A DNA stretch of 64,000 bases from Squalus acanthias (taxonomy: Eukaryota): assembly GCA_030390025.1 (NCBI GenBank), contig CM059432.1, positions 8,432,001-8,496,000 on the forward strand, in the 5' to 3' direction. Position numbers and translations under genes: made by a program. The notes beneath the pieces are model-generated. The model was given only the letters and a program-made list of their open reading frames with translations. It made no database searches and was not told the origin of the DNA. Each line of letters begins with the position of its first letter. The stretch's first letter is position 1. This document shows positions 1-64,000 of the stretch, piece by piece.

Positions 1-139
1 TGTCTTTAACTAAGGGTGAAATCCTGACTACATATTTAAACTGTTGCTCATTTATTTTTAGAGCTAACAGCGGGGCCTGGAAATTCTGCCGCACCTGTGT
101 CTGGATTTGTGCAGGGAGGTGGAGGACGATGCTGGGGTT

Positions 140-255
140 GCCAACCCTCCAGGATCGGCCTGGAGTCTCCAGGAATTGAAGACTAATCTCCAGGATGCTG
201 CTGCGAGAAATCCCCGGAGGAAAAGTAATCATAGGGGCAATGAAAAAAAACGATG
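140..255 (+). mobile_element. Left end of a hAT-like non-autonomous DNA transposon (fragment)
   Basis: Starts with GGGGTTGCCAAC, a terminus typical of hAT/Tip100-like MITEs. The internal GGAATTGAAGACTAATC recurs at ~5680. Confidence 0.5.
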
Positions 256-351
256 CTGCCTTGTCAGTTTGAGCGATTTCAGCGTTTTTCACTTGAAGGA
301 GTCTTCTGCCTCAGAAAAAATTATTCACTTTCATTTAGGTGAGATTTTAAA

Positions 352-1062
352 GTGCAACAATTCCATACTTCAATGGGGGCTGTACTGGTACTGGACCTCG
401 CCCTCCAGCGTCAACGTCGGAGGCAGCGGAGGCAGAGAGAGAGATTGCAAAATGTGGCCAGAAGGAGGAGGGCCAACAGGGCTCACAACAGGAGGCCTTA
501 CCCTCCCAGGGTATTCCGGCAGCCTTTCTCCTGCATCAATTTCACTGAGGACCAGTGTCTTAGAAGGCTCCGCTTCACCAAGGACGTGGTCACAGAGCTC
601 TGCCACCTCCTGCAGCCAGACCTCAAGCCTCGCATCAGGAGCACCACTGCTCTCTCAGTGGCAGTCAAGGTCACCGTCGCCCTCAATTTCTACACCTGCA
701 GATCCTCCCAGCGTGCAACAGGAGACATATCTAACATATCGCAGTTCGCCGTCCATTGCAGCATCCGCGAAGTCACAGCTGCTCGCTACAGAAGGAGAAG
801 GGACTACATTTCCTTCCCCATGACCAGAGAGATGCATCGCGAGCGTGCGTGTGGCTTTGCCAGGATAGTGAGCTTCCCCATGGTGCAGGGCGCCATTGAC
901 TGCACCCACGTCGCTTTGCGGGCACCGCATAACAATCCTGAGGTCTTCCGTAACTGCAAACGCTACCACTCACTTAATGTGCAGTTGGTGTGTGACCACA
1001 GACAACAAATCCTCACCGTCAATGCTCACTATCCTGGCAGCAGCCATGATGCCTTCATCCTG
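352..1062 (+). pseudogene. PIF/Harbinger (HARBI1-like) DDE transposase, N-terminal ~2/3, truncated by a CR1 insertion
   Basis: The ORF has CLRRLRFTK, the HTH segment KVTVALNFY..GDISNISQ, GAIDCTHV (1st catalytic D), YHSLNVQLVCD and YPGSSHDAFIL (2nd D). CR1 sequence begins immediately after. Confidence 0.9.
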
Positions 1063-1918
1063 GTAAGTGTTTCTAGTTAATAGTCCATAAAGTAAAGGCA
1101 TGGCAGGGCAGCTCAGCCCCGTGGAATGCACATCCTGTGCCATGTGGGAAGTCCTGGACGCTCCTCGTGGTCTGGACAACCACGTGTGTGGGAAGTGTCG
1201 CCAGCTACAGCAGCTCGAGATCCGTGTTTCGGAGCTTGAGCGGCGGCTGGAGTCACTGCAGAAAGGCAGAAAGAGGGATGAGGTCCTGCAGGCAGACTAT
1301 AGGGAGCTAGGAAAGAGATTAAAAAGCAGGGCCTCAAAGGTAGTAATCTCTGGATTACTCCCGGTATCATGTGTTAGTGAGTACAGGAACAGGAGGATAG
1401 AGCGGATGAATGCGTGGCTGGAGAGATGGTGCAGGAGGGAGGGCTTTAGGCATTGGGACTGGTTCTGGGGGAGGTGGGACCTGTACAGGCCGGACGGGTT
1501 GCACCTCAACAGGACCGGGACCAATATCCTCGCGGTGGGGTTTGCTAGTGCTGTTGGGGAGGGTTTAAACTAGCTTGGCAGGGGGATGGGAACCTGAGAG
1601 TGGATTCAGAAGGGAGAGATGCAAAGCTGGAAATGGAAGGCAGAAAATGAGTAAGCGAGTTTCGAAGGCAGAGGAAACAATCGCTAGAAAATAGACAACA
1701 AGGGAGTTTGGCAGTACTAAATGGTATACACTTCAACACAAGGAGTTTAGGGAATAAAACAGATGAGCTGAGGGCACAGATAGACACGTGGGAGTATGAT
1801 ATTATAGCTATTACTGAGACATGGCTGAAAGGAGGGCAGGAATGGCAGCTCAACATTCCTGGTTACAGGGTTTTCAGACGAGATAGAGAGGGGGATAAAA
1901 AAGGAGGGGGGGTCGCAA

Positions 1919-2001
1919 TAGAAACATAGAAACATAGAAGATAGGAGCAGGAGTAGGCCATTCGGCCCCTCTAGCCTGCTCCGCCATTCGATGAGATCAT
2001 G
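1919..2001 (-). mobile_element. CR1-type 3' end fragment inserted in the CR1 endonuclease region
   Basis: Reverse-oriented tail (AGAAACAT)2 plus GGAGCAGGAGTAGGCCATTCGGCCC interrupts the EN reading frame. Confidence 0.75.
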
Positions 2002-3826
2002 ATTGATTAAAGAATCAATTACAGCTGTGAGGAGGGAGGATATCTTAGAAGGATCATCCAATGAGGCCATATGGGTTGAACTGAAAAACAAAAAAGGGGC
2101 AGTCGCACTGCTGGGAGTGGACTATAGACCCCCAAACAGTCAGAGGGAGATAGAAGAGCAAATATGTAGGCAAATTTCTGAGACGTTCAAAACTAGGGCA
2201 GTGATAGTAGGGGATTTCAACTTCCCTAATATTAACTGGGATAAAATTAGTGTGAAAGGCAGAGAGGGAGCAAAATTCTTTTTTAACCAGTACGTAGCAA
2301 GCCCAACAAGAGAGGGGGCAGGTTCTGGACCTAGTTTTAGGGACTGAAGCTGGGCAGGTGGAAAGAGTATCAGTGGGAGAGCATATTGGTGGTAGTGATC
2401 ATAATTCAGATAGATTTAGTTATGGAAAAGGACAAGGATAGACCAGGAATAAAAGTTCTCAATTGGGGAAAAGCTAATTTTACTAAGCGGAGAGGTGATT
2501 TAGCCAAAGTGGACTGGAGACAGAAACTTAAAAGCTAAATCAGGGTCAGGGCAGTGGGAGGCATTCAAGGAGGAGATAGTGAGGGTTCAGAGCAAGTGTG
2601 TTCCCTTAAAGAAAAAGGGTGGGACTAACAAATCTAGAGTTCCCTGGATGTCAAGGGGCATACAGGGTAGGATAAAGAAAAAAAGGGAAGCTTATGACAG
2701 ATACCGAGGTCTCAATACTGCAGAAAGCTGAGAGGAGTATAGAAAGTGCAGGGGTGAAATTAAAAAGGAAATTAGGAAAGCAAAGAGAGGGCATGAAAAA
2801 TATTGGCAAGTAAAATCAAGGGAAACCCAAAGATGTTTTATAAATACATTCAGAGCAAGAGGATAACTAAAGTAAGAGTAGGGCCTATTAGGGACCATAA
2901 AGGCGGAAGACATGGAGATGGTTATTAATGAGTGTCTGTTTTCACAAACGAGAGGGATGTGGTGCCAGAGGACTGGAGGACTGCTAACATGGTACTGTTG
3001 TTTAAAAAGGGAGAAAGTGATAGACCGAGTAATTACAGGCCAGTCAGCCTAACCTCGGTGGTGGGAAAATTATTGGAAAAAATTATGAGGGACAGGATAA
3101 ATCTTCATTCAGAAAGACACGGATTAATCAGGGACAGCCAGCATGGATTTTTTAAGGGAAGGTCATGTCTGACTAATTGATTGAATTTTTTGAGGAGGTA
3201 ACAAGGAGGGTCGATGAGGGTAGTGCATTTGATGTAGTCTATACGGTTTTTAGCAAGGCTTTTGATAAGGTCCTGCATGGCAGACTGGTCACGAAAGTAA
3301 AAGCTCATGGGATCCAGGGCAAAGTGGCAAGTTGGATCCAAAATTGTCTCAGAGGCAGGAAACAAAGGGTAATGGTCGAAGGGTATTTTTTGACTGGAAG
3401 GCTGTTTCCAGTGGGGTTCCGCAGGGCTCAGTACTGGGTCCTTTGCTTTTTGTGGTATATATCAATGATTTGGATTTGAATGTAGAAAGTATGATTAAAA
3501 AGTTTGCAGATGATACAAAAATTGGCTGTGTGGTTGATACTGAAGAAGGAAGCTGTAGACTGCAGGAAGATATCAATGGACTGGTCAGGTGGGCAGAACA
3601 GTGGCAAATGGAATTCAATCTGGAGATGTGTGAGGTAATGCTTTTGGGGAGGACTAACAAGGCAAGGGAATAAACTATAAATGGTAGGACACTGAGAAGT
3701 GCAGAAGATCAGAGGGACCTTGGACTGCATGTCCACAGATCCCTGAAGGTAACAGGACAGGTAGATAAGGTGGTTAAGAAGGTATACGGGATACTTGCCT
3801 TTAATAGCTGAGGCATAGAATATAAG

Positions 3827-4146
3827 TGTGAGAAGTCGCACAACACCAGGTTATAGTCCAACAGCTTTATTTGAAATCACAAGCTTTCGGAGCGCTGCTC
3901 CTTCGTCAGGTGAAGTGAAGAGATGCATATAGGCACAGCATATATAGTCAGAGAACACTGCCAGATGATCATCTGGCAGTGTTCTCTGACTATATATGCT
4001 GTGCCTATATGCATCTCTTCACTTCACCTGACGAAGGAGCAGCGCTCCGAAAGCTTGTGATTTCAAATAAAGCTGTTGGACTATAACCTGGTGTTGTGCG
4101 ACTTCTCACAGTTGTCCACCCCAGTCCAACACCAGCATCTCCACAT
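3827..4146. mobile_element. Penelope-like pLTR fold-back insertion (perfect 284-bp palindrome 3827-4110 + 36-nt tail)
   Basis: Arms of 142 bp are exact reverse complements with no loop (centre CCAGATGA|TCATCTGG). 13-bp TSD CATAGAATATAAG at 3814-3826 and 4147-4159. Same sequence as the 3' end of the GIY-YIG element at 56733-57651. Confidence 0.9.
4024..4060 (+). ncRNA. Minimal type I hammerhead ribozyme motif (Penelope type); mirror copy on - strand at 3877-3913
   Basis: UCAC-CUGACGA-A-GGAGC-agc-GCUCC-GAAA-GC-UU-GUGA: helix I UCAC/GUGA, core CUGANGA...GAAA, 5-bp helix II, palindromic AGCU helix III. Confidence 0.75.
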
Positions 4147-4752
4147 CATAGAATATAAGAGCAGGGGGGTTATGCTTGAAATATATAAAACACTAGTTAG
4201 ACCGCAGCTAGAGTACTGTGTACAGTTCTGGTCACATTACAGGAAGGATGTGATTGCACTAGAGGGGGTGCAGAGCAGATTTACGAGGATGTTGCCTGGG
4301 CTGGGGAATTTTAGCTATGAGGAAAGATTGGATAGGCTGGGGTTGTTTTCTTTAGAACAGAGGAGGCTGAGGGGAGACCTAATTGAGGTGTATAAAATTA
4401 TGGGGCCTAGATAGAGTGGATAGGAAGGACCTATTTCCCTTAGCAGAGAGGTTAATAACCAGGTGGCATAGATTTAAAGTAATTGGTCAGAGGTTTAGAG
4501 GGAGTTGAGGAGAAATTTTTTCACCCACAGGGTTGTGGGGATCTGGAACTCACTGCCTGAAAGGGTGGTAGAGGCAGAAACCCTCATCGCATTTAAAAAG
4601 TACCTGGATATGCACTTGAATTGCTGTAACCTACAAGGCTATGGACCAAGTGCTGGAAAGTGGGATTAGGGTGGATAGCTCTTTGCTGGCCGGCGCTGAC
4701 AAGATGGGTCAAATGGCCTCCTTCTGTGCTTTAGATTTCTATGATTCTATGA

Positions 4753-5340
4753 CGTTGCCGACGGCCACGGCGCCCACCACTTGCTGTTGAATGACGCTCA
4801 ACACTCGCTCCTCCAGATCTGAGAGCTGCTGGGGCTGCGCATCACCCTCACCTGTTCTCTGCTGCTCCTTCCTATTGCGGGCCATCTTGGCCTGCAAGAG
4901 AGACAAACGTGTGTGAGTCAGAGTCCAGTTATGTGTTTGGGAGATATGTCTGCTGTAGTTGAATAGCTGTGATTGTAGGCAAGGCGTGAGATGTGGATGT
5001 GAGTTTTAGTAGGTGAAGATGTTTGGTGGGTGAGTGGTGGAGATGTGGTGGTTTGCGCAGTGTGCACAGACTGAGGTTCAGATGCTGGTATGTAGGACCT
5101 GTTGAAGCGAGTACTCACCCTGACCACCCGACTGAGGTTGTTGATTTTCTTCCGGCACTGTGTCAGGCTGTGTTCCACCACACTACTGGCCGAGACCTCC
5201 TGGGCCACTTCCCTCCACATTGCCCTGACCACCTGAGGCGATGACCTGTATCCAGTGTCCGGGAACAGCAGTGCCCTCCTTCGCTCCACTCCCGCGACCA
5301 ATGCCACGTCTGTGAACCGACGAGCTCTCTCCCTGGGAGT
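4753..5340 (-). pseudogene. Harbinger Myb/SANT-like DNA-binding gene, two exons (5119-~5340 and 4753-4891), truncated
   Basis: Exon 1 reads RERARRFTD..GVERRRALLFP..WREVAQEVSA..TQCRKKINNL. Donor GTGAGT at 5118 and acceptor TTGCAG at 4892 (phase 0, 227-bp intron). Exon 2 reads AKMARNRKEQQRTG. Confidence 0.85.
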
Positions 5341-5678
5341 GGGAAAATCCCACAGCCATCAGGGGATTGAGTTAGGTGCAGGTCACCTTCACAGCCAGCA
5401 ATGCTGATAATGAGGACCTGCACAATGATGCAACCTCCGCTTTAAGAGCTGGAAGGATCGTTGCTGAATGCATTGCACCTGAAATTCATTAGAGCTCTGC
5501 TGCTAGTGGCCCTGTAGCGCCCTAAAGAGGTCATTGGCACTTGATTTAGCGTTCCAGCTCTTTCCTGGAGCACTAACATCCAAGTTAGGTGAAGCTCAGA
5601 ATCATTAGCGCTGGCGCTAATTTTTCAAGATTTAAAAAATTAGCGCCCCAAGCGGGGCGATACCAAATTTTTCCCCCT
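5341..5678 (-). mobile_element. Harbinger right end (subterminal TAGCGCC repeats + terminal inverted repeat)
   Basis: Ends ...GGGGCGATACCAAATTTTTCCCCC. Repeated TAGCGC(C)/GGCGCTA motifs. Matches the ends of the MITEs at 46920 and 62131. Confidence 0.75.
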
Positions 5679-5679
5679 T

Positions 5680-6056
5680 GGAATGAAAGACTAATCAACA
5701 GGACACAAGCAACCCAGAAGAAAAATCATAGTGACATTCAAAAAATTGTGTTTTTTTTTTAAATTTTCGTTGAACACTTTTATTTATGAGTTAATAAATA
5801 TTGGACAATGGCTGTTTGACTGACACTCAGGAATCATCCCATCGGGAGCAGGCTCGAGGGGCCGAACGGCCTGCTCCTGCTCCTATTTCTTATGTAATGA
5901 AGATTCGATTTGCTTTCCGATTGGCTGTGGGAAGGCGGGGCGCCGCGAGGATGGATGTGTCGGGCGACCAATGGTGGGAGTGTGGGGGGAGGGGGGGGGG
6001 CGGGCGGTTGGAGGCAGCAGGTCATGTGATGAAACCTCCAGGAGTTGGCCGCCCTG
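5680..6056 (+). mobile_element. hAT-like MITE (5'-truncated) containing a short CR1 tail at ~5829-5895
   Basis: Similar to 170-250. Ends GAGTTGGCCGCCCTG, a degenerate inverse of the GGGTTGCCAAC terminus. Confidence 0.45.
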
Positions 6057-6149
6057 CCTGCTATCTCCTCCTGGTGGCACTGCAGAGGGCAGGACGCCAC
6101 AGCTTGGCAACGTTGTGAAGGTGACAGACAAGAGAAGAATATCGCAAGT

Positions 6150-6459
6150 CTGTCGGAGGTGCCGTCTTTCGGATGAGACATTAAACAGAAGCCCTGTCTG
6201 CTCTCTCTAGTGCCTGTAAAAGATCCCACGGCCACTATTTTGAAGAAGAGCAGGGGAGTTATCCCCGGTGTCCTGGCCAATATTTATCCCTCAGCCAACC
6301 AACATCACTAAAAAAACAAATTATCTGGTCATTATCACATTGCTGTTTGTGGGAGCTTGCTGTGCGCAAATTGGCTGCTGCGTTTCCCTACACACTTCAA
6401 AAGTACTTCATTGGCTGTAAAGCGCTTTGGGACGTCTTGAGGTTGGGAAAGGGGCAAGT

Positions 6460-6502
<43 letters not shown>

Positions 6503-6505
6503 GTC
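6150..6505 (+). mobile_element. Deu-domain tRNA SINE (SacSINE1-like), 5'-truncated
   Basis: Deu-type core GTCGGAGGTGCCGTCTTTCGGATGAGAC...GTGTCCTGGCCAATATTTATCCCTCA, L2-like tail and (TTTC)n. Confidence 0.8.
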
Positions 6506-6588
6506 TGTAGCGCAAGCACACTGGTATACCTGACGCACCGTGTCATTGTGTTGGCACGGCAACAATAACCAGCTGCATGTTTTATGAA

Positions 6589-6904
6589 TGTGAGAAGTCG
6601 CACAACACCAGGTTATAGTCCAACAGCTTTATTTGAAATCACAAGCTTTTGGAGCGCTGCTCCTTCGTCAGGTGAAGTGAAGAGATGCATATAGTCACAG
6701 CATATATAGTCAGAGAACACTGCCAGATGACTATATATGCTCTCTGACTATACATGCTGTGCCTATATGCATCTCTTCACTTCACCTGACGAAGGAGCAG
6801 CGCTCCGAAAGCTTGTGATTTCAAATAAAGCTGTTGGACTATAACCTGGTGTTGTGCGACTTCTCACATTTGTCCACCCCCGTCCAACACCGGCATCTCC
6901 ACAT
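6589..6904. mobile_element. Penelope-like pLTR fold-back insertion, copy 2
   Basis: Same inverted arms and tail as 3827-4146. 13-bp TSD CATGTTTTATGAA at 6576-6588 and 6905-6917. Intact hammerhead motif at 6782-6818 (+); the left-arm copy has a core substitution. Confidence 0.9.
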
Positions 6905-7089
6905 CATGTTTTATGAAGACCAGTTGCTTGATAAAGAGGGCTATCGAAAGGTATGGGTGCCGAGCGAGAGAGTGGGTTAGCCGAGGTGGCTCAAATGCAG
7001 ATAAGCACTGGCGCAGACGCGAATGTGGGAGCAATGCCCCCTAACGATTGCAGGCAAGGACCAGGTCATCAGGTGCGAGCTGCTCGCTG

Positions 7090-7275
7090 GATGCTGAGTC
7101 GTTGAGTATATTCGAGGCTGAGATCGATAGATAGATTTTCGGACTCTAGGGGAATCAAGGGATATGGAGATCGGGCGGGAAAGTGGAGTTCAGGTCGGAG
7201 ATCGGCCATGATCTTATTGAATGGCGGAGCAGGCTCGAGGGCCGACTCCTGCTCCTAATTCTTATGTTCTTATGA
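7090..7275 (+). mobile_element. CR1 3' fragment
   Basis: CR1 3'UTR with (TTCTTATG)n tail. Confidence 0.75.
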
Positions 7276-8119
7276 ATTGGCCCGTTTCTATGCTGTAACG
7301 GTCTTTGATTATGGGATCTAATTTTTTGCTGAAAGTTTGAAAATTAAATATCTCAAACTGCCTCTAGGTGTCACCAAACATCAACTATCTGAACTGTGCA
7401 TTGCTTACATTTGCTTTACATACAAGTGAGTAACATGTATATCGTTTAAAGAAAACGGACAGTTAATTTATTTAACATACATGGCCATCATACTGGCCCT
7501 TATTACAGCGATATTAAAGGCCGCCCAATGTCTTTATAACACCAAGAAATACAATAGAGGCGATGCCATCACTTATTTTACTTCATTAATATACAAACTG
7601 ACACATCCAGCTACAAAGCTACTTCTATTAGATAAGACACGTAATGAGATAACCACACAATGTTACAAAAGTCACAACTTCAACAATACAAAATATTTAA
7701 ATAACTTCAGGAGAAACACTTAAAAAAAAATCCACTTGACAAAGAGCTGCAAACTTTCATTAAAAATAGTGAATGTAATATTCCGAGGGAGGAATGAGAT
7801 GAAGGCTGAATCTCCAGAGATAATGACCATCTGATATTCCAACATTTTCCATTCTCATTTCAGATCTCCTGCCTTCAAGGTTTTCTTATTAATCCAGTTC
7901 GACCATTAAAAATGCGTTGCTGAAGTTCTTTGTTTTGCCTGATTGAATGTCACTAGATACTCTCCAAATAGCAAAATGAACTGATTGAAATTATTTAGCA
8001 GTATTTTCTAAAGAAACTAGGTACCTATGTTCCTGACCTAAAAAAAAATGGCCAATATAATTTGACGATTTCTCACGGACCCGTTCAATGATCAAGAGAA
8101 TAACCGCCTTGTACCCAGT

Positions 8120-8615
8120 GCAGTGCAGAGAAGGTTCACGAGGTTGATTCCTGCGATGAAGGGGTTGACGTATGAAGAAAGGTTGAGCAGGTTGGGCCTA
8201 TACTCATTGGAGTTTAGAAGAACGAGAGGGGATCTTACTGAAACATATAAGATTCTGAGGGGGATTGACAGGGTAGATGCTGAGAGGATGTTTCCCCTAG
8301 TGGGGGAATCTAGAACGAGGGGGCATAGTTTCAGAATAAGGGGTCGCCCATTTAAGACGGAGATGAGGAGGAATTTCTTCTCTCAGAGGGTCGTGAATCC
8401 TCTACCCCAGAGAGCCGTGGAGGCGAAGTCGTTGAATATATTCAAGGTGGAGATTGACAGACATTTGAACTACAAGTGAATCAAGGGTTATGGGGAGAGA
8501 GCGGGAAAGTGGTGTTGAGGCCAAGATTGGATCAGCCATGATTTTATTGAATGGCGGAGCAGGCTCGAGGGGCCGATTGGCCGATTCCTGCTCCTGTTTC
8601 TTATGTTCTTATGTT
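8120..8615 (+). mobile_element. CR1 3' fragment
   Basis: ORF QRRFTRLIP..YEERLSRLGLYSLE..RNFFSQRVVN plus (TTCTTATG)n tail. Confidence 0.9.
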
Positions 8616-8629
8616 CTATCTGTTCTTCG

Positions 8630-9365
8630 GCAGTACCTCCCAAACCCCGCGGTGTCCAACAGCTAGAAGGACCGGGGTAGCAGGTGATGGGATCACCATC
8701 ATTTCCAAGTTCCTCTCCAAGTCCCGCACCATCCTGATATAGAATCATAGTATCTTACAGCACAGAATGAGGCCATTCATCCCATCATACCTGTGCTGGC
8801 TCTTTGAAAGAGCTGTCCAATTAGTCCCACTTCCCCGCTCTTTCCCTATGGCCCTCAATTTTTCCTCTTCAAGTATTTATCCAACTCCCTTTTGAAAGTT
8901 ACAATTGAATCTGTTACCATCACCTTAAGCCAGTGCATTCTAGATCATAACAACTCACTACGTAAATAAAATTCTTCTCTGGTTCTTTTGCCAATTACCT
9001 TAAATCTGTGTCCTCTGGTTACCGACCCTCCTGCCACTGGAAACAGTCTCTCCTTATTTCCTCTATCAAAAGCCCTCATCATTTTGAACACCTCTATTAA
9101 TTGTCCACATAACCTTCTCTGTTCTAAGGAGAAGAATCCCAGCTTCTCTAGAATCTCCACATATATGGACACATATCGCCATTCTTTTATTGACCCTGGG
9201 TCAATATCCTGGAACTCCCTCCCTAACAGCACCTGTGGGAGGAACCTTCACCACACGGACTGCAGCGGTTCAAGAAGCCGGCTCACCACCATCTTCTCAA
9301 GGGCAATTAGGAATGGGCAATAAATGCCAGCCTTGTCAGTGACGTCCACATCCTGAGAATTATTT
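8630..9365 (+). mobile_element. 3' end of the LINE family seen at 52165-55884, split by a reverse CR1 fragment (8741-9165)
   Basis: Both halves match 55575-55880. The intervening piece encodes CR1 LEKLGFFSLEQRRL on the - strand. Confidence 0.8.
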
Positions 9366-9694
9366 TTATTTAAATAACTGAAGTGATGCATGGCACTTCT
9401 GACTGTCCTTCACCAGACAAACAAAAAGGTTTCCAATTGCTATTTTACAAAGCCAGTTTTCTTTTAAAAATAAATACCTTGTCCATCTGCTGCAGATTGG
9501 GTGATTGATATGCAAATCTATGATAACATTCTTGGAACAACATATCGCTTGGAAATCAGTGCATACAGTGGAAACGTTTCCTGTTCAGCTAGACACAGGG
9601 TAGGTGAATGCATAGGTAGGAGGGTGTATTTGATAACAACCACAACATTGCAAAGGCCAGCACCAGCCAAGGTGGTCTATTTCATTCTCAGTTA

Positions 9695-10990
9695 ATTGGA
9701 GAGACTGGAGAAGCTGGGATTGTTCACATTACAGCCGAGAAGGTTAAGAGGAGATTTAATAGAGGTGATCAAAATTATGAGGGGCTTTGATAGAGTAGAT
9801 AGGGCAAAACTGAGTCCATTGATTATTTGGTCATTGTAACATAGCTTGTGGGAGCTTGCTGTGCGCAAATTGGCTGCCGCATTTCCTACATTACAACAGT
9901 GACTACACTTCAAAAAGTACTTAATTGGCTATAAAGCGCTTTGGGATGTCTGGTGGTCGTGAAAGGCGCTATAGAAATGTAAGTCTGTCTGTCTTTCTTT
10001 ATTGGCAGGAGGGTCGGTAACCAGAGGAGACAGATTTAAGGTAATTGGCAAAAATTCAAGAGCGGAAATTAGAAGAATTCTTTATGCAGCGAGTTGCCTG
10101 AAAGGGCGGCGGAAGCAGATTCAATAGTAACTTTCAAAAGGGAAGTGGATAAATCCTTGAAAAGGAGGAATTAGCAGGGATTATGGGAAAGAGTAGGGGA
10201 GCGGGACTAATTGGATAGCTCTTTCAAAGAGCCGGCACAGGCACGATAGGCTGAATGGCATCCTTCTAGGAACATTGGAACAGGAGAAGGCCTTTCAGCC
10301 CCTCAAGACTGTTCCTGCATTCAATTCAGTCATGGCTGATCTGTATCTTAACTCCATCTACCTGCCTTGGTTCCGTAACCCTTAATACGCTTGCCTAACA
10401 AAAATCTATCAATCTCAGTTTTGAAATTTCCAATTGACCCCCCAGCCGCAACAGCTTTTTGGGGGAGAGAGTTCCAGATTTCCACCACCCTTTGTGTGAA
10501 GAAGTGCTTCCTGACATCACCCCTGAACGGCCTGGCTCTAATTTGAAGGTCTGAACTCCCCCCCCAACCAGAGGAAATAGTTTCTCTCTATCTACCCTAT
10601 TACATCCTTTGATCATCTTAAACATCTCAATTAGATCAACCCTGTAATCTTCCATACTCAAGGGAACACAAGCCTAGTCTATGCAAACTGTCCTCATAAT
10701 TTAATCCTTTTAGCCCCGGTATCCTTCTGGTGAATCTCCGTGCTGTATGTGACGTAAGAAAACTACTAGGCACTTGATCTAAGCGTTAAACAAAGCCTTA
10801 ATCAACTGTTTTACAACATGGAGGTCTAGTTGTATCCTTTACTAGTTCCTGTTAAGAATGTCCTGCGCAAGCTGGGCCCGTGCCCGAGTATCTATACTCT
10901 CCCTGGACAGCGACACCCGCAGGCCACTCAGTATTATTTCATAAGTCATGAATGACAGATTCATGTCAGTATGATTATATGATTCTAGTT
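9695..10990 (+). mobile_element. CR1 3' fragment interrupted by a DeuSINE (9820-10000), a reverse CR1 fragment (10268-10735) and a solo LTR (10750-10968)
   Basis: CR1 3' consensus pieces resume colinearly after each insertion, ending in ...ATTATATGATTCTA. Confidence 0.75.
10750..10968 (-). mobile_element. Solo-LTR-like element, 219 bp
   Basis: TGAC...GTCA termini. Perfect 5-bp TSD GTATG (10745-10749 / 10969-10973). Inverted homolog at 46245-46453. Confidence 0.75.
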
Positions 10991-10994
10991 ATTA

Positions 10995-11320
10995 TTCATA
11001 GAATCGTAGAAACCTACAGCACAGAAGTAGGCCATTCGGCCCGTCGTGCCTGTGCCGGCTCTTTGAAAGAGCCGTCGTGCTCAGTCCCACATCCCCGCTT
11101 TTTGTCCGTAACCCTGTGAGTTCCTCATCCTCCAGAACCCGTCCAACTCCCTTTTACAATTATTGATGGAATCAGCTTCCACCACCTTTTCGGGTCGAGC
11201 GTTCCAGATCCCCGACAACTCAGTGAGTGAAAAAATTTCTCCTCATCTCCCCTCTAGATCTTTTGCCAATGGTTTCAAATCGATGCCTTCTAGTTATTGA
11301 CCCGAGGGAATAGTTTTTCT
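10995..11320 (-). mobile_element. CR1 3' fragment
   Basis: Reverse (TCATAGAA)n tail and CR1 3' sequence. Confidence 0.75.
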
Positions 11321-11734
11321 CCACGGACATTTAAAGCTAATCTATTGACGTGTTCTTCTGAGCAAAGCAGCAACTACTTGAGAAATAGATGCTGACATTG
11401 CACACTTAACTGATACACGCAGTTGCTCTGTCAAGCATTGGCAAGGTACGGGCAGAGGAGTTGACAAGAGGGCAGCTCGCCTTCACTGAACCCTGTGTGC
11501 ATAATTCAGGGGAATACAACACTCCAAAAATCACTTGCACTTCCTCAAACCAGTCAGATAGTGTTTATTGAATTTAAATCAGAGAAAACAGTACCGATCA
11601 GTTAAAAAAAAATACCTGTTTGTGGGTTTTGACAATTGGTTGATTTTCTGAGGCTGGTCTGTGGCAGTATCATTTCATAGAATTCATAGAATCATACAGC
11701 ACGGAAGGAGGCCATTCGGCCCATCGTGTCATCG

Positions 11735-12162
11735 GCCAACACTGCTCCTGCCTCAGCTCATCTGCTGCTGAAACCCTCATTCATGCCTTTGTTACCTCTA
11801 GACTTGACTATTCCAATGCTCTCCTGGCCGGCCTCCCATCTTCCACCCTCCATAGACTTGAGGTCGTCCAAAACTCTGCTGCCCGTATCCTGACTCGCAC
11901 CAAGTCCCGTTCACCCATCACCCCCTGTGGCTCTTGGTCCGGCAATGCCTCGCTTTTAAATTCCTTATCCTTGTTATCAAATTCCTCCATGGCCTCGCCC
12001 CTCCCTATCTCAGTAATCTCTTCCAGCCCTACTACCCACCCGAGATCTCTGCGCTCCTCCAATTCTGGCCTCTTGCGTATCCCCGATATTCATCGCTCCA
12101 CCATTGGCGGCCGTGCCTTCAACTGCCAAGCCCCTAAGCTCTGGAATTCCCTCCCTAAACCT
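11735..12162 (+). mobile_element. L2 LINE 3' fragment
   Basis: Encodes AAETLIHAFVTSRLDYSNALL..VQNSAARIL..GGRAF..APKLWNSLP; matches the 24728-25978 family. Confidence 0.85.
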
Positions 12163-12239
12163 GAAGTATCGCTGGCTGCTTTCCTGTCAAACATAGTGGA
12201 ATAGTTCCCATTACAAACCATTAATTGACAGTAATGACT

Positions 12240-12695
12240 TCATAGGAGTATATAGGATATACAGCACAGAATCAGGCCATTCAGCCCAAGCAGTCTATGC
12301 CGGTGTTTATGCTCCACTCGAGCCTCCTCCCATCTTTCCTCATCTAAATCTATAAGCATAACCTTCCATTCCCTTCTCCCTCGTATGTTTGTCTAGACTC
12401 CCCTTAAATACATCTATACTATTCGCTTCAACCACTCCCTGTGGTAGCGAGTTCCACATTCTCACCACTCTTTGGGTAAAGAAGTTTCTTCTAAATTCCC
12501 TATTTGATTTCTTGGTGACTATCTTATATTGATGGCCTCTAGTTATGCTCTTCCCCACAAGCGGAAACATTCTCTCTGTATCCACTCTATCAAAACCTTT
12601 CATAATTTTAAAGACCTCCATTAGGTCACCCCTCAGCCTTCTCTTTTCAAGAGAAAAGAGACCCAGCCTGTTCATCCTTTCCGGATAGGTGTAAT
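12240..12695 (-). mobile_element. CR1 3' fragment
   Basis: ORF 12340-12675 RLGLFSLEKRRLRGDL..RRNFFTQRVVRMWNSLP. Confidence 0.9.
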
Positions 12696-12985
12696 TTATC
12701 CTTTCCTCATAGGTATATTCATTTGGAGCTATGAGTGGGCAGTAGAGTAGAAGCGACTCCCTGTTGAAGTTCCACAGAGGTTGGGTTAGCTCACCTCAGT
12801 ATTCAACGAGACGGTGGAGAACTTGCCAGTTGGTACATTTCTATTTCTTTCTAACACTCCTTCTAACTAGACACCAGCATGCATCACTATGACACGATCT
12901 ACAAAATTCTAGCCATTCATTCAAGTCTTCTTTGGCAGTAACTATGCAATAATTCCTCATTGCAAACCACAAGAGTGCCATTCTA

Positions 12986-13087
12986 CACCTTTTTTACCTG
13001 CTAATTTACTGCCAGCAATAAGTTTTAGCCAGGAAACGAAAACATATCTACTTATTGCTGGCAGTAAATTAGCAGGTGAAAAAGGTG
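12986..13087. repeat. 38-bp inverted repeat (1 mismatch) with 26-bp spacer
   Basis: CACCTTTTTTACCTGCTAATTTACTGCCAGCAATAAGT (12986-13023) and its reverse complement (13050-13087). Confidence 0.95.
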
Positions 13088-13985
13088 AGTCCTAACCAGT
13101 GATTTATAAAGGTTTAGCACAACTTCCTTGCTTTTGTACTCTATGCCTCTATTAATAAGAACATAAGAACATAAGACGTAGGAGCAGGAGTCGGTCATTT
13201 GGCCCCTCGAGCCTGCTCCGCCATTCAATAAGATCATGGCTGATCTGATCTTGGCCTCAACTCCACTTCCCTGCCAGCTCCCCATAACCCTTGACTCCCT
13301 TACCATTCAAGAATCTGTCTATCTCCACCTTAAATATATTCAATGACCCACCCTCCACAGCTCTCTGGGGAAGAGAATTCCAAAGATTCACGACCCTCTG
13401 AGAGAAAAAATTCCTCCTCATCTCCGTTTTAAATGGGCGACCCCCTTATTCTGAAACTATGCCCCTAGTTCTAGATTCCCCCACGAGGGGAAACATCCTC
13501 TCTGCATCTACCTTGTCAATCCCCGTCAGCATCTTATATGTTTCAATAAGATCACCTCTCATTCTTCTAAACTCCAATAAGTATAGGCCCAATCTGCTGA
13601 ACCTTTCTTCATAAGACAACCCCTTCAACCTAGTGAATCTTCTCTGGACTGCCTCCAATGCAAGTATATCCCTCCTTAAATAAGGAGACCAAAACTGCAC
13701 GTAGCACTCCAGGTGTGGTCTCACCAAAGCCCTGTACAGTTGTAGCAGGACTTCCCTACTTTTATACTCCAACCCCCTTGCAATAAAGGCCAACATTCCA
13801 TTTGCCTTCCTAATTACTTGCTGTACCTGCATGCTAACTTTTTGTGTTTCATGTACAAGGACCCCCAGATCCCTCTGTACCACAGCATTCTGTAGTCTCT
13901 CTCCATTTAAATAATAATTTGCTTTTTTATTTTTCCTACCAAAGTGGATAACCTCACACTTTCCCACATTATACTCCATCTCAAA
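13088..13985 (-). mobile_element. CR1 fragments (short internal piece 13088-13158 plus a 3' ~820-bp copy)
   Basis: ORF 13446-14027 MEYNVGKCEVIHFG..RPHLE..FWSP; reverse tail (AAGAACAT)n at ~13158. Confidence 0.9.
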
Positions 13986-14189
13986 GCCTTTCTCAGCAGC
14001 CTTCGCAACTTGTCCTGTCACCTTCAAGTATTTGTGTCTGATGGTTATGAGATTGGGGATAACAACAGTGATTCTGATATATTCCTTTCAATTAATGTAC
14101 AAATAAAGCATGTCACACCCTAAAAGTTAAAACACTCCACGAAAGATGATATGCTATTGCGCATTAATATTCCGGAGACTAAACATGGG

Positions 14190-17100
14190 GGAGCTATAAA
14201 AAGCATCAAAGATATACAAAGACTGTAATAAGAGGTGTAAAAAGGGAATATGAGAAGAAAACTTGCGAGCTCACAGTAAAAGTTTTCATAAATATATTGA
14301 GAGAAAGAGAGTGGTAAAGGGGAATGTGAGCCCATTAAAGACGGACGCAAGTGAGACTAGAATGGACAATAAGGAAATGGCAGGCTTATTAAATGAATGT
14401 TTTGTATCCTTTTTCACAGTGGAGGAAGAGGACAAAATATTCTCTCTTCTCTTAGGCAGTCCCTCGGAACCGAGGATGACTTGCTTCCACATTAAAAATG
14501 AGTTCTCAGGTGACTGATGAGTCCAATGCGGGACCTACAGTCTCTGTCACAGGTGGGGCAGACGGTGGTTGAAGGGGCGGGTGGGTGGGGTGCTTAGGTT
14601 GACGTGCGCTCCTTGTGCTGCTTGCGCTTGGCTTCCGCTTGCTCCCGGCGAAGAGACTCGAGGTGTTCGGCTCCTTCCCGGATGCGTCTCCTCCACTTTG
14701 TGCGGTCTTGGGCCAGGGATTCCCAGGTGTCAGTGGGGATGTTATACTTTTTCAAGGAGGCTTTGAGGCTATCCTTGAAGCGTTTCCTCTGCCCACCTGG
14801 GGCTCTCTTGCTGTGTTGGAGCTCCGAGTAGAGTGCTTGTTTTGGGAGTCTCGTATCGGGCATGCGGACGATGTGACCCGTCCATCGGAGCTGATCGAGC
14901 GTGGTCAAAGCTTCGATGCTGGGGATGTTGGCCTGAGCGAGAACACTGACGTTGGTGCGCCTATCCTGCCAATGGATTGGCAGGATCTTGCGGAGGCAGC
15001 GTTGGTGGCACCTCTCCAGTGCTTTGAGGTGCCTGCTCTACATGGTCCATGTCTCTGAGGCATACAGCAGGGCGGGTATCACTGCTGCTCTGTAGACCAT
15101 GAGCTTAGTGCCGGGTTTGAGGTCCTGGTCTTCAAACACTCTCTTCCTCAGGTGACCGAAGGCTGCACTGGCACACTGAAGGCGGTGTTGGACTTCGTCG
15201 TCGACGTCTGCCCTTGTTGACAGTCGGCTCCCGAGGTATGGAAAGTGGTCCACGTTGTCCAAGGCCTTGTCGTGGATTTTGATAATCGGGGGGCAGTACT
15301 GTGTGGCAGGGGCAGGTTGGTAGAGGACCTTTGTCTTACGGATGTTTAGTGTAAGGCCCATGCTCTCGTATGCTTCGGTGAAGGTGTTGACGATGGTTTG
15401 GAGTTCGACCTCCGAGTGAGTGCAGACGCAAGCATCATCTGCATACTGTAATTCAATGACAGAGGATGGGATGACCTTGGATCTGGACTGGAGGTGACGG
15501 AGGTTGAACAGTTTCCCGTTTGTTCTGTAAATTAGCTCCACTCCAGCGGGGAGCTTATTGAGGATGAGATGGAGATTGCAGCACGGAAGATTGAGAAGAG
15601 CGTTGGTGCGATGACACAGCCTTGCTTGACCCCGGTCCGTACGTGAATTGGGTCTGTGGTGGAACCGTTGGTCAAGATCACGGTTTGCATGTCGTCGTGA
15701 AGCAGGCGGAGGATGGTGACAAACTTTTGAGGGCAGCCGAATTTGAGGAGGACACTCCATAATCCCTCACGGTTGACAGTGTCGAAGGCCTTTGTGAGAT
15801 CAAAGAAGGCCATGTACAGCGGTTGGTGCTGTTCCCTGCATTTCTCTTGCAATTAACGCGCGGTGAAGATTAAGTATTAGTGTTACAAGGGGACTTAATA
15901 ATAAGTCAAGGGGAGGAATTTTAGTCAAATAAGTTATAAAAATGGTATTGGAGAAAATAATGAAACTTAAGATAGACAAATCTCAAGGATCTGAAGGTTT
16001 CCACCCCAGGGCATTACATAGTAATACATAGTATTCAAAGCACAGAAACAGGCCATTCAGCAGAACAGGTCCATGCTGGTAATTATGCTCCACACGAGCC
16101 TCCTCCCAACCTCGTTCATCTAATCCGATCAACATATCCTTCTATTCCTTTCTCCCTCATGTTTTTACCTAGCTTCCCCTTAAATGCATCTATGCTAGTT
16201 ACCTCAACTACTTTTTGTTGTAGCGAGTTCCACATTCTCACCACTTTCTGGGTAAAGAAGTTTCTCCTAAATTCCCTATTGGATTTATTAGTGACTATCT
16301 TATATTTATGGCCCTTAGTTCTGGTCACCCCTGCAAGTGGAAACGTCTTCTCTACGTCCAACCTATCAAACCCTTTCATGATCTTAATGACCTCTAACCC
16401 TCGGTCTTCTCTTTTCTAAAGAAAACAACCCCAGCCTGTTCAATTTTTTCTGACAGGTATAACCTCCCAGTTCTGGTATAATTATAGCAAATCTTAAAAT
16501 AAATAGGTGTGGAAATTGCAGATGCGTTCGTCGCAGATTTCAAAAGTTCTCTGGATTCAGAAATTGTGCCTTTGGATTAGAAAATTGCAACTCTTGCTCT
16601 GTTATTTAAGAGAGTAGGGAGGGAGAAATTCGGAAACTACAGACCTGTCAGTTTAATGTCAGTTGCCAGCAAGTTACTGGAATCAGAGACAGAGGGACTA
16701 AGCATTTGAGCAAGTTTGAGCTGAGTCTGCATGGCTTTGTGAAGGGTAGATCAGGTCTGTTGAATCTAGTTGAATTATTTGAGGAGGTCACAAACATGGT
16801 GAATTGAGGAATGCCCCTGGATGTTGTCTATATGGACTTCAAGAAGGCATTTGAGAAGGTTCCGCACAAGAGAGTTTTAGCAAAAATGAGAACATATGGA
16901 ATTGGAAGTAACCTTGTGAAACGGGTCAGTTATTGGTTGGGAGGTAGGAGACGGAGAGTAAGGATAAAGGAAACGTTCTCTGATTGGTGATGTGATAAGT
17001 GGTTCGATACTGCGACCTCAGTTTTCACCATATATATATATATATATTAATGACTTGGATGAAGGAAAAGAGAGTTGTATATCAAAGTTTGCAGATGACA

Positions 17101-18280
17101 CTAAGTTAGGAGGCACTGTAAGTTTTTTTTTATTCATTCATGGGATGTGGACGTCGCTGGCAAGGCCAGCATTTATTGCCCATCCCTAATTGCCCTTGAG
17201 ACGGTGGTGGTGAACCGCTGCAGTCTGTGTGGTGAAGGTACTCCCACAGTGCTGTTAGGGAGGGAGTTCCAGGATTTTGACCCAGCGACGATGAAGGAAC
17301 GGTCGATATACTTCCAAGTCAGGATGGTGTGTGACTTGGAGGGGAACTTGGAGGTGATGGTGTTCCCATGCGCCTGCTGCCCTTGTCCTTCTAGGTGGTA
17401 GAGGTCGCGGGTTTGGGAGGTGCTGCCGAAGGAGCCTTGGCGAGATGTGTAGATGGGAGTAGGAAGGAACATCGGCAGATTAACTGTGGGCGAAACTATG
17501 GCAGATGGAGTTCAATGTGAGGAAGTGTGAGGTCATCCACTTTGCACCTGAGAAAGACACATCAAAATATGTTCCTAATGGTGAGAGACTAGAAGCTGTG
17601 GACGAGTAAAAAGATTTAGGTGTCAATGTACACAAAAAGTTATCAAAAGGCTAATTGAATGTTGGTCTTTATCTCAATGGGGTTGGAATTTAAAAGTGAG
17701 GAAGTGATGCTTCAGAGCCTTGGTCAAACCCCATGTGGAGCACGACATTCAGCTTTGGGCATCGCACCTCAGGAAATATATATTGGCCTTGGTAGAGGTA
17801 CAGTGCAGATAGATTCACCAGAATGATACCAGGGCTTAGAGAGTTAAATTATGGGGACAGGTTGCAGAAACTTGTCTTGTATTCCCTTGAGTTTAGACAG
17901 TTGAGGGGTGATCTAATTGAGGTGTTTAAAATGATAAAGGGATTCGATAGGGTAGATAGAGAGAAGCCATTTCCTTTAGTGGGGGAATCCAGAGCATTAG
18001 GGCATAATCTCAAAATTAGAGCTAGGCCGTTCAGGGGTGATGTCAGGAAGCACTTCTTCACACAAAAGGTAGTGGGAATCTGGAACTCGTTCACCCAAAG
18101 GGCAGTATATATTGGGTCAATTGAAATTTTCAAGACTGATATCAATAGATTGTTGTTAGGTAAGGGTATCAAGCTGTATTGAACAAGGGAAATGAAACAG
18201 AGTTGAGGTATAGATCAGCCATTATCTAATTGAACGGCGAATCGGCCTCGAGGAGCTGAACGGCCTACTCTTGTTCCTAT
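14190..18280 (+). mobile_element. Old degenerate CR1 ORF2, host to nested RTE (14443-15870), CR1 (16015-16495, -) and LINE 3' (17123-17445, -) insertions
   Basis: Colinear remnants KSFHKYIERKR, NYRPVSL, MDFKKAF, YINDLD..KFADDTKLGG and LEFRQLRGDLIEVFK, ending in a CR1 tail. Confidence 0.8.
14443..15870 (-). mobile_element. RTE-clade LINE, 5'-truncated (RT + C-terminus)
   Basis: QEKCREQ..FFDLTKAFDTV, GVKQGCVIAP, ELQYADD, FPYLGS, LRWTGHIVRM..PKQALY; short 3'UTR with an (AGA)n-like tail. Confidence 0.95.
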
Positions 18281-20021
18281 GGCCGCGATTTTCCCTACCT
18301 CGGCGGGTCCGTGGTGGGCGAGGTCGGTGGCGGGTCCCGGCCCCGCTGCTGGCTCCAGCCCGCTGTGTAGAACGAATTTACATTGATTGGGCTTGTTAAG
18401 CCCACCCAGCAAGTTTCCCGGCCAATTGAAGGAAGCGGGTCTGATGACGTCATTTATGACGCGTCATCAGCCATTTTACTTAAAGGGACTGTGCGCAAAT
18501 TTACTTTGACATTTGTGCTGTCAGTGTTCTACAGCATTGAGGTGCTGCAAACACTGACAAGCACTGCACAAAGGTGCACGGCCGCACCCAGGCTCTCCCA
18601 TGACTCCCTCCATATACTTATGGAGGGAGTCACAGCATGCAGGGAGGTTCTCTTCCCTTCCCATGGGCGGAAGAGACCTCCCCAGGAGACCAACGCAGCC
18701 TGGTTGCACATTGCACAGGAGGGCACAACCAGGGATGTCATCAGGAGGACCAGGCTGCAGTGGTGCAAACCTTTCAATGATCTCAGTAGATCACGAAACG
18801 TTACTGCAAAGCCACACTCAACCTCATCCTGCTCTGCCACTCATCACATCCCCATCACTCTGCCTTCCCTACCCTACTCCTGCACATCCTTACTCACACC
18901 AACTTACCTTGCACCTCCACCCATCCCTCTCTATCTACATTATCACTTCTCCATCTCACTAGCCACCCCTCACACTCACCCTCACCCTAGTCCAATCATA
19001 CCAACTAACAACACACAAGAGTAGGCACTTGGGTGTTTTAGCCAATGTTCATGTGAAGTTTCTGTTAATGTGCTGTCAAACATTGAAATCTTTATTTTCA
19101 AAATTTTGCGTTCTTGGACAGAATTGTGTGCACCTTTGGAAGTGGCTTAGTGAGTTGCAGTGAATGGTGAGACATAACGGTAACCCCGCAATGGTGATGA
19201 GTGTGAAAGGAATTGGGCATTGTAGGGATGCTTTATGGTGTTGGTGTGGGGTGGTGCCAACCTGGTGCATCATGTGTCAGCCAGGGCGTGCAGCATCAAG
19301 TGAAGTAAATGTTGCCATGGTGAGGCCATCCTGGACGTCCCGGGCAGCAATGTGGTTGGGTGCTGATGCCCTGTGTCCTGTGCAGCATCAGATGATTGTG
19401 GAGAAGGTTGGTGTGGTTGTTGGTGCTGTTGGTGTGCCTGATGCTGCTGGTGTTGGGGCTGATCGTGATCAGATTCTGAGGACCAAGGTGAGAGAGTATA
19501 AACCGTACCGATGCTGATGGAATATATGGCAGGTGAACTTGAGATGACAGAAGCAAATCTGTCAATGGTGAGAGAGGTTGTTCCAGTGAGGTGACACTGG
19601 ATAGAGAGTTTGCTCCAAACACTTGCAACCTGCATAAAGCTCAATCTGTCTTCCAAATGCAGTAAGCAACAGCTTCTGAGCTTGGAAAGTAAACAGCTCT
19701 GGGATGGGAGCTTTTATAGAACATTTCAAGCTGTCAACTAATGAGATGATTCCATGGTCATAGAACTCCCAACCTGTTGACCTGACGTGATCCGTGATCC
19801 CCGAGCAGCGTGGACCCCATTGGTGAGCTGGTAAATTCTAAAGGTGAGCTCAAAATTGTTGTTAATTCTCTGTTAACAAGGTCATAATGACCTGAATTGC
19901 CTCCTCCGCCATTGCGTGTCGGGTCTGCTCAGCGCTGACAGGCCCGACACTTGGTAAAGGCGCTTTCCCACCTGACCCGCCACCAATTGTGCCCACAAAG
20001 ACCCCCCGGGAAATTCGCCCC
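18281..20021 (+). mobile_element. Non-autonomous Harbinger element with Myb/SANT remnant (~18570-18800, +)
   Basis: TIR GGCCGCGATTTTCC / GGGAAATTCGCCCC; 3-bp TSD TAT. Peptide APRLSHDSLHILMEGV..REVLFP..AWLHIAQE..WCKPFNDL. Confidence 0.8.
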
Positions 20022-20871
20022 TATGTTCCTATATGCTGGATGATCTGTGAAGACATGTGTGGGACAAATATTCTATAGATATACAACCAAGCTGGGTCAT
20101 TATATTATTCAGGGGCCCTTGATTTACTCTCTAAGATGTACCTGAACCACTTTAAGTCCAACAACTGTAGCTGATACATCACCACAGTCCTACCACATGC
20201 CACCACTAGCACCATGAGCAACGAGCACCATCTTGAGCACAAACTATACCATCATCTCCTCTTAATGTGAGAAGGTGTTAAAAAGACGCAACCCCGAGGC
20301 TCGCACGTATGGTCGAATCAGAAGAGCTAATTGCACAGGAAAATAACACATTGCAAAAGGACCACAGGGCTACGACTTTCAGGAAAAGAATCCTTATTGC
20401 ATGAAGTAGATATGGAGACAGGCATCAGAGATCTATAATCTTCAATGCAGCATTGACTTGTACACAACCTTGCACAGTGATATGGCCATACTTATGAGAA
20501 CATTATTTAAAACACTTGGCAGATTGCTTATGAGCAAACTATTGACGCTTATTATATCAGGTTTCTCTTAAACAAGACTCAAAGTTTGAAGATCTAAATA
20601 ATTGTCCCATTAACTTGGTTGCATACTGGATGAAAAGTCAGTATTTGAAATAGAGAATTAACAAACTGATAATGAGGGGGGAATTTTAATCCCCAAAAAC
20701 GGGAGGGCTGGGGTCGGGTGGGAGGTTAAAGTATTAAAAATCTGAATCCCGACCAGAACCTGCCTCCAACCCGCCCACTTCCAGTTTTAACGGAGGCGGG
20801 ATGGGGGGCGGGCAGCCAATCAGCTGCCAGGAGGCAGGTCACGCATTTAAATATTATAATGAGGCTTCCTC

Positions 20872-21147
20872 ATGGTGAACCACCATTTCAAATTTTGTTT
20901 CTTAACCTGTCCTATTACCATCTCGTCTTGCCTTGAGCATCTCTTCATGTCTCTACTTACCATAGACCACCCCTTTTGTTCTTTTATTCCTCCCCCCAGC
21001 CTCCCACTTGCTTTTTTATCTGTTTCATTTCCTGCTTTTTTCTCAGTTCTGACGAAGGGTCTTCGACCTGAAACGTTAACTCTGTTTCTCTCTCCACGGA
21101 TGTTGCCTGGCCTGCTGAGTTTTTCCAGCGTTTTCTGTTGTTATTTC
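20872..21147 (+). mobile_element. Second Penelope-like pLTR fragment
   Basis: Pyrimidine-rich 3'UTR-like tract followed by a hammerhead motif; unrelated in sequence to the 3827 family. Confidence 0.6.
21045..21081 (+). ncRNA. Minimal type I hammerhead ribozyme motif, second family
   Basis: AGUU-CUGACGA-A-GGGUC-uuc-GACCU-GAAA-CG-UU-AACU: helix I AGUU/AACU, helix II 5 bp (one G-U), palindromic ACGU helix III. Confidence 0.7.
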
Positions 21148-22469
21148 AATTTGACTCTGGCTGGTCGGGTTTCCCGGGCCTCGGGGAACTCGCCAGCTAA
21201 TGGAAGGCGAGGACTGCTGGATTCGGAAAGTGTAAAGTGCCTTTACACTTTCCTCCTGAATCCAGCGTGTCTGCCTCATCTACCCCCCCACCGTGATCAG
21301 ACACCCTTCCCCCGAGGCCTCCAATCTCCACCCACCCCCCCCTCCAACACCCGACTTTCCCTCCCAGGCCTCTGATCACCCCCACGGGGCCTCTGATTAC
21401 CCTCGACCTTCTCCCCCAGGCCTCCGATCCCCGCCTTCCCGGCCTCCCCCCTCCAGCCCTGATGCTCCTCTGGCCCCAATCCTCACCCCCTCCCCCGATT
21501 TCCTCCCTGGCCCCGATCCTCTAGCCCCGATCCTCCCCCCCCCCCCTCCCCCAATGCTCCTCCGGCCTCGATCCTCCCCACCCACCACCGATCCTCCTTC
21601 GGCCCCCGATCCTCCTCCAGCCCCTGACCACCACCCACCTGATCCGTCCCTCCCTCCTCTCTGCGGCCTATTGCCTCGGGCCTACCCGCCCGCAGCCAGT
21701 CAGCCTCTCCATCTGGCTGGCTGCAGGCGAGAAACAGAGCTTTGAAATGCGAATCAGGCCCTGCCGTTAAATTCGGCATTGCCTGCGGGAAACCCATTCT
21801 CCAGGGTTTTCCTTCGCCCCCCGCCCGCCCCCCCACCACCCCCCCCACCAGCCCCCTGGTCCCGACCCACCTCCAGATTAAAATTCCAGTCTGAGCTCCT
21901 TTATTCTTCACCACCTTGTGATACAAGGATTTATAAATCCTGCATCTGAAAAAGTAGTTTGAGAGGATAAATCAGGCCTCAGTCGAATCTCACTACAAAT
22001 CGAGTCACGTATAATGCTGAAGTGTACTGTTAATCCCAGAGTAGGTCTTGGACAGGTTTCATAACAGGGCAGCTTGCACTTAATGACAGATCAAGACCTG
22101 GGGCCGACTTTGTCCTATCTTCATTAGCTTCTAGCAGAGGCAAAGAGTAATTATAAAGATAGTTGCTTCTCACTTACAAAGCAAGCGCACTTTCCAAAGC
22201 TGGTAATGTTGTTTCATTAAGGGAATTTAAGTGAGCGAGCAAAGAGAGTTTGTAAACCGCAACAACAGTGAACACTTCAAGACAATCTTTCACATCGTGA
22301 ACATTTTTCTTTGTTTTTTTTTAAAAATAGCAGGTTAACCCATTGACTACTGAAATGGAACACTCGCATGTTAAGCGTCTGCTTAATAAAGATGTCTTCA
22401 GGTTTCAGGGCCATGTACGTTCGCTGAATTTGAATTTTGCTTGTATTGCCATTTTACTACCTTTATATT

Positions 22470-23362
22470 GGCCCAAATCTTGCTGGAAAAGTAACGGCGG
22501 GTTCACGGCGCTACGCCGTTATTAGTGCGCAAAATCGGCCAGCAAGTTTACACGTAGAAGAGATTCGCCGTGAGCTGCGAATCGCCATAACTTGCTAGTC
22601 GATTTACGCTGATTGTCTTGCGCAAAGGGCCGCTCACACTCCACCTCCCCCGTTATTTTTAAGAACTCACTGGGTTTTCCCATTAAACTCGCCGCAGAAA
22701 GTTTGAGCTGGGACTTAACAGCTTTAATACCCTATTAACGACGTGATAATTGTTAATGCAATGCCGATCAACCTCTCCGGCCCAGAAAGTGAACAATTTA
22801 AACCGCGGAGTCTCATTCCTGCAGGTAGTAAATTCTTCTAAGAGATTTAAAAAATTTGACACTTTAAATTTTGTTTTTAATTCTTACTTTTCCTTCCTGT
22901 CCCTTTTTTTTCCTCTCTATCTTAATCCAATATTTCTTTCCCTCTCTTTATTTCTCTTTCTGTACCTAATTTGACTCTAATTCATCCTATTTCCCTTTCT
23001 GTCGTCCTCTGTTTCTTTCTCAATCCTTAAATCTCATTGTTTAAAAATGAGAAGTCGCACAACACCAGGTTATAGTCCAACAGTTTTATTTGAAATCACA
23101 AGCTTTCGGAGCTGCTGCTCCTTCGTCGGGTGAAGAGAAGAGATACAGAATCGCCAAAGCATATATAGATAGAGAACAATGCATGTGTACCTCATTGTTT
23201 AAGGAGCTTGACTGCTGGTCCCGTCGTTCACTAAGGTCCCAGATACCCCATTAGCACTTCCACCAATTTTCAGGGCAAAACGTTTTCAAGCTGAAGGGTG
23301 CAGGAAAAAGTCTAATTAATGGCACTTGCCACGAGACGCCCCACTCCAGCAGGATCTGAGCC
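22470..23362. mobile_element. Harbinger-type MITE
   Basis: TIR GGCCCAAATCTTGCTGG / CCAGCAGGATCTGAGCC; TSD ATT. Related to 49264-50017. Confidence 0.75.
23045..23190 (-). mobile_element. Penelope-like single pLTR fragment
   Basis: Same sequence as the palindrome arms. 12-bp TSD CTCATTGTTTAA (23033-23044 / 23191-23202). Hammerhead core mutated (CCGACGA). Confidence 0.85.
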
Positions 23363-23494
23363 ATTAACTAATGTTCATTCCCCTTGTGGCCTGTAACCGT
23401 ACCTCACTGAGAAGTCTCTGGGAATGCTACAGAATATCTGGACATTAAGAGGTGCATTGGAGGTAAACATTCCTCCAATTTTCCCTCCCTCTAA

Positions 23495-24177
23495 GAAAAT
23501 CCAAGGAGTAATTCAGGAGAAACTTCTTTACCCAGAGAGTGGTGAGAATGTGGAACTCGCCACCACATGGAGTGGTTTGAGGCAAGTAGCATAGATGGAT
23601 TTAAGCAGAAGCTAGATAAACACATGAGGGAGCAAGGAATAGAAGGATATGCTGATAGGGTGAGATGAAGTAGGGTGGGAGGAGGCTCGTGAGGAGCACA
23701 ATGGCCTGTTTCTGTGCTGCAAATTCTTTGTAATTTTATGTAATTATTTAACCCTGAGTGACCATCTTCAGAATCCAATCCAAAATGTACATAATGTCAA
23801 AAAAACTTTAGTCAGTCCTGTCATATCATAATATTACAACATTGCTTGGTCAGTTTAGGTCATCCAAAACACGAAGAAGCCTAATGTATATTTTTGATCT
23901 TCACAAAACAGTAGCAAATTGCTGGGCTCTATTACTGGTATGTGCTGAGGGAGCTGATCTTGGCTGTCCATAAGAACATAAGAACATAAGAATTAGGAGC
24001 AGGAGGAGGCCATTTGGCCCTTCGAGCCTGCTCCGCCATTCAATAAGATCATGGCTGATCTTCTACCTCATCTCCACTTCCTGCACTATCCCCATATCCC
24101 TTGATTCCCTTAATATTCAAAAATCTCTCGATCTCTGTCTGAATATACTCAACGACTGAGCCTCCACAGCCCTCTGA
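23495..24177. mobile_element. Two CR1 3' fragments (23495-23740 +; 23970-24177 -)
   Basis: CR1 3' consensus and octamer tails. Confidence 0.75.
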
Positions 24178-24300
24178 GGAATCGAGGCGTTGCCAGACCG
24201 GGAGCCAATGTAGGTCAGCGAGCACAGTGGGTGATGGGTGTCGGGACTTGGTGCGAGTTAGGATACGGGCAGCAGACTGCGGATGTACTGACTTGGCTAT

Positions 24301-24403
24301 GGGGTCATTTTTTTACTGTTCCCGCCGGGTGGTAAATGGCGGTAGTAGGTCAGCTGCCCATCAGCCACCCCATGCACCTGGCACAAACAGTTAAAATAGA
24401 CCC
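24301..24403. mobile_element. Very small Harbinger-like MITE (~103 bp)
   Basis: Imperfect TIR GGGTCATTTTTTTACTGTT / AACAGTTAAAATAGACCC. Confidence 0.5.
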
Positions 24404-24727
24404 TGTGATCCCTTCCACAGTGGAATAGTCCACCAAACTCTGCTGTCGTGGTTCACATGAAGACTTGTACCTCGGATGAGATACCAGAATGCTGCCAGCA
24501 CCAATGAAACTGTACCTCAGTAAAAGTTAGCACCATCAGGAGAGGAGGAGGACAGTATGAGCTAAGTCATGTTATTTTACAAGCCGCATCTCTGCGCTAC
24601 ATCAACTTCAGCCTCAAGACTATCCAACAACTCTCTAAGCAGCAACTACTCTCTTACGGGCCAATTTTAAGTGGCCGAAATTGGGCGTTAGTGGGGCTGT
24701 AGGGGCCTCAAAATGGGTTTGGTAGAT

Positions 24728-25978
24728 TAGCAACAACAACAACAACTTGTATTTATATAGCACCTTTAACATAGTAAAACATCCCAAGGTGCTTGCACAG
24801 GAGTATTTTAAGACAAAAAATTTGACACCGATCCACATAAGAGAAATTAGGGCAGGTGACCAAAAGCTTGGTCAAAGAGGTAGGTTTTAAGGAGCGTCTT
24901 AAAGGAGGAAAGAGAGGTAGAGAGGCGGAGAGGTTTAGGCAGGGAATTCCAGTGCTTAGGGCCCAGGCAACAGAAGACACGGCCACCAATAGTGGAGCGA
25001 TTATAATCAGGGTTCCTCAAGAGGGCAGAATTAGAGGAGCACGGATATCTCGGGGGGGTTGTGGGGCTGGAGGAGATTACAGAGATAGGGACGGGCGAGG
25101 CCATGGAGGGATTTGAAAACAAGGATGAGAATTTTGAAATCGAGTGCTGCTTAACCAGGAGCCAATGTAGGTCAGCGAGCACAGGGGAGATGGGCGAATG
25201 GGACTTGGTGCGAGTTAGGACACGGGCAGCTGAGTTTTGGATGACCTCAAGTTTACGTAGGGTGGAATGTGGGAGGCCAGCCAGGAGTGCGTTGGAATAG
25301 TCAAGTCTAGAGGTAACAAAGGCATGGATGAGGATTTCAGCAGCGGATGAGCTGAGGCAGGGGCGGAGACAGGCGATGTTACGGAGGTGGAAGTAGGCGG
25401 TCTTTGTTATGCTGCGGATATGTGGTCAGAAGCTCATTTCAGGGTCTAATATCAGACAGATATTAGGGAGAGGGATGGAGTCAGTGGCTAGGGAACGGAG
25501 TTTGTGGCGGGGACCGAAAACAATTGCTTCGGTTTTCCCAATATTTAATTGGAGAAAATTTTTGCTCATCCAGAACTGTATGTCGGACAAGCAGTCTGAC
25601 AATTTAGAGACCATGGAGGGGTCGAGAGAAGTGGTGGTGAGGTAAAGCTGGGTGTCATCAGCGTACATGTGGAAACTGACGCTGTGTTTTCGGATGATAT
25701 TGCCAAGGGGCAACATGTAGATGAGAAATAGGAGGGGGCCAAGGATAGATCCTTGGGGGACACCAGAGGTAACGATGCTGGAAGCGGGAAGAGAAACCGT
25801 TGCAGGTGATTCTCTGGCTACGATTAGATAAATAAGAATGGAACCAGGCGAGTGCAGTCCCACCCAGCTGGACGACGGTGGAGAGGTGTTGGAGAAGGAT
25901 GGAGTGGTCAACCGTGTCAAAGACTGCAGACAAGTCAAGAAGGACGAGGAGGTATAGTTTACCTTTGTCACAGTCACA
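24728..25978 (-). mobile_element. L2 LINE, 5'-truncated (RT domain + 3' end)
   Basis: [42 protein letters not shown]; 3' tail (TTG)n. Confidence 0.95.
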
Positions 25979-26239
25979 AATGATGTCACAGTCACCGTTA
26001 ACGCTGGCAGTATGGCTACCGTCACTTTGAAAGGGGCCTTCCCATGGGTGGCCAGAGTGCCTGTCTGTTTCAGATGGTAGGCCTCTTGATTATGCAAATT
26101 GGAGTCCTATGATGTGGTCCTGATTCATGGAACACATGGAATAAGCGTGTGCCTCACATGCTCCACCCGTGTGTTCTGCCGTTAAGCGGCCTAAGCAGCG
26201 ATCCTTCATGGAGGAAGAAAGGGTGGACAACAAGTCTTT

Positions 26240-27370
26240 GTGGAAGGGTTCGGAGCGATGACCAAAAACTTAGTTCAAGAGATGGCTTTTGAGGAGGCTT
26301 TCAAAAGCGAAGAAAGACAGAGGTAGAGAGGCAAAATGGTTCAGGGAGAGAAAGTCAAGAGAGCAGGGCTGAGGATGGTTGATCGCTCCATCACCAGTCA
26401 TGAAATGGGGGAAGGGCGTGGGTTGCACAGAGGGCCGGAGTCAGAGCATTGGAAGGGGATGGGAGGGCCATACAGCTGAGGATAGTTAGAGAGGTAGCAT
26501 GGGTTGAGGCTGTGAAGAGATTTGTACTGATAGGGTTAGATGAAGAGGAGTGGGCGGAGCCTCGTGGGGAGCATAAAGACCGGTACGGACCAGTTGGGCC
26601 AAATGGCCTATTTCTATACTGTACTTCTATGTAGATGAGAATGCGTTGGGGAACGGAGAGCCAGTATTATGACGTGGGTCAGCGAGCAGTGCTTATTGCA
26701 GAGCAGAACATGGGAGGCAAAGTTTTGGACAAGTTGGAATTTATAAAAGGCAGAGGCTGAGAAGCTGGCAAGGGAGGCAATGGAGATGCTAAGTCTGGAG
26801 ATGACAAAGGTATGGATAATGGGTTTGGTTGCAATGGGAGTAAGCCAGCAATGGAAACAGATGACGGGAAGATGGACATAAGCAGTAGGGCTGATAGACA
26901 AGCTATAGGGTCTGAAGCTCAACTCTGGGTCAAACAGGTTGTTAAACAGGTTGGTTCAGTCTTAGCGAAACCCAAGGAGGAGATGGAGTCAGTGCAAGAT
27001 CGTGGACTTTTTATAGGGAGCCAAAATTGGTGGCTTCAGTCTTCCCAGTGTTTATTTGGAAGAGATTCTGGTACATCCATGACCTGATGTTAGATCTGGC
27101 AGTCTTCCAGCACTGGTGGCCATGGGGTTGAGGGAAGGGATTGGAGGTAGAGTTGGGTGTTACCAGCATTCCTATGGGATTTGCTCCTATGCCTATGGAT
27201 GATGGCACTGAGAAGCAGTGTGTTGGTGAAAATGAGGAAGGAGAGGCGGAGAGATCCTTGGGGGACTCCAGAGGTGACTATACAAGGGTGGGAAGAGAAG
27301 CCATTGTTACAGATACACTCATTGCATTGGGTAGGAATGTGGAAACATGCAAGGACCGTCTAATATAGAC
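26240..27370 (-). mobile_element. Older, highly degenerate L2 fragment (with a CR1 tail inserted at ~26525-26630)
   Basis: Remnants IRSWMYQNLFQINTGKTEA and IIHTFVISRL..FQLVQN. Confidence 0.65.
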
Positions 27371-28179
27371 AGACCATGCAGGCGAGGCAGTAATGTTTAG
27401 AGATAGACAGGGAGATGTAGATGGTAAGGGAGACAAGAAAATCATTAGAAAATGACATATCAGTGATCAAAACCATGGAGATGGTGAGATCCAACTCAAA
27501 ACTATAATTGACTAGAGCATTCACTTATAAAATAAAATAGACGCTGTTTACTACAGTGATTACAATTCAAAAGTACTTCATTGGCTGTAAAGCGCTTTGG
27601 GACGACCCGAGGTCGTGAAAGGCGCTATATAAATGCAAGTTTTTTCTTTCTATAAGATCCAATTCGACAACATTTTGATGATATAATCTTGGTGAAGGTA
27701 AAAGAAACACTGCTTTAAAAGAGTGATGCCTGCTGTAATAGAAAACACCGAGATGCGTATTAACAAAACAATGGAAAACTTTCAACAAGTGTGTTTTTAG
27801 ACAAAAAGCACTTCATGTGGCAGTAGTACCTATGGGAAAAAAATGAACAGAGCGACGCCTATTGGTAAATGGTGAGAAGCAAGGTCGGCATCTTAACAGA
27901 CACCAACAAATAATGTTGTGCGGCCTTCTTGACAAGCCTGAGTAGGTAAAAATGACGCGATGCCCGACAAATAAATGAGGACTTCAATTATCTCAGAACC
28001 TCTCAAATCAGAGATCTGCTATGTTACAACCAAAGTATTTATTTTTAATATGAGCGCCAATGAAAGAGTATCTTGATTTACCCCTGCTGAATTTAAAGCT
28101 GTATTGTTAAACTGAACTTCATTTGCATATAAATGGTGTTCTACAAAGCAATTCCATGCTCATTCCCTTTTTCTTTGCT

Positions 28180-29705
28180 CATGGAATTCAATCCGGAGAT
28201 GTGTGAGGTAATGCATTTGGGGAGGGCTAACAAGGCGAGGGAAAACACTATAAAGGGTTTTCTTCTTCTTAGGCAGTCCCTCGGAACCGAGGATGACTTG
28301 CTTCCACACTAAAAATGAGTTCTCAGGTGACTGATGAGTCCAATGCGGGACCTGCAGTCTCTGTCACAGGTGGGGCAGACGGTGGTTGAAGGGGCGGGTG
28401 GGTGGGGTGCTTGAGTTGACGTGAGCTCCTTGCGCCGCCTGCGCTTGGTTTTCGCTTGCTCCCGGCGAAGAGACTCGAGGTGTTCGGCGCCTTCCCGGAT
28501 GCTTCTCCTCCACTTTGTGCGGTCTTGGGCCAGGGATTCCCAGGTGTCGGTGGGGATGTTGCACTTTTTCAAGGAGGCTTTGAGGGTGTCCTTGAAGCGT
28601 TTCCTCTGCCCACCTGGGGCTCTCTTGCCGTATCGGATCTCTGAGTAGAGCGCTTGTTTTGGGAGTCTCGTATCGGGCATGTGGACAATGTGACCCGTCC
28701 ATCGGAACTGATCGAGCGTGGTCAAAGCTTCGATGCTGGGGATGTTTGCCTGAGCAAGAGCACTGACGTTGGTGCGCCTATCCTGCCAATGGATTTGCAG
28801 GATCATGCGGAGGCAGCGTTGGTGGTACCTCTCCAGTGCTTTGAGGTGCCTGCTGTACATGGTCCATGTCTCTGAGGCATACAGGAGGGCGGGTATCACT
28901 ACTGCTCTGTAGACCATGAACTTGGTGCCGGGTTTGAGATCCTGGTCTTCAAACATTCAAACACTATAAATGGTAGGACACTGAGAAGTGCAGAGAAACA
29001 GAGGGACCTTGGAGCGCATGTCCACAGATCCCTGAAGGTAGCAGGACAGGTAGATAAGGTGGTTAAGAAGGCATATGGGATACTTGCCTTTATTAGCCGA
29101 GGCATAGAATACAAGAGCAGGGAGGTTATTCTTGAACTGTATAAAACACTAGTTAGGCCACAGCTAGAGTACCGCGTGCATTTCTGGTCACCACATCACA
29201 GGAAAGATGTGATTGCACTAGAGGAGGTGCAGAGGAGATTTACGAGGATGTTGCCAGGACTGGAGAATTTTAGCTACGAGGAAAGATTGGATAGGCTGGG
29301 TTTGTTTTCTTTGGAGCAGAGGAGGCTGAGGGGGAGACTTTATTGAGGTGTATAAAATTATGAAGGGCCTAGATAGAGTGGATAGGAAGAACCTATTTCC
29401 CTTAGCAGAGAGGTCAACAACCAGGGGGCATAGATTTAAAGTAATTGGTAGGAGGTTTAGAGGGGAGTTGAGGGGAACTTTCTTCACCCAGAGGGTGGTG
29501 GGGTCTGGAACTCACTGCCTGAAAGGGTGGTAGAGGCAGAAACCCTCATCACATTTAAAAAGTACTTGGATGTGCACTTGAAGTGCCGTAACCTGCAGGG
29601 CTATGGACCAAGAGCTGGAAAGCTGGATAGCTCTTTGTCGGCCGGCGCGGACACAATGGGCCGAATGGCCTCCTTCTGTGCTGTAAATTTCTATGATTCT
29701 ATGAT
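28180..29705 (+). mobile_element. CR1 3' half, interrupted by RTE
   Basis: MEFNPE.CEVMHLG before the RTE, resuming VKKAYGILAFISRGIEY; (TTCTATGA)n tail. Confidence 0.9.
28255..28958 (-). mobile_element. RTE-clade LINE 3' fragment with open ORF
   Basis: ORF 28309-28956 LLYASETW..C-terminal CPTC..HLRTH. 12-bp TSD AAACACTATAAA (28243-28254 / 28959-28970). Confidence 0.95.
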
Positions 29706-30659
29706 TTGGTGCAGATGAATTGAGATTTTGTGAAAACATTGGAGAAATCAAGCCTGCTGGTGACAAAGGTGCAGATGAAAGAAAGAAAGATGAAAGACTT
29801 GCATAGAGCGCCTTTCACGACCTGAGGACACTTCAACAGTGACCACACTTTAAAGGTACTACTTGTGAAGTGTAGTCGCTGTTGGAACGCAGCAGCCAAA
29901 TTGCGCACAGCCGAAATGGCCTCCTTCTGTGCCGTAAATTTCTATGATTCTATGATTTGCGAATAGATCTCTGCATTAAAATGCGCCAGTACGTCTTCGA
30001 AACACATCGAGGGAGGGAATTTGGATCAGGACCTGTAAGAAAAATACAGACAGACCGCTTGTAGATACTGTTTCTAAATTGCATCAAAGTGCCATAGATC
30101 ACCTTATTGAAAATACTAATCAAGCAGATATCAGGTGCTACATCTCATATTCTGTTTAACATAATTGAAACTTCCAATGTGTTTGCGGAATCTATTTCAT
30201 TTCAGCCACCCTGGCTTTTGCCTGGGGTACGAACAATTTAATAATTTTCAATCGGATGCAATCATAACTCACCAGCCAATAAATTATTAAGAAACTGAAT
30301 GGTGCATCTGATCCATCATCTGTCTTGTGGCAGAGAAGTTGCAACCGAGAAATCTTGTCCAATAGTTTGCCTTTGTGATTGATGGTTGTATTAACGTTTA
30401 TGGATGTGCTTATGCATCTTGTGACATTTATTATCAGACTGATAAAGTGACTGGTTGTTTATTCTTCCTCTACCTTCCTCAGTAAAGAAGCACAAGAAAG
30501 AGGGACTGAGATACTTAGAGGACAGACTTCTTGCCTGGGCACTTGTACGCATTGACCTGAGGAACGACGCTGATGGTGGGTAAAGCATTTTACGTATAGC
30601 ACCTAAATGTAACAGTCGTGAGCTGCAACAACATGGAACTCACTCAACGATGTCCTTCA

Positions 30660-31262
30660 GAACTTAGGAGAGGCCTTGGAGAGAGTACAAAGGATGTTAT
30701 GCAGATATGGAGAGAAGGCAGGGACAGGGTACTGAATTTGGATGATCAGCCATGATCTCATTAAATGGCGGAACAGGCTCGAGGGGCCGAATGGCCTACT
30801 CCTGCTCCTATCTTCTGTGATACCAGGATGAGGGACTTCAGTTATGTGGAGAGATTGGAGCAGCTGGGATTGTTCTCCTTGGAGCAGAGAAGGTTAAGGG
30901 GAGAACTCATAGAGATGTTCAAAATTATGAGGGGTGTCGTTAGAGCAAGCAGGGAGTAACTGGCAAGTGGGTCGGTGACCGGAGGTCATAGACTTAAAAT
31001 AATTGGCAAAAGAACTAGAGGGGAAATGAAGAGAATATTTTTCACACAGAGTGTTGTTAAGATATGGAATGCACTATCTGAAGGGTGGTGGAATCATATT
31101 CCATAGGAACTTTCAAAAGGCAATTGGACATGTATTTGAAGAGAACTAATTTGCAGGGTTATGGGGAAAATGCTGGGGAGTGGGATTAAATTGGACAGGC
31201 ACAGGCATGACGGGCCAAATGGCCTCCTTCTGTGCTGTACTATTCTATGATTCTATGATTCT
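30660..31262 (+). mobile_element. CR1 3' fragment(s)
   Basis: ERLEQLGLFSLEQRRLRGEL; (TTCTATGA)n tail. Confidence 0.8.
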
Positions 31263-31904
31263 AGTCTGTTGCAGACATTCAATAGATAATTCGATCTGAG
31301 CCACCTGCTCACCAGTCTTCTCTTGAACCTTAGATCTTGTCCCCTAGTTACAGACTTTATGGTTGTATGTCAACTAGGGTTCAGTTTATCTAAAGTCCTT
31401 AGAATCTTCAAAATTTTGATAAGGTTTGATCGGACCCCTCTCTTCTCCAGTGTAAACGTTCCTATCCGCTCTATTTTCTCCTCGTAAGTCAGCTAGTTCC
31501 CAACATCTGTTTAGTAGATGTTCTCTGTAACTTCTCCAATAACCAGCATGTCCCAACTGCGGTACAAAAACTGAAATTGTACCCAGTATTCCAGTAGAGG
31601 CCGAACAAGTGCTCAATACAAACTCACCCGAGGATTTAAGGTCTATCCCTCTGGCTGTACACCCTTACTTGCGTTCTTTACTGCTGTCACGCTGTGTTGT
31701 TGGCTTCAACAAGCTTGCCACCAGTATCCAGAGGGTATTGAATGTGTGGAGCAGAATGCTCTGGGGTGCTCTGGAGACAGATAACGTAATGGGGAATTGA
31801 ATAGATACTTGGCTGATTGAAGAGTATTAGTGTTTGGCACTGACCAGATGGACTACAGAGCCTTTTCTAGTCCCGTACTTTCCCATGTTTCCCATGAACA
31901 TAGA

Positions 31905-32370
31905 GAAAGAAAGAAAGACTTGCATTTATATCGCGCCTTTCACGACCACCGGACGTCTCAAAGCACTTTACAGCCAATGAAATACTGTTTGAAGTGGAAT
32001 CACTGTTGTAATGTGGAAAACGCAGCAGCCAATTTGCGCACAATAAGGTCCCACAAACAACAATATGATAATGACCAGATAATCTGCTTTAGTGATGTTG
32101 ATTGAGGGATAAATATTGGCCAGGACACCGGGGAGAACTCCCCTGCTCTTCTTTGAAATAGTGCCACGGAGTCTTTTACATCCACCTGAGAGAGCAGACA
32201 GGGCCTCGGTTTAACATCTCATCCAAGAGACGGCACCTCCGACAGTGCAGCACTCCCTCAGCACTGCACTGGAAGTGTCAGCCTAGCTTTCTGTGCTCAA
32301 GTCCCATGGAGTGGGATTATGAACCCACAACCTTCTGACTCAAAGGCGAGTGTGCTACCCACTCAGCCAC
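31905..32370 (-). mobile_element. Deu-domain tRNA SINE, full length
   Basis: A box TGGCTGAGTGG, B-box-like GGTTCATAATCC, Deu core, L2-like tail, (TTTC)n. Confidence 0.9.
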
Positions 32371-32374
32371 AGCT

Positions 32375-32710
32375 GACGAGATGTTTCCACTTACGGGGGA
32401 GATCAGAACTAGGGGTCGTAAATATAAGATAGTCACTAATAAATCCAATAGGGAATTCAGGCGAAACTGCTTTACCCAGAGAGTGGTGAGAATGTGGAAC
32501 TCGCTACCACAGGGAGTGATTGAGGCGAATAGCAGAGATCCATTTAAGGAGAAGCTGGATAAGCACATGAGGGAGAAAGGAAGAGACAGATTTGTTGATG
32601 GGGTTCAATGAAGAAGGGTGAGGGAACGCTCGTGTGGAGCATAAACACCGACATGGACCTGTTGGGCCGAGTGTCCTGCTTCTGTGCTGCAAATACTTTG
32701 TAATACTTTT
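32375..32710 (+). mobile_element. CR1 3' fragment
   Basis: MFPLTGEIRTRG..TQRVVRMWNSLP. Confidence 0.85.
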
Positions 32711-32966
32711 AATGGAGTGGTTATTTGCAAGGTCTGTGACACCATCCCATGCCCACCAGAACCACGCATGCGCACCCGACATTGCGGCTGTGCACTGGAG
32801 GTTCCAAACACGCACGCACCTAGCCGCAGGGCTGCGGCCTTAACCACGCTTTGCTCCCTGTGGAGAAGGTCAGGGGATTGAAGGGTGGGGAGAGGAGAGG
32901 AGCTTGGAGGGGGGAGAGGAGAGGAGCTTGTGGCGGGGAGGGGGGGGGGGGGTGGGGGGGGTGGGG

Positions 32967-33517
32967 GAAGGTCAGGAATTCGGGGGGAGGGAAGAAAGAA
33001 GGTCAGGAACTCAGGGGGAGAGAAGGTCTGGAACTCAGGGGGAGAGAAGGTCAGGAACTGGGGGGGTGAGAAGGTCAGGAACTCGGAGAGAGAGAAGGTC
33101 AGGAACTCAGAGAGAGAGAAGGTCAGGAACTCAGGGGGAGAGAAGGTCAGGAACTGGGGGGGTGAGAAGGTTAGGAACTCGGAGAGAGAGAAGGTCAGGA
33201 ACTCGGAGAGAGAGAAGGTCAGGAACTCGGAGACAGAGAAGGTCAGGAACTCGGAGAGATAGAAGGTCAGGAACTCGGAGAGAGAGAAGGTCAGGAACTC
33301 GGAGAGAGAGAAGGTCAGGAACTCGGAGAGAGAGAAGGTCAGGAACTCGGAGAGAGAGAAGGTCAGGAATTCGGAGAGAGAGAAGGTCAGGAACTCGGAG
33401 AGAGAGAAGGTCAGGAACTCGGAGAGAGAGAAGGTCAGGAACTCGGAGAGAGAGAAGGTCAGGAACTCGGAGAGAGAGAAGGTCAGGAACTCGGAGAGAG
33501 AGAAGGTCAGGAACTCG
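32967..33517. repeat. 24-bp minisatellite (GAGAAGGTCAGGAACTCGGAGAGA), ~23 units
   Basis: Direct head-to-tail units with no spacers. Confidence 0.95.
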
Positions 33518-33684
33518 GCGGGGGGCAAGCACCCAGAGAACAGTGGAGATGGGAGAAGAACTTAATCCAGGTCTAAAAGGGTGTGGGTGGGGGGGGGGAA
33601 GGATGAGAGCGAGAACGTGATCGAGATGGGAAGATGGATCACATTCACCCCCTCTGTTAGACATGGATCACATTCTTCCAACCG

Positions 33685-34048
33685 GATGAATTAGTGAATC
33701 CCTTCTCACACACTGAGCAGGTGAACAGCCTCTCCCCAGTGTGAACTCGCTCGTGTGCCAGCAGGTTGTTGGATCGAATGAATCCCTTCCTACTCACGGA
33801 GCAGGGAAACGGCCTCTCTCCAGTGTGAGTACGCTGGTGTATCGTCAGACTCCCGGGGCTTTTAAAGCTCTTCCCATAGCCAGAGCATTAAAAACAATCT
33901 CTCATCAATGTGAACCCACTGGTGTGTCAGCAGGTTGGATGTCAGAGTGAATCCCTTTCTACACACGGAACAGGTGAAAGAACTGCCTCTGGTGTGACTG
34001 AGCCGATGAACTTTCAACACAGATGGGGAACTGAATTCCTTTCCACCC
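33685..34048 (-). pseudogene. Degenerate C2H2 zinc-finger array (~4-5 fingers)
   Basis: Minus strand reads GKEFSSPSVLKVHRLSHT, FTCSVCRKGFTLTSNLLTHQWVH, (frameshift) [44 protein letters not shown]. Confidence 0.85.
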
Positions 34049-35893
34049 CACACACACGCACCCCACACAACACACCACACACACACACACACACACCCCA
34101 CACAGACACACCCCACACACACACACCCACACACACACCCCTCACACACACCCCACACACACACACACCCCACACTCACACACCCCACACTCACACACAC
34201 CCCACACACACACACCCCACACACACGCACCCCACACACACCCCCCACACACACACACTCCACACACACGCACCCCACACACACACACCCCACACAGACA
34301 CACCCCACCCACACACCCCACACACACACACCCCACACACACATCCCACACACACACACCCCACACAGACACACCCCACCCACACACCCACACACACACA
34401 CCCCACACACACACCCCACACACACACACACCCCACACACACACCCCACACACACACACCCCACACACACACACCCCACACACACCACCCCACACACACA
34501 CACCCCACACACACACCACCCACACACACACACCCCACACACACACCCCACACACACACACCCCACACACACACCCCACACACACACCACACACCCACCC
34601 CACACACACACCCCACACACACACACCCACACACACACACCCCACACACACACACCCCACACACACACACCCCACACACACACACCCCACACACACACCC
34701 CACACACACACCCCACACACACACACCCCACACAGACACACCCCACACACACACCCCACACACACACCCCACACACACACCCACACACACACACCCCACA
34801 CAGACACACCCCACACACACACACCCCACACACACCCCACACACACACCCCACACACACACACCCCACACTCACACACCCCACACTCACGCACCCCCACA
34901 CACACACCCCACACACACACCACCCACACACACACACCCCACACACACTCACACACATCCCACACACACACACCCCACACACACACACCCCACACAGACA
35001 CACCCCACCCACACACACACACATCCCACACACACACACCCCACACACACACACACATCCCACACACACACACCCCACACACACACACCCCACACAGACA
35101 CACCCCACACACACACCCCACACACACACACACATCCCACACACACACACCCCACACAGACACACTCCACACACACACACACCCCACACACACACACCCC
35201 ACACACACACCCCACACACACACACACATCCCACACACACACACCCCACACAGACACACCCCACACACACACACACACACCCCACACAGACACACCCCAC
35301 ACACACACACCCCACACACACCCCTCACACACACGCACCCCACACACACACACCCCACACACACACACCCCACACAGACACACCCCACACACACACACCC
35401 CACACACACACACCCCACACACACACACCCCACACACACCCCACACACACACCCCACACACACACCCCACACACACACCCCACACACACACCCCACACAC
35501 ACACCCCACACACACACACCCCACACAGACACACCCCACACACACACACACCCCACACACACACACCCCACACTCACACACCCCACACAGACACACCCCA
35601 CACACACACACCCCACACTCAAGTACCCCACACACACACCCCACACACACACCCCACACACACACCCCACACACACACCCCACACACACACCCCACACAC
35701 ACACCCCACACACACACACCCCACACACACACCCCACACACACACACCCCACACACACACCCCACACACACACACCCCACACTCAAGTACCCCACACACA
35801 CACCCCACACACACACCCCACACACACACCCCACACACACACACCCCACACACACACCCCACACACACACCCCACACACACACACCCCACACA
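34045..35893. repeat. ~1.85-kb compound (CA)n/CCCCACACACACA microsatellite-like array
   Basis: Directly visible; occasional CAGA, CTCA and CTCAAGTA variants. Confidence 0.98.
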
Positions 35894-36087
35894 GGCACGG
35901 TGATGATCTTATTGAATGGTGGAGCAGGCTCAAGGGGCCATGTGGCCTACTCCTGCTCCTATTTCTTATGTTCTTACATTCTTATGAACCACACATTATG
36001 AAAAACAGCTAAGCATCTGGGGATAATACATTTTACAAGGAAAGGAAAAGATGAAAAAATGTTTTACATTGTAGGATCGACAAAGGA

Positions 36088-36495
36088 GAAAGAAAGACTC
36101 GCATTTATTTCGTGCCTTTCACAACCTCAGGGTGTCCCAAAGCCCTTTACAGCCAATGAAGTACTTTTTGAAGTGGAGTCACTGTTGTAATGTAGGAAAC
36201 ACAGCAGCCAGTTGCACACAGCAAGCTCCCACAAACAGCAATCAGATAATCCGCAGATCATCTGTTTCAGTGATGTTGTGTGAAGGACAAATATTGGCCA
36301 GGACACCGGGGAGAACTCCCCTGCTCTTCTTTGTAAAAGTGCCATGGGATCTTTTACATCCACCTGAGAGAACAGACAGGGCCTCGGCTTCACATCGACA
36401 GTGCAGCGCTCCCCTAGCACTGGGAGTGTCAGCCTAGATTTTGCGCTCAAGTCTCGGGAGCGGGTCCTGAAGCCACAGCCTTCCACTGAGCCACG
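36088..36495 (-). mobile_element. Deu-domain tRNA SINE
   Basis: Same family as 31905-32370, with small deletions. Confidence 0.85.
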
Positions 36496-36766
36496 GCTGA
36501 CACAGGAGGTGCCACCTCCAAAAACGGACGGAACCTGACTTGTTATTTTCTGATAGGCATCTGTGGTGGGAAACCACTGGGTCCTGCGAGAATCGGTAGG
36601 CGGGCTAAATGGCTCTTTACTTGACATGTAAAAAAAAGATAATTTGCTGCAGGCTGCAGTATTCTCTCCACGGTGCTGAAGTTGAATTAGTGGCGTGGGG
36701 TCAGGTTGGAGAAGCACATTTCTCCAATGGCTGCATCACCGCCTGAGACAGCTGACTCCAGAGCTG

Positions 36767-36922
36767 AGTTGAAATTGCAATGCTATTGGCCGTCACCAAT
36801 ATGGGTGGAGCGATCCGCCTCTGGCTCGTAATGAGCGTGCGCTTCCTGACCGCCATATCGAGGACTTTGGCGCCCGCTTAGCACCCAAAAAACAATGCGC
36901 GGCGCCGTCGAATTTCTAGGCC
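36767..36922. mobile_element. Short Harbinger-type MITE or end fragment
   Basis: Ends GAATTTCTAGGCC, like the 44931 terminus. Confidence 0.45.
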
Positions 36923-37487
36923 ATCATTTCCAAATTGACCAGTTGCTTCCTGTAATCTCCAGCTGACAAGCAGCCCAATGAAGGCTTCTCAAATTGTATT
37001 ACTGCGGCAATAAACCGTTGAACATAACTTCTCTTTTGACAGAATATATTGAACATCTGATATACAATAAGAAATAGCTGACAGCGAATTTAACAGTCAT
37101 TCAACTTTGGGGCCTTGCCAAAGTTCATAAATTACTTCAACTCATGTTCGTCGGCATCATCAGGACTTCTCAATTTAAGTCCAGTATAATATTTCACTGC
37201 CGGCTATCTGGGGTTTTTTTTAACCACTCGTCTGGTAGTTAAAAACCACGGAATCATTTTGATTATTCAAAGATCATTTATTCAAGTGTGAAGCCTAGGA
37301 CTGATTTTCTAATCCATTAGGTCCCCACAGGGTGCCTCAGTTAATGCTCTGAAGATTGTACGTTTTAGCTCAGTACCAATGTTCTATTTCTGTCTCTCAT
37401 CATCCTGGTAAACAGAAACACATTTTAAGGTTGTCAATTTAAAAATGAAGCGAGGTAGGAGGTTTTTCCTTTGTTTTGTTTAGGGTT

Positions 37488-40400
37488 GAATCATAGAATC
37501 ATAGAAAGTTACAGCACGGAAGGAGGCCATTTCAGCCCATCGTGTCCGCGCTGGCCAACGAAGAGCTATCCAGCCTAATCCCACTTCCCAGCTCTTGGTC
37601 CGTAGCCCTGCAGGTTAGAGCATCCCAAGTGCACATCCAAGTACTTTTTAAATGTGGTTCGGGTTCCTGCCTCGACCACCCTTTCAAGCAGTGAGTTCCA
37701 GACCCCCACAACCCTCTGAGTGAAGAAATTTCCCCTCAAATCCCCTCTAAACCTTCCCCCAATTACTTTAAATCTGTGCCCCCTGGATTTTGACCCCTCT
37801 GCTAAGGGAAATAGGTCCTTTCTATCCACTTTATCTATGCCCCTCATAATTTTATACACCTCAGTAAGGTCTCCCCTCAGCCTCCTCTGTTCCAAGGAAA
37901 ACAGACCCAGCCTATCCAATCTTTCCTCATAGCTAAGATTCTCTACTCCCGGCAACATCCTTGTAAATCTCCTCTGTACCCTCTCTAGTGCAATCACATC
38001 TTTCCTGTAACGTGGTGACCAGAACTGCACGCAGTACTCTAGCTGAGGCCTAACTAGTGTTTTATACAGTTGAAGCATAACCCCCCTGCTCTTGTATTCT
38101 ATGCCACGGCTAATAATGGCAAGCATTCCGTATGCCTTCTTAACCAAATTATCTGCTTGGCCTGCACTCCAAGGTCCCTTTGTTCCTCTACACTACTCAG
38201 TGTCCTACCATTTAATGTGTATTCCCTTGCCTTGTTAGCCCTCCCCAAATGCATTACCTCACACTTCTCCGGATTGAATTCCATTTGCCACTGTTCTGCC
38301 CACCTGACCAATTTATTGATATCTTCCTGCAGTCTACAGCTTCCTTCTTCAGTATCAACTACACAGCCGATTTTAGTATCATCTGCAAACTTCTTAATCA
38401 TACCCCCTATATTCAAGTCAAGATCATTGATATATACCACAAAAAGCAAGGGACCTAGTACTGAGCCCTGCAGAACCCCACTGGAAACAGCCTTCCAATC
38501 ACAAAAACACCCATCAACCATTACCCTCTGCTTCCTGTCTCCGAGCCAGCTTTGAATCCAACTTGACACTTTGCCCTGGATCCCATGGGCTTTTAACTTC
38601 GTGACCAGTCTGCCATGTGGAACCTTATCAAAAGCCTTGCTAAAGTCCATATACACTACATCAAACGCACTACCCTCATCTACCCTCCTTGTTACCTCCT
38701 CAAAAAATTGAATCAAGTTTGTCAGACACGACCTCCCTTTAACAAATCCATGCTGACTATCCTTGATTAATCCATGTCTTTCTAAATGAAGATTTATTCT
38801 GTCCTTCAGAATTCTTTCCAATAATTTTCCCACCACCGAGGTTAGGCTGACTGGTCTGTAATTACTCGGTCTATCCTTTTCTCCCTTTTTAAACAAGGGT
38901 ACCACATTAGCAGTCCTCCAGTCCTCCGGCACCACACCTGAAGCCAGAGAGGATTGAAAAATGATGGTCAGGGCCTCTGCTATTTCCTCTTTTGCTTCGA
39001 TTAACAGCCTGGGGTACATTTCATCCGGGCCTGGGGATTTATCCACTTTTAAAGCTGCTAAACCCCTTAATACTTCCTCCCTCACTATGTTTATTTCATC
39101 TAATATTTCACTCTCCTCCCCCCCCCCGATAGCAATGTCTGCTTCGCCCCTCTCCTTTGTGAAAACAGACGCAAAGTATTCATTAAGAACCCTACCGACG
39201 TCTCCTGCCTCCACACACAGTTTACCCTCATGATCTCTAATAGGCCCTACCCTTTCTTTAGTTATCCTCTTACTGTTAATGGCCCAGAAATTTGACTCGG
39301 AGGCTTGCCGCGGGGGTAAGGATTGCGCGCGATATCACCTACCGCGCCTGCCGTTCTTGTTTGCCCCCACAGGAACTTCGGGTCCTGGGCCTCTCCCTAG
39401 TGCCGGCGCGCAGTGCTTGCGTGTCCCAGGGGCGCAGTTAGTGCGATGCGACCCCTGGGATCATGTGGGCCATGGAGAGCCAATGGCAGCAGACCATCTT
39501 TCATTCATAGATTTGACAGGAGACCAGGAGACCTGTCAAATCTGTGAATTAAAATCGGCCCCAAAAGAACAGCTAAACCTCAAATAAATTTTTTAAAAAA
39601 CCATCACATTAATAAAATAACTATAGTTAAATAAATTAACCACTTTAAACAAAAATTTAAATTTTTGAAAAAATTAAAAAAGTTATAAAAATAAACTTAC
39701 CTTTCTTTAAAGTCTCTAAAAAAGATAAACCTGTTGAAAAAAAATTAAAATTATACTTAATTAACTACTTACCTTGTTCAAAAGGGGTCTTACTTGTATA
39801 GAATCTTCCATACTTACCCTCGCGTTGAAACCTGAAAAAAAACCTAAGTGTGCTGCGTGCGCGCAGCCTCTAGTGCGCACGCGGTTCACCTAGGAACCGC
39901 CCCCTTCGCCATACCGGAAGTGCCGGTTTCCCGCGCATGCGCAGTGCATGCAGGAAACCGGCACTTCGGGAACGAATACGGGTGAGTACGCACTGAGTAC
40001 TCACCCGAGAACGGCCGAAGTTTTGGGCCAATATATTTATAAAACATCTTTGGGTTTTCCTTGATTTTACTTGCCAAGAATTTTTCATGCTCTCTCTTTG
40101 CTTTCCTAAGATCATTTTTAATTGCACCCCTGCACTTTCTGTACTCCTCTAAAGATTCTGGAGTATTTAGCCCTCGGTATCTGTCATACTCCTCCCTTTT
40201 TTTCTTTATCCTACCCTGTATGTCTCTAGACATCCAGGGGGCTCTAGATTTGTTAGTCCCACCTTTTTTCTTCAAGGTCACATATTTGGTCTGAACCCTC
40301 CGGATCTCCTCCTTGAATGCCTCCCACATGCTCTGACACTGATTTACCTTCAATTAGCTGTTTCCAGTCCACTATGGCTAAATCCCCTCTGAGCTTAGCA

Positions 40401-42560
40401 AAATTTGCTTTTCCCCAATTTACAATTTTTATTCCTGGTCTATCCTTGTCCTTTTCCATAACTACCTTAAATCTAACAGAATTATGGTCACTAGCACCAA
40501 AATGCTCCCCCACTGATACGTCTTCTACCTGCCCAGCTTCATTCCCTAAAACTAAGTCCAGAACCGTCCCCTCCCTTGTTGGGCTTGCTGCATACTGGCT
40601 AAAAAAGTTCTCCTGGATGCATTTTAGGAAATCTGCACCTTCTATATCCTTCACACTAATTTTATCCCAGTTAATATTGGGGTAGTTGAAATCCCCTACT
40701 ATTACTACCCTATAGTTTTTGCACTTCTCAGAAATTTGTCGACATATTTGTTCTTCTATCTCCCTCTCACTGTTTGGGGATCTGTAGTACACTCCCAGCA
40801 GTGTGATTGCCCCTTTTTTGTTTTTCAATTCGACCCATATGGCCTCGTTTGATGATCCCTCCAACATATCATCCCTCCTCACATCTGTAATAGTTTCTTT
40901 AATCAATACCGCGACCGCCCCCTCCCTTTTTACCTCCCTCTCTATCCTGTCTGAAAATCCTGTAACCAGGAATGTTGAGCTGCCATACCTGCCCCTCTTT
41001 CAGCCACATCTCTGTAATAGCTATAATATCGTAGTCCCAAGTATCTACCTGTGCCCTCAGCTCATCTGCCTTGTTCGCTATACGCCTTGCATTGAAGTAT
41101 ATACCATTTAGTACAGACAAACCTCCTTGTTGGCTACTATCTAGCCCTTGATTCCTCTGTCCTTCCAATTTACTTTCTATGTTTTTGTTTTCCAATTCCA
41201 GTTTTTCTTCCCTCCCTATTGACTCCTTACTTAGGTTCCCATCCCCCTGCCAAGCTAGTTTAAACCCTCCCCAACAGCACTAGCAAACCCTCCCGCGAGG
41301 ATATTGGTCCCGTTCCCGTTGAGGTGCAACCCGTCTGGCTTGTAAAGGTCCCACCTCCCCCAGAAACGGTTCCAATTCCTCAGGAATCTGAAGCCCTCCC
41401 TCCTACACCATCTCTCCAGCCACGCATTCAGCTGCTCTATCTTCCTATTTCTGAACTCACTAACACGTGGCTCTGGTAATAATCCATAGATTACTACCTT
41501 TGAGGTCCTGCTTTTTAACCTCTTTGCTACCTCCTAAACTCTGCCTGCAGGACCTCATCCCTCTTCCTACCTATGTCGTTGGTACCGATATGGACCATGA
41601 CCTCTGGCTGTTCACCCTCCCCCCTGCAGCCATTCAGTGACATCCTTGACCCTGGAACCAGAGAGGCAACATACCATCCTGGAGTCACGTCTGCGGCCGC
41701 AGAAACACCTGTCTGCTCCCCTAACTATTGAATCCCCTATCACTATTGCTCTCCCTCTCCTCTCCCCCCCCCCCCCCCCCCCCCGCCTGTGCAGCTGAGC
41801 CTTCCATGGTGCTGTTGACTTGGCTCTGGCTGCACTCCCCAGAGGAACCATCGCCCTCACCAGTACTCAGCACCGAATACTGGTTGGTGAGCAAGATAGG
41901 CCCAGGGGACTCCTGCACTACCTGCCTTGTCCTCGTCTTCTGTCTGACGGTCACCCATTCCCTCTCTGCCTGCACACTCTTAAGCTGCGGGGTGACCACC
42001 TCCCGAAACGTGCTATCCACGTAGCTCTCAGCCTCGCAGATGCACAGCAGTGACTCCAGCCGCCGCTCAAGCTCCGTAACCCGGTGCTCGAGCTGCTGTA
42101 GCTGGCGACACTTCCCGCACATGTGGTCGTCCAGACCAGGGGAGGTGTCCAGGACTTCCCACATGGCACAGGATGTGCATTCCACGGGTGTGAGCTGCCC
42201 TGCCATACCTCTAATTAACCTCTAATTTTCTAACCTAGCTGGAATAAACTTAAAAACTTTAAGAAAGCTAAGTAAAAAAAATTACCAGATACTCACCAAT
42301 CAGCTCCCTCCCCTTGTGCCGACGTCACTTTTGACTTCTGACGTCACTCTTTGCAAACTCTGCCGGTGCTGAGTTGATACCACCGCCGCCTCGCCGCTCC
42401 TCCCAGGTCCGCACTGCCGGCGCTGCTGCTGCTGCTGTGGGGCCTACCTGTGCTTCGGGCTCCCTTTATACCACCGCCACCGCCTCGCCGCTCCTCCCAG
42501 GTCCGCTCTGCCGCCGCTGCTGCTGCCGAGGTCACTTTGGATGAGGTCACTTGCCGCGGT
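37488..42560 (-). mobile_element. CR1 LINE, essentially full length (5'UTR repeats, ORF1, ORF2), degenerate
   Basis: ORF1 MAGQLTPVECTSC..CGKC..IVIGDSIVRG. EN 40253-41195. RT 38099-39214 with FSKAFD and FADD. Tail (TTCTATGA)n at 37488. Tandem GC-rich 5'UTR repeats at 42355-42530. Confidence 0.97.
39281..40029. mobile_element. Harbinger-type MITE inserted in CR1 ORF2
   Basis: TIR GGCCCAGAAATTTG / GAAGTTTTGGGCC; TSD AAT; CR1 sequence resumes exactly. Confidence 0.85.
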
Positions 42561-42561
42561 T

Positions 42562-43150
42562 AAAGAAAGAAAGATAGACTTGCATTTATATAGCGCCTTA
42601 CATGACCTCAGGACGTCCCAAAGCGCTTTAAAGCCAATGAACATAAGACATAAGAACTTAAGACGTAGGAGCAGGAGTCGGTCATTTGGCCCCTCGAGCC
42701 TTCTCCGCCATTCAATAAGATCATGGCTGATCTGATCTTGGCCTCAACACCACTTTCCTGCACTATCCCCATAACCCTTGACTCCCTTACCATTCAAAAA
42801 TCTGTCTATCTCCACCTTAAATATATTCACTGACCCAGTCACCACAGCTCTCTGGGGAAGAGAATTCCAAAGATTCATGACCGTCTGAGAGAAGAAATTC
42901 CTCCTCATTTCCATTTTAAATGGGTGCCCCCTTATTCTGTACAATGAAGTACTTTTGAAGTGTAGTCACTGTTGTAATGTGGGAAACGCGGCAGCCCATT
43001 TGCGCACAGCAAGCTCCCACAAACAGCAATGTGATAATGACCAGATGTTTTCGTGATGTTGGTTAAGGGATAAAAATAGAACCATGGGATCTTTTCCGTC
43101 CACCCGAGAGGGCTGACGGAGCCTCTGTTTAACGTCTCATTCGAAAGATG
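42562..43150 (-). mobile_element. DeuSINE split by a CR1 3' fragment (42640-42942, -)
   Basis: The SINE breaks and resumes at CAATGAA. Confidence 0.85.
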
Positions 43151-43804
43151 GGTACCATTAACAAAACGATCTGTTTACCATTAACATAATGTTCACTCGT
43201 TAATGTTTTTAGTGCCACAATGTCATGGAGCCAGAAAGGTAAACAAGCTCTATGACAAGATAATCAATATAGTTCCAGTAGTTGGACGTACTTGGCTGTC
43301 ATTTTTTTCCCTCCACTTCTCTTCTCTCTTGACAGCAGTGACCACGCTTCACTCCTGTCCATGGAGGTCAGCAGTCCCCCACTACCTCGCTCCCCATGGC
43401 CATCCTTCTACTGCAAGTGTGTCCACAAGCTATCTGATACCACGTTTGTCTTCATAAAGACTTCCTTTGAAAGAAAGGTCTTTAGCTTGGACCTTCTGAT
43501 TAAAATAGATGAGCAGCTTATATATCGTTGCTTTAAAAAAAAATCAAATAGCTGCACATAATAGATGGGATTTGCTGGTCCCCTTTGCTTGGGCACATGT
43601 CCAGTGGGTGAGACTTTCACCCACCATGGGGATTCCCTCCACCCACCTCCCTCTCCCCCGGCAGTATTTCTAACTCCCAGGTTATTGGCACAAGAGTGTT
43701 GGACTCCCTGGTCTGCGCCACTCTGTTCTGTTTTGTTGGGTGCATGTATCAAAGATCATTACTTACACTGAAGTTTCCTGGAATCCCTTCAATAACTTGT
43801 TGAA

Positions 43805-44095
43805 TGGGTCATAACTATAGGATAGTCACTAATAAATCAAATAAGGAGTTCAGGAGAAACCTCTTCACCAAAAGAGTGTTTGGAATGTGGAACTCGCTAC
43901 CACCTGGAACAGTTGAGGCGACTATCATAGATGCATTTAAGAGGAAACTGGATAAACACATGAAGGCGAAAGGAATAGAAGGATATGATGATAGGGTTAT
44001 ATTCAGTCGGGTGGGAGGAGCCTTGTGTGGGGCATAAACGCCGGCATGGACCAGTTGGGCTGAATGGCCTGTTCCTGTGCCGTCCATTCTATGTA
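43805..44095 (+). mobile_element. CR1 3' fragment
   Basis: GHNYRIV..RRNLFTKRVFGMWNSLP. Confidence 0.8.
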
Positions 44096-44115
44096 AATAA
44101 ATTGAAAGACCTAAG

Positions 44116-44931
44116 GGGGCGAAATTGGGTGCCTTTGCGCCTCCCGTGGCTTTGCGACCGGGCGCGGCGCTAAAATCGACTCCCGCCATATTCAGCGAGA
44201 GTTTTGCAGCGGCGCTACGGTGTTGCACCCCGAGCGCCTTCGCCCGGCGATCGTGACGTCATCGCCGTGCGCATTGCTCCGGTAGCGCCCCGGACCCGAG
44301 CTTTACTTCCGCCCCCTGCAGCAGCGCCGGGTGAAAACACCGACAGCTGCAGGAGGCGTGCGTCGGGCGGCCGGCCGCTTCAGGGGCGATGATTAAAGGC
44401 GAGGTGGCCGAGGTTAGTAAAAAAAAACTTACCTTTCTTGTTCCACTTTGTTTCGTGGGTTCCTGCCCGCGATCGATCAGCCCAGCGCTCTGCTTGAGTA
44501 CCGGGCTGATCGCGCAGGATCGCGGCTGCCTTGGTGGTCCAGGTCGGTACTTTTTAAATTGCAGAGCCTGCAGCGATGGCCCTTCCCTTTAAGGGAGGGA
44601 AGGAGCCTTTGAACGGGGCGGCGCTGCACGGCCCAGTGTGCAACGCTGCTGAAGTCTCCGCCCCACCTGCTGCCGATTGCGCCCTAAGAAGGAAGTGGAG
44701 CGCTTGATTTAGAGCTCCACTTCCTTCTTGGAGCGCAAAACCGAATGTTTTAAAAGTTTAGAAACATTAGCGCCTGGCGGGGACGCGGTGCTATCGGACA
44801 GCACCTCAGCAACGCCCCGCCGAATTTCTTGGGAGGCGCTTGTTCCCCCCCCGGATAGTAAGCTCTTTGCCCCCGTTAGCACCTCCCGGAGTCGCTAATG
44901 GCAGGCGCAAAGGAGCCGAATTTCTAGCCCC
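44116..44931. mobile_element. GC-rich Harbinger-type MITE
   Basis: TIR GGGGCGAAATT / AATTTCTAGCCCC; TSD AAG; CpG-rich; internal hairpins. Confidence 0.8.
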
Positions 44932-45599
44932 AAGTCTCCAACCTTTTGCTCTTCCTATGCATTTTCCGAATCTGGGGCAGTGGGGTATACAGTCTTTGTA
45001 ACTGGAGCAGACCCAAGCTTTGAAATGGAATGTGAACGAGTCAGGAGCAAATATCACCACGTCTCCCGCCTCATGTTCCCGCGTCTCTGTTTGGTGAAGA
45101 CCCGAGTGCAGTTAGTGCCCCGCAGATTGTGAGCCTTGGTGCTTGAGCCCAGAGCCCAGAGCCCTGAGATCGGAGCGTCTGAGAAGGGACGTCAGTAGAC
45201 ACCGACACGCACCAAGAATGTAAGTACTGGCCTGGAGTTTCCGCAAAAGATCGAGGGATCCGAAACGCAAAAATTCGTCCCACGCAAATCGAGTTTCCGC
45301 GATCGTTTTGAAAAACATTGCACTAGAAGCCGTCCCCGCCCACAAAATTTGCCACACCCTCCGGATCAGATTAATCGTCATGGCGAGTTTCCTATATTGC
45401 GCTCGTTTGCAGGTCTTCGAGGAGGGTCCAGTAATCCGGGCAACGAGCCTGCTTGCTTGCTCTGGGTAAAAAAATGCATGGGGAAGAGGAGCCTTCTTAT
45501 CAAAGAGATGCAGCTGTGTTGGAGTTTCACTCAACATTCAGAAGCAGCAGCAGTTGATTGATAACGGGATTCATTGATACTCGTCAGAATTCATAAGGA

Positions 45600-45980
45600 T
45601 TTGAATGGGTCCCTCACGAAAATATGCTATTCTTGTTCCTGACAGAGTAAATAAGGAGAAACTGTTTTCTTCTGGCAGAAGAGTCAGTCACCAGAGGACA
45701 CAGATTTAAGACAACTGGCAACAAATCCTGGAGGGGAGATGAGAAGAAATTATTTTCCGTTGTTATGATCTGGAACGCGCTGCCTGAAAGAGTGCTAGAA
45801 GCAGATTCAATAGCAAACTTCAAAAAGGGAATTGGATAAATACTTGCAAAGGGAAAAAAAATGCAGGGCTATGGGGAAAGAGCAGGGGAGTGAGTGGGAC
45901 TAATTGGATAGCTCTTTCAAAGAGCCGGCACAGGCACGATTGTCTGAATGGCCTCCTTCTGTGCCGCATGATTCTATGAT
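45600..45980 (+). mobile_element. CR1 3' fragment
   Basis: CR1 3' consensus with ATGATTCTATGA tail. Confidence 0.75.
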
Positions 45981-46244
45981 AATTGCTGATCACAGAATTG
46001 CTGGTGCACTGTTCTGATTCGATGAATAAATATGCATCATAGTCTCCAGAAGCGCATACAGCAAGTTCTCTTTCAGTAACGCTGCGCATTGTGCTGTTTT
46101 GACTGGCTGTATTTCAGTGGATATTTACCTGGGCCATTATGTTTCATCAGATGTTGATGACTGGTACCATTGGGGGGGGGCGGCAGAAGCGATTTTGTTT
46201 CCCGCACTCATGACATTCCTTTCCCTTTGTTGGACAGTCACCAG

Positions 46245-46453
46245 TGACATGAATCTTGTATGAAGTAATACTGGGCGGCCTGCTGGTGGCGCTGTCCAGG
46301 GAGAGTATAAATACTCGGACATGGGCCCAGCTTGCTTAGGACATTCCTCAACAGGAACAAGTGAAGGACACAACCAGATCTCCATGTTGAAAAACAGTTG
46401 ATTAAAGCTTTGTTTAACGCTTAGACCAAGTGCCTAGTAGTTTTCTTACGTCA
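46245..46453 (+). mobile_element. Solo-LTR-like element, 209 bp
   Basis: TGACATGAA...TTACGTCA; TATAAA at ~46306; ATTAAA at ~46401; TSD ACCAG/ATCAG. Homolog of 10750-10968. Confidence 0.7.
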
Positions 46454-46919
46454 ATCAGTATGGGGATAATTGCCACCACAATAATAACGTATGATTGGAG
46501 TTGGCCTGTCTTGACTGAGGTGTTGTCTTGCCATGACGGAATTGGCAGTTGACATTTATCTGGTTGACTGGGACTTCCACATCTGCTGCACAGCAGTTGG
46601 CTGGATCAAGTGCCCTAGCTAGTTCTAATAACTCATCCAAAACGTGTTCGTTCCCCAGCGTTATGTGGTGCAAAAATATTAGTCAAGCATCACTTGTAAT
46701 CTGTGTTTTCTGATTTCACGAACTGCATTAGTGAAATTACAATTTTTCTGCTTGGGGCCACAAGTATGTGCACAAAGCACCAGCTGATTCATTCTTGTAC
46801 TGTTTCGCCTGTCAAAATATGATTGAGTCAGATATATTATTATGCTTAGGCGTGAAATGATCAGCTGGGCCTTTCTTAGCCTTATCATACTTTGAATCAT
46901 CTCCAGAATCAGACAGTCT

Positions 46920-47812
46920 GGGGTAGAAATTAGGTCGCGCCCCATTTGGGGCGCAAATATCGTCTGGACGCAAATATTAGCGCCTGGCGCTAATTATCGG
47001 CACTGACTGGAAACTTCACTTTTACCACCCCGGGAGGTGAGTGGAGCGCTAAATCAGGCGCTGCACACCTGTCTTAAGGCGCAAAGGCCAAGGAGTGAGG
47101 CGCTAACTCAGAGCGCTGGCGAAGCTCATGTAATGTCAGTCAGCAATGGAACACACACACAATGGCACGGGCCAGTTCTTAAAGGGGATGGTTAATCTTG
47201 CTTTCCATCCACATCCTGTTCATTGCAGCCTTGAATCTCGGCCTGGAGAGACTTGCACATCAAATGTGCTGGAAAGAACAATGGAGAGTACCAGGCAAAG
47301 AGCTCAGAGTGCAGCTCCCACAGTCTCTGCTAAATCGATACAAGGAATGGCAAATCAAAATGAACCTGCAAAGTGCTGCTCAGTACCCAAAACTCCTTCA
47401 CACAACGTTGAATCTCTCCAGAAGTCTCTCCCTCTCTCTCTCAGAATGCGTAGTTCAAAAATGCCACCAACAATAAAAGACAGGAAGAGGCCCCCTTTAA
47501 ATAGCGCCCCCCCCAGCCCCACAGCGATTGATAGCGTTCCAGTCTTCTGGTCGTTGGATGCGCCAGGCGGTAAGGCAGGGGGCGCCACTCAATTTCCGCT
47601 CCGGGGTGCCACAAGGGCGTTGCACCATGGAATGACGTCACAATCTGCGCGCGCAGGTGGTCGCAGCGGTAAGTTTTAGCGCCGCCACACAATGTCAAGT
47701 TAAGTTCCCGAGCGGCGCAAACATCGCTGCGCCCGGGCGTTAGCGGCTTTGTGCCCCATTAGCACCCTCTTAAGGCGCTAACGGGAGGCGCAACCAACTG
47801 AATTTTTACCCC
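46920..47812 (+). mobile_element. Harbinger-type MITE, family A copy 1
   Basis: TIR GGGGTAGAAATT / AATTTTTACCCC; colinear with 62131-63026. Confidence 0.85.
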
Positions 47813-47832
47813 TATATATCTTGGAAATAATC

Positions 47833-48120
47833 TCAGGTGGACGTAAATGATCCCACGGGCACTATTTCGAAGAAGAGCAGGGGGGAGTTCTCCCCCAGTC
47901 TCCTGGCCAATATTTATCCCTCAATCGACATCACTAAAAAACAGATTATCTGGTCATCATCACATTGCTGTTTGTGGGAGCTTGCTGTGCGCAAATTGGC
48001 TGCCGCGTTTCCTACATTACAACAGTGACTACACTTCAAAAGTACTTCATTGGTTGTAAAGCGCTTTGGGACGTCCGGTGATCATGAAAGGCGCTATAGA
48101 AATGCAAGTCTTTCTTTTTT
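47833..48120 (+). mobile_element. DeuSINE, 5'-truncated
   Basis: Deu core 3' half plus tail. Confidence 0.85.
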
Positions 48121-48414
48121 TCCCCATAATACAAAAGTCAAGTTCTCTCTCATGTTATTATCAACAAATAACACTCAGAGTAAATGAGACAAATATGAAG
48201 ATATTAATATTACCAATCATTAGCACATGTAGAGTGTATGGAATCTGAGAGACACAGTAAGCATCGATGAACTGATTTTATAAATTTGACTTCAAAAGTG
48301 AAAATAACTTACTTTCTCTAGCATATCATCATTGATGTATACGAAAGCAGATTTGATAATCATACACCACGTGCTAATCGTATATGACATGCTCCCTGAA
48401 TAATAACTGTTCAC

Positions 48415-48848
48415 AAGTTGCACCAAGTCCCGTTCATCCATCCCACCCTGTTCTCGCTGACCTACATTAGCTCCCAGTCCGGCAAATTCCTCAATGACCT
48501 CGCCGTTCCCTATCTCTGTAACGTCCTCCGAGATCTCTGCACTCCTCCAATTCTGGCCTCTTGCGCATCCCCGATTTTAATCGCTCCGCCATTGGTGGCT
48601 GCGCCTTCAGCTGCCTAGGCCCTAAATTCTGGAATTCCCTCCCTCAAGCTTTACGTCTTTCTGTCTCTCTCTCTCTCCTCCTTTAAGACGCTCCTTAAAA
48701 CCTACCTCTTTGACCAAGCTTTTGGTCCCCTGCCCGAATATCTCTTAAATGGCTCGGTGCCAAACTTTGTTTGATAACGCTCCTGTGAAGCGCCCTGGGA
48801 CGTTTTACTACATTAAAGGCGCTGTATAAATACAAGCCACTGCTGTTG
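48415..48848 (+). mobile_element. L2 3' fragment
   Basis: Matches the reverse complement of 24728-25220. Confidence 0.8.
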
Positions 48849-49263
48849 CTCACTTGGCCATTCTCCATGGATGAGCCTGAACAACACACGCGCATCTCAT
48901 GTTATTCTATTAATTGAATTAAGTGTACATTGCAAACTTTAATGATACTTCTAAATTGTGTGAGTCACTGGCACAACAACACTTACATAAAATGACATAG
49001 AATATACAATACAGAAACAGGCCATTCGGTCCAACCAGTCTGTGCTGATGTTTATACTCGACACGAATCTCCTCCCTTTCTTACTACCTCATCTCAGCCT
49101 TTCAGCATATCTTTCTATTCCCTTTTCTCTCACTTAGCAGAATCATTTCATAAAGACGTGTTTATTAAGCCTTTCATTCATTTGTTTCAGAAAGCGTACA
49201 ATGTGAGGATGTAAAGCACATCAGCGTGTTATTTGTGAATAGCATCACCAAGACAAACACCGA

Positions 49264-50017
49264 TGACCTGGATTTTGCGGTCAGCGGCGAAGATTCGGCG
49301 CTCGCCATTCACCTCGCTGACAGCTGCCCACAAAGGTTTGACCGGCTTTAGACTTCCAGTCATCAGGCGTCTGATACAGCCCTCTACAGGGGAATCTGTG
49401 TTGTCTGTGGACAGAGCAAGAACCAGCGAGGCCCTTCAACCAATCAGATTGAAGAATCCTCACAAAGTCCAAACCAGGAAGTATAAAGCAGGAAATATAA
49501 ATTAGATTTACATCATGTACAGAAAGCAAAATAACAATTAGGAAATACAGATGGGATTAAGGGAGAGAGAGATAAAAGAGACAAACAGAAAAAGTAAAAA
49601 AAAAAATTAATTTTGTTTTTAATTCTGCAACATTAATTTTCTTCTGAGGAAATTAGACTTCACACTTGTAAAATTAATTTTTCAGTGCCAGAGCGGTTGT
49701 TCAGCAGTAATTATTACTTACGCCATTAAAAACTCACTTCCTCCTGAATGCACTCGCCCTAACTTTTTCAACAGTCCTTAGTGCGGAACTATTGGGCAAT
49801 ACAGCAAGTTCACGCCATTGCATTGATTTCAGTGCCGAGTCTCTCGGTGAGGACTGTAACAGCGCGCCCCGTGGAGGAGCGGGGTATCTCTGACAGCAAC
49901 TCCTGGATTTCTGCATTTAACGGCGCATGTGCGGATGCAAGAGGCTGCTGTCAGATTTACCCTGTAATAACGGTGAGGTCTGATAGCCTCACCATTATTA
50001 TTACAGCAAAATCTACA
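49264..50017. mobile_element. Harbinger-type MITE related to 22470-23362 (opposite orientation)
   Basis: Imperfect TIR GACCTGGATTTTGC / GCAAAATCTAC; shared internal layout. Confidence 0.6.
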
Positions 50018-50404
50018 TGTAAAATTTTTGGCTCCTTTCTGAAACAACAGAGGGCAAACACTATTCCATGAAGGAATATACTTTGACTCTAAAAAAATAT
50101 CTTTTAATATTTTCTCAATGGCCTTGCTACAATTACTCCAATTCCTTGCCTCCCCCACCAGACCTTGCAAAATATTGTTATTTGCTCGTTATATATTCGG
50201 TGAAAACCACAAAGAAATAAAGGTGAACAACATCAAAGGAAGAAGGTTGAAGGGTTTTGGACATCTCCATATCAAACCAAAATACCAGTTTGAAGGAAAC
50301 TAAAAGGCTGGGCCAGAAACGATGGATTCTGCTACAGGAGCTGAGTTTGGGTAAAAGTATGAATTCAACAAAGGAGCTGTTAAACTGACTGTTCAAAACA
50401 GCAT

Positions 50405-51245
50405 GCTGGCCATTCGGCCCAACTGGTCCGTGCCGGTGTTTCTGCTCCACACAAGCCTCCTCCCACCCCTCTTCATCTCAGCCCATCAACATATCCTTCT
50501 ATTCCTTTCTCCTTCCTGCACTTACCTAACTTCCCCTTAAATTTATCTGTGCTATTCGCCTCAACCACTCCTTGTGGTAGCGAGTTCCACATTCTCACCA
50601 CTCTCTGTGTAAAGAAGTTCCTCTTGAATTCCTGATTGGAATTATTAGTGACCGTCTTATATTTATGGCCCCTAGTTTTGGACTCCCCCACAAGTGGAAA
50701 CATCTTCTCTATGTCTAACCTATCGAATCCCTTCATAATTTTAAAGAAAGAAAGACTTGCATTTCTATAGCGCCTTTCATGACCATCGGACATCCCAAAG
50801 CGCTTTACGGCCAATGAAGTACTTTTTGAAGTGGAGTCACTGTTGTAATGTAGGAAACGCGGCAGCCAATTTGCGCACAGCAAGCTCCCACAAACAGCAA
50901 TGTGATAATGACCAGATAATCTGTTTTTGTGATGTTGATTGAGGGATAAATATTGGCCCAGGACACTGGGGATAACTTCCCTGCTCTTCTTCGAAATAGT
51001 GCCATGGGATCTTTTACATCCACCTGAGAGAGCAGACGGGGTCTCGGTTTAACGTCTCATCTGAAAGACGGCACCTCCGACAGTGCAGCCCTCCCTCAGC
51101 ACTGCACAGGGAGTGTCAGCCTAGATTTTTGTGCTCAAGTCTCTGGAGCGGGACTTGAGCCTACAATCTTCTGACTCAGAGGTGAGGGTGCTACCCACTG
51201 GCTCAGACCTCGATCGGGTCATCGCTCAGCCTTCTCTCTTCTAGA
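50405..51245 (-). mobile_element. CR1 3' fragment with a full-length DeuSINE (50745-51203, -) inserted
   Basis: CR1 FKIMKGFDRL..WNSLP; the SINE has a tRNA head, Deu core and tail. Confidence 0.88.
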
Positions 51246-52164
51246 CCTTTCTCTTTTCCACCTATAACACCTTCTCAAGCCTCATCTTTTGGACTAAACT
51301 TTTTGTCAACCCTTTTCCTTCCTTGATCAGCATATGCTTGCTGCATCGTTTCTTATTTTTTTAAAGCACATCTTTATGTTCATGGTGCGGTATAAATTCA
51401 AGTTGTGTTGTCTGAGTAAATGTTTAAGGACTGGCTGAGTGCAACATAACTGTGGGCTGTATATGTGAATAAGTAGAGACAGTCATCAATCTTTTTCCTT
51501 GACGTATTATGTTCTTGGTTTCTACAATCTGAGCGTCCTCTTTCCAAAGTTGCGGCAAAGTCTGTGGAGGCTTTGGAGGTGAGATGTAACCCGCACTTCA
51601 GCCAAGCAAGAGTCTTTGAACGCAGCACCAAAAATAACATCACTCCCGGCTTAAAAGCCCAAAATGGATGAAGTATTAGGCAGCTGTTAGGCATCTGAGC
51701 AAATGCCACATTCGGTAGATTAAAATAATACACGTCTAAGCTGTGTCATTACATTAGCTTTCTGCGGTATTAACTCTGGGACTTCACTTAAAATGTCATC
51801 TCACATCGGTGTCCAATTTGCATAATTGTAATTATACTCATTTGAGTGGGTGGGCTCCGGTTGCCTAGTGAAGGCGGAAAGGAAATTATTCCACCGAAGA
51901 ATTGACTGTTTGTCATGACTAATTAAATAAAGATGTAATAGTTAAACTCCTTTGTGTCTGTTAATTACCTTTATCTACAAGTACAGGTTTGCGCTCTTGC
52001 TCCTGAAAATTGGCTTGCGATGGGCCAAATTTATTCAACTTTCAGCATTGCAGGGCCTTTAATTCCTTGACCATTAATTTATATTTCTCTTGGCACTGTT
52101 ATCTTATTCTATGTCTGGTTTTAAACATTAAAAATTCCCCACACGCGCAGCAACCTCTAAAGGA

Positions 52165-55100
52165 AGCAATGTGGTTGACTCTTACCTGCCCTCTGAAATG
52201 GCCCAGCAAGACACTCAGTTGCATCAAACCACGAGGAAAAACTACAATAAGAATAAAACCAGACGGGCCACCAGGCACCGACCTCGGCACCGGATTCGGA
52301 CACGACAAAGGCACACCCAGCCCAGTCGACCCTGCAAAGTCCTCCACACTAACAGCTGGGGACTTGTACCAAAATTGGGAGAGCTGTCCCACCGACGAGT
52401 CAAGGCTGATGTAAACAGAATCATACCTTTCAGCCAATGTCCCAGATTCCTCCATCACCATCCCTGGGTATGTCCTGTCCCACCGGCAGGACAGACCCAC
52501 CAGGGGTGGTGGCACAGTTGTATACAGTCGGGAGGGTGTGGCCCTGGGAGTCCTCAACATTGACTCCGGACCCCATGACATCTCATGGCTTCAGGTCAAG
52601 AATGGGCAAGGAAACCTCCTGCTGATTACCACCTACCGCCCTCCCTCAGCTGATGAATCAGTACTCCTCCATGTTGAACACCACTTGGAAGAAGCACTGA
52701 GGGTAGCAAGGGCACAGAATGTAGTCTGGGTGGGGGACTCCAATGTCCATCACCAAGAGTGGCTCGGGAGCACCACTACTGACTGAGCTGGCCGAGTCCT
52801 GAAGGACATAACTGTCCAGGCTGGGCCTGTGGCAGGTGGTGAGAGAACCAACACGAGGGAAAAAGCTACTTGACCTCGTCCTCACCAATCTACCTGTCAC
52901 CAATGCATCTGTCCATGACAGTATTGGTCGGAGTGACCACTGTACAGTCCTTGTGGTGACGAAGTCCCGTCCTCACAATGAGGACAACCTCTATTGTGTT
53001 TTGTAGCACTACCACCGTGCTAAATGGGATAGGTTCAGAGGAGATCGAGCAGCTCAAAACTGGGCATTTATAAAAGAAAGACTTGCATTTATACAGCGCC
53101 TTTCATGACCACCGGACATCCCAAAGTGCTTTACAGCCAATGAAGTACTTTTTGAAGTGTAGTCACTGTTGTAATGTAGGAAACACGGCTGTCAATTTGC
53201 ACACAGCAAGATCCCACAAACAGCAATGTGATAATGACCACACAGTCTGTTTTTTCATGATGTTGATTGAGGGATAAATATTGGCCAGGACACTGGGGAT
53301 AACTCCCCTGCTCTTCTTCAAAATAGTGCCATAGGATCTTTTACGTCCACCTGAGAGAGCAGACAGTGCCTCAGTTTAACATTTCATCTGAAACATGGCA
53401 CCTCTGACAATGTCGTGTTCCCTCAGTACTGCACTGGAGCCTAGATTTTTGGGCAAGAAGTCTCCACAGTGGGACTTGAACCCACAACCTTCTGACTCTA
53501 AAGGAGAGGGTGTTACCAACTGAACCACAGCTGCGGCTTATTAGCAGCAGAATTGTATTCCACCACAATCTGTAACCTCATTGCCTGGCATATCCCTCAC
53601 TCTACCATTACCATCAAGCCAGGGGACCAACCCTGGTTCAATAAGGAGTGCAGAAGAGCATGCCAGGAGCAGCACCAGGCGTACCTAAATATGAGGTGTC
53701 AACCTGGTGAAGCTGCAACACAGGACTACATGCATGCTAAACAGTGGAAGCAGCATGCTATAGACAGAGCTAAGCGATCCCAGAACCAATGGATCAGATC
53801 AAAGCTCGGCAGTCCTGCCACATCCAGTTGTGAATGGTGGTGGACAATTAAGGGGAGGAGGAGGCTCCATGAACACCCCCATTCTCAATGATGGCGGAGC
53901 CCAGTACGTGAGTGCAATATACAAGGCTGAAGCGTTTGCAACCATCTTCAGCCAAAAGTGCCGAGCGGATGATCCATCTTGGCCTCCTCCTGAGGTCCCC
54001 ATCATCACAGAACCAGTCTTCAGCCAATTCGATAAACTCCACATGATATCAAGAAATGGCTGAGTGCACTGGATACAGTAGAGGCCATTGGCCACGACAG
54101 CATCTCGGCTGTAGTGCTGAAGACTTGTGTTCCAGATATCAAATAGGGAATTCAGAAGAAACTTCCTTACCCAGAGAGTGGTGAGAATGTGGAACTTGCT
54201 ACCACAGGGAGTGGTTGAAACAAATAGTATAGGGGCATTTAAGGGAGAAGGGAATAGAGGGTTATGTTGATAGAGTTAGATGAGGAAAGACGGAAGGAGG
54301 CGCGAGTGGAGCATAAACACCGGCATGGACTGTTTGGGCCGAATGGCCTATTTTTGTGCTGTATACCCTACATAATCCATATGTAATTAGCCGTGCAACT
54401 AGCTAAGCTGTTCCAGTACAGCTACAACACTGGCATCTACCCGAGAAAGTGGAAGATTGCCCAGATATGTCCTGTCCACATAAAGCAGGACAAATCTAAT
54501 CCAGCCAATTACTGCCACATCAGTCTACTCGCAATCATCAGTACAGTGATGGAAGGTGTTTTCGACAGTGCTATCAAGCAGAACTTACTCACCAATAACC
54601 TGCTCACTGATGCCCAGTTTGGGATCTGCCAGGACCACTCGGCTCCAGACCTCATTACAGCCTTGGTCCAAACATGGACAAAAGAGCTGAATTCCAGAGG
54701 TGAGGTGAGAGTGACTGCCCTTGACCTCAAGGCAGCATTTGACCGAGTGTGGCATCAAGGAGCCCTAGTAAAACTGAAATCAATGGGAATCAGGAGGAAG
54801 ACGCTCCACTGGCTGGAGTCATACCTAGCACAAAAGAAGATGGTTGTGGTTGTTGGAGGCCAATCATCTCAGTCCCAGGACAACGCTGCAGGAGTTCCTC
54901 AGGGCAGTGTCCTAGGCCCAACCATCTTCAGCTGCTTCATTAATGACCTTCCCTCCATCATAAGGTCAGAAGTGGTGATGTTGGCTGATGATTGCACAGT
55001 GTTTAGTTCCATTTGCAACTGCACAGCAAATGAAGCAGTCCATGCCTGCATGCAGCAAGACCTGGACGACATTCAGGCTTGGGATGATAAAAGGCAAGTA

Positions 55101-55884
55101 ACATTCATGCCACACAAGTGCCAGGCAATGACCATCCAACAAACGAGAGTCTAACCACCTCCCCTTGACATTCAACAGCAATACCATCGCTGAATCCCCC
55201 ACCATCAACATCCTGGAGGTAACCATTGACCAGAAACTTAACTGGACCAGCCACATAAAATACTGTGGCCACAAGAGCAGGCCAGAGGCTGGGTATTCTG
55301 CGACAAGTGACTCATCTACTTACTCCCCAAAGCCTTTCCACCATCTACAAGGCACAAGTCAGGAGTGTGATGGAATACTCTCCACTTGCCTGGATGAGTG
55401 CAGCTCCAACAACACTCAAGAAGCTCGACACCATCCAGGACAAAGCAACTCATTTGATTGGCACCCCATCCACCACCTTAAACATTCACTCCCTCCACCA
55501 CCGGCGTACTGTGGCTGCAGTGTGTACCATCTACAAGATGCACTGTAGCAACTCACCAAGGCTTCTTTGGAAGCACCTCCCAAACCTGCGACCTCTTCCA
55601 CCTAGAAGGACAAGGGCAGCAGGAACATGGGAACACCACCACCTCCAAGTTCCCCTCCAAGTCATACACCAGCCTGACTTGGAAATATATCGCTGTTCCT
55701 TCATCGTCACTAGGTCAAAATCCTGGAACTCCCTCCCTAACAGCACTGTGGGAGTACCATCACTACACGGACTGCAACAGTTCAAGAAGGCGGCTCACCA
55801 CCACCTTCTCCAGGGCAACTAGGGTTGGGCAAGAAATGCTGGCCTTGCCAGCGACGCCCACATCCCGTGAACGAATAAAAAAAA
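52165..55884 (+). mobile_element. Second LINE family (CR1/L2-group, APE-EN + RT), degenerate; nested DeuSINE (53072-53530) and CR1 tail (54138-54385)
   Basis: EN: RQDRPTRGGG, TYRPPS, VGDSNVHH, GRSDH. RT 54393-55154: LDLKAAFDRVWH, GVPQGSVLGP, LADD. C-terminus YKAQVRSVMEY; A-rich tail. Confidence 0.92.
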
Positions 55885-56051
55885 TACATCAATTAGATCA
55901 TAAGGAACTTCAGTGAGATTAGGAATTAATTCTTGGCAATGCATAGAATAAAAGCAGCACCATTGAGAGATAGCTTCATAGTTGGCTAAATAGATTCATA
56001 CTGGCTACAAATTAATGCTGCACTGGGAACCACTGATTCATCAGTGTTAAA

Positions 56052-56462
56052 AGGTTGTGGGTTCAAACCCCACTCCAGAAACTTGAACACATAATCTAGG
56101 CTGACACTCCAGGTGCAGTGCTGAGGGAGCGCTGCACTGCTGGAGGTGCTGTCCTTTGGATGAGATGCTAAAGCGAGGCCCCCTTCTGCCCTCTCAGGTG
56201 GACGGAAAAGATCTCATGGCACTATTTCGAAGTTGACCAGGGGAGTTCTGTCTAGTGTCCTTGCCAATATCCCTCAACCAAAATCAGTAAAACAGATGAT
56301 TTGGATGTTGCAGTTTGTAGGACCTTGCTGTGCGCAAATTGGCTGCTGCATTTCCTATATTACTACAGTGACTACACTTCAAAAGTACTTCAATGCCTCT
56401 GGAGCGCTTCGGGACGTCCTGAGGTTGTGAAAAGCGCTGTATAAATGCAAGTCTTTCTTTCC
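56052..56462 (+). mobile_element. DeuSINE, near full length
   Basis: B box GGTTCAAACC, Deu core, tail. Confidence 0.85.
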
Positions 56463-56732
56463 TTTCTCGTTAGACATTAAAGCCGATCAAGCATCACATT
56501 AGGAAGTTCTGCTCATCACAGCAGATCTGCACCTGCCTAACACCCACCTCCAGCAGGGATTGTGAGATAGTGGCTAGAAAGAAGTAGGAACCCTGGCAGC
56601 TTTCTCCTTGCTAACGCTAGCACACCAAGACCTATTGCAGCACCCCAGCCAACACCCTAGACAGACCAGAGATTGAACTTGAGACCATTACGGCCTGCAT
56701 TGGTTCCATTGCTCACTGCCAAAGCTTGTTGA

Positions 56733-57651
56733 CAAAAGTGAGAAGTCGCACAACACCAGGTTATAGTCCAACAGCTTTATTTGAAATCACAAGCTTTCGG
56801 AGCGGCTGCTCCTTCGTCAGGTGAAGTGAAGAAATACAAATGGGCACAGCATATATAGTCAGAGAACAATGCCTGTGCAGAGAACAATGCCAGACGACTA
56901 CAGTTAATCTTTCTAACTGCCCTTTATCACACCTCGGCAGAGAGACAATCACGGCAATCAAAGGTGTGGATGGTGTCCAACCAGGTCAGTCAGGAAGACA
57001 TTACATCAAAGACAATGGCAAAATACAACAAAGACAATGAGGTGGGGTCACAAGGGGTCTAATGTGGCAGATGTTGCAGTCTGTATGGAAAACCAAAAAC
57101 TTTAAACTTTTTACTTTTTTTACTGGAAATCACAGCAGGTCCGGCCGCATCTGTGAACAAGCCAACGACGACTCGAGTCTGGATGACTCTACGTCAGGTG
57201 GGGTTACATGTAGCGTGACATGAACCCAAGATCCCGGTTGAGGCCGTCCTCATGGGTGCGGAACTTGGCTATCAGTTTCTGCTCGATGATTTTGCGTTGT
57301 CGTGTGTCTCGAAGGCCGCCTTGGAGAACGCTTACCCGAAGATCGGAGGCTGAATGTCCTTGACTGCTGAAGTGTTCCCCGACTGGGAGGGAACACTCCT
57401 GCCTGGCGATTGTTGCGCGGTGCCCGTTCATACGTTGTCGCAGTGTCTGCATGGTCTCGCCGATGTAACATGCTCCGGGGCATCCTTTCCTGCAATGTAT
57501 GAGGTAGACAACGTTGGCCGAGTCACATGAGTATGTACCATGTACCTGGTGGGTAGTGTCCTCACGTGTGATGATGGTATCTGTGTTGATGATCTGGCAT
57601 GTCTTGCAGAGGTTGCCGTGGCAGGGTTCCGTGGTGTCGTGGTCGCTGTTG
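56733..57651 (-). mobile_element. Penelope-like element, 5'-truncated (GIY-YIG endonuclease + 3'UTR + pLTR with hammerhead at 56787-56824)
   Basis: 10-bp TSD AGCTTGTTGA (56723-56732 / 57652-57661). pLTR matches the palindrome arms. Confidence 0.92.
57204..57651 (-). CDS. Penelope GIY-YIG endonuclease domain (C-terminal fragment of the RT-EN polyprotein; open to the stop codon)
   Basis: PCHGNLCKTC Cys linker, NVVYLIHC..C..YIGET..LRQRMNGH, VGEHF..GH, IEQKLI..GLN. Confidence 0.9.
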
Positions 57652-57867
57652 AGCTTGTTGAGCCATCGTGGAGTGCACAATGTTAATTAATATTGATAGA
57701 GCCTACTGTTGTTAATGACATGTTTACGGTAAAGGCTCAGGTTGTGATTTGTGTGGTTTCAGCATGTGGTGAGTGCCATGTCACAATATTGTAGTGAGCC
57801 TATTAGGCACTGATACTCAGGATCTGCTTGCAGTCCCTATACATGCATATGCATCGTGCTCTTTAAA

Positions 57868-58308
57868 GAAAAAAAAAAGAAAGACTTGCATTTATACAGC
57901 ACCTTTCACAATGTCCCAAAGTACTTTACAGCCAACGTTTGCCGTCCAGTCACTGTTGTAATGTGGGAAACGCGGCAGCCAATTTAAACACAGCAAGCTC
58001 CCACAAACGGCACCGTGATAACGACCAGATAATCTGTTTGAGTGATAAATATTGGCCACAACAACAGGGTGAACCCCCCACCTTGCTCATCTTCGAAATA
58101 GCGGCCAAGGGATATTTTACGTCCACCTGAGAAAACAGACAGGGCCTCGGTTTAACGTCTCATCCGAAAGCCGGTGCAGCACTCCTTCGGTACTGCACTG
58201 TACTGTAACATCAGCTTAGAGTATCTGTGCTCAAGTCTCCTGGAGGGGAAATTGAACCCACAACCTTCTAGAGCTCAGAAGTGAGAGTGCTCCCAACTGA
58301 GCCACGGC
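57868..58308 (-). mobile_element. DeuSINE, full length
   Basis: tRNA head at 58250-58305, Deu core, tail. Confidence 0.85.
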
Positions 58309-58339
58309 TGACTTTATACACCGCCCATCTAATGTGTGC

Positions 58340-58667
58340 CATGATGCGGAGATGCCGGTGTTGGACTGGGGTGGACAAATGTGAGAAGTCGCACAACACC
58401 AGGTTATAGTCCAACAGCTTTATTTGAAATCACAAGCTTTCGGAGCTGCTGCTCCTTCGTCAGGTGAAGTGAAGAGATGCATATAGGCACAGCATATAGG
58501 GCAGTTAGAAAGATTAACTGTAGTCGTCTGGCGGTGTTCTCTGACTATATATGCTGTGCCCAAATGCATTTCTTCACTTCACCTGACGAAGGAGCAGCGC
58601 TCCGAAAGCTTGTGATTTCAAATAAAGCGGTTGGACTATAACCTGGTGTTGTGCGACTTCTCACTTT
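58340..58667. mobile_element. Penelope-like pLTR fold-back insertion, copy 3 (tail on the left)
   Basis: Inverted arms with an asymmetric centre. Flanking duplication CATCTAATGT[G/T]TGC (58326-58339 / 58668-58681). Hammerhead motifs at 58430-58467 (-) and 58579-58615 (+). Confidence 0.88.
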
Positions 58668-59087
58668 CATCTAATGTTTGCTACTGCTTTTCATCAAAGG
58701 TTATTATCACTTTGAATTTCAAAGTAGGTTCGAAGCCCATCCACAATCAGTCTCTGTGTGAAAATTTTGGTCAGTACATATCTGATATATGTTAATAAAT
58801 ATGAATGTAATGCCATGTCTACATGCACGCTTAACATAGGTCTTCTTAGCACTACAAGGGGTAACCATAAATGAACATAGAGCTAAGACTGCAGAGAAAC
58901 ATAGGAACCAGGGCATGACATGATGATTGCCAGGGTCCTCACTAATAAATAATAGTTTTGTGTATTAATATTAATGAGCTATGACTGAATGATGTCAAAT
59001 TGTATCAGGAAGTCTTGGACAAGTTGTCAAACTGCAGCACGATACAACGAGCTGATCCGATTACCCTTTGGTGACTACAGGCTATTT

Positions 59088-59485
59088 AAAAAAAATAATT
59101 CTTGGGATGTGGGCATTGCTGGCAAGGCCAGCATTTATTGCCCATCCCTAGCTGCCCTTGAGAAGGTGGTGGTGAGCCGCCTTCTTGAACCGCTGCAGTC
59201 ATGGGGTGAAGGGGTTCCCACAGTGCTGTTAGGATTTGGCCCAGCGATGATGAACGTTGGACGTTAAGCTTCGGCTACTACTTTTTGCGATGAATAGTCT
59301 TTGTTTATTGCTCTCCACCTCTCTCTCCTCCTTTAAGACGCTCCTTAAAACCTACCTCTTTGACCAAGCTTTTGGTCACCTGCGCTAATGTGTGGCTCGG
59401 TGTCAAAGTTTGATTGATAACGCCCCGTGAAGTGCCTTGGGACGCTTTACTACGTTAAAGCGCTATATAAATGCAAGTTGTTGTT
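59088..59485. mobile_element. LINE 3' fragment (59088-59255, -) and L2 3' fragment (59315-59485, +)
   Basis: Match the 3' ends of the 52165 and 24728 families respectively. Confidence 0.75.
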
Positions 59486-60460
59486 TTGGATAGGGGAGTG
59501 GAGCCATGTTTCACAAGGTAGATGTGACAATTAACTGAACAAGTCACACCAACGCATTGAAAAATTCTCCGAGGATTTAGGAAGATCTAAATGGAAAGCA
59601 GCAAGTGGAACATTGAGGAAGAAAAATTGGCTGGCGCTGGCAGTTTGTGTTACTCTGAGACTTGTGCATAGCACTGTTATGACTGGTAATAATGATAATC
59701 TGCTACTTTTTTCTCTCTATCTCTTTGAAGTTCTTTGTATTAAATCAAATGCTTGAATATTTAGCTGGGGCTGTCAGTAGTGTGGCTACTGAAGCCTTTA
59801 GCAACTCAAGCGCATTATCAGCTTGTCAACCATATTCAGAAGCCTAATACAGACTGAGCTAATCTATCTGCCTCAGACTCTAGCCAAGGCATTTTCTAGG
59901 CTTTAATATCTCCCTTGAATTGATTCACTGAGTTTTATTTTGTGTTCACTGTCCATTCTTGTCAGGAAAATATTGGTCATTGTAAAATAAACATCCATAA
60001 CCTTTACTGCACTTTATTACTGTGGTACCTTGTCAATGCATTTATAGCCTTATTCCAGTACAGCTGAATAGGTCTGACAAGTACTCGGAGCAGAATAAGG
60101 GACTGGAATAAATACTCAAACTATACTGGGCAGGTAGGTCTCCATGAGTGTCTCCCACTGTAATATATATGGACCCATTACTTTGCTTTCCATTTTTATT
60201 TTGCAGGAATGATGGATATTCAGCTCAATTTAACATGATTTTTTTTACTGCTTTTCTTTTCCCAACACTCTCTGAAACAAATACAAACTCTAACAGGACG
60301 TATTTGGACTGTCATTGCTTAAAACCCCTATACCTTCTTCATCAGCACCACCCGATCCTGTGACCTCTATTACCAAGAAGGTCAAGCGCAGCAAAAGCAT
60401 GGAACATAGGGACAGGAGGAGGCCATTTAGCCCCTCGTGTCTGTTCCGCCATTCATTGAG

Positions 60461-60868
60461 GTGATTCTGGGAAACAGCAGCCAATCTTCCTGCAGCTGGT
60501 ATCGACCCACTATCCAGATGGAGGGAATCGTGGGACGCATGCAACATAAAGAACCAACACCTCATCACTGACCCACCAGCAGAGGTCCCTGGTTTCGACC
60601 TCCCTCGAAGACAGCGGACGCGCTCAACCGAATCCGCACAGGACACGGGCGATATGGCCACCTGCTCCACAAGTGGAAGGTGAGGGACGACCCAAAGTGC
60701 GACTGTGGCCACGAGTCCCAGACCGTGGAACACATCGCATCAACCTGCCCACTGAGATCTGTTGTGGGAGGCACCTCATTTCTCCACTCGGCATCTCAGG
60801 AGGCCATCGAATGGACAGCCAAACTAGACATCCCATAATAAGCTTCTTCCATCATACGAAACAACAAC
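60461..60868 (+). mobile_element. Vingi/Ingi-like (I-group) LINE 3' fragment inserted in a CR1 tail
   Basis: Frameshifted PGFDLPRRQ..LNRIRTGHGR..LHKW..CDCGHESQTVEHIASTC (CCHC); 3' end CATACGAAACAACAAC; flanking GAG duplication. Confidence 0.8.
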
Positions 60869-61180
60869 GAGATCCTGGCTGATCTGTGACCTAACTCCAT
60901 ATACACCTCCCTCTACAAGTAATACGGGCAGTCGATCTGATTGCATCTGGGCAAAGTGCAGTCGGGGAGCATTTAAGGGGGCAGTCCACCAGATTTTACC
61001 CCTACTTCCCCTGAAGGAATATACAGGAAATACAGGTCATATGAGGGGTTGTGTATAAGGTTGTTCTTCTTAGAACAGAGAAGGCTAAAAAGAGATTTGA
61101 TAGAGGCGTTTAAAATCAAGGGTTTAGCTCGAGTAAATAAAGAGAAACTGTTTCCAATGGCTGAAGGGTCGATAACCAGA

Positions 61181-61352
61181 TGGGCCTCAGTTTAACGTCT
61201 ACATCCTAAAGACGGCACCTCTGACAGTGCAGCACTCCCTCAGTACTGCACAGGAGTGTCGACCTAGATTTCTGTGCTTTAAGTCTCTGGAGTGGGACCT
61301 AGAGCCCACAGCCTTCTGACTCAGAGACAAGCATGCTACCAACTGAGCCACG
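61181..61352 (-). mobile_element. DeuSINE 5' part
   Basis: tRNA head plus start of the Deu core. Confidence 0.75.
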
Positions 61353-61731
61353 GCTGTCCAGAACACTCATTCCCTTCTACATAGACAATGTGAGTCGCTG
61401 TTTCCAGGCAAGGCCTTTGTATTATGTAGAATCATGGAAGTTTACAGCACAGAAGGAAGCCATTTGGCCCATCACTCCTTGCCAGATCTCTGAAAGAACT
61501 ATCCACTTAGTTCTATTCCTCTGCCTTCTTAACCTGCTTTCGTCTAATAATAAGAGTCAGTTTATTTATCTCCTTGTAACTGAAGCCTCTCGTCCTTAGT
61601 ATCATCTTAGAGAACCTCTTTATGGCCTTGACATCCTTCCTATGTAACGGTGCCTGAAACAAGACAGTACCTAACCAATAATATAGATCGGTGTAGCAAT
61701 ACCTCTTTGGTTTATGCTCTATGTCTCTATG

Positions 61732-63099
61732 TTTTTGTTCATTCATGGGATGGGGGCATCGCTGGCAAGGCCAGCATTTATTACCCATCCCTAATTGCCC
61801 TCGAGAAGGTGGTGGTGAACCGCCTTCTTGAACCACTGCAGTCCGTGCGGTGAAGGTTTTCCTAGCGGTTTGATACAACTGAGTGGTTTGCTAGGATAAT
61901 TTCAGCGGGCGGTTAAGAGTCAACCACATTGCTGTGGGTCTGGAGTCACATATAGGCCAGACCGGATAAGGACGGCAGATTCCCTAAAGGACATTAGCGA
62001 ACCAGATGGGTTTTTAACAACGATCTGGTAATTTCACGGTCATCATTACTGATACTAGCTTTTTATTCCAGATTTATTTAATTAACTGAATTTAAATTTC
62101 CCCAGCCACCATGGTGGGATTTAAACTCATAGGGGGAAAAATTCAGTATCGCCCCGTTTGGGGCGCAATTATCGGCCGGGCGCAAAGATTAGCGCCTGGC
62201 GCTAATTATCGCCTCCAACTGCAAACTTGACTTTTATCGCCCCTGGAGGTGATTGGAGCGCTAAATCAGGCGCTACACATCTGTCTTAAGGCGCAAAGGC
62301 CGAGGAGTGAGGTGCTACCTCAGAGCGCTGGCGAAGCTCATGTGATGTCAGTCAGCAATGGAACACAGACACAATGGCGCCGGCCAGTTCTTAAAGGGGA
62401 GGGTTGATCTTGCTTTCCATCCACATCCTGCTCATTGCAGCCTTGAATCTCGGCCTGGAGAGACCTGCACATCAAATCTGCTGGAAAGAACAATGGAGAA
62501 GCCCAGGGAAAGAGCTCAGAGTGCAGCCCCCACAGTCTCTTCTAAATCGATACAAGGAAGGGCAAATCAAAATGAACCTGCAAAGTCCTGCTCAGTGCCC
62601 AAAACTCCTTCACACAGCGTTGAATCTCTCCAGAAGTCTCTCTCTCTCTCTCTCTCAGAATGCGTGGTTTAAAAATGTCACCAAGAAAAAAAGGCAGGAA
62701 GCAGTCGCCTTTAAATAGCGCTCCCCCAGTCCCTTCCTGACTGCAAAACGCTCCCCTCAACCTGTCGTTGCTAGCGGCAGGCGGTAAGGCAGGGGGCGCC
62801 ACTCAATATCCGCTCCGGGGTGCTACCGGGGCATTGCGCACTCGACTGACGTCACGATCTGCCGGCACAGTAGACCACGGCGGTAGTGTTTAGCGCCGCC
62901 GCAAAATGTCTAGTTAATTTCGCGAGCGGCGCAAACATCGCCGCGCCCGGGCGCTAGTTGCTTTGCGCCCCATTAGCGCCCTCTTAAGGGGCTAACGGGA
63001 GGCGCAACCAACTGAATTTTTCCCCCCATTTACTCCAGATTATCAGTTCAGGCCTCTGGATTGCTAGTCCAGTAACAAAATCGCCACGCTGCCATTCCC
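61732..63099 (-). mobile_element. tRNA-headed SINE sharing both 5' and 3' segments with the 52165 LINE; interrupted by MITE 62131-63026
   Basis: A-box-like TGGCAGCGTGG and B-box-like AGTTTAAATCC. 61867-61933 matches LINE 52165-52230; 61732-61860 matches the LINE 3' end. Confidence 0.75.
62131..63026 (+). mobile_element. Harbinger-type MITE, family A copy 2
   Basis: TIR GGGGGAAAAATTCAGT at both ends; flanked by CAT; colinear with 46920-47812. Confidence 0.9.
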
Positions 63100-63939
63100 T
63101 TTCCCATTGTGTGAAACCCACTTGCTTTTGTTTTACAGCTTTATCCATTTGTCCTCCCACTTTTAAAGGTTTAAGTATCTGAACTCTTAAGTCTCACTGC
63201 TCCTTTACTGATTTTAGAGTTTGTCGCATCACTAAGTTTTAATTGGAGCGCTCTCCTCGCCAAGACTGGCCAAATTGACATTTTTTATTCGCTGACATAA
63301 AAGATTTACTCTTGTGTTTAACCTACATTGAAACTTCCAAACTGATACCAATATTGCCCCAACAAAACCGATGTCTAAGCTGCCCATTATCCACACTGCA
63401 ATGAGACAGTAAAAACTGTTGATTGTTAAGGTAGGCCCTCCCCGTCCTCTCCCAATATGTTTATTAGAAAACTCACTCTGCACGGGTATAGAGCAAAGAT
63501 GGTCACTTACTTTGACATTTATGTCCTGCGAATGTTGGTGCCTTTGACGTATTTTGACTTGAAAGCACAGTTTGGAAGCTAATTGCAAATGGGATTTGTC
63601 AGTGAGACTGGAGGACGTGTTGGATGCTGGATGTGGGGTTTGTTGTGTGATTATTCACGAGTGTCTATTTAAGCACTGTGTTGTCATATTTCTACCGTCA
63701 CATTTACATAAGATGTCTCACAGGTATTCTGATGAATGAAACTTTATTGCGTGCATACAAATCATTATTTACATAATGAATGATGGTGTCACTGGCCTAC
63801 ACTGCTCGCAGTGGAAATCACTTGCTCATTTCCAGCAAGTATTATAGCTTCAGTCTATACATCTATCTCCCTGTGAACTGAAGATTAGTTTATTTATTAT
63901 ATAAACTTACCCTCTGATAAGTTATCCTAACGCGATATT

Positions 63940-64000
63940 CAAATTCTGCTGCTGAAACCCTCATCCATGCCTTTGTTACCTCCAGACTCAACTATTCCAA
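63940..64000 (+). mobile_element. L2 fragment (runs off the window)
   Basis: AAETLIHAFVTSRLNYS. Confidence 0.8.

What the first reader, a model, noticed from the sequence alone, without database searches (positions are those of the whole stretch)
3827..4146. Perfect 284-bp loopless palindrome with a hammerhead ribozyme motif on each strand
Seen: two exact 142-bp inverted arms, a 36-nt unique tail and a 13-bp TSD, so this is a single young insertion. Each arm contains UCAC-CUGACGA-A-GGAGC..GCUCC-GAAA-GCUU-GUGA (4024-4060 +, 3877-3913 -). Established: Penelope-like elements carry minimal type I hammerheads in their pLTRs, have a short tail extension, and can insert as inverted structures. Inference: transcription from either strand gives an RNA that can fold either as one long dsRNA hairpin or expose a self-cleaving motif. 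That makes it a non-coding, orientation-independent ribozyme/dsRNA cassette that could cut, edit or silence host pre-mRNA, and a possible cruciform DNA site.
Basis: partly seen in the sequence, partly recalled or inferred. Interest (0 to 1): 0.78.

Follow-up and report, generated by a model that had tools for sequence, protein, structure and literature searches.

The report
Back-to-back Penelope retroelement end copies
The palindrome is two back-to-back copies of the end of a very abundant Penelope-like jumping gene, an arrangement already described and repeated in thousands of places in this genome, likely made when both cut DNA ends were used to copy the element's RNA, and its ribozyme motifs are predicted to be locked in a hairpin in any read-through transcript.

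Summary
In detail: exact 142-bp arms, a 36-nt tail, a 13-bp target duplication, and a minimal hammerhead motif on each strand. It is an ordinary 5'-truncated, head-to-head insertion of a Poseidon-type Penelope-like element (PLE) into a decayed LINE. The motif has 13,179 exact copies. 47 of 73 sampled insertions are inverted pairs, 45 with one tailed and one tail-less arm; 3 of 39 simple pairs are loopless. This junction occurs once, so it is not a spreading cassette. Inverted pLTRs, tails, junction palindromes and opposite-strand hammerhead pairs are in print, and this scan had already noted the family's hammerheads elsewhere in this genome. The functional reading is weak: on either strand the antisense arm is transcribed first and the hairpin wins by 69 kcal/mol. 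One family-level result was not found in my searches: arm 5' ends pile up at a TCA(+1)CT site 30 nt after a TATA box, mostly with an extra G (2,817 G against 318 A and at least 130 T). This suggests copying of a capped sense RNA from both DNA ends. The same test failed in a sister subfamily.

The parts
3814..3826 (.). Left copy of the 13-bp target-site duplication
   Evidence: In simple inverted insertions of the family, 26 of 39 have a detected duplication of 12-14 bp.
3827..3968 (-). Tail-less arm: 142-nt 5'-truncated pLTR copy, ending at the family's short 3' site
   Evidence: The same end point recurs in most inverted copies.
3877..3913 (-). Minimal type I hammerhead motif; predicted cut after 3881
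   Evidence: Cleavage untested.
3912..3946 (-). Mirror copy of the putative TATA box (3946-3940) and initiator (A at 3916), facing left
   Evidence: Promoter activity is inferred, not tested.
3968..3969 (.). Junction: the self-complementary AT can be read as belonging to either arm (2-nt microhomology), which leaves no loop
   Evidence: family sequence continuing on both sides. Junction found once in the genome.
3969..4110 (+). Tailed arm: 142-nt 5'-truncated pLTR copy
   Evidence: 98-99% identical to the other 39 near-full-length matches scored.
3991..4023 (+). Putative pLTR core promoter: TATATAT (3991-3997) and TCACT initiator (A at 4021, 30 nt downstream)
   Evidence: Family arm ends pile up at this A with an extra G. 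A start site is inferred.
4024..4060 (+). Minimal type I hammerhead motif; predicted cut after 4056
   Evidence: Helix I pair C-G changes to U-A across subfamilies. Cleavage untested.
4111..4146 (+). 36-nt PLE tail, ending just before the element's start codon; 4111 carries a private G (T in 28 of 29 close copies)
4147..4159 (.). Right copy of the target-site duplication; its first three bases CAT match the element's continuation
3300..4700 (+). Host: decayed LINE reverse-transcriptase remnant (CR1-type by recalled motifs), interrupted by the insert; limits shown are those examined
   Evidence: stops and frameshifts; RVT_1 E=1.2e-10 for 3302-3670; up to 88% identity to other copies in the sample.

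Best explanation
The feature is a young, 5'-truncated, head-to-head insertion of two pLTR end copies of a high-copy Poseidon-type Penelope-like retrotransposon, likely made by reverse transcription primed from both ends of one staggered DNA cut, and it likely has no selected function. Steps: (1) The element's endonuclease cuts both strands 13 nt apart (the duplication is shown; the enzyme is inferred from PMC11167929). (2) One 3' end primes copying at the long internal site at the start codon and gives the tailed arm; the other primes at the short site 36 nt upstream and gives the tail-less arm (both end points are shown genome-wide; priming is inferred). (3) The two antisense cDNAs are joined by microhomology, here at a self-complementary AT at the same position in both, which leaves no loop (junction shown; joining inferred). 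(4) The template of this copy began upstream of the pLTR initiator, so both arms keep TATA, initiator and hammerhead; many shorter family copies stop at the initiator with an extra G, likely a copied cap. (5) A read-through RNA would fold as one 142-bp hairpin that sequesters both ribozymes (predicted).
For: Family identity: long copies run into an RT plus GIY-YIG-type ORF (RVT_1 E=2.4e-5, below the curated cut-off), and the ORF starts right after the tail. Abundance: 13,179 exact motif copies; 68,929 exact matches of a 30-mer shared by both arm types. Architecture: of 73 insertions behind the first 100 of those matches, 45 are tailed/tail-less inverted pairs, 1 tailed/tailed, 1 tailed/intermediate, 0 tail-less/tail-less, 26 single. 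Either arm can be the longer one, which simple fold-back of one cDNA cannot give. Arm 5' ends are correlated (Spearman 0.57, n=31) and agree on passing the initiator (20 both short, 9 both long, 3 mixed of 32; P about 0.001 after dropping 3 repeated junctions). Pile-up at the initiator A: 10 of 57 ends in 121 positions. Base before that A: family C 14,837, G 2,817, A 318, T at least 130; one base further upstream only 648 departures, G in 44 of the first 100. 39 of 40 inspected G cases are junctions, not point changes. Folding energies. Print: PMC3846280, PMC8557442, PMC4209133, PMC11167929.
Against: No biochemical or RNA evidence for any step. The initiator/extra-G prediction failed in subfamily B: 99 departures at its TCA(+1)CAG site, G 21, A 30, T 48, so the start-site reading does not generalise as predicted. 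In 17 of 40 G cases the G is also templated by the partner arm. T at that position is a lower bound because a subfamily variant had to be excluded. In vitro, the lizard PLE shows no strand difference in start-site use (PMC11167929), so the strict tailed/tail-less pairing is unexplained by that assay. The sample comes from the first 5.5 Mb of one contig and holds 3 repeated junctions. Pfam gave no GIY-YIG match at E<=0.001; that label rests on recalled motifs. The centre of this locus was not confirmed in independent reads.
Confidence: 0.85

Rival explanations
1. Functional orientation-independent ribozyme/dsRNA cassette that cuts, edits or silences host pre-mRNA.
For: The motif is intact and covaries across subfamilies. 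A read-through RNA would be a perfect 142-bp duplex. Inverted Penelope regions give siRNAs in transformed Drosophila (PMC3681739, passages).
Against: The ribozyme is predicted to be sequestered on both strands. Single minimal hammerheads showed no cleavage in vitro (PMC4209133) and the lizard one needs the PLE protein (PMC11167929). The structure is mass-produced. The insert lies in a LINE remnant and no host exon was identified (short exons were not examined). The covariation reflects selection on the element, not on this copy.
Confidence: 0.05
2. Same insertion, but made by self-priming on an antisense template or by fold-back of one cDNA, as proposed for rotifer PLEs.
For: PMC3846280 (Discussion, read) reads junction palindromes as self-priming. 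This locus is perfectly symmetric, and the two arm ends are correlated.
Against: The tail-less arm is sometimes far longer than the tailed arm and sometimes shorter. Arms end at a sense-strand initiator with an extra G. Both outer ends sit on the two sense-template start sites, matching the two in vitro start sites of PMC11167929. Only 3 of 39 simple pairs are loopless.
Confidence: 0.12
3. The copy works as an accidental divergent promoter: each arm keeps TATA and initiator facing outwards, and an RNA started there carries an unsequestered hammerhead at its 5' end. This adds to the best explanation and does not exclude it.
For: TATA-to-initiator spacing is 30-33 nt in four subfamilies. An RNA starting at 4021 folds into helices I and II at almost no cost (-31.7 against -30.9 kcal/mol).
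Against: Only 53 nt upstream of the start are kept per arm. No RNA evidence. A monomer is not expected to cleave (PMC4209133). The subfamily B test failed.
Confidence: 0.1
4. Fold-back assembly artefact.
For: Perfect loopless symmetry; no listed contig piece spans the centre.
Against: A 13-bp duplication on both sides, a tail on one arm only, a host frame that rejoins, and a family-typical junction. Arm-to-arm joints at many other positions appear in contigs of 4 independent runs.
Confidence: 0.02

Closest known systems
Endonuclease-containing Penelope/Poseidon PLE insertions with an inverted 5'-truncated pLTR and an optional 30-40-bp tail (Arkhipova et al. 2013, PMC3846280; Craig et al. 2021, PMC8557442)
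   Same: Head-to-head inverted pLTR copies, tail on one end, target duplication, palindromes at the junction, TATA plus TCACT initiator in the pLTR.
   Different: Here only the two pLTR ends were inserted (no ORF), the junction has no loop, and the structure is present in tens of thousands of copies by extrapolation. The data favour priming from both DNA ends on sense RNA over the proposed antisense self-priming.
[quoted passage not shown]
   Same: Type I core without helix III, 4-bp helix I, extra base between positions 9 and 10.1, G10.1-C11.1 pair, palindromic 15-16 segment. Pairs 100-700 bp apart on opposite strands were already noted in Schistosoma.
   Different: Helix II is 5 bp (7-8 bp in the Schistosoma families). 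Cleavage triplet CUU. Activity untested here.
Poseidon of Anolis carolinensis, PAc (Frangieh et al. 2024, PMC11167929)
   Same: Two internal RT start sites that bracket the tail; both DNA strands cut and extended; uncleaved hammerhead-bearing RNA as template.
   Different: In PAc the ORF starts inside the hammerhead and the start sites lie in the ORF; here the ORF starts right after the tail. The paper reports no strand preference for the two sites, whereas 45 of 47 inverted pairs here use one of each.
LINE-1 twin priming and cap-derived extra G (PMC11702581, passages)
   Same: A second reverse transcription from the reciprocal DNA end, microhomology at the inversion junction, an extra G at full-length 5' ends.
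   Different: L1 inversions copy adjacent, nearly non-overlapping parts of one RNA; here both primers copy the same segment and give an inverted duplication.

Membership tests
Penelope/Poseidon EN+ PLE | Parent ORF with RT followed by a C-terminal GIY-YIG endonuclease | tested here: inconclusive
   RT: RVT_1 E=2.4e-5 on a partial ORF, below the cut-off. The C-terminal domain reads as GIY-YIG by recalled motifs, but Pfam gave no hit. No tree was built, so 'Poseidon' is by resemblance.
Penelope/Poseidon EN+ PLE | pLTR: the 3' repeat also stands before the ORF | tested here: met
   The repeat follows the ORF stop and precedes the start codon in L211 and L254.
Penelope/Poseidon EN+ PLE | 30-40-bp tail on one end | tested here: met
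   36 nt here; one tailed arm in 45 of 47 inverted pairs.
Penelope/Poseidon EN+ PLE | Inverted 5'-truncated copy adjacent at the 5' end, with target duplication | tested here: met
min-HHR (type I) | Core CUGANGA and GAAA, extra base 9/10.1, G10.1-C11.1, helices I and II, palindromic 15-16 segment | tested here: met
   Among 228 motif contexts in held DNA the helix I pair is C-G in 163, U-A in 45, U-G in 6, other in 14 (related copies, so few independent events).
min-HHR (type I) | Self-cleavage (as a dimer or with protein help) | not testable with these tools
   Needs an assay. RNAcofold of two monomers did not give the double-hammerhead fold as its minimum, which is not a test of activity.
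Rfam hammerhead families | Match to a curated model | tested here: not met
   No hammerhead match at E<=1 in 2500-5500.
Non-LTR retrozyme | Head-to-tail tandem monomers with same-strand hammerheads | tested here: not met
   The two motifs are on opposite strands, head to head.
MITE or self-propagating palindromic cassette | Many copies sharing one internal structure | tested here: not met
   This junction: 1 locus genome-wide. Junctions vary from copy to copy.
miRNA precursor | Rfam gathering score | tested here: not met
   Best 53.2 bits against a cut-off of 76; hairpin-only matches.

The most novel reading that the evidence does not exclude
The family records the PLE mechanism in the genome. 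A PLE dimer primes both ends of its cut on a capped sense RNA, with one active site at the long start and one at the short start. It copies through the uncleaved hammerhead to the cap, adds the cap as an extra base, and joins the two cDNAs. This would explain the tail asymmetry and the inverted repeats of PLEs in general, locate the start site at the pLTR initiator, and displace the antisense self-priming model. Copies such as this one, which keep TATA and initiator in both arms, would be mass-produced divergent mini-promoters.
Probability: 0.5. Interest if true: 0.55.

Novelty: new member of a known kind. Interest (0 to 1): 0.27.

Why it matters
The locus itself matters little: it is one of roughly 30,000 inverted insertions and roughly 2,000 loopless ones by extrapolation from a 73-insertion sample. 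The family matters more. How PLEs make inverted repeats and tails, and whether they copy sense or antisense RNA, was left open in PMC3846280 and PMC8557442. The strict tailed/tail-less pairing and the extra-G pile-up give precise predictions for the existing in vitro PLE system. The many hairpins are also a possible bulk source of dsRNA and of cruciform-prone DNA, untested here.

Tried and rejected
Rfam scan: no hammerhead model matched; the miRNA hits are hairpin artefacts. Self-propagating cassette: rejected, junction unique. Assembly artefact: unlikely on structural grounds, but not directly tested; the contig lay was swamped by family copies, and a second lay on raw reads and RNA contigs did not complete, so there is no expression evidence and no second-species check of the pile-up. 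Subfamily B initiator test: prediction not met. First BLAST-based 5' ends were misleading because subfamilies diverge upstream; they were redone against 12 real reference copies, which missed a few arms with a changed anchor. The sigma-70 promoter scan is irrelevant to a eukaryote and was ignored. RNAcofold did not recover a double-hammerhead. Literature searches that found no report of cap copying or twin priming in PLEs, or of this family; the library lacks most subscription papers, including Arkhipova 2006 and Evgen'ev and Arkhipova 2005, and the supplements of PMC11167929 and PMC4209133 were not opened. Earlier-findings look-ups by words and by sequence returned nothing.

Full report
Observation. 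The arms are exact over 142 nt (3827-3968, 3969-4110) with no spacer, followed by a 36-nt tail and flanked by a 13-bp duplication. It is the only perfect palindrome with arms of 10 nt or more in the window. The hammerhead-like motif is at the stated places. With the insert and one duplication copy removed, the flanks read as one decayed LINE RT frame (RVT_1 E=1.2e-10). Rfam has no hammerhead match at E<=1.

What it is. The arm plus tail matches four other loci in the same window. Genome-wide, the 36-nt motif has 13,179 exact copies and a 30-mer common to both arm types has 68,929. Long copies continue upstream into an ORF with RT and a C-terminal domain that reads as GIY-YIG (RVT_1 E=2.4e-5, no Pfam endonuclease hit). 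In two tandem copies the ORF's start codon follows the tail directly. So the sequence is the pLTR end of a Penelope-like element, Poseidon-type by resemblance; no tree was built.

The palindrome is the family's normal product. I took all of the first 100 matches of the 30-mer (first 5.5 Mb of contig C1), which belong to 73 insertions. Of these, 45 are inverted pairs with one tailed and one tail-less arm, 1 is tailed/tailed, 1 tailed/intermediate, none tail-less/tail-less, and 26 are single. Among 39 simple two-piece pairs, 26 have a 12-14-bp duplication and 3 have a loopless centre. Scaling up gives roughly 50,000 insertions, 30,000 inverted and 2,000 loopless; this is a rough extrapolation from one region and includes older subfamilies. 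1,684 loci have two motifs back to back within 30 nt. The junction of this locus occurs once. It lies on a self-complementary AT that either arm can supply. The arms have no differences, and the right side differs from 28 of 29 close copies at one base, so the insertion is young; I did not date it. Contigs of 4 runs show hundreds of joints, and the 15 listed are mostly arm-to-arm turns at other positions; no listed piece spans this centre.

What is in print. PMC3846280 (passages and Discussion read) describes inverted pLTRs, the optional tail, junction palindromes and a TATA plus TCACT initiator, and proposes self-priming on an antisense template while leaving sense templates open. PMC8557442 (passages) calls the inverted 5'-truncated copy frequent and its mechanism undefined. 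PMC4209133 (parts 1-2 of 4 read) defines minimal hammerheads in pLTRs, notes pairs 100-700 bp apart on opposite strands, and found no cleavage by a single motif and low cleavage by dimers. PMC11167929 (parts 1-2 of 4 read) shows that a lizard PLE cuts and extends both strands, starts at two internal sites bracketing the tail, uses uncleaved RNA, and that its hammerhead needs the protein. PMC3681739 (passages) reports siRNAs from inverted Penelope regions. PMC2377424 and bioRxiv 10.64898/2026.07.22.740005 (passages) and PMC6431247 and PMC6155905 (passages) added nothing specific to this structure.

The ribozyme. The motif meets the minimal-hammerhead description, and one helix I pair changes from C-G to U-A between subfamilies (163 and 45 of 228 contexts; few independent events). 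At this locus the arms point outwards, so a read-through RNA on either strand makes the complement first. The hairpin is -283.0 kcal/mol against -214.1 with the ribozyme enforced. An RNA that starts at 4021 folds as the ribozyme almost freely (-31.7 against -30.9). Each strand has one motif, so no tandem partner exists in cis. Cutting of host pre-mRNA is therefore unlikely; dsRNA is plausible if the site is transcribed, which I could not show. ORFs of 150 aa or more in the window look like transposon remnants or low-complexity sequence, but an intron of a large gene is not excluded.

Mechanism. The tail-less arm can be much longer or shorter than the tailed one, which excludes simple fold-back of one cDNA. 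Both outer ends sit on fixed sites 36 nt apart. The simplest reading is priming from both 3' overhangs, one at each start site, then joining by microhomology. The two 5' ends are correlated (Spearman 0.57, n=31), and whether they pass the initiator is coupled (20 both short, 9 both long, 3 mixed; P about 0.001 with 3 repeated junctions dropped), which fits one RNA or one RNA class for both arms.

A side result. Arm 5' ends pile up at one base: 10 of 57 ends within 121 positions (72 arms of the related subfamilies in all). That base is the A of TCACT, 30 nt after TATATAT (window 4021; 30-33 nt in four subfamilies). The base before it is the family's C in 14,837 places, G in 2,817, A in 318 and T in at least 130. 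One base upstream there are 648 departures, with G in 44 of the first 100. I inspected 40 of the 2,817 G cases: 39 are junctions; the G is partner-templated in 17, lies in filler in 17 and abuts non-partner DNA in 6. An extra G marks cap copying in LINE-1 (PMC11702581, passages). I infer that short copies are complete reverse transcripts of the 5' leader of a capped sense RNA, read through an uncleaved hammerhead. Against this: the same test in subfamily B gave 99 departures with G 21, A 30, T 48, so either its start lies elsewhere or the signal has another cause, such as terminal addition of C at a defined RNA end. I found no report of this for PLEs, within the limits of the library.

Verdict. 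The feature is real and correctly described but ordinary: a new member of a known kind, with no evidence of a function of its own. The interest lies in what the family shows about PLE insertion, which is partly supported and testable.

Noticed in passing
window 6589-6904; 58344-58664; 56728-57650; 23048-23182: Four more copies of the same family in the window: two inverted tailed/tail-less pairs with target duplications, one longer tail-less copy reaching into the ORF end, and one short single copy.
   Followed up: yes
G000:C1:2938159 and C1:3041719 (L175, L176): Two insertions with different target duplications share one junction including its filler, but the tail is on opposite arms. Local gene conversion or re-copying of a junction-bearing RNA could explain it.
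   Followed up: partly
L227, L228, L229 (G000:C1:3433143, 3966991, 3983681): One junction plus a private base change is shared by insertions at two different target sites (the last two loci are duplicates of each other). It occurs only 3 times in the genome, all within 550 kb.
   Followed up: partly
L009:1243-1290 and other long copies: A second, degenerate hammerhead-like hairpin directly after the ORF stop codon, with both core boxes altered.
   Followed up: no
L252, L253, L254 (subfamily B pLTR): Subfamily B has a different upstream pLTR with a splice-acceptor-like pyrimidine tract and CAG just before helix I, recalling the intron end at helix I reported for Drosophila Penelope (PMC4209133). 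Its initiator test failed.
   Followed up: partly
L211: Tandem copy in which the first unit runs about 70 nt into the ORF and is followed by G plus the initiator of a second unit, consistent with a template jump at the RNA 5' end.
   Followed up: partly
window 32605-33667 and 33862-36012: Two low-complexity arrays, the second a CA-rich repeat of about 2 kb, next to a short C2H2 zinc-finger-like remnant on the minus strand.
   Followed up: no
window 343-1080: Harbinger-type transposase remnant, by recalled motifs.
   Followed up: no
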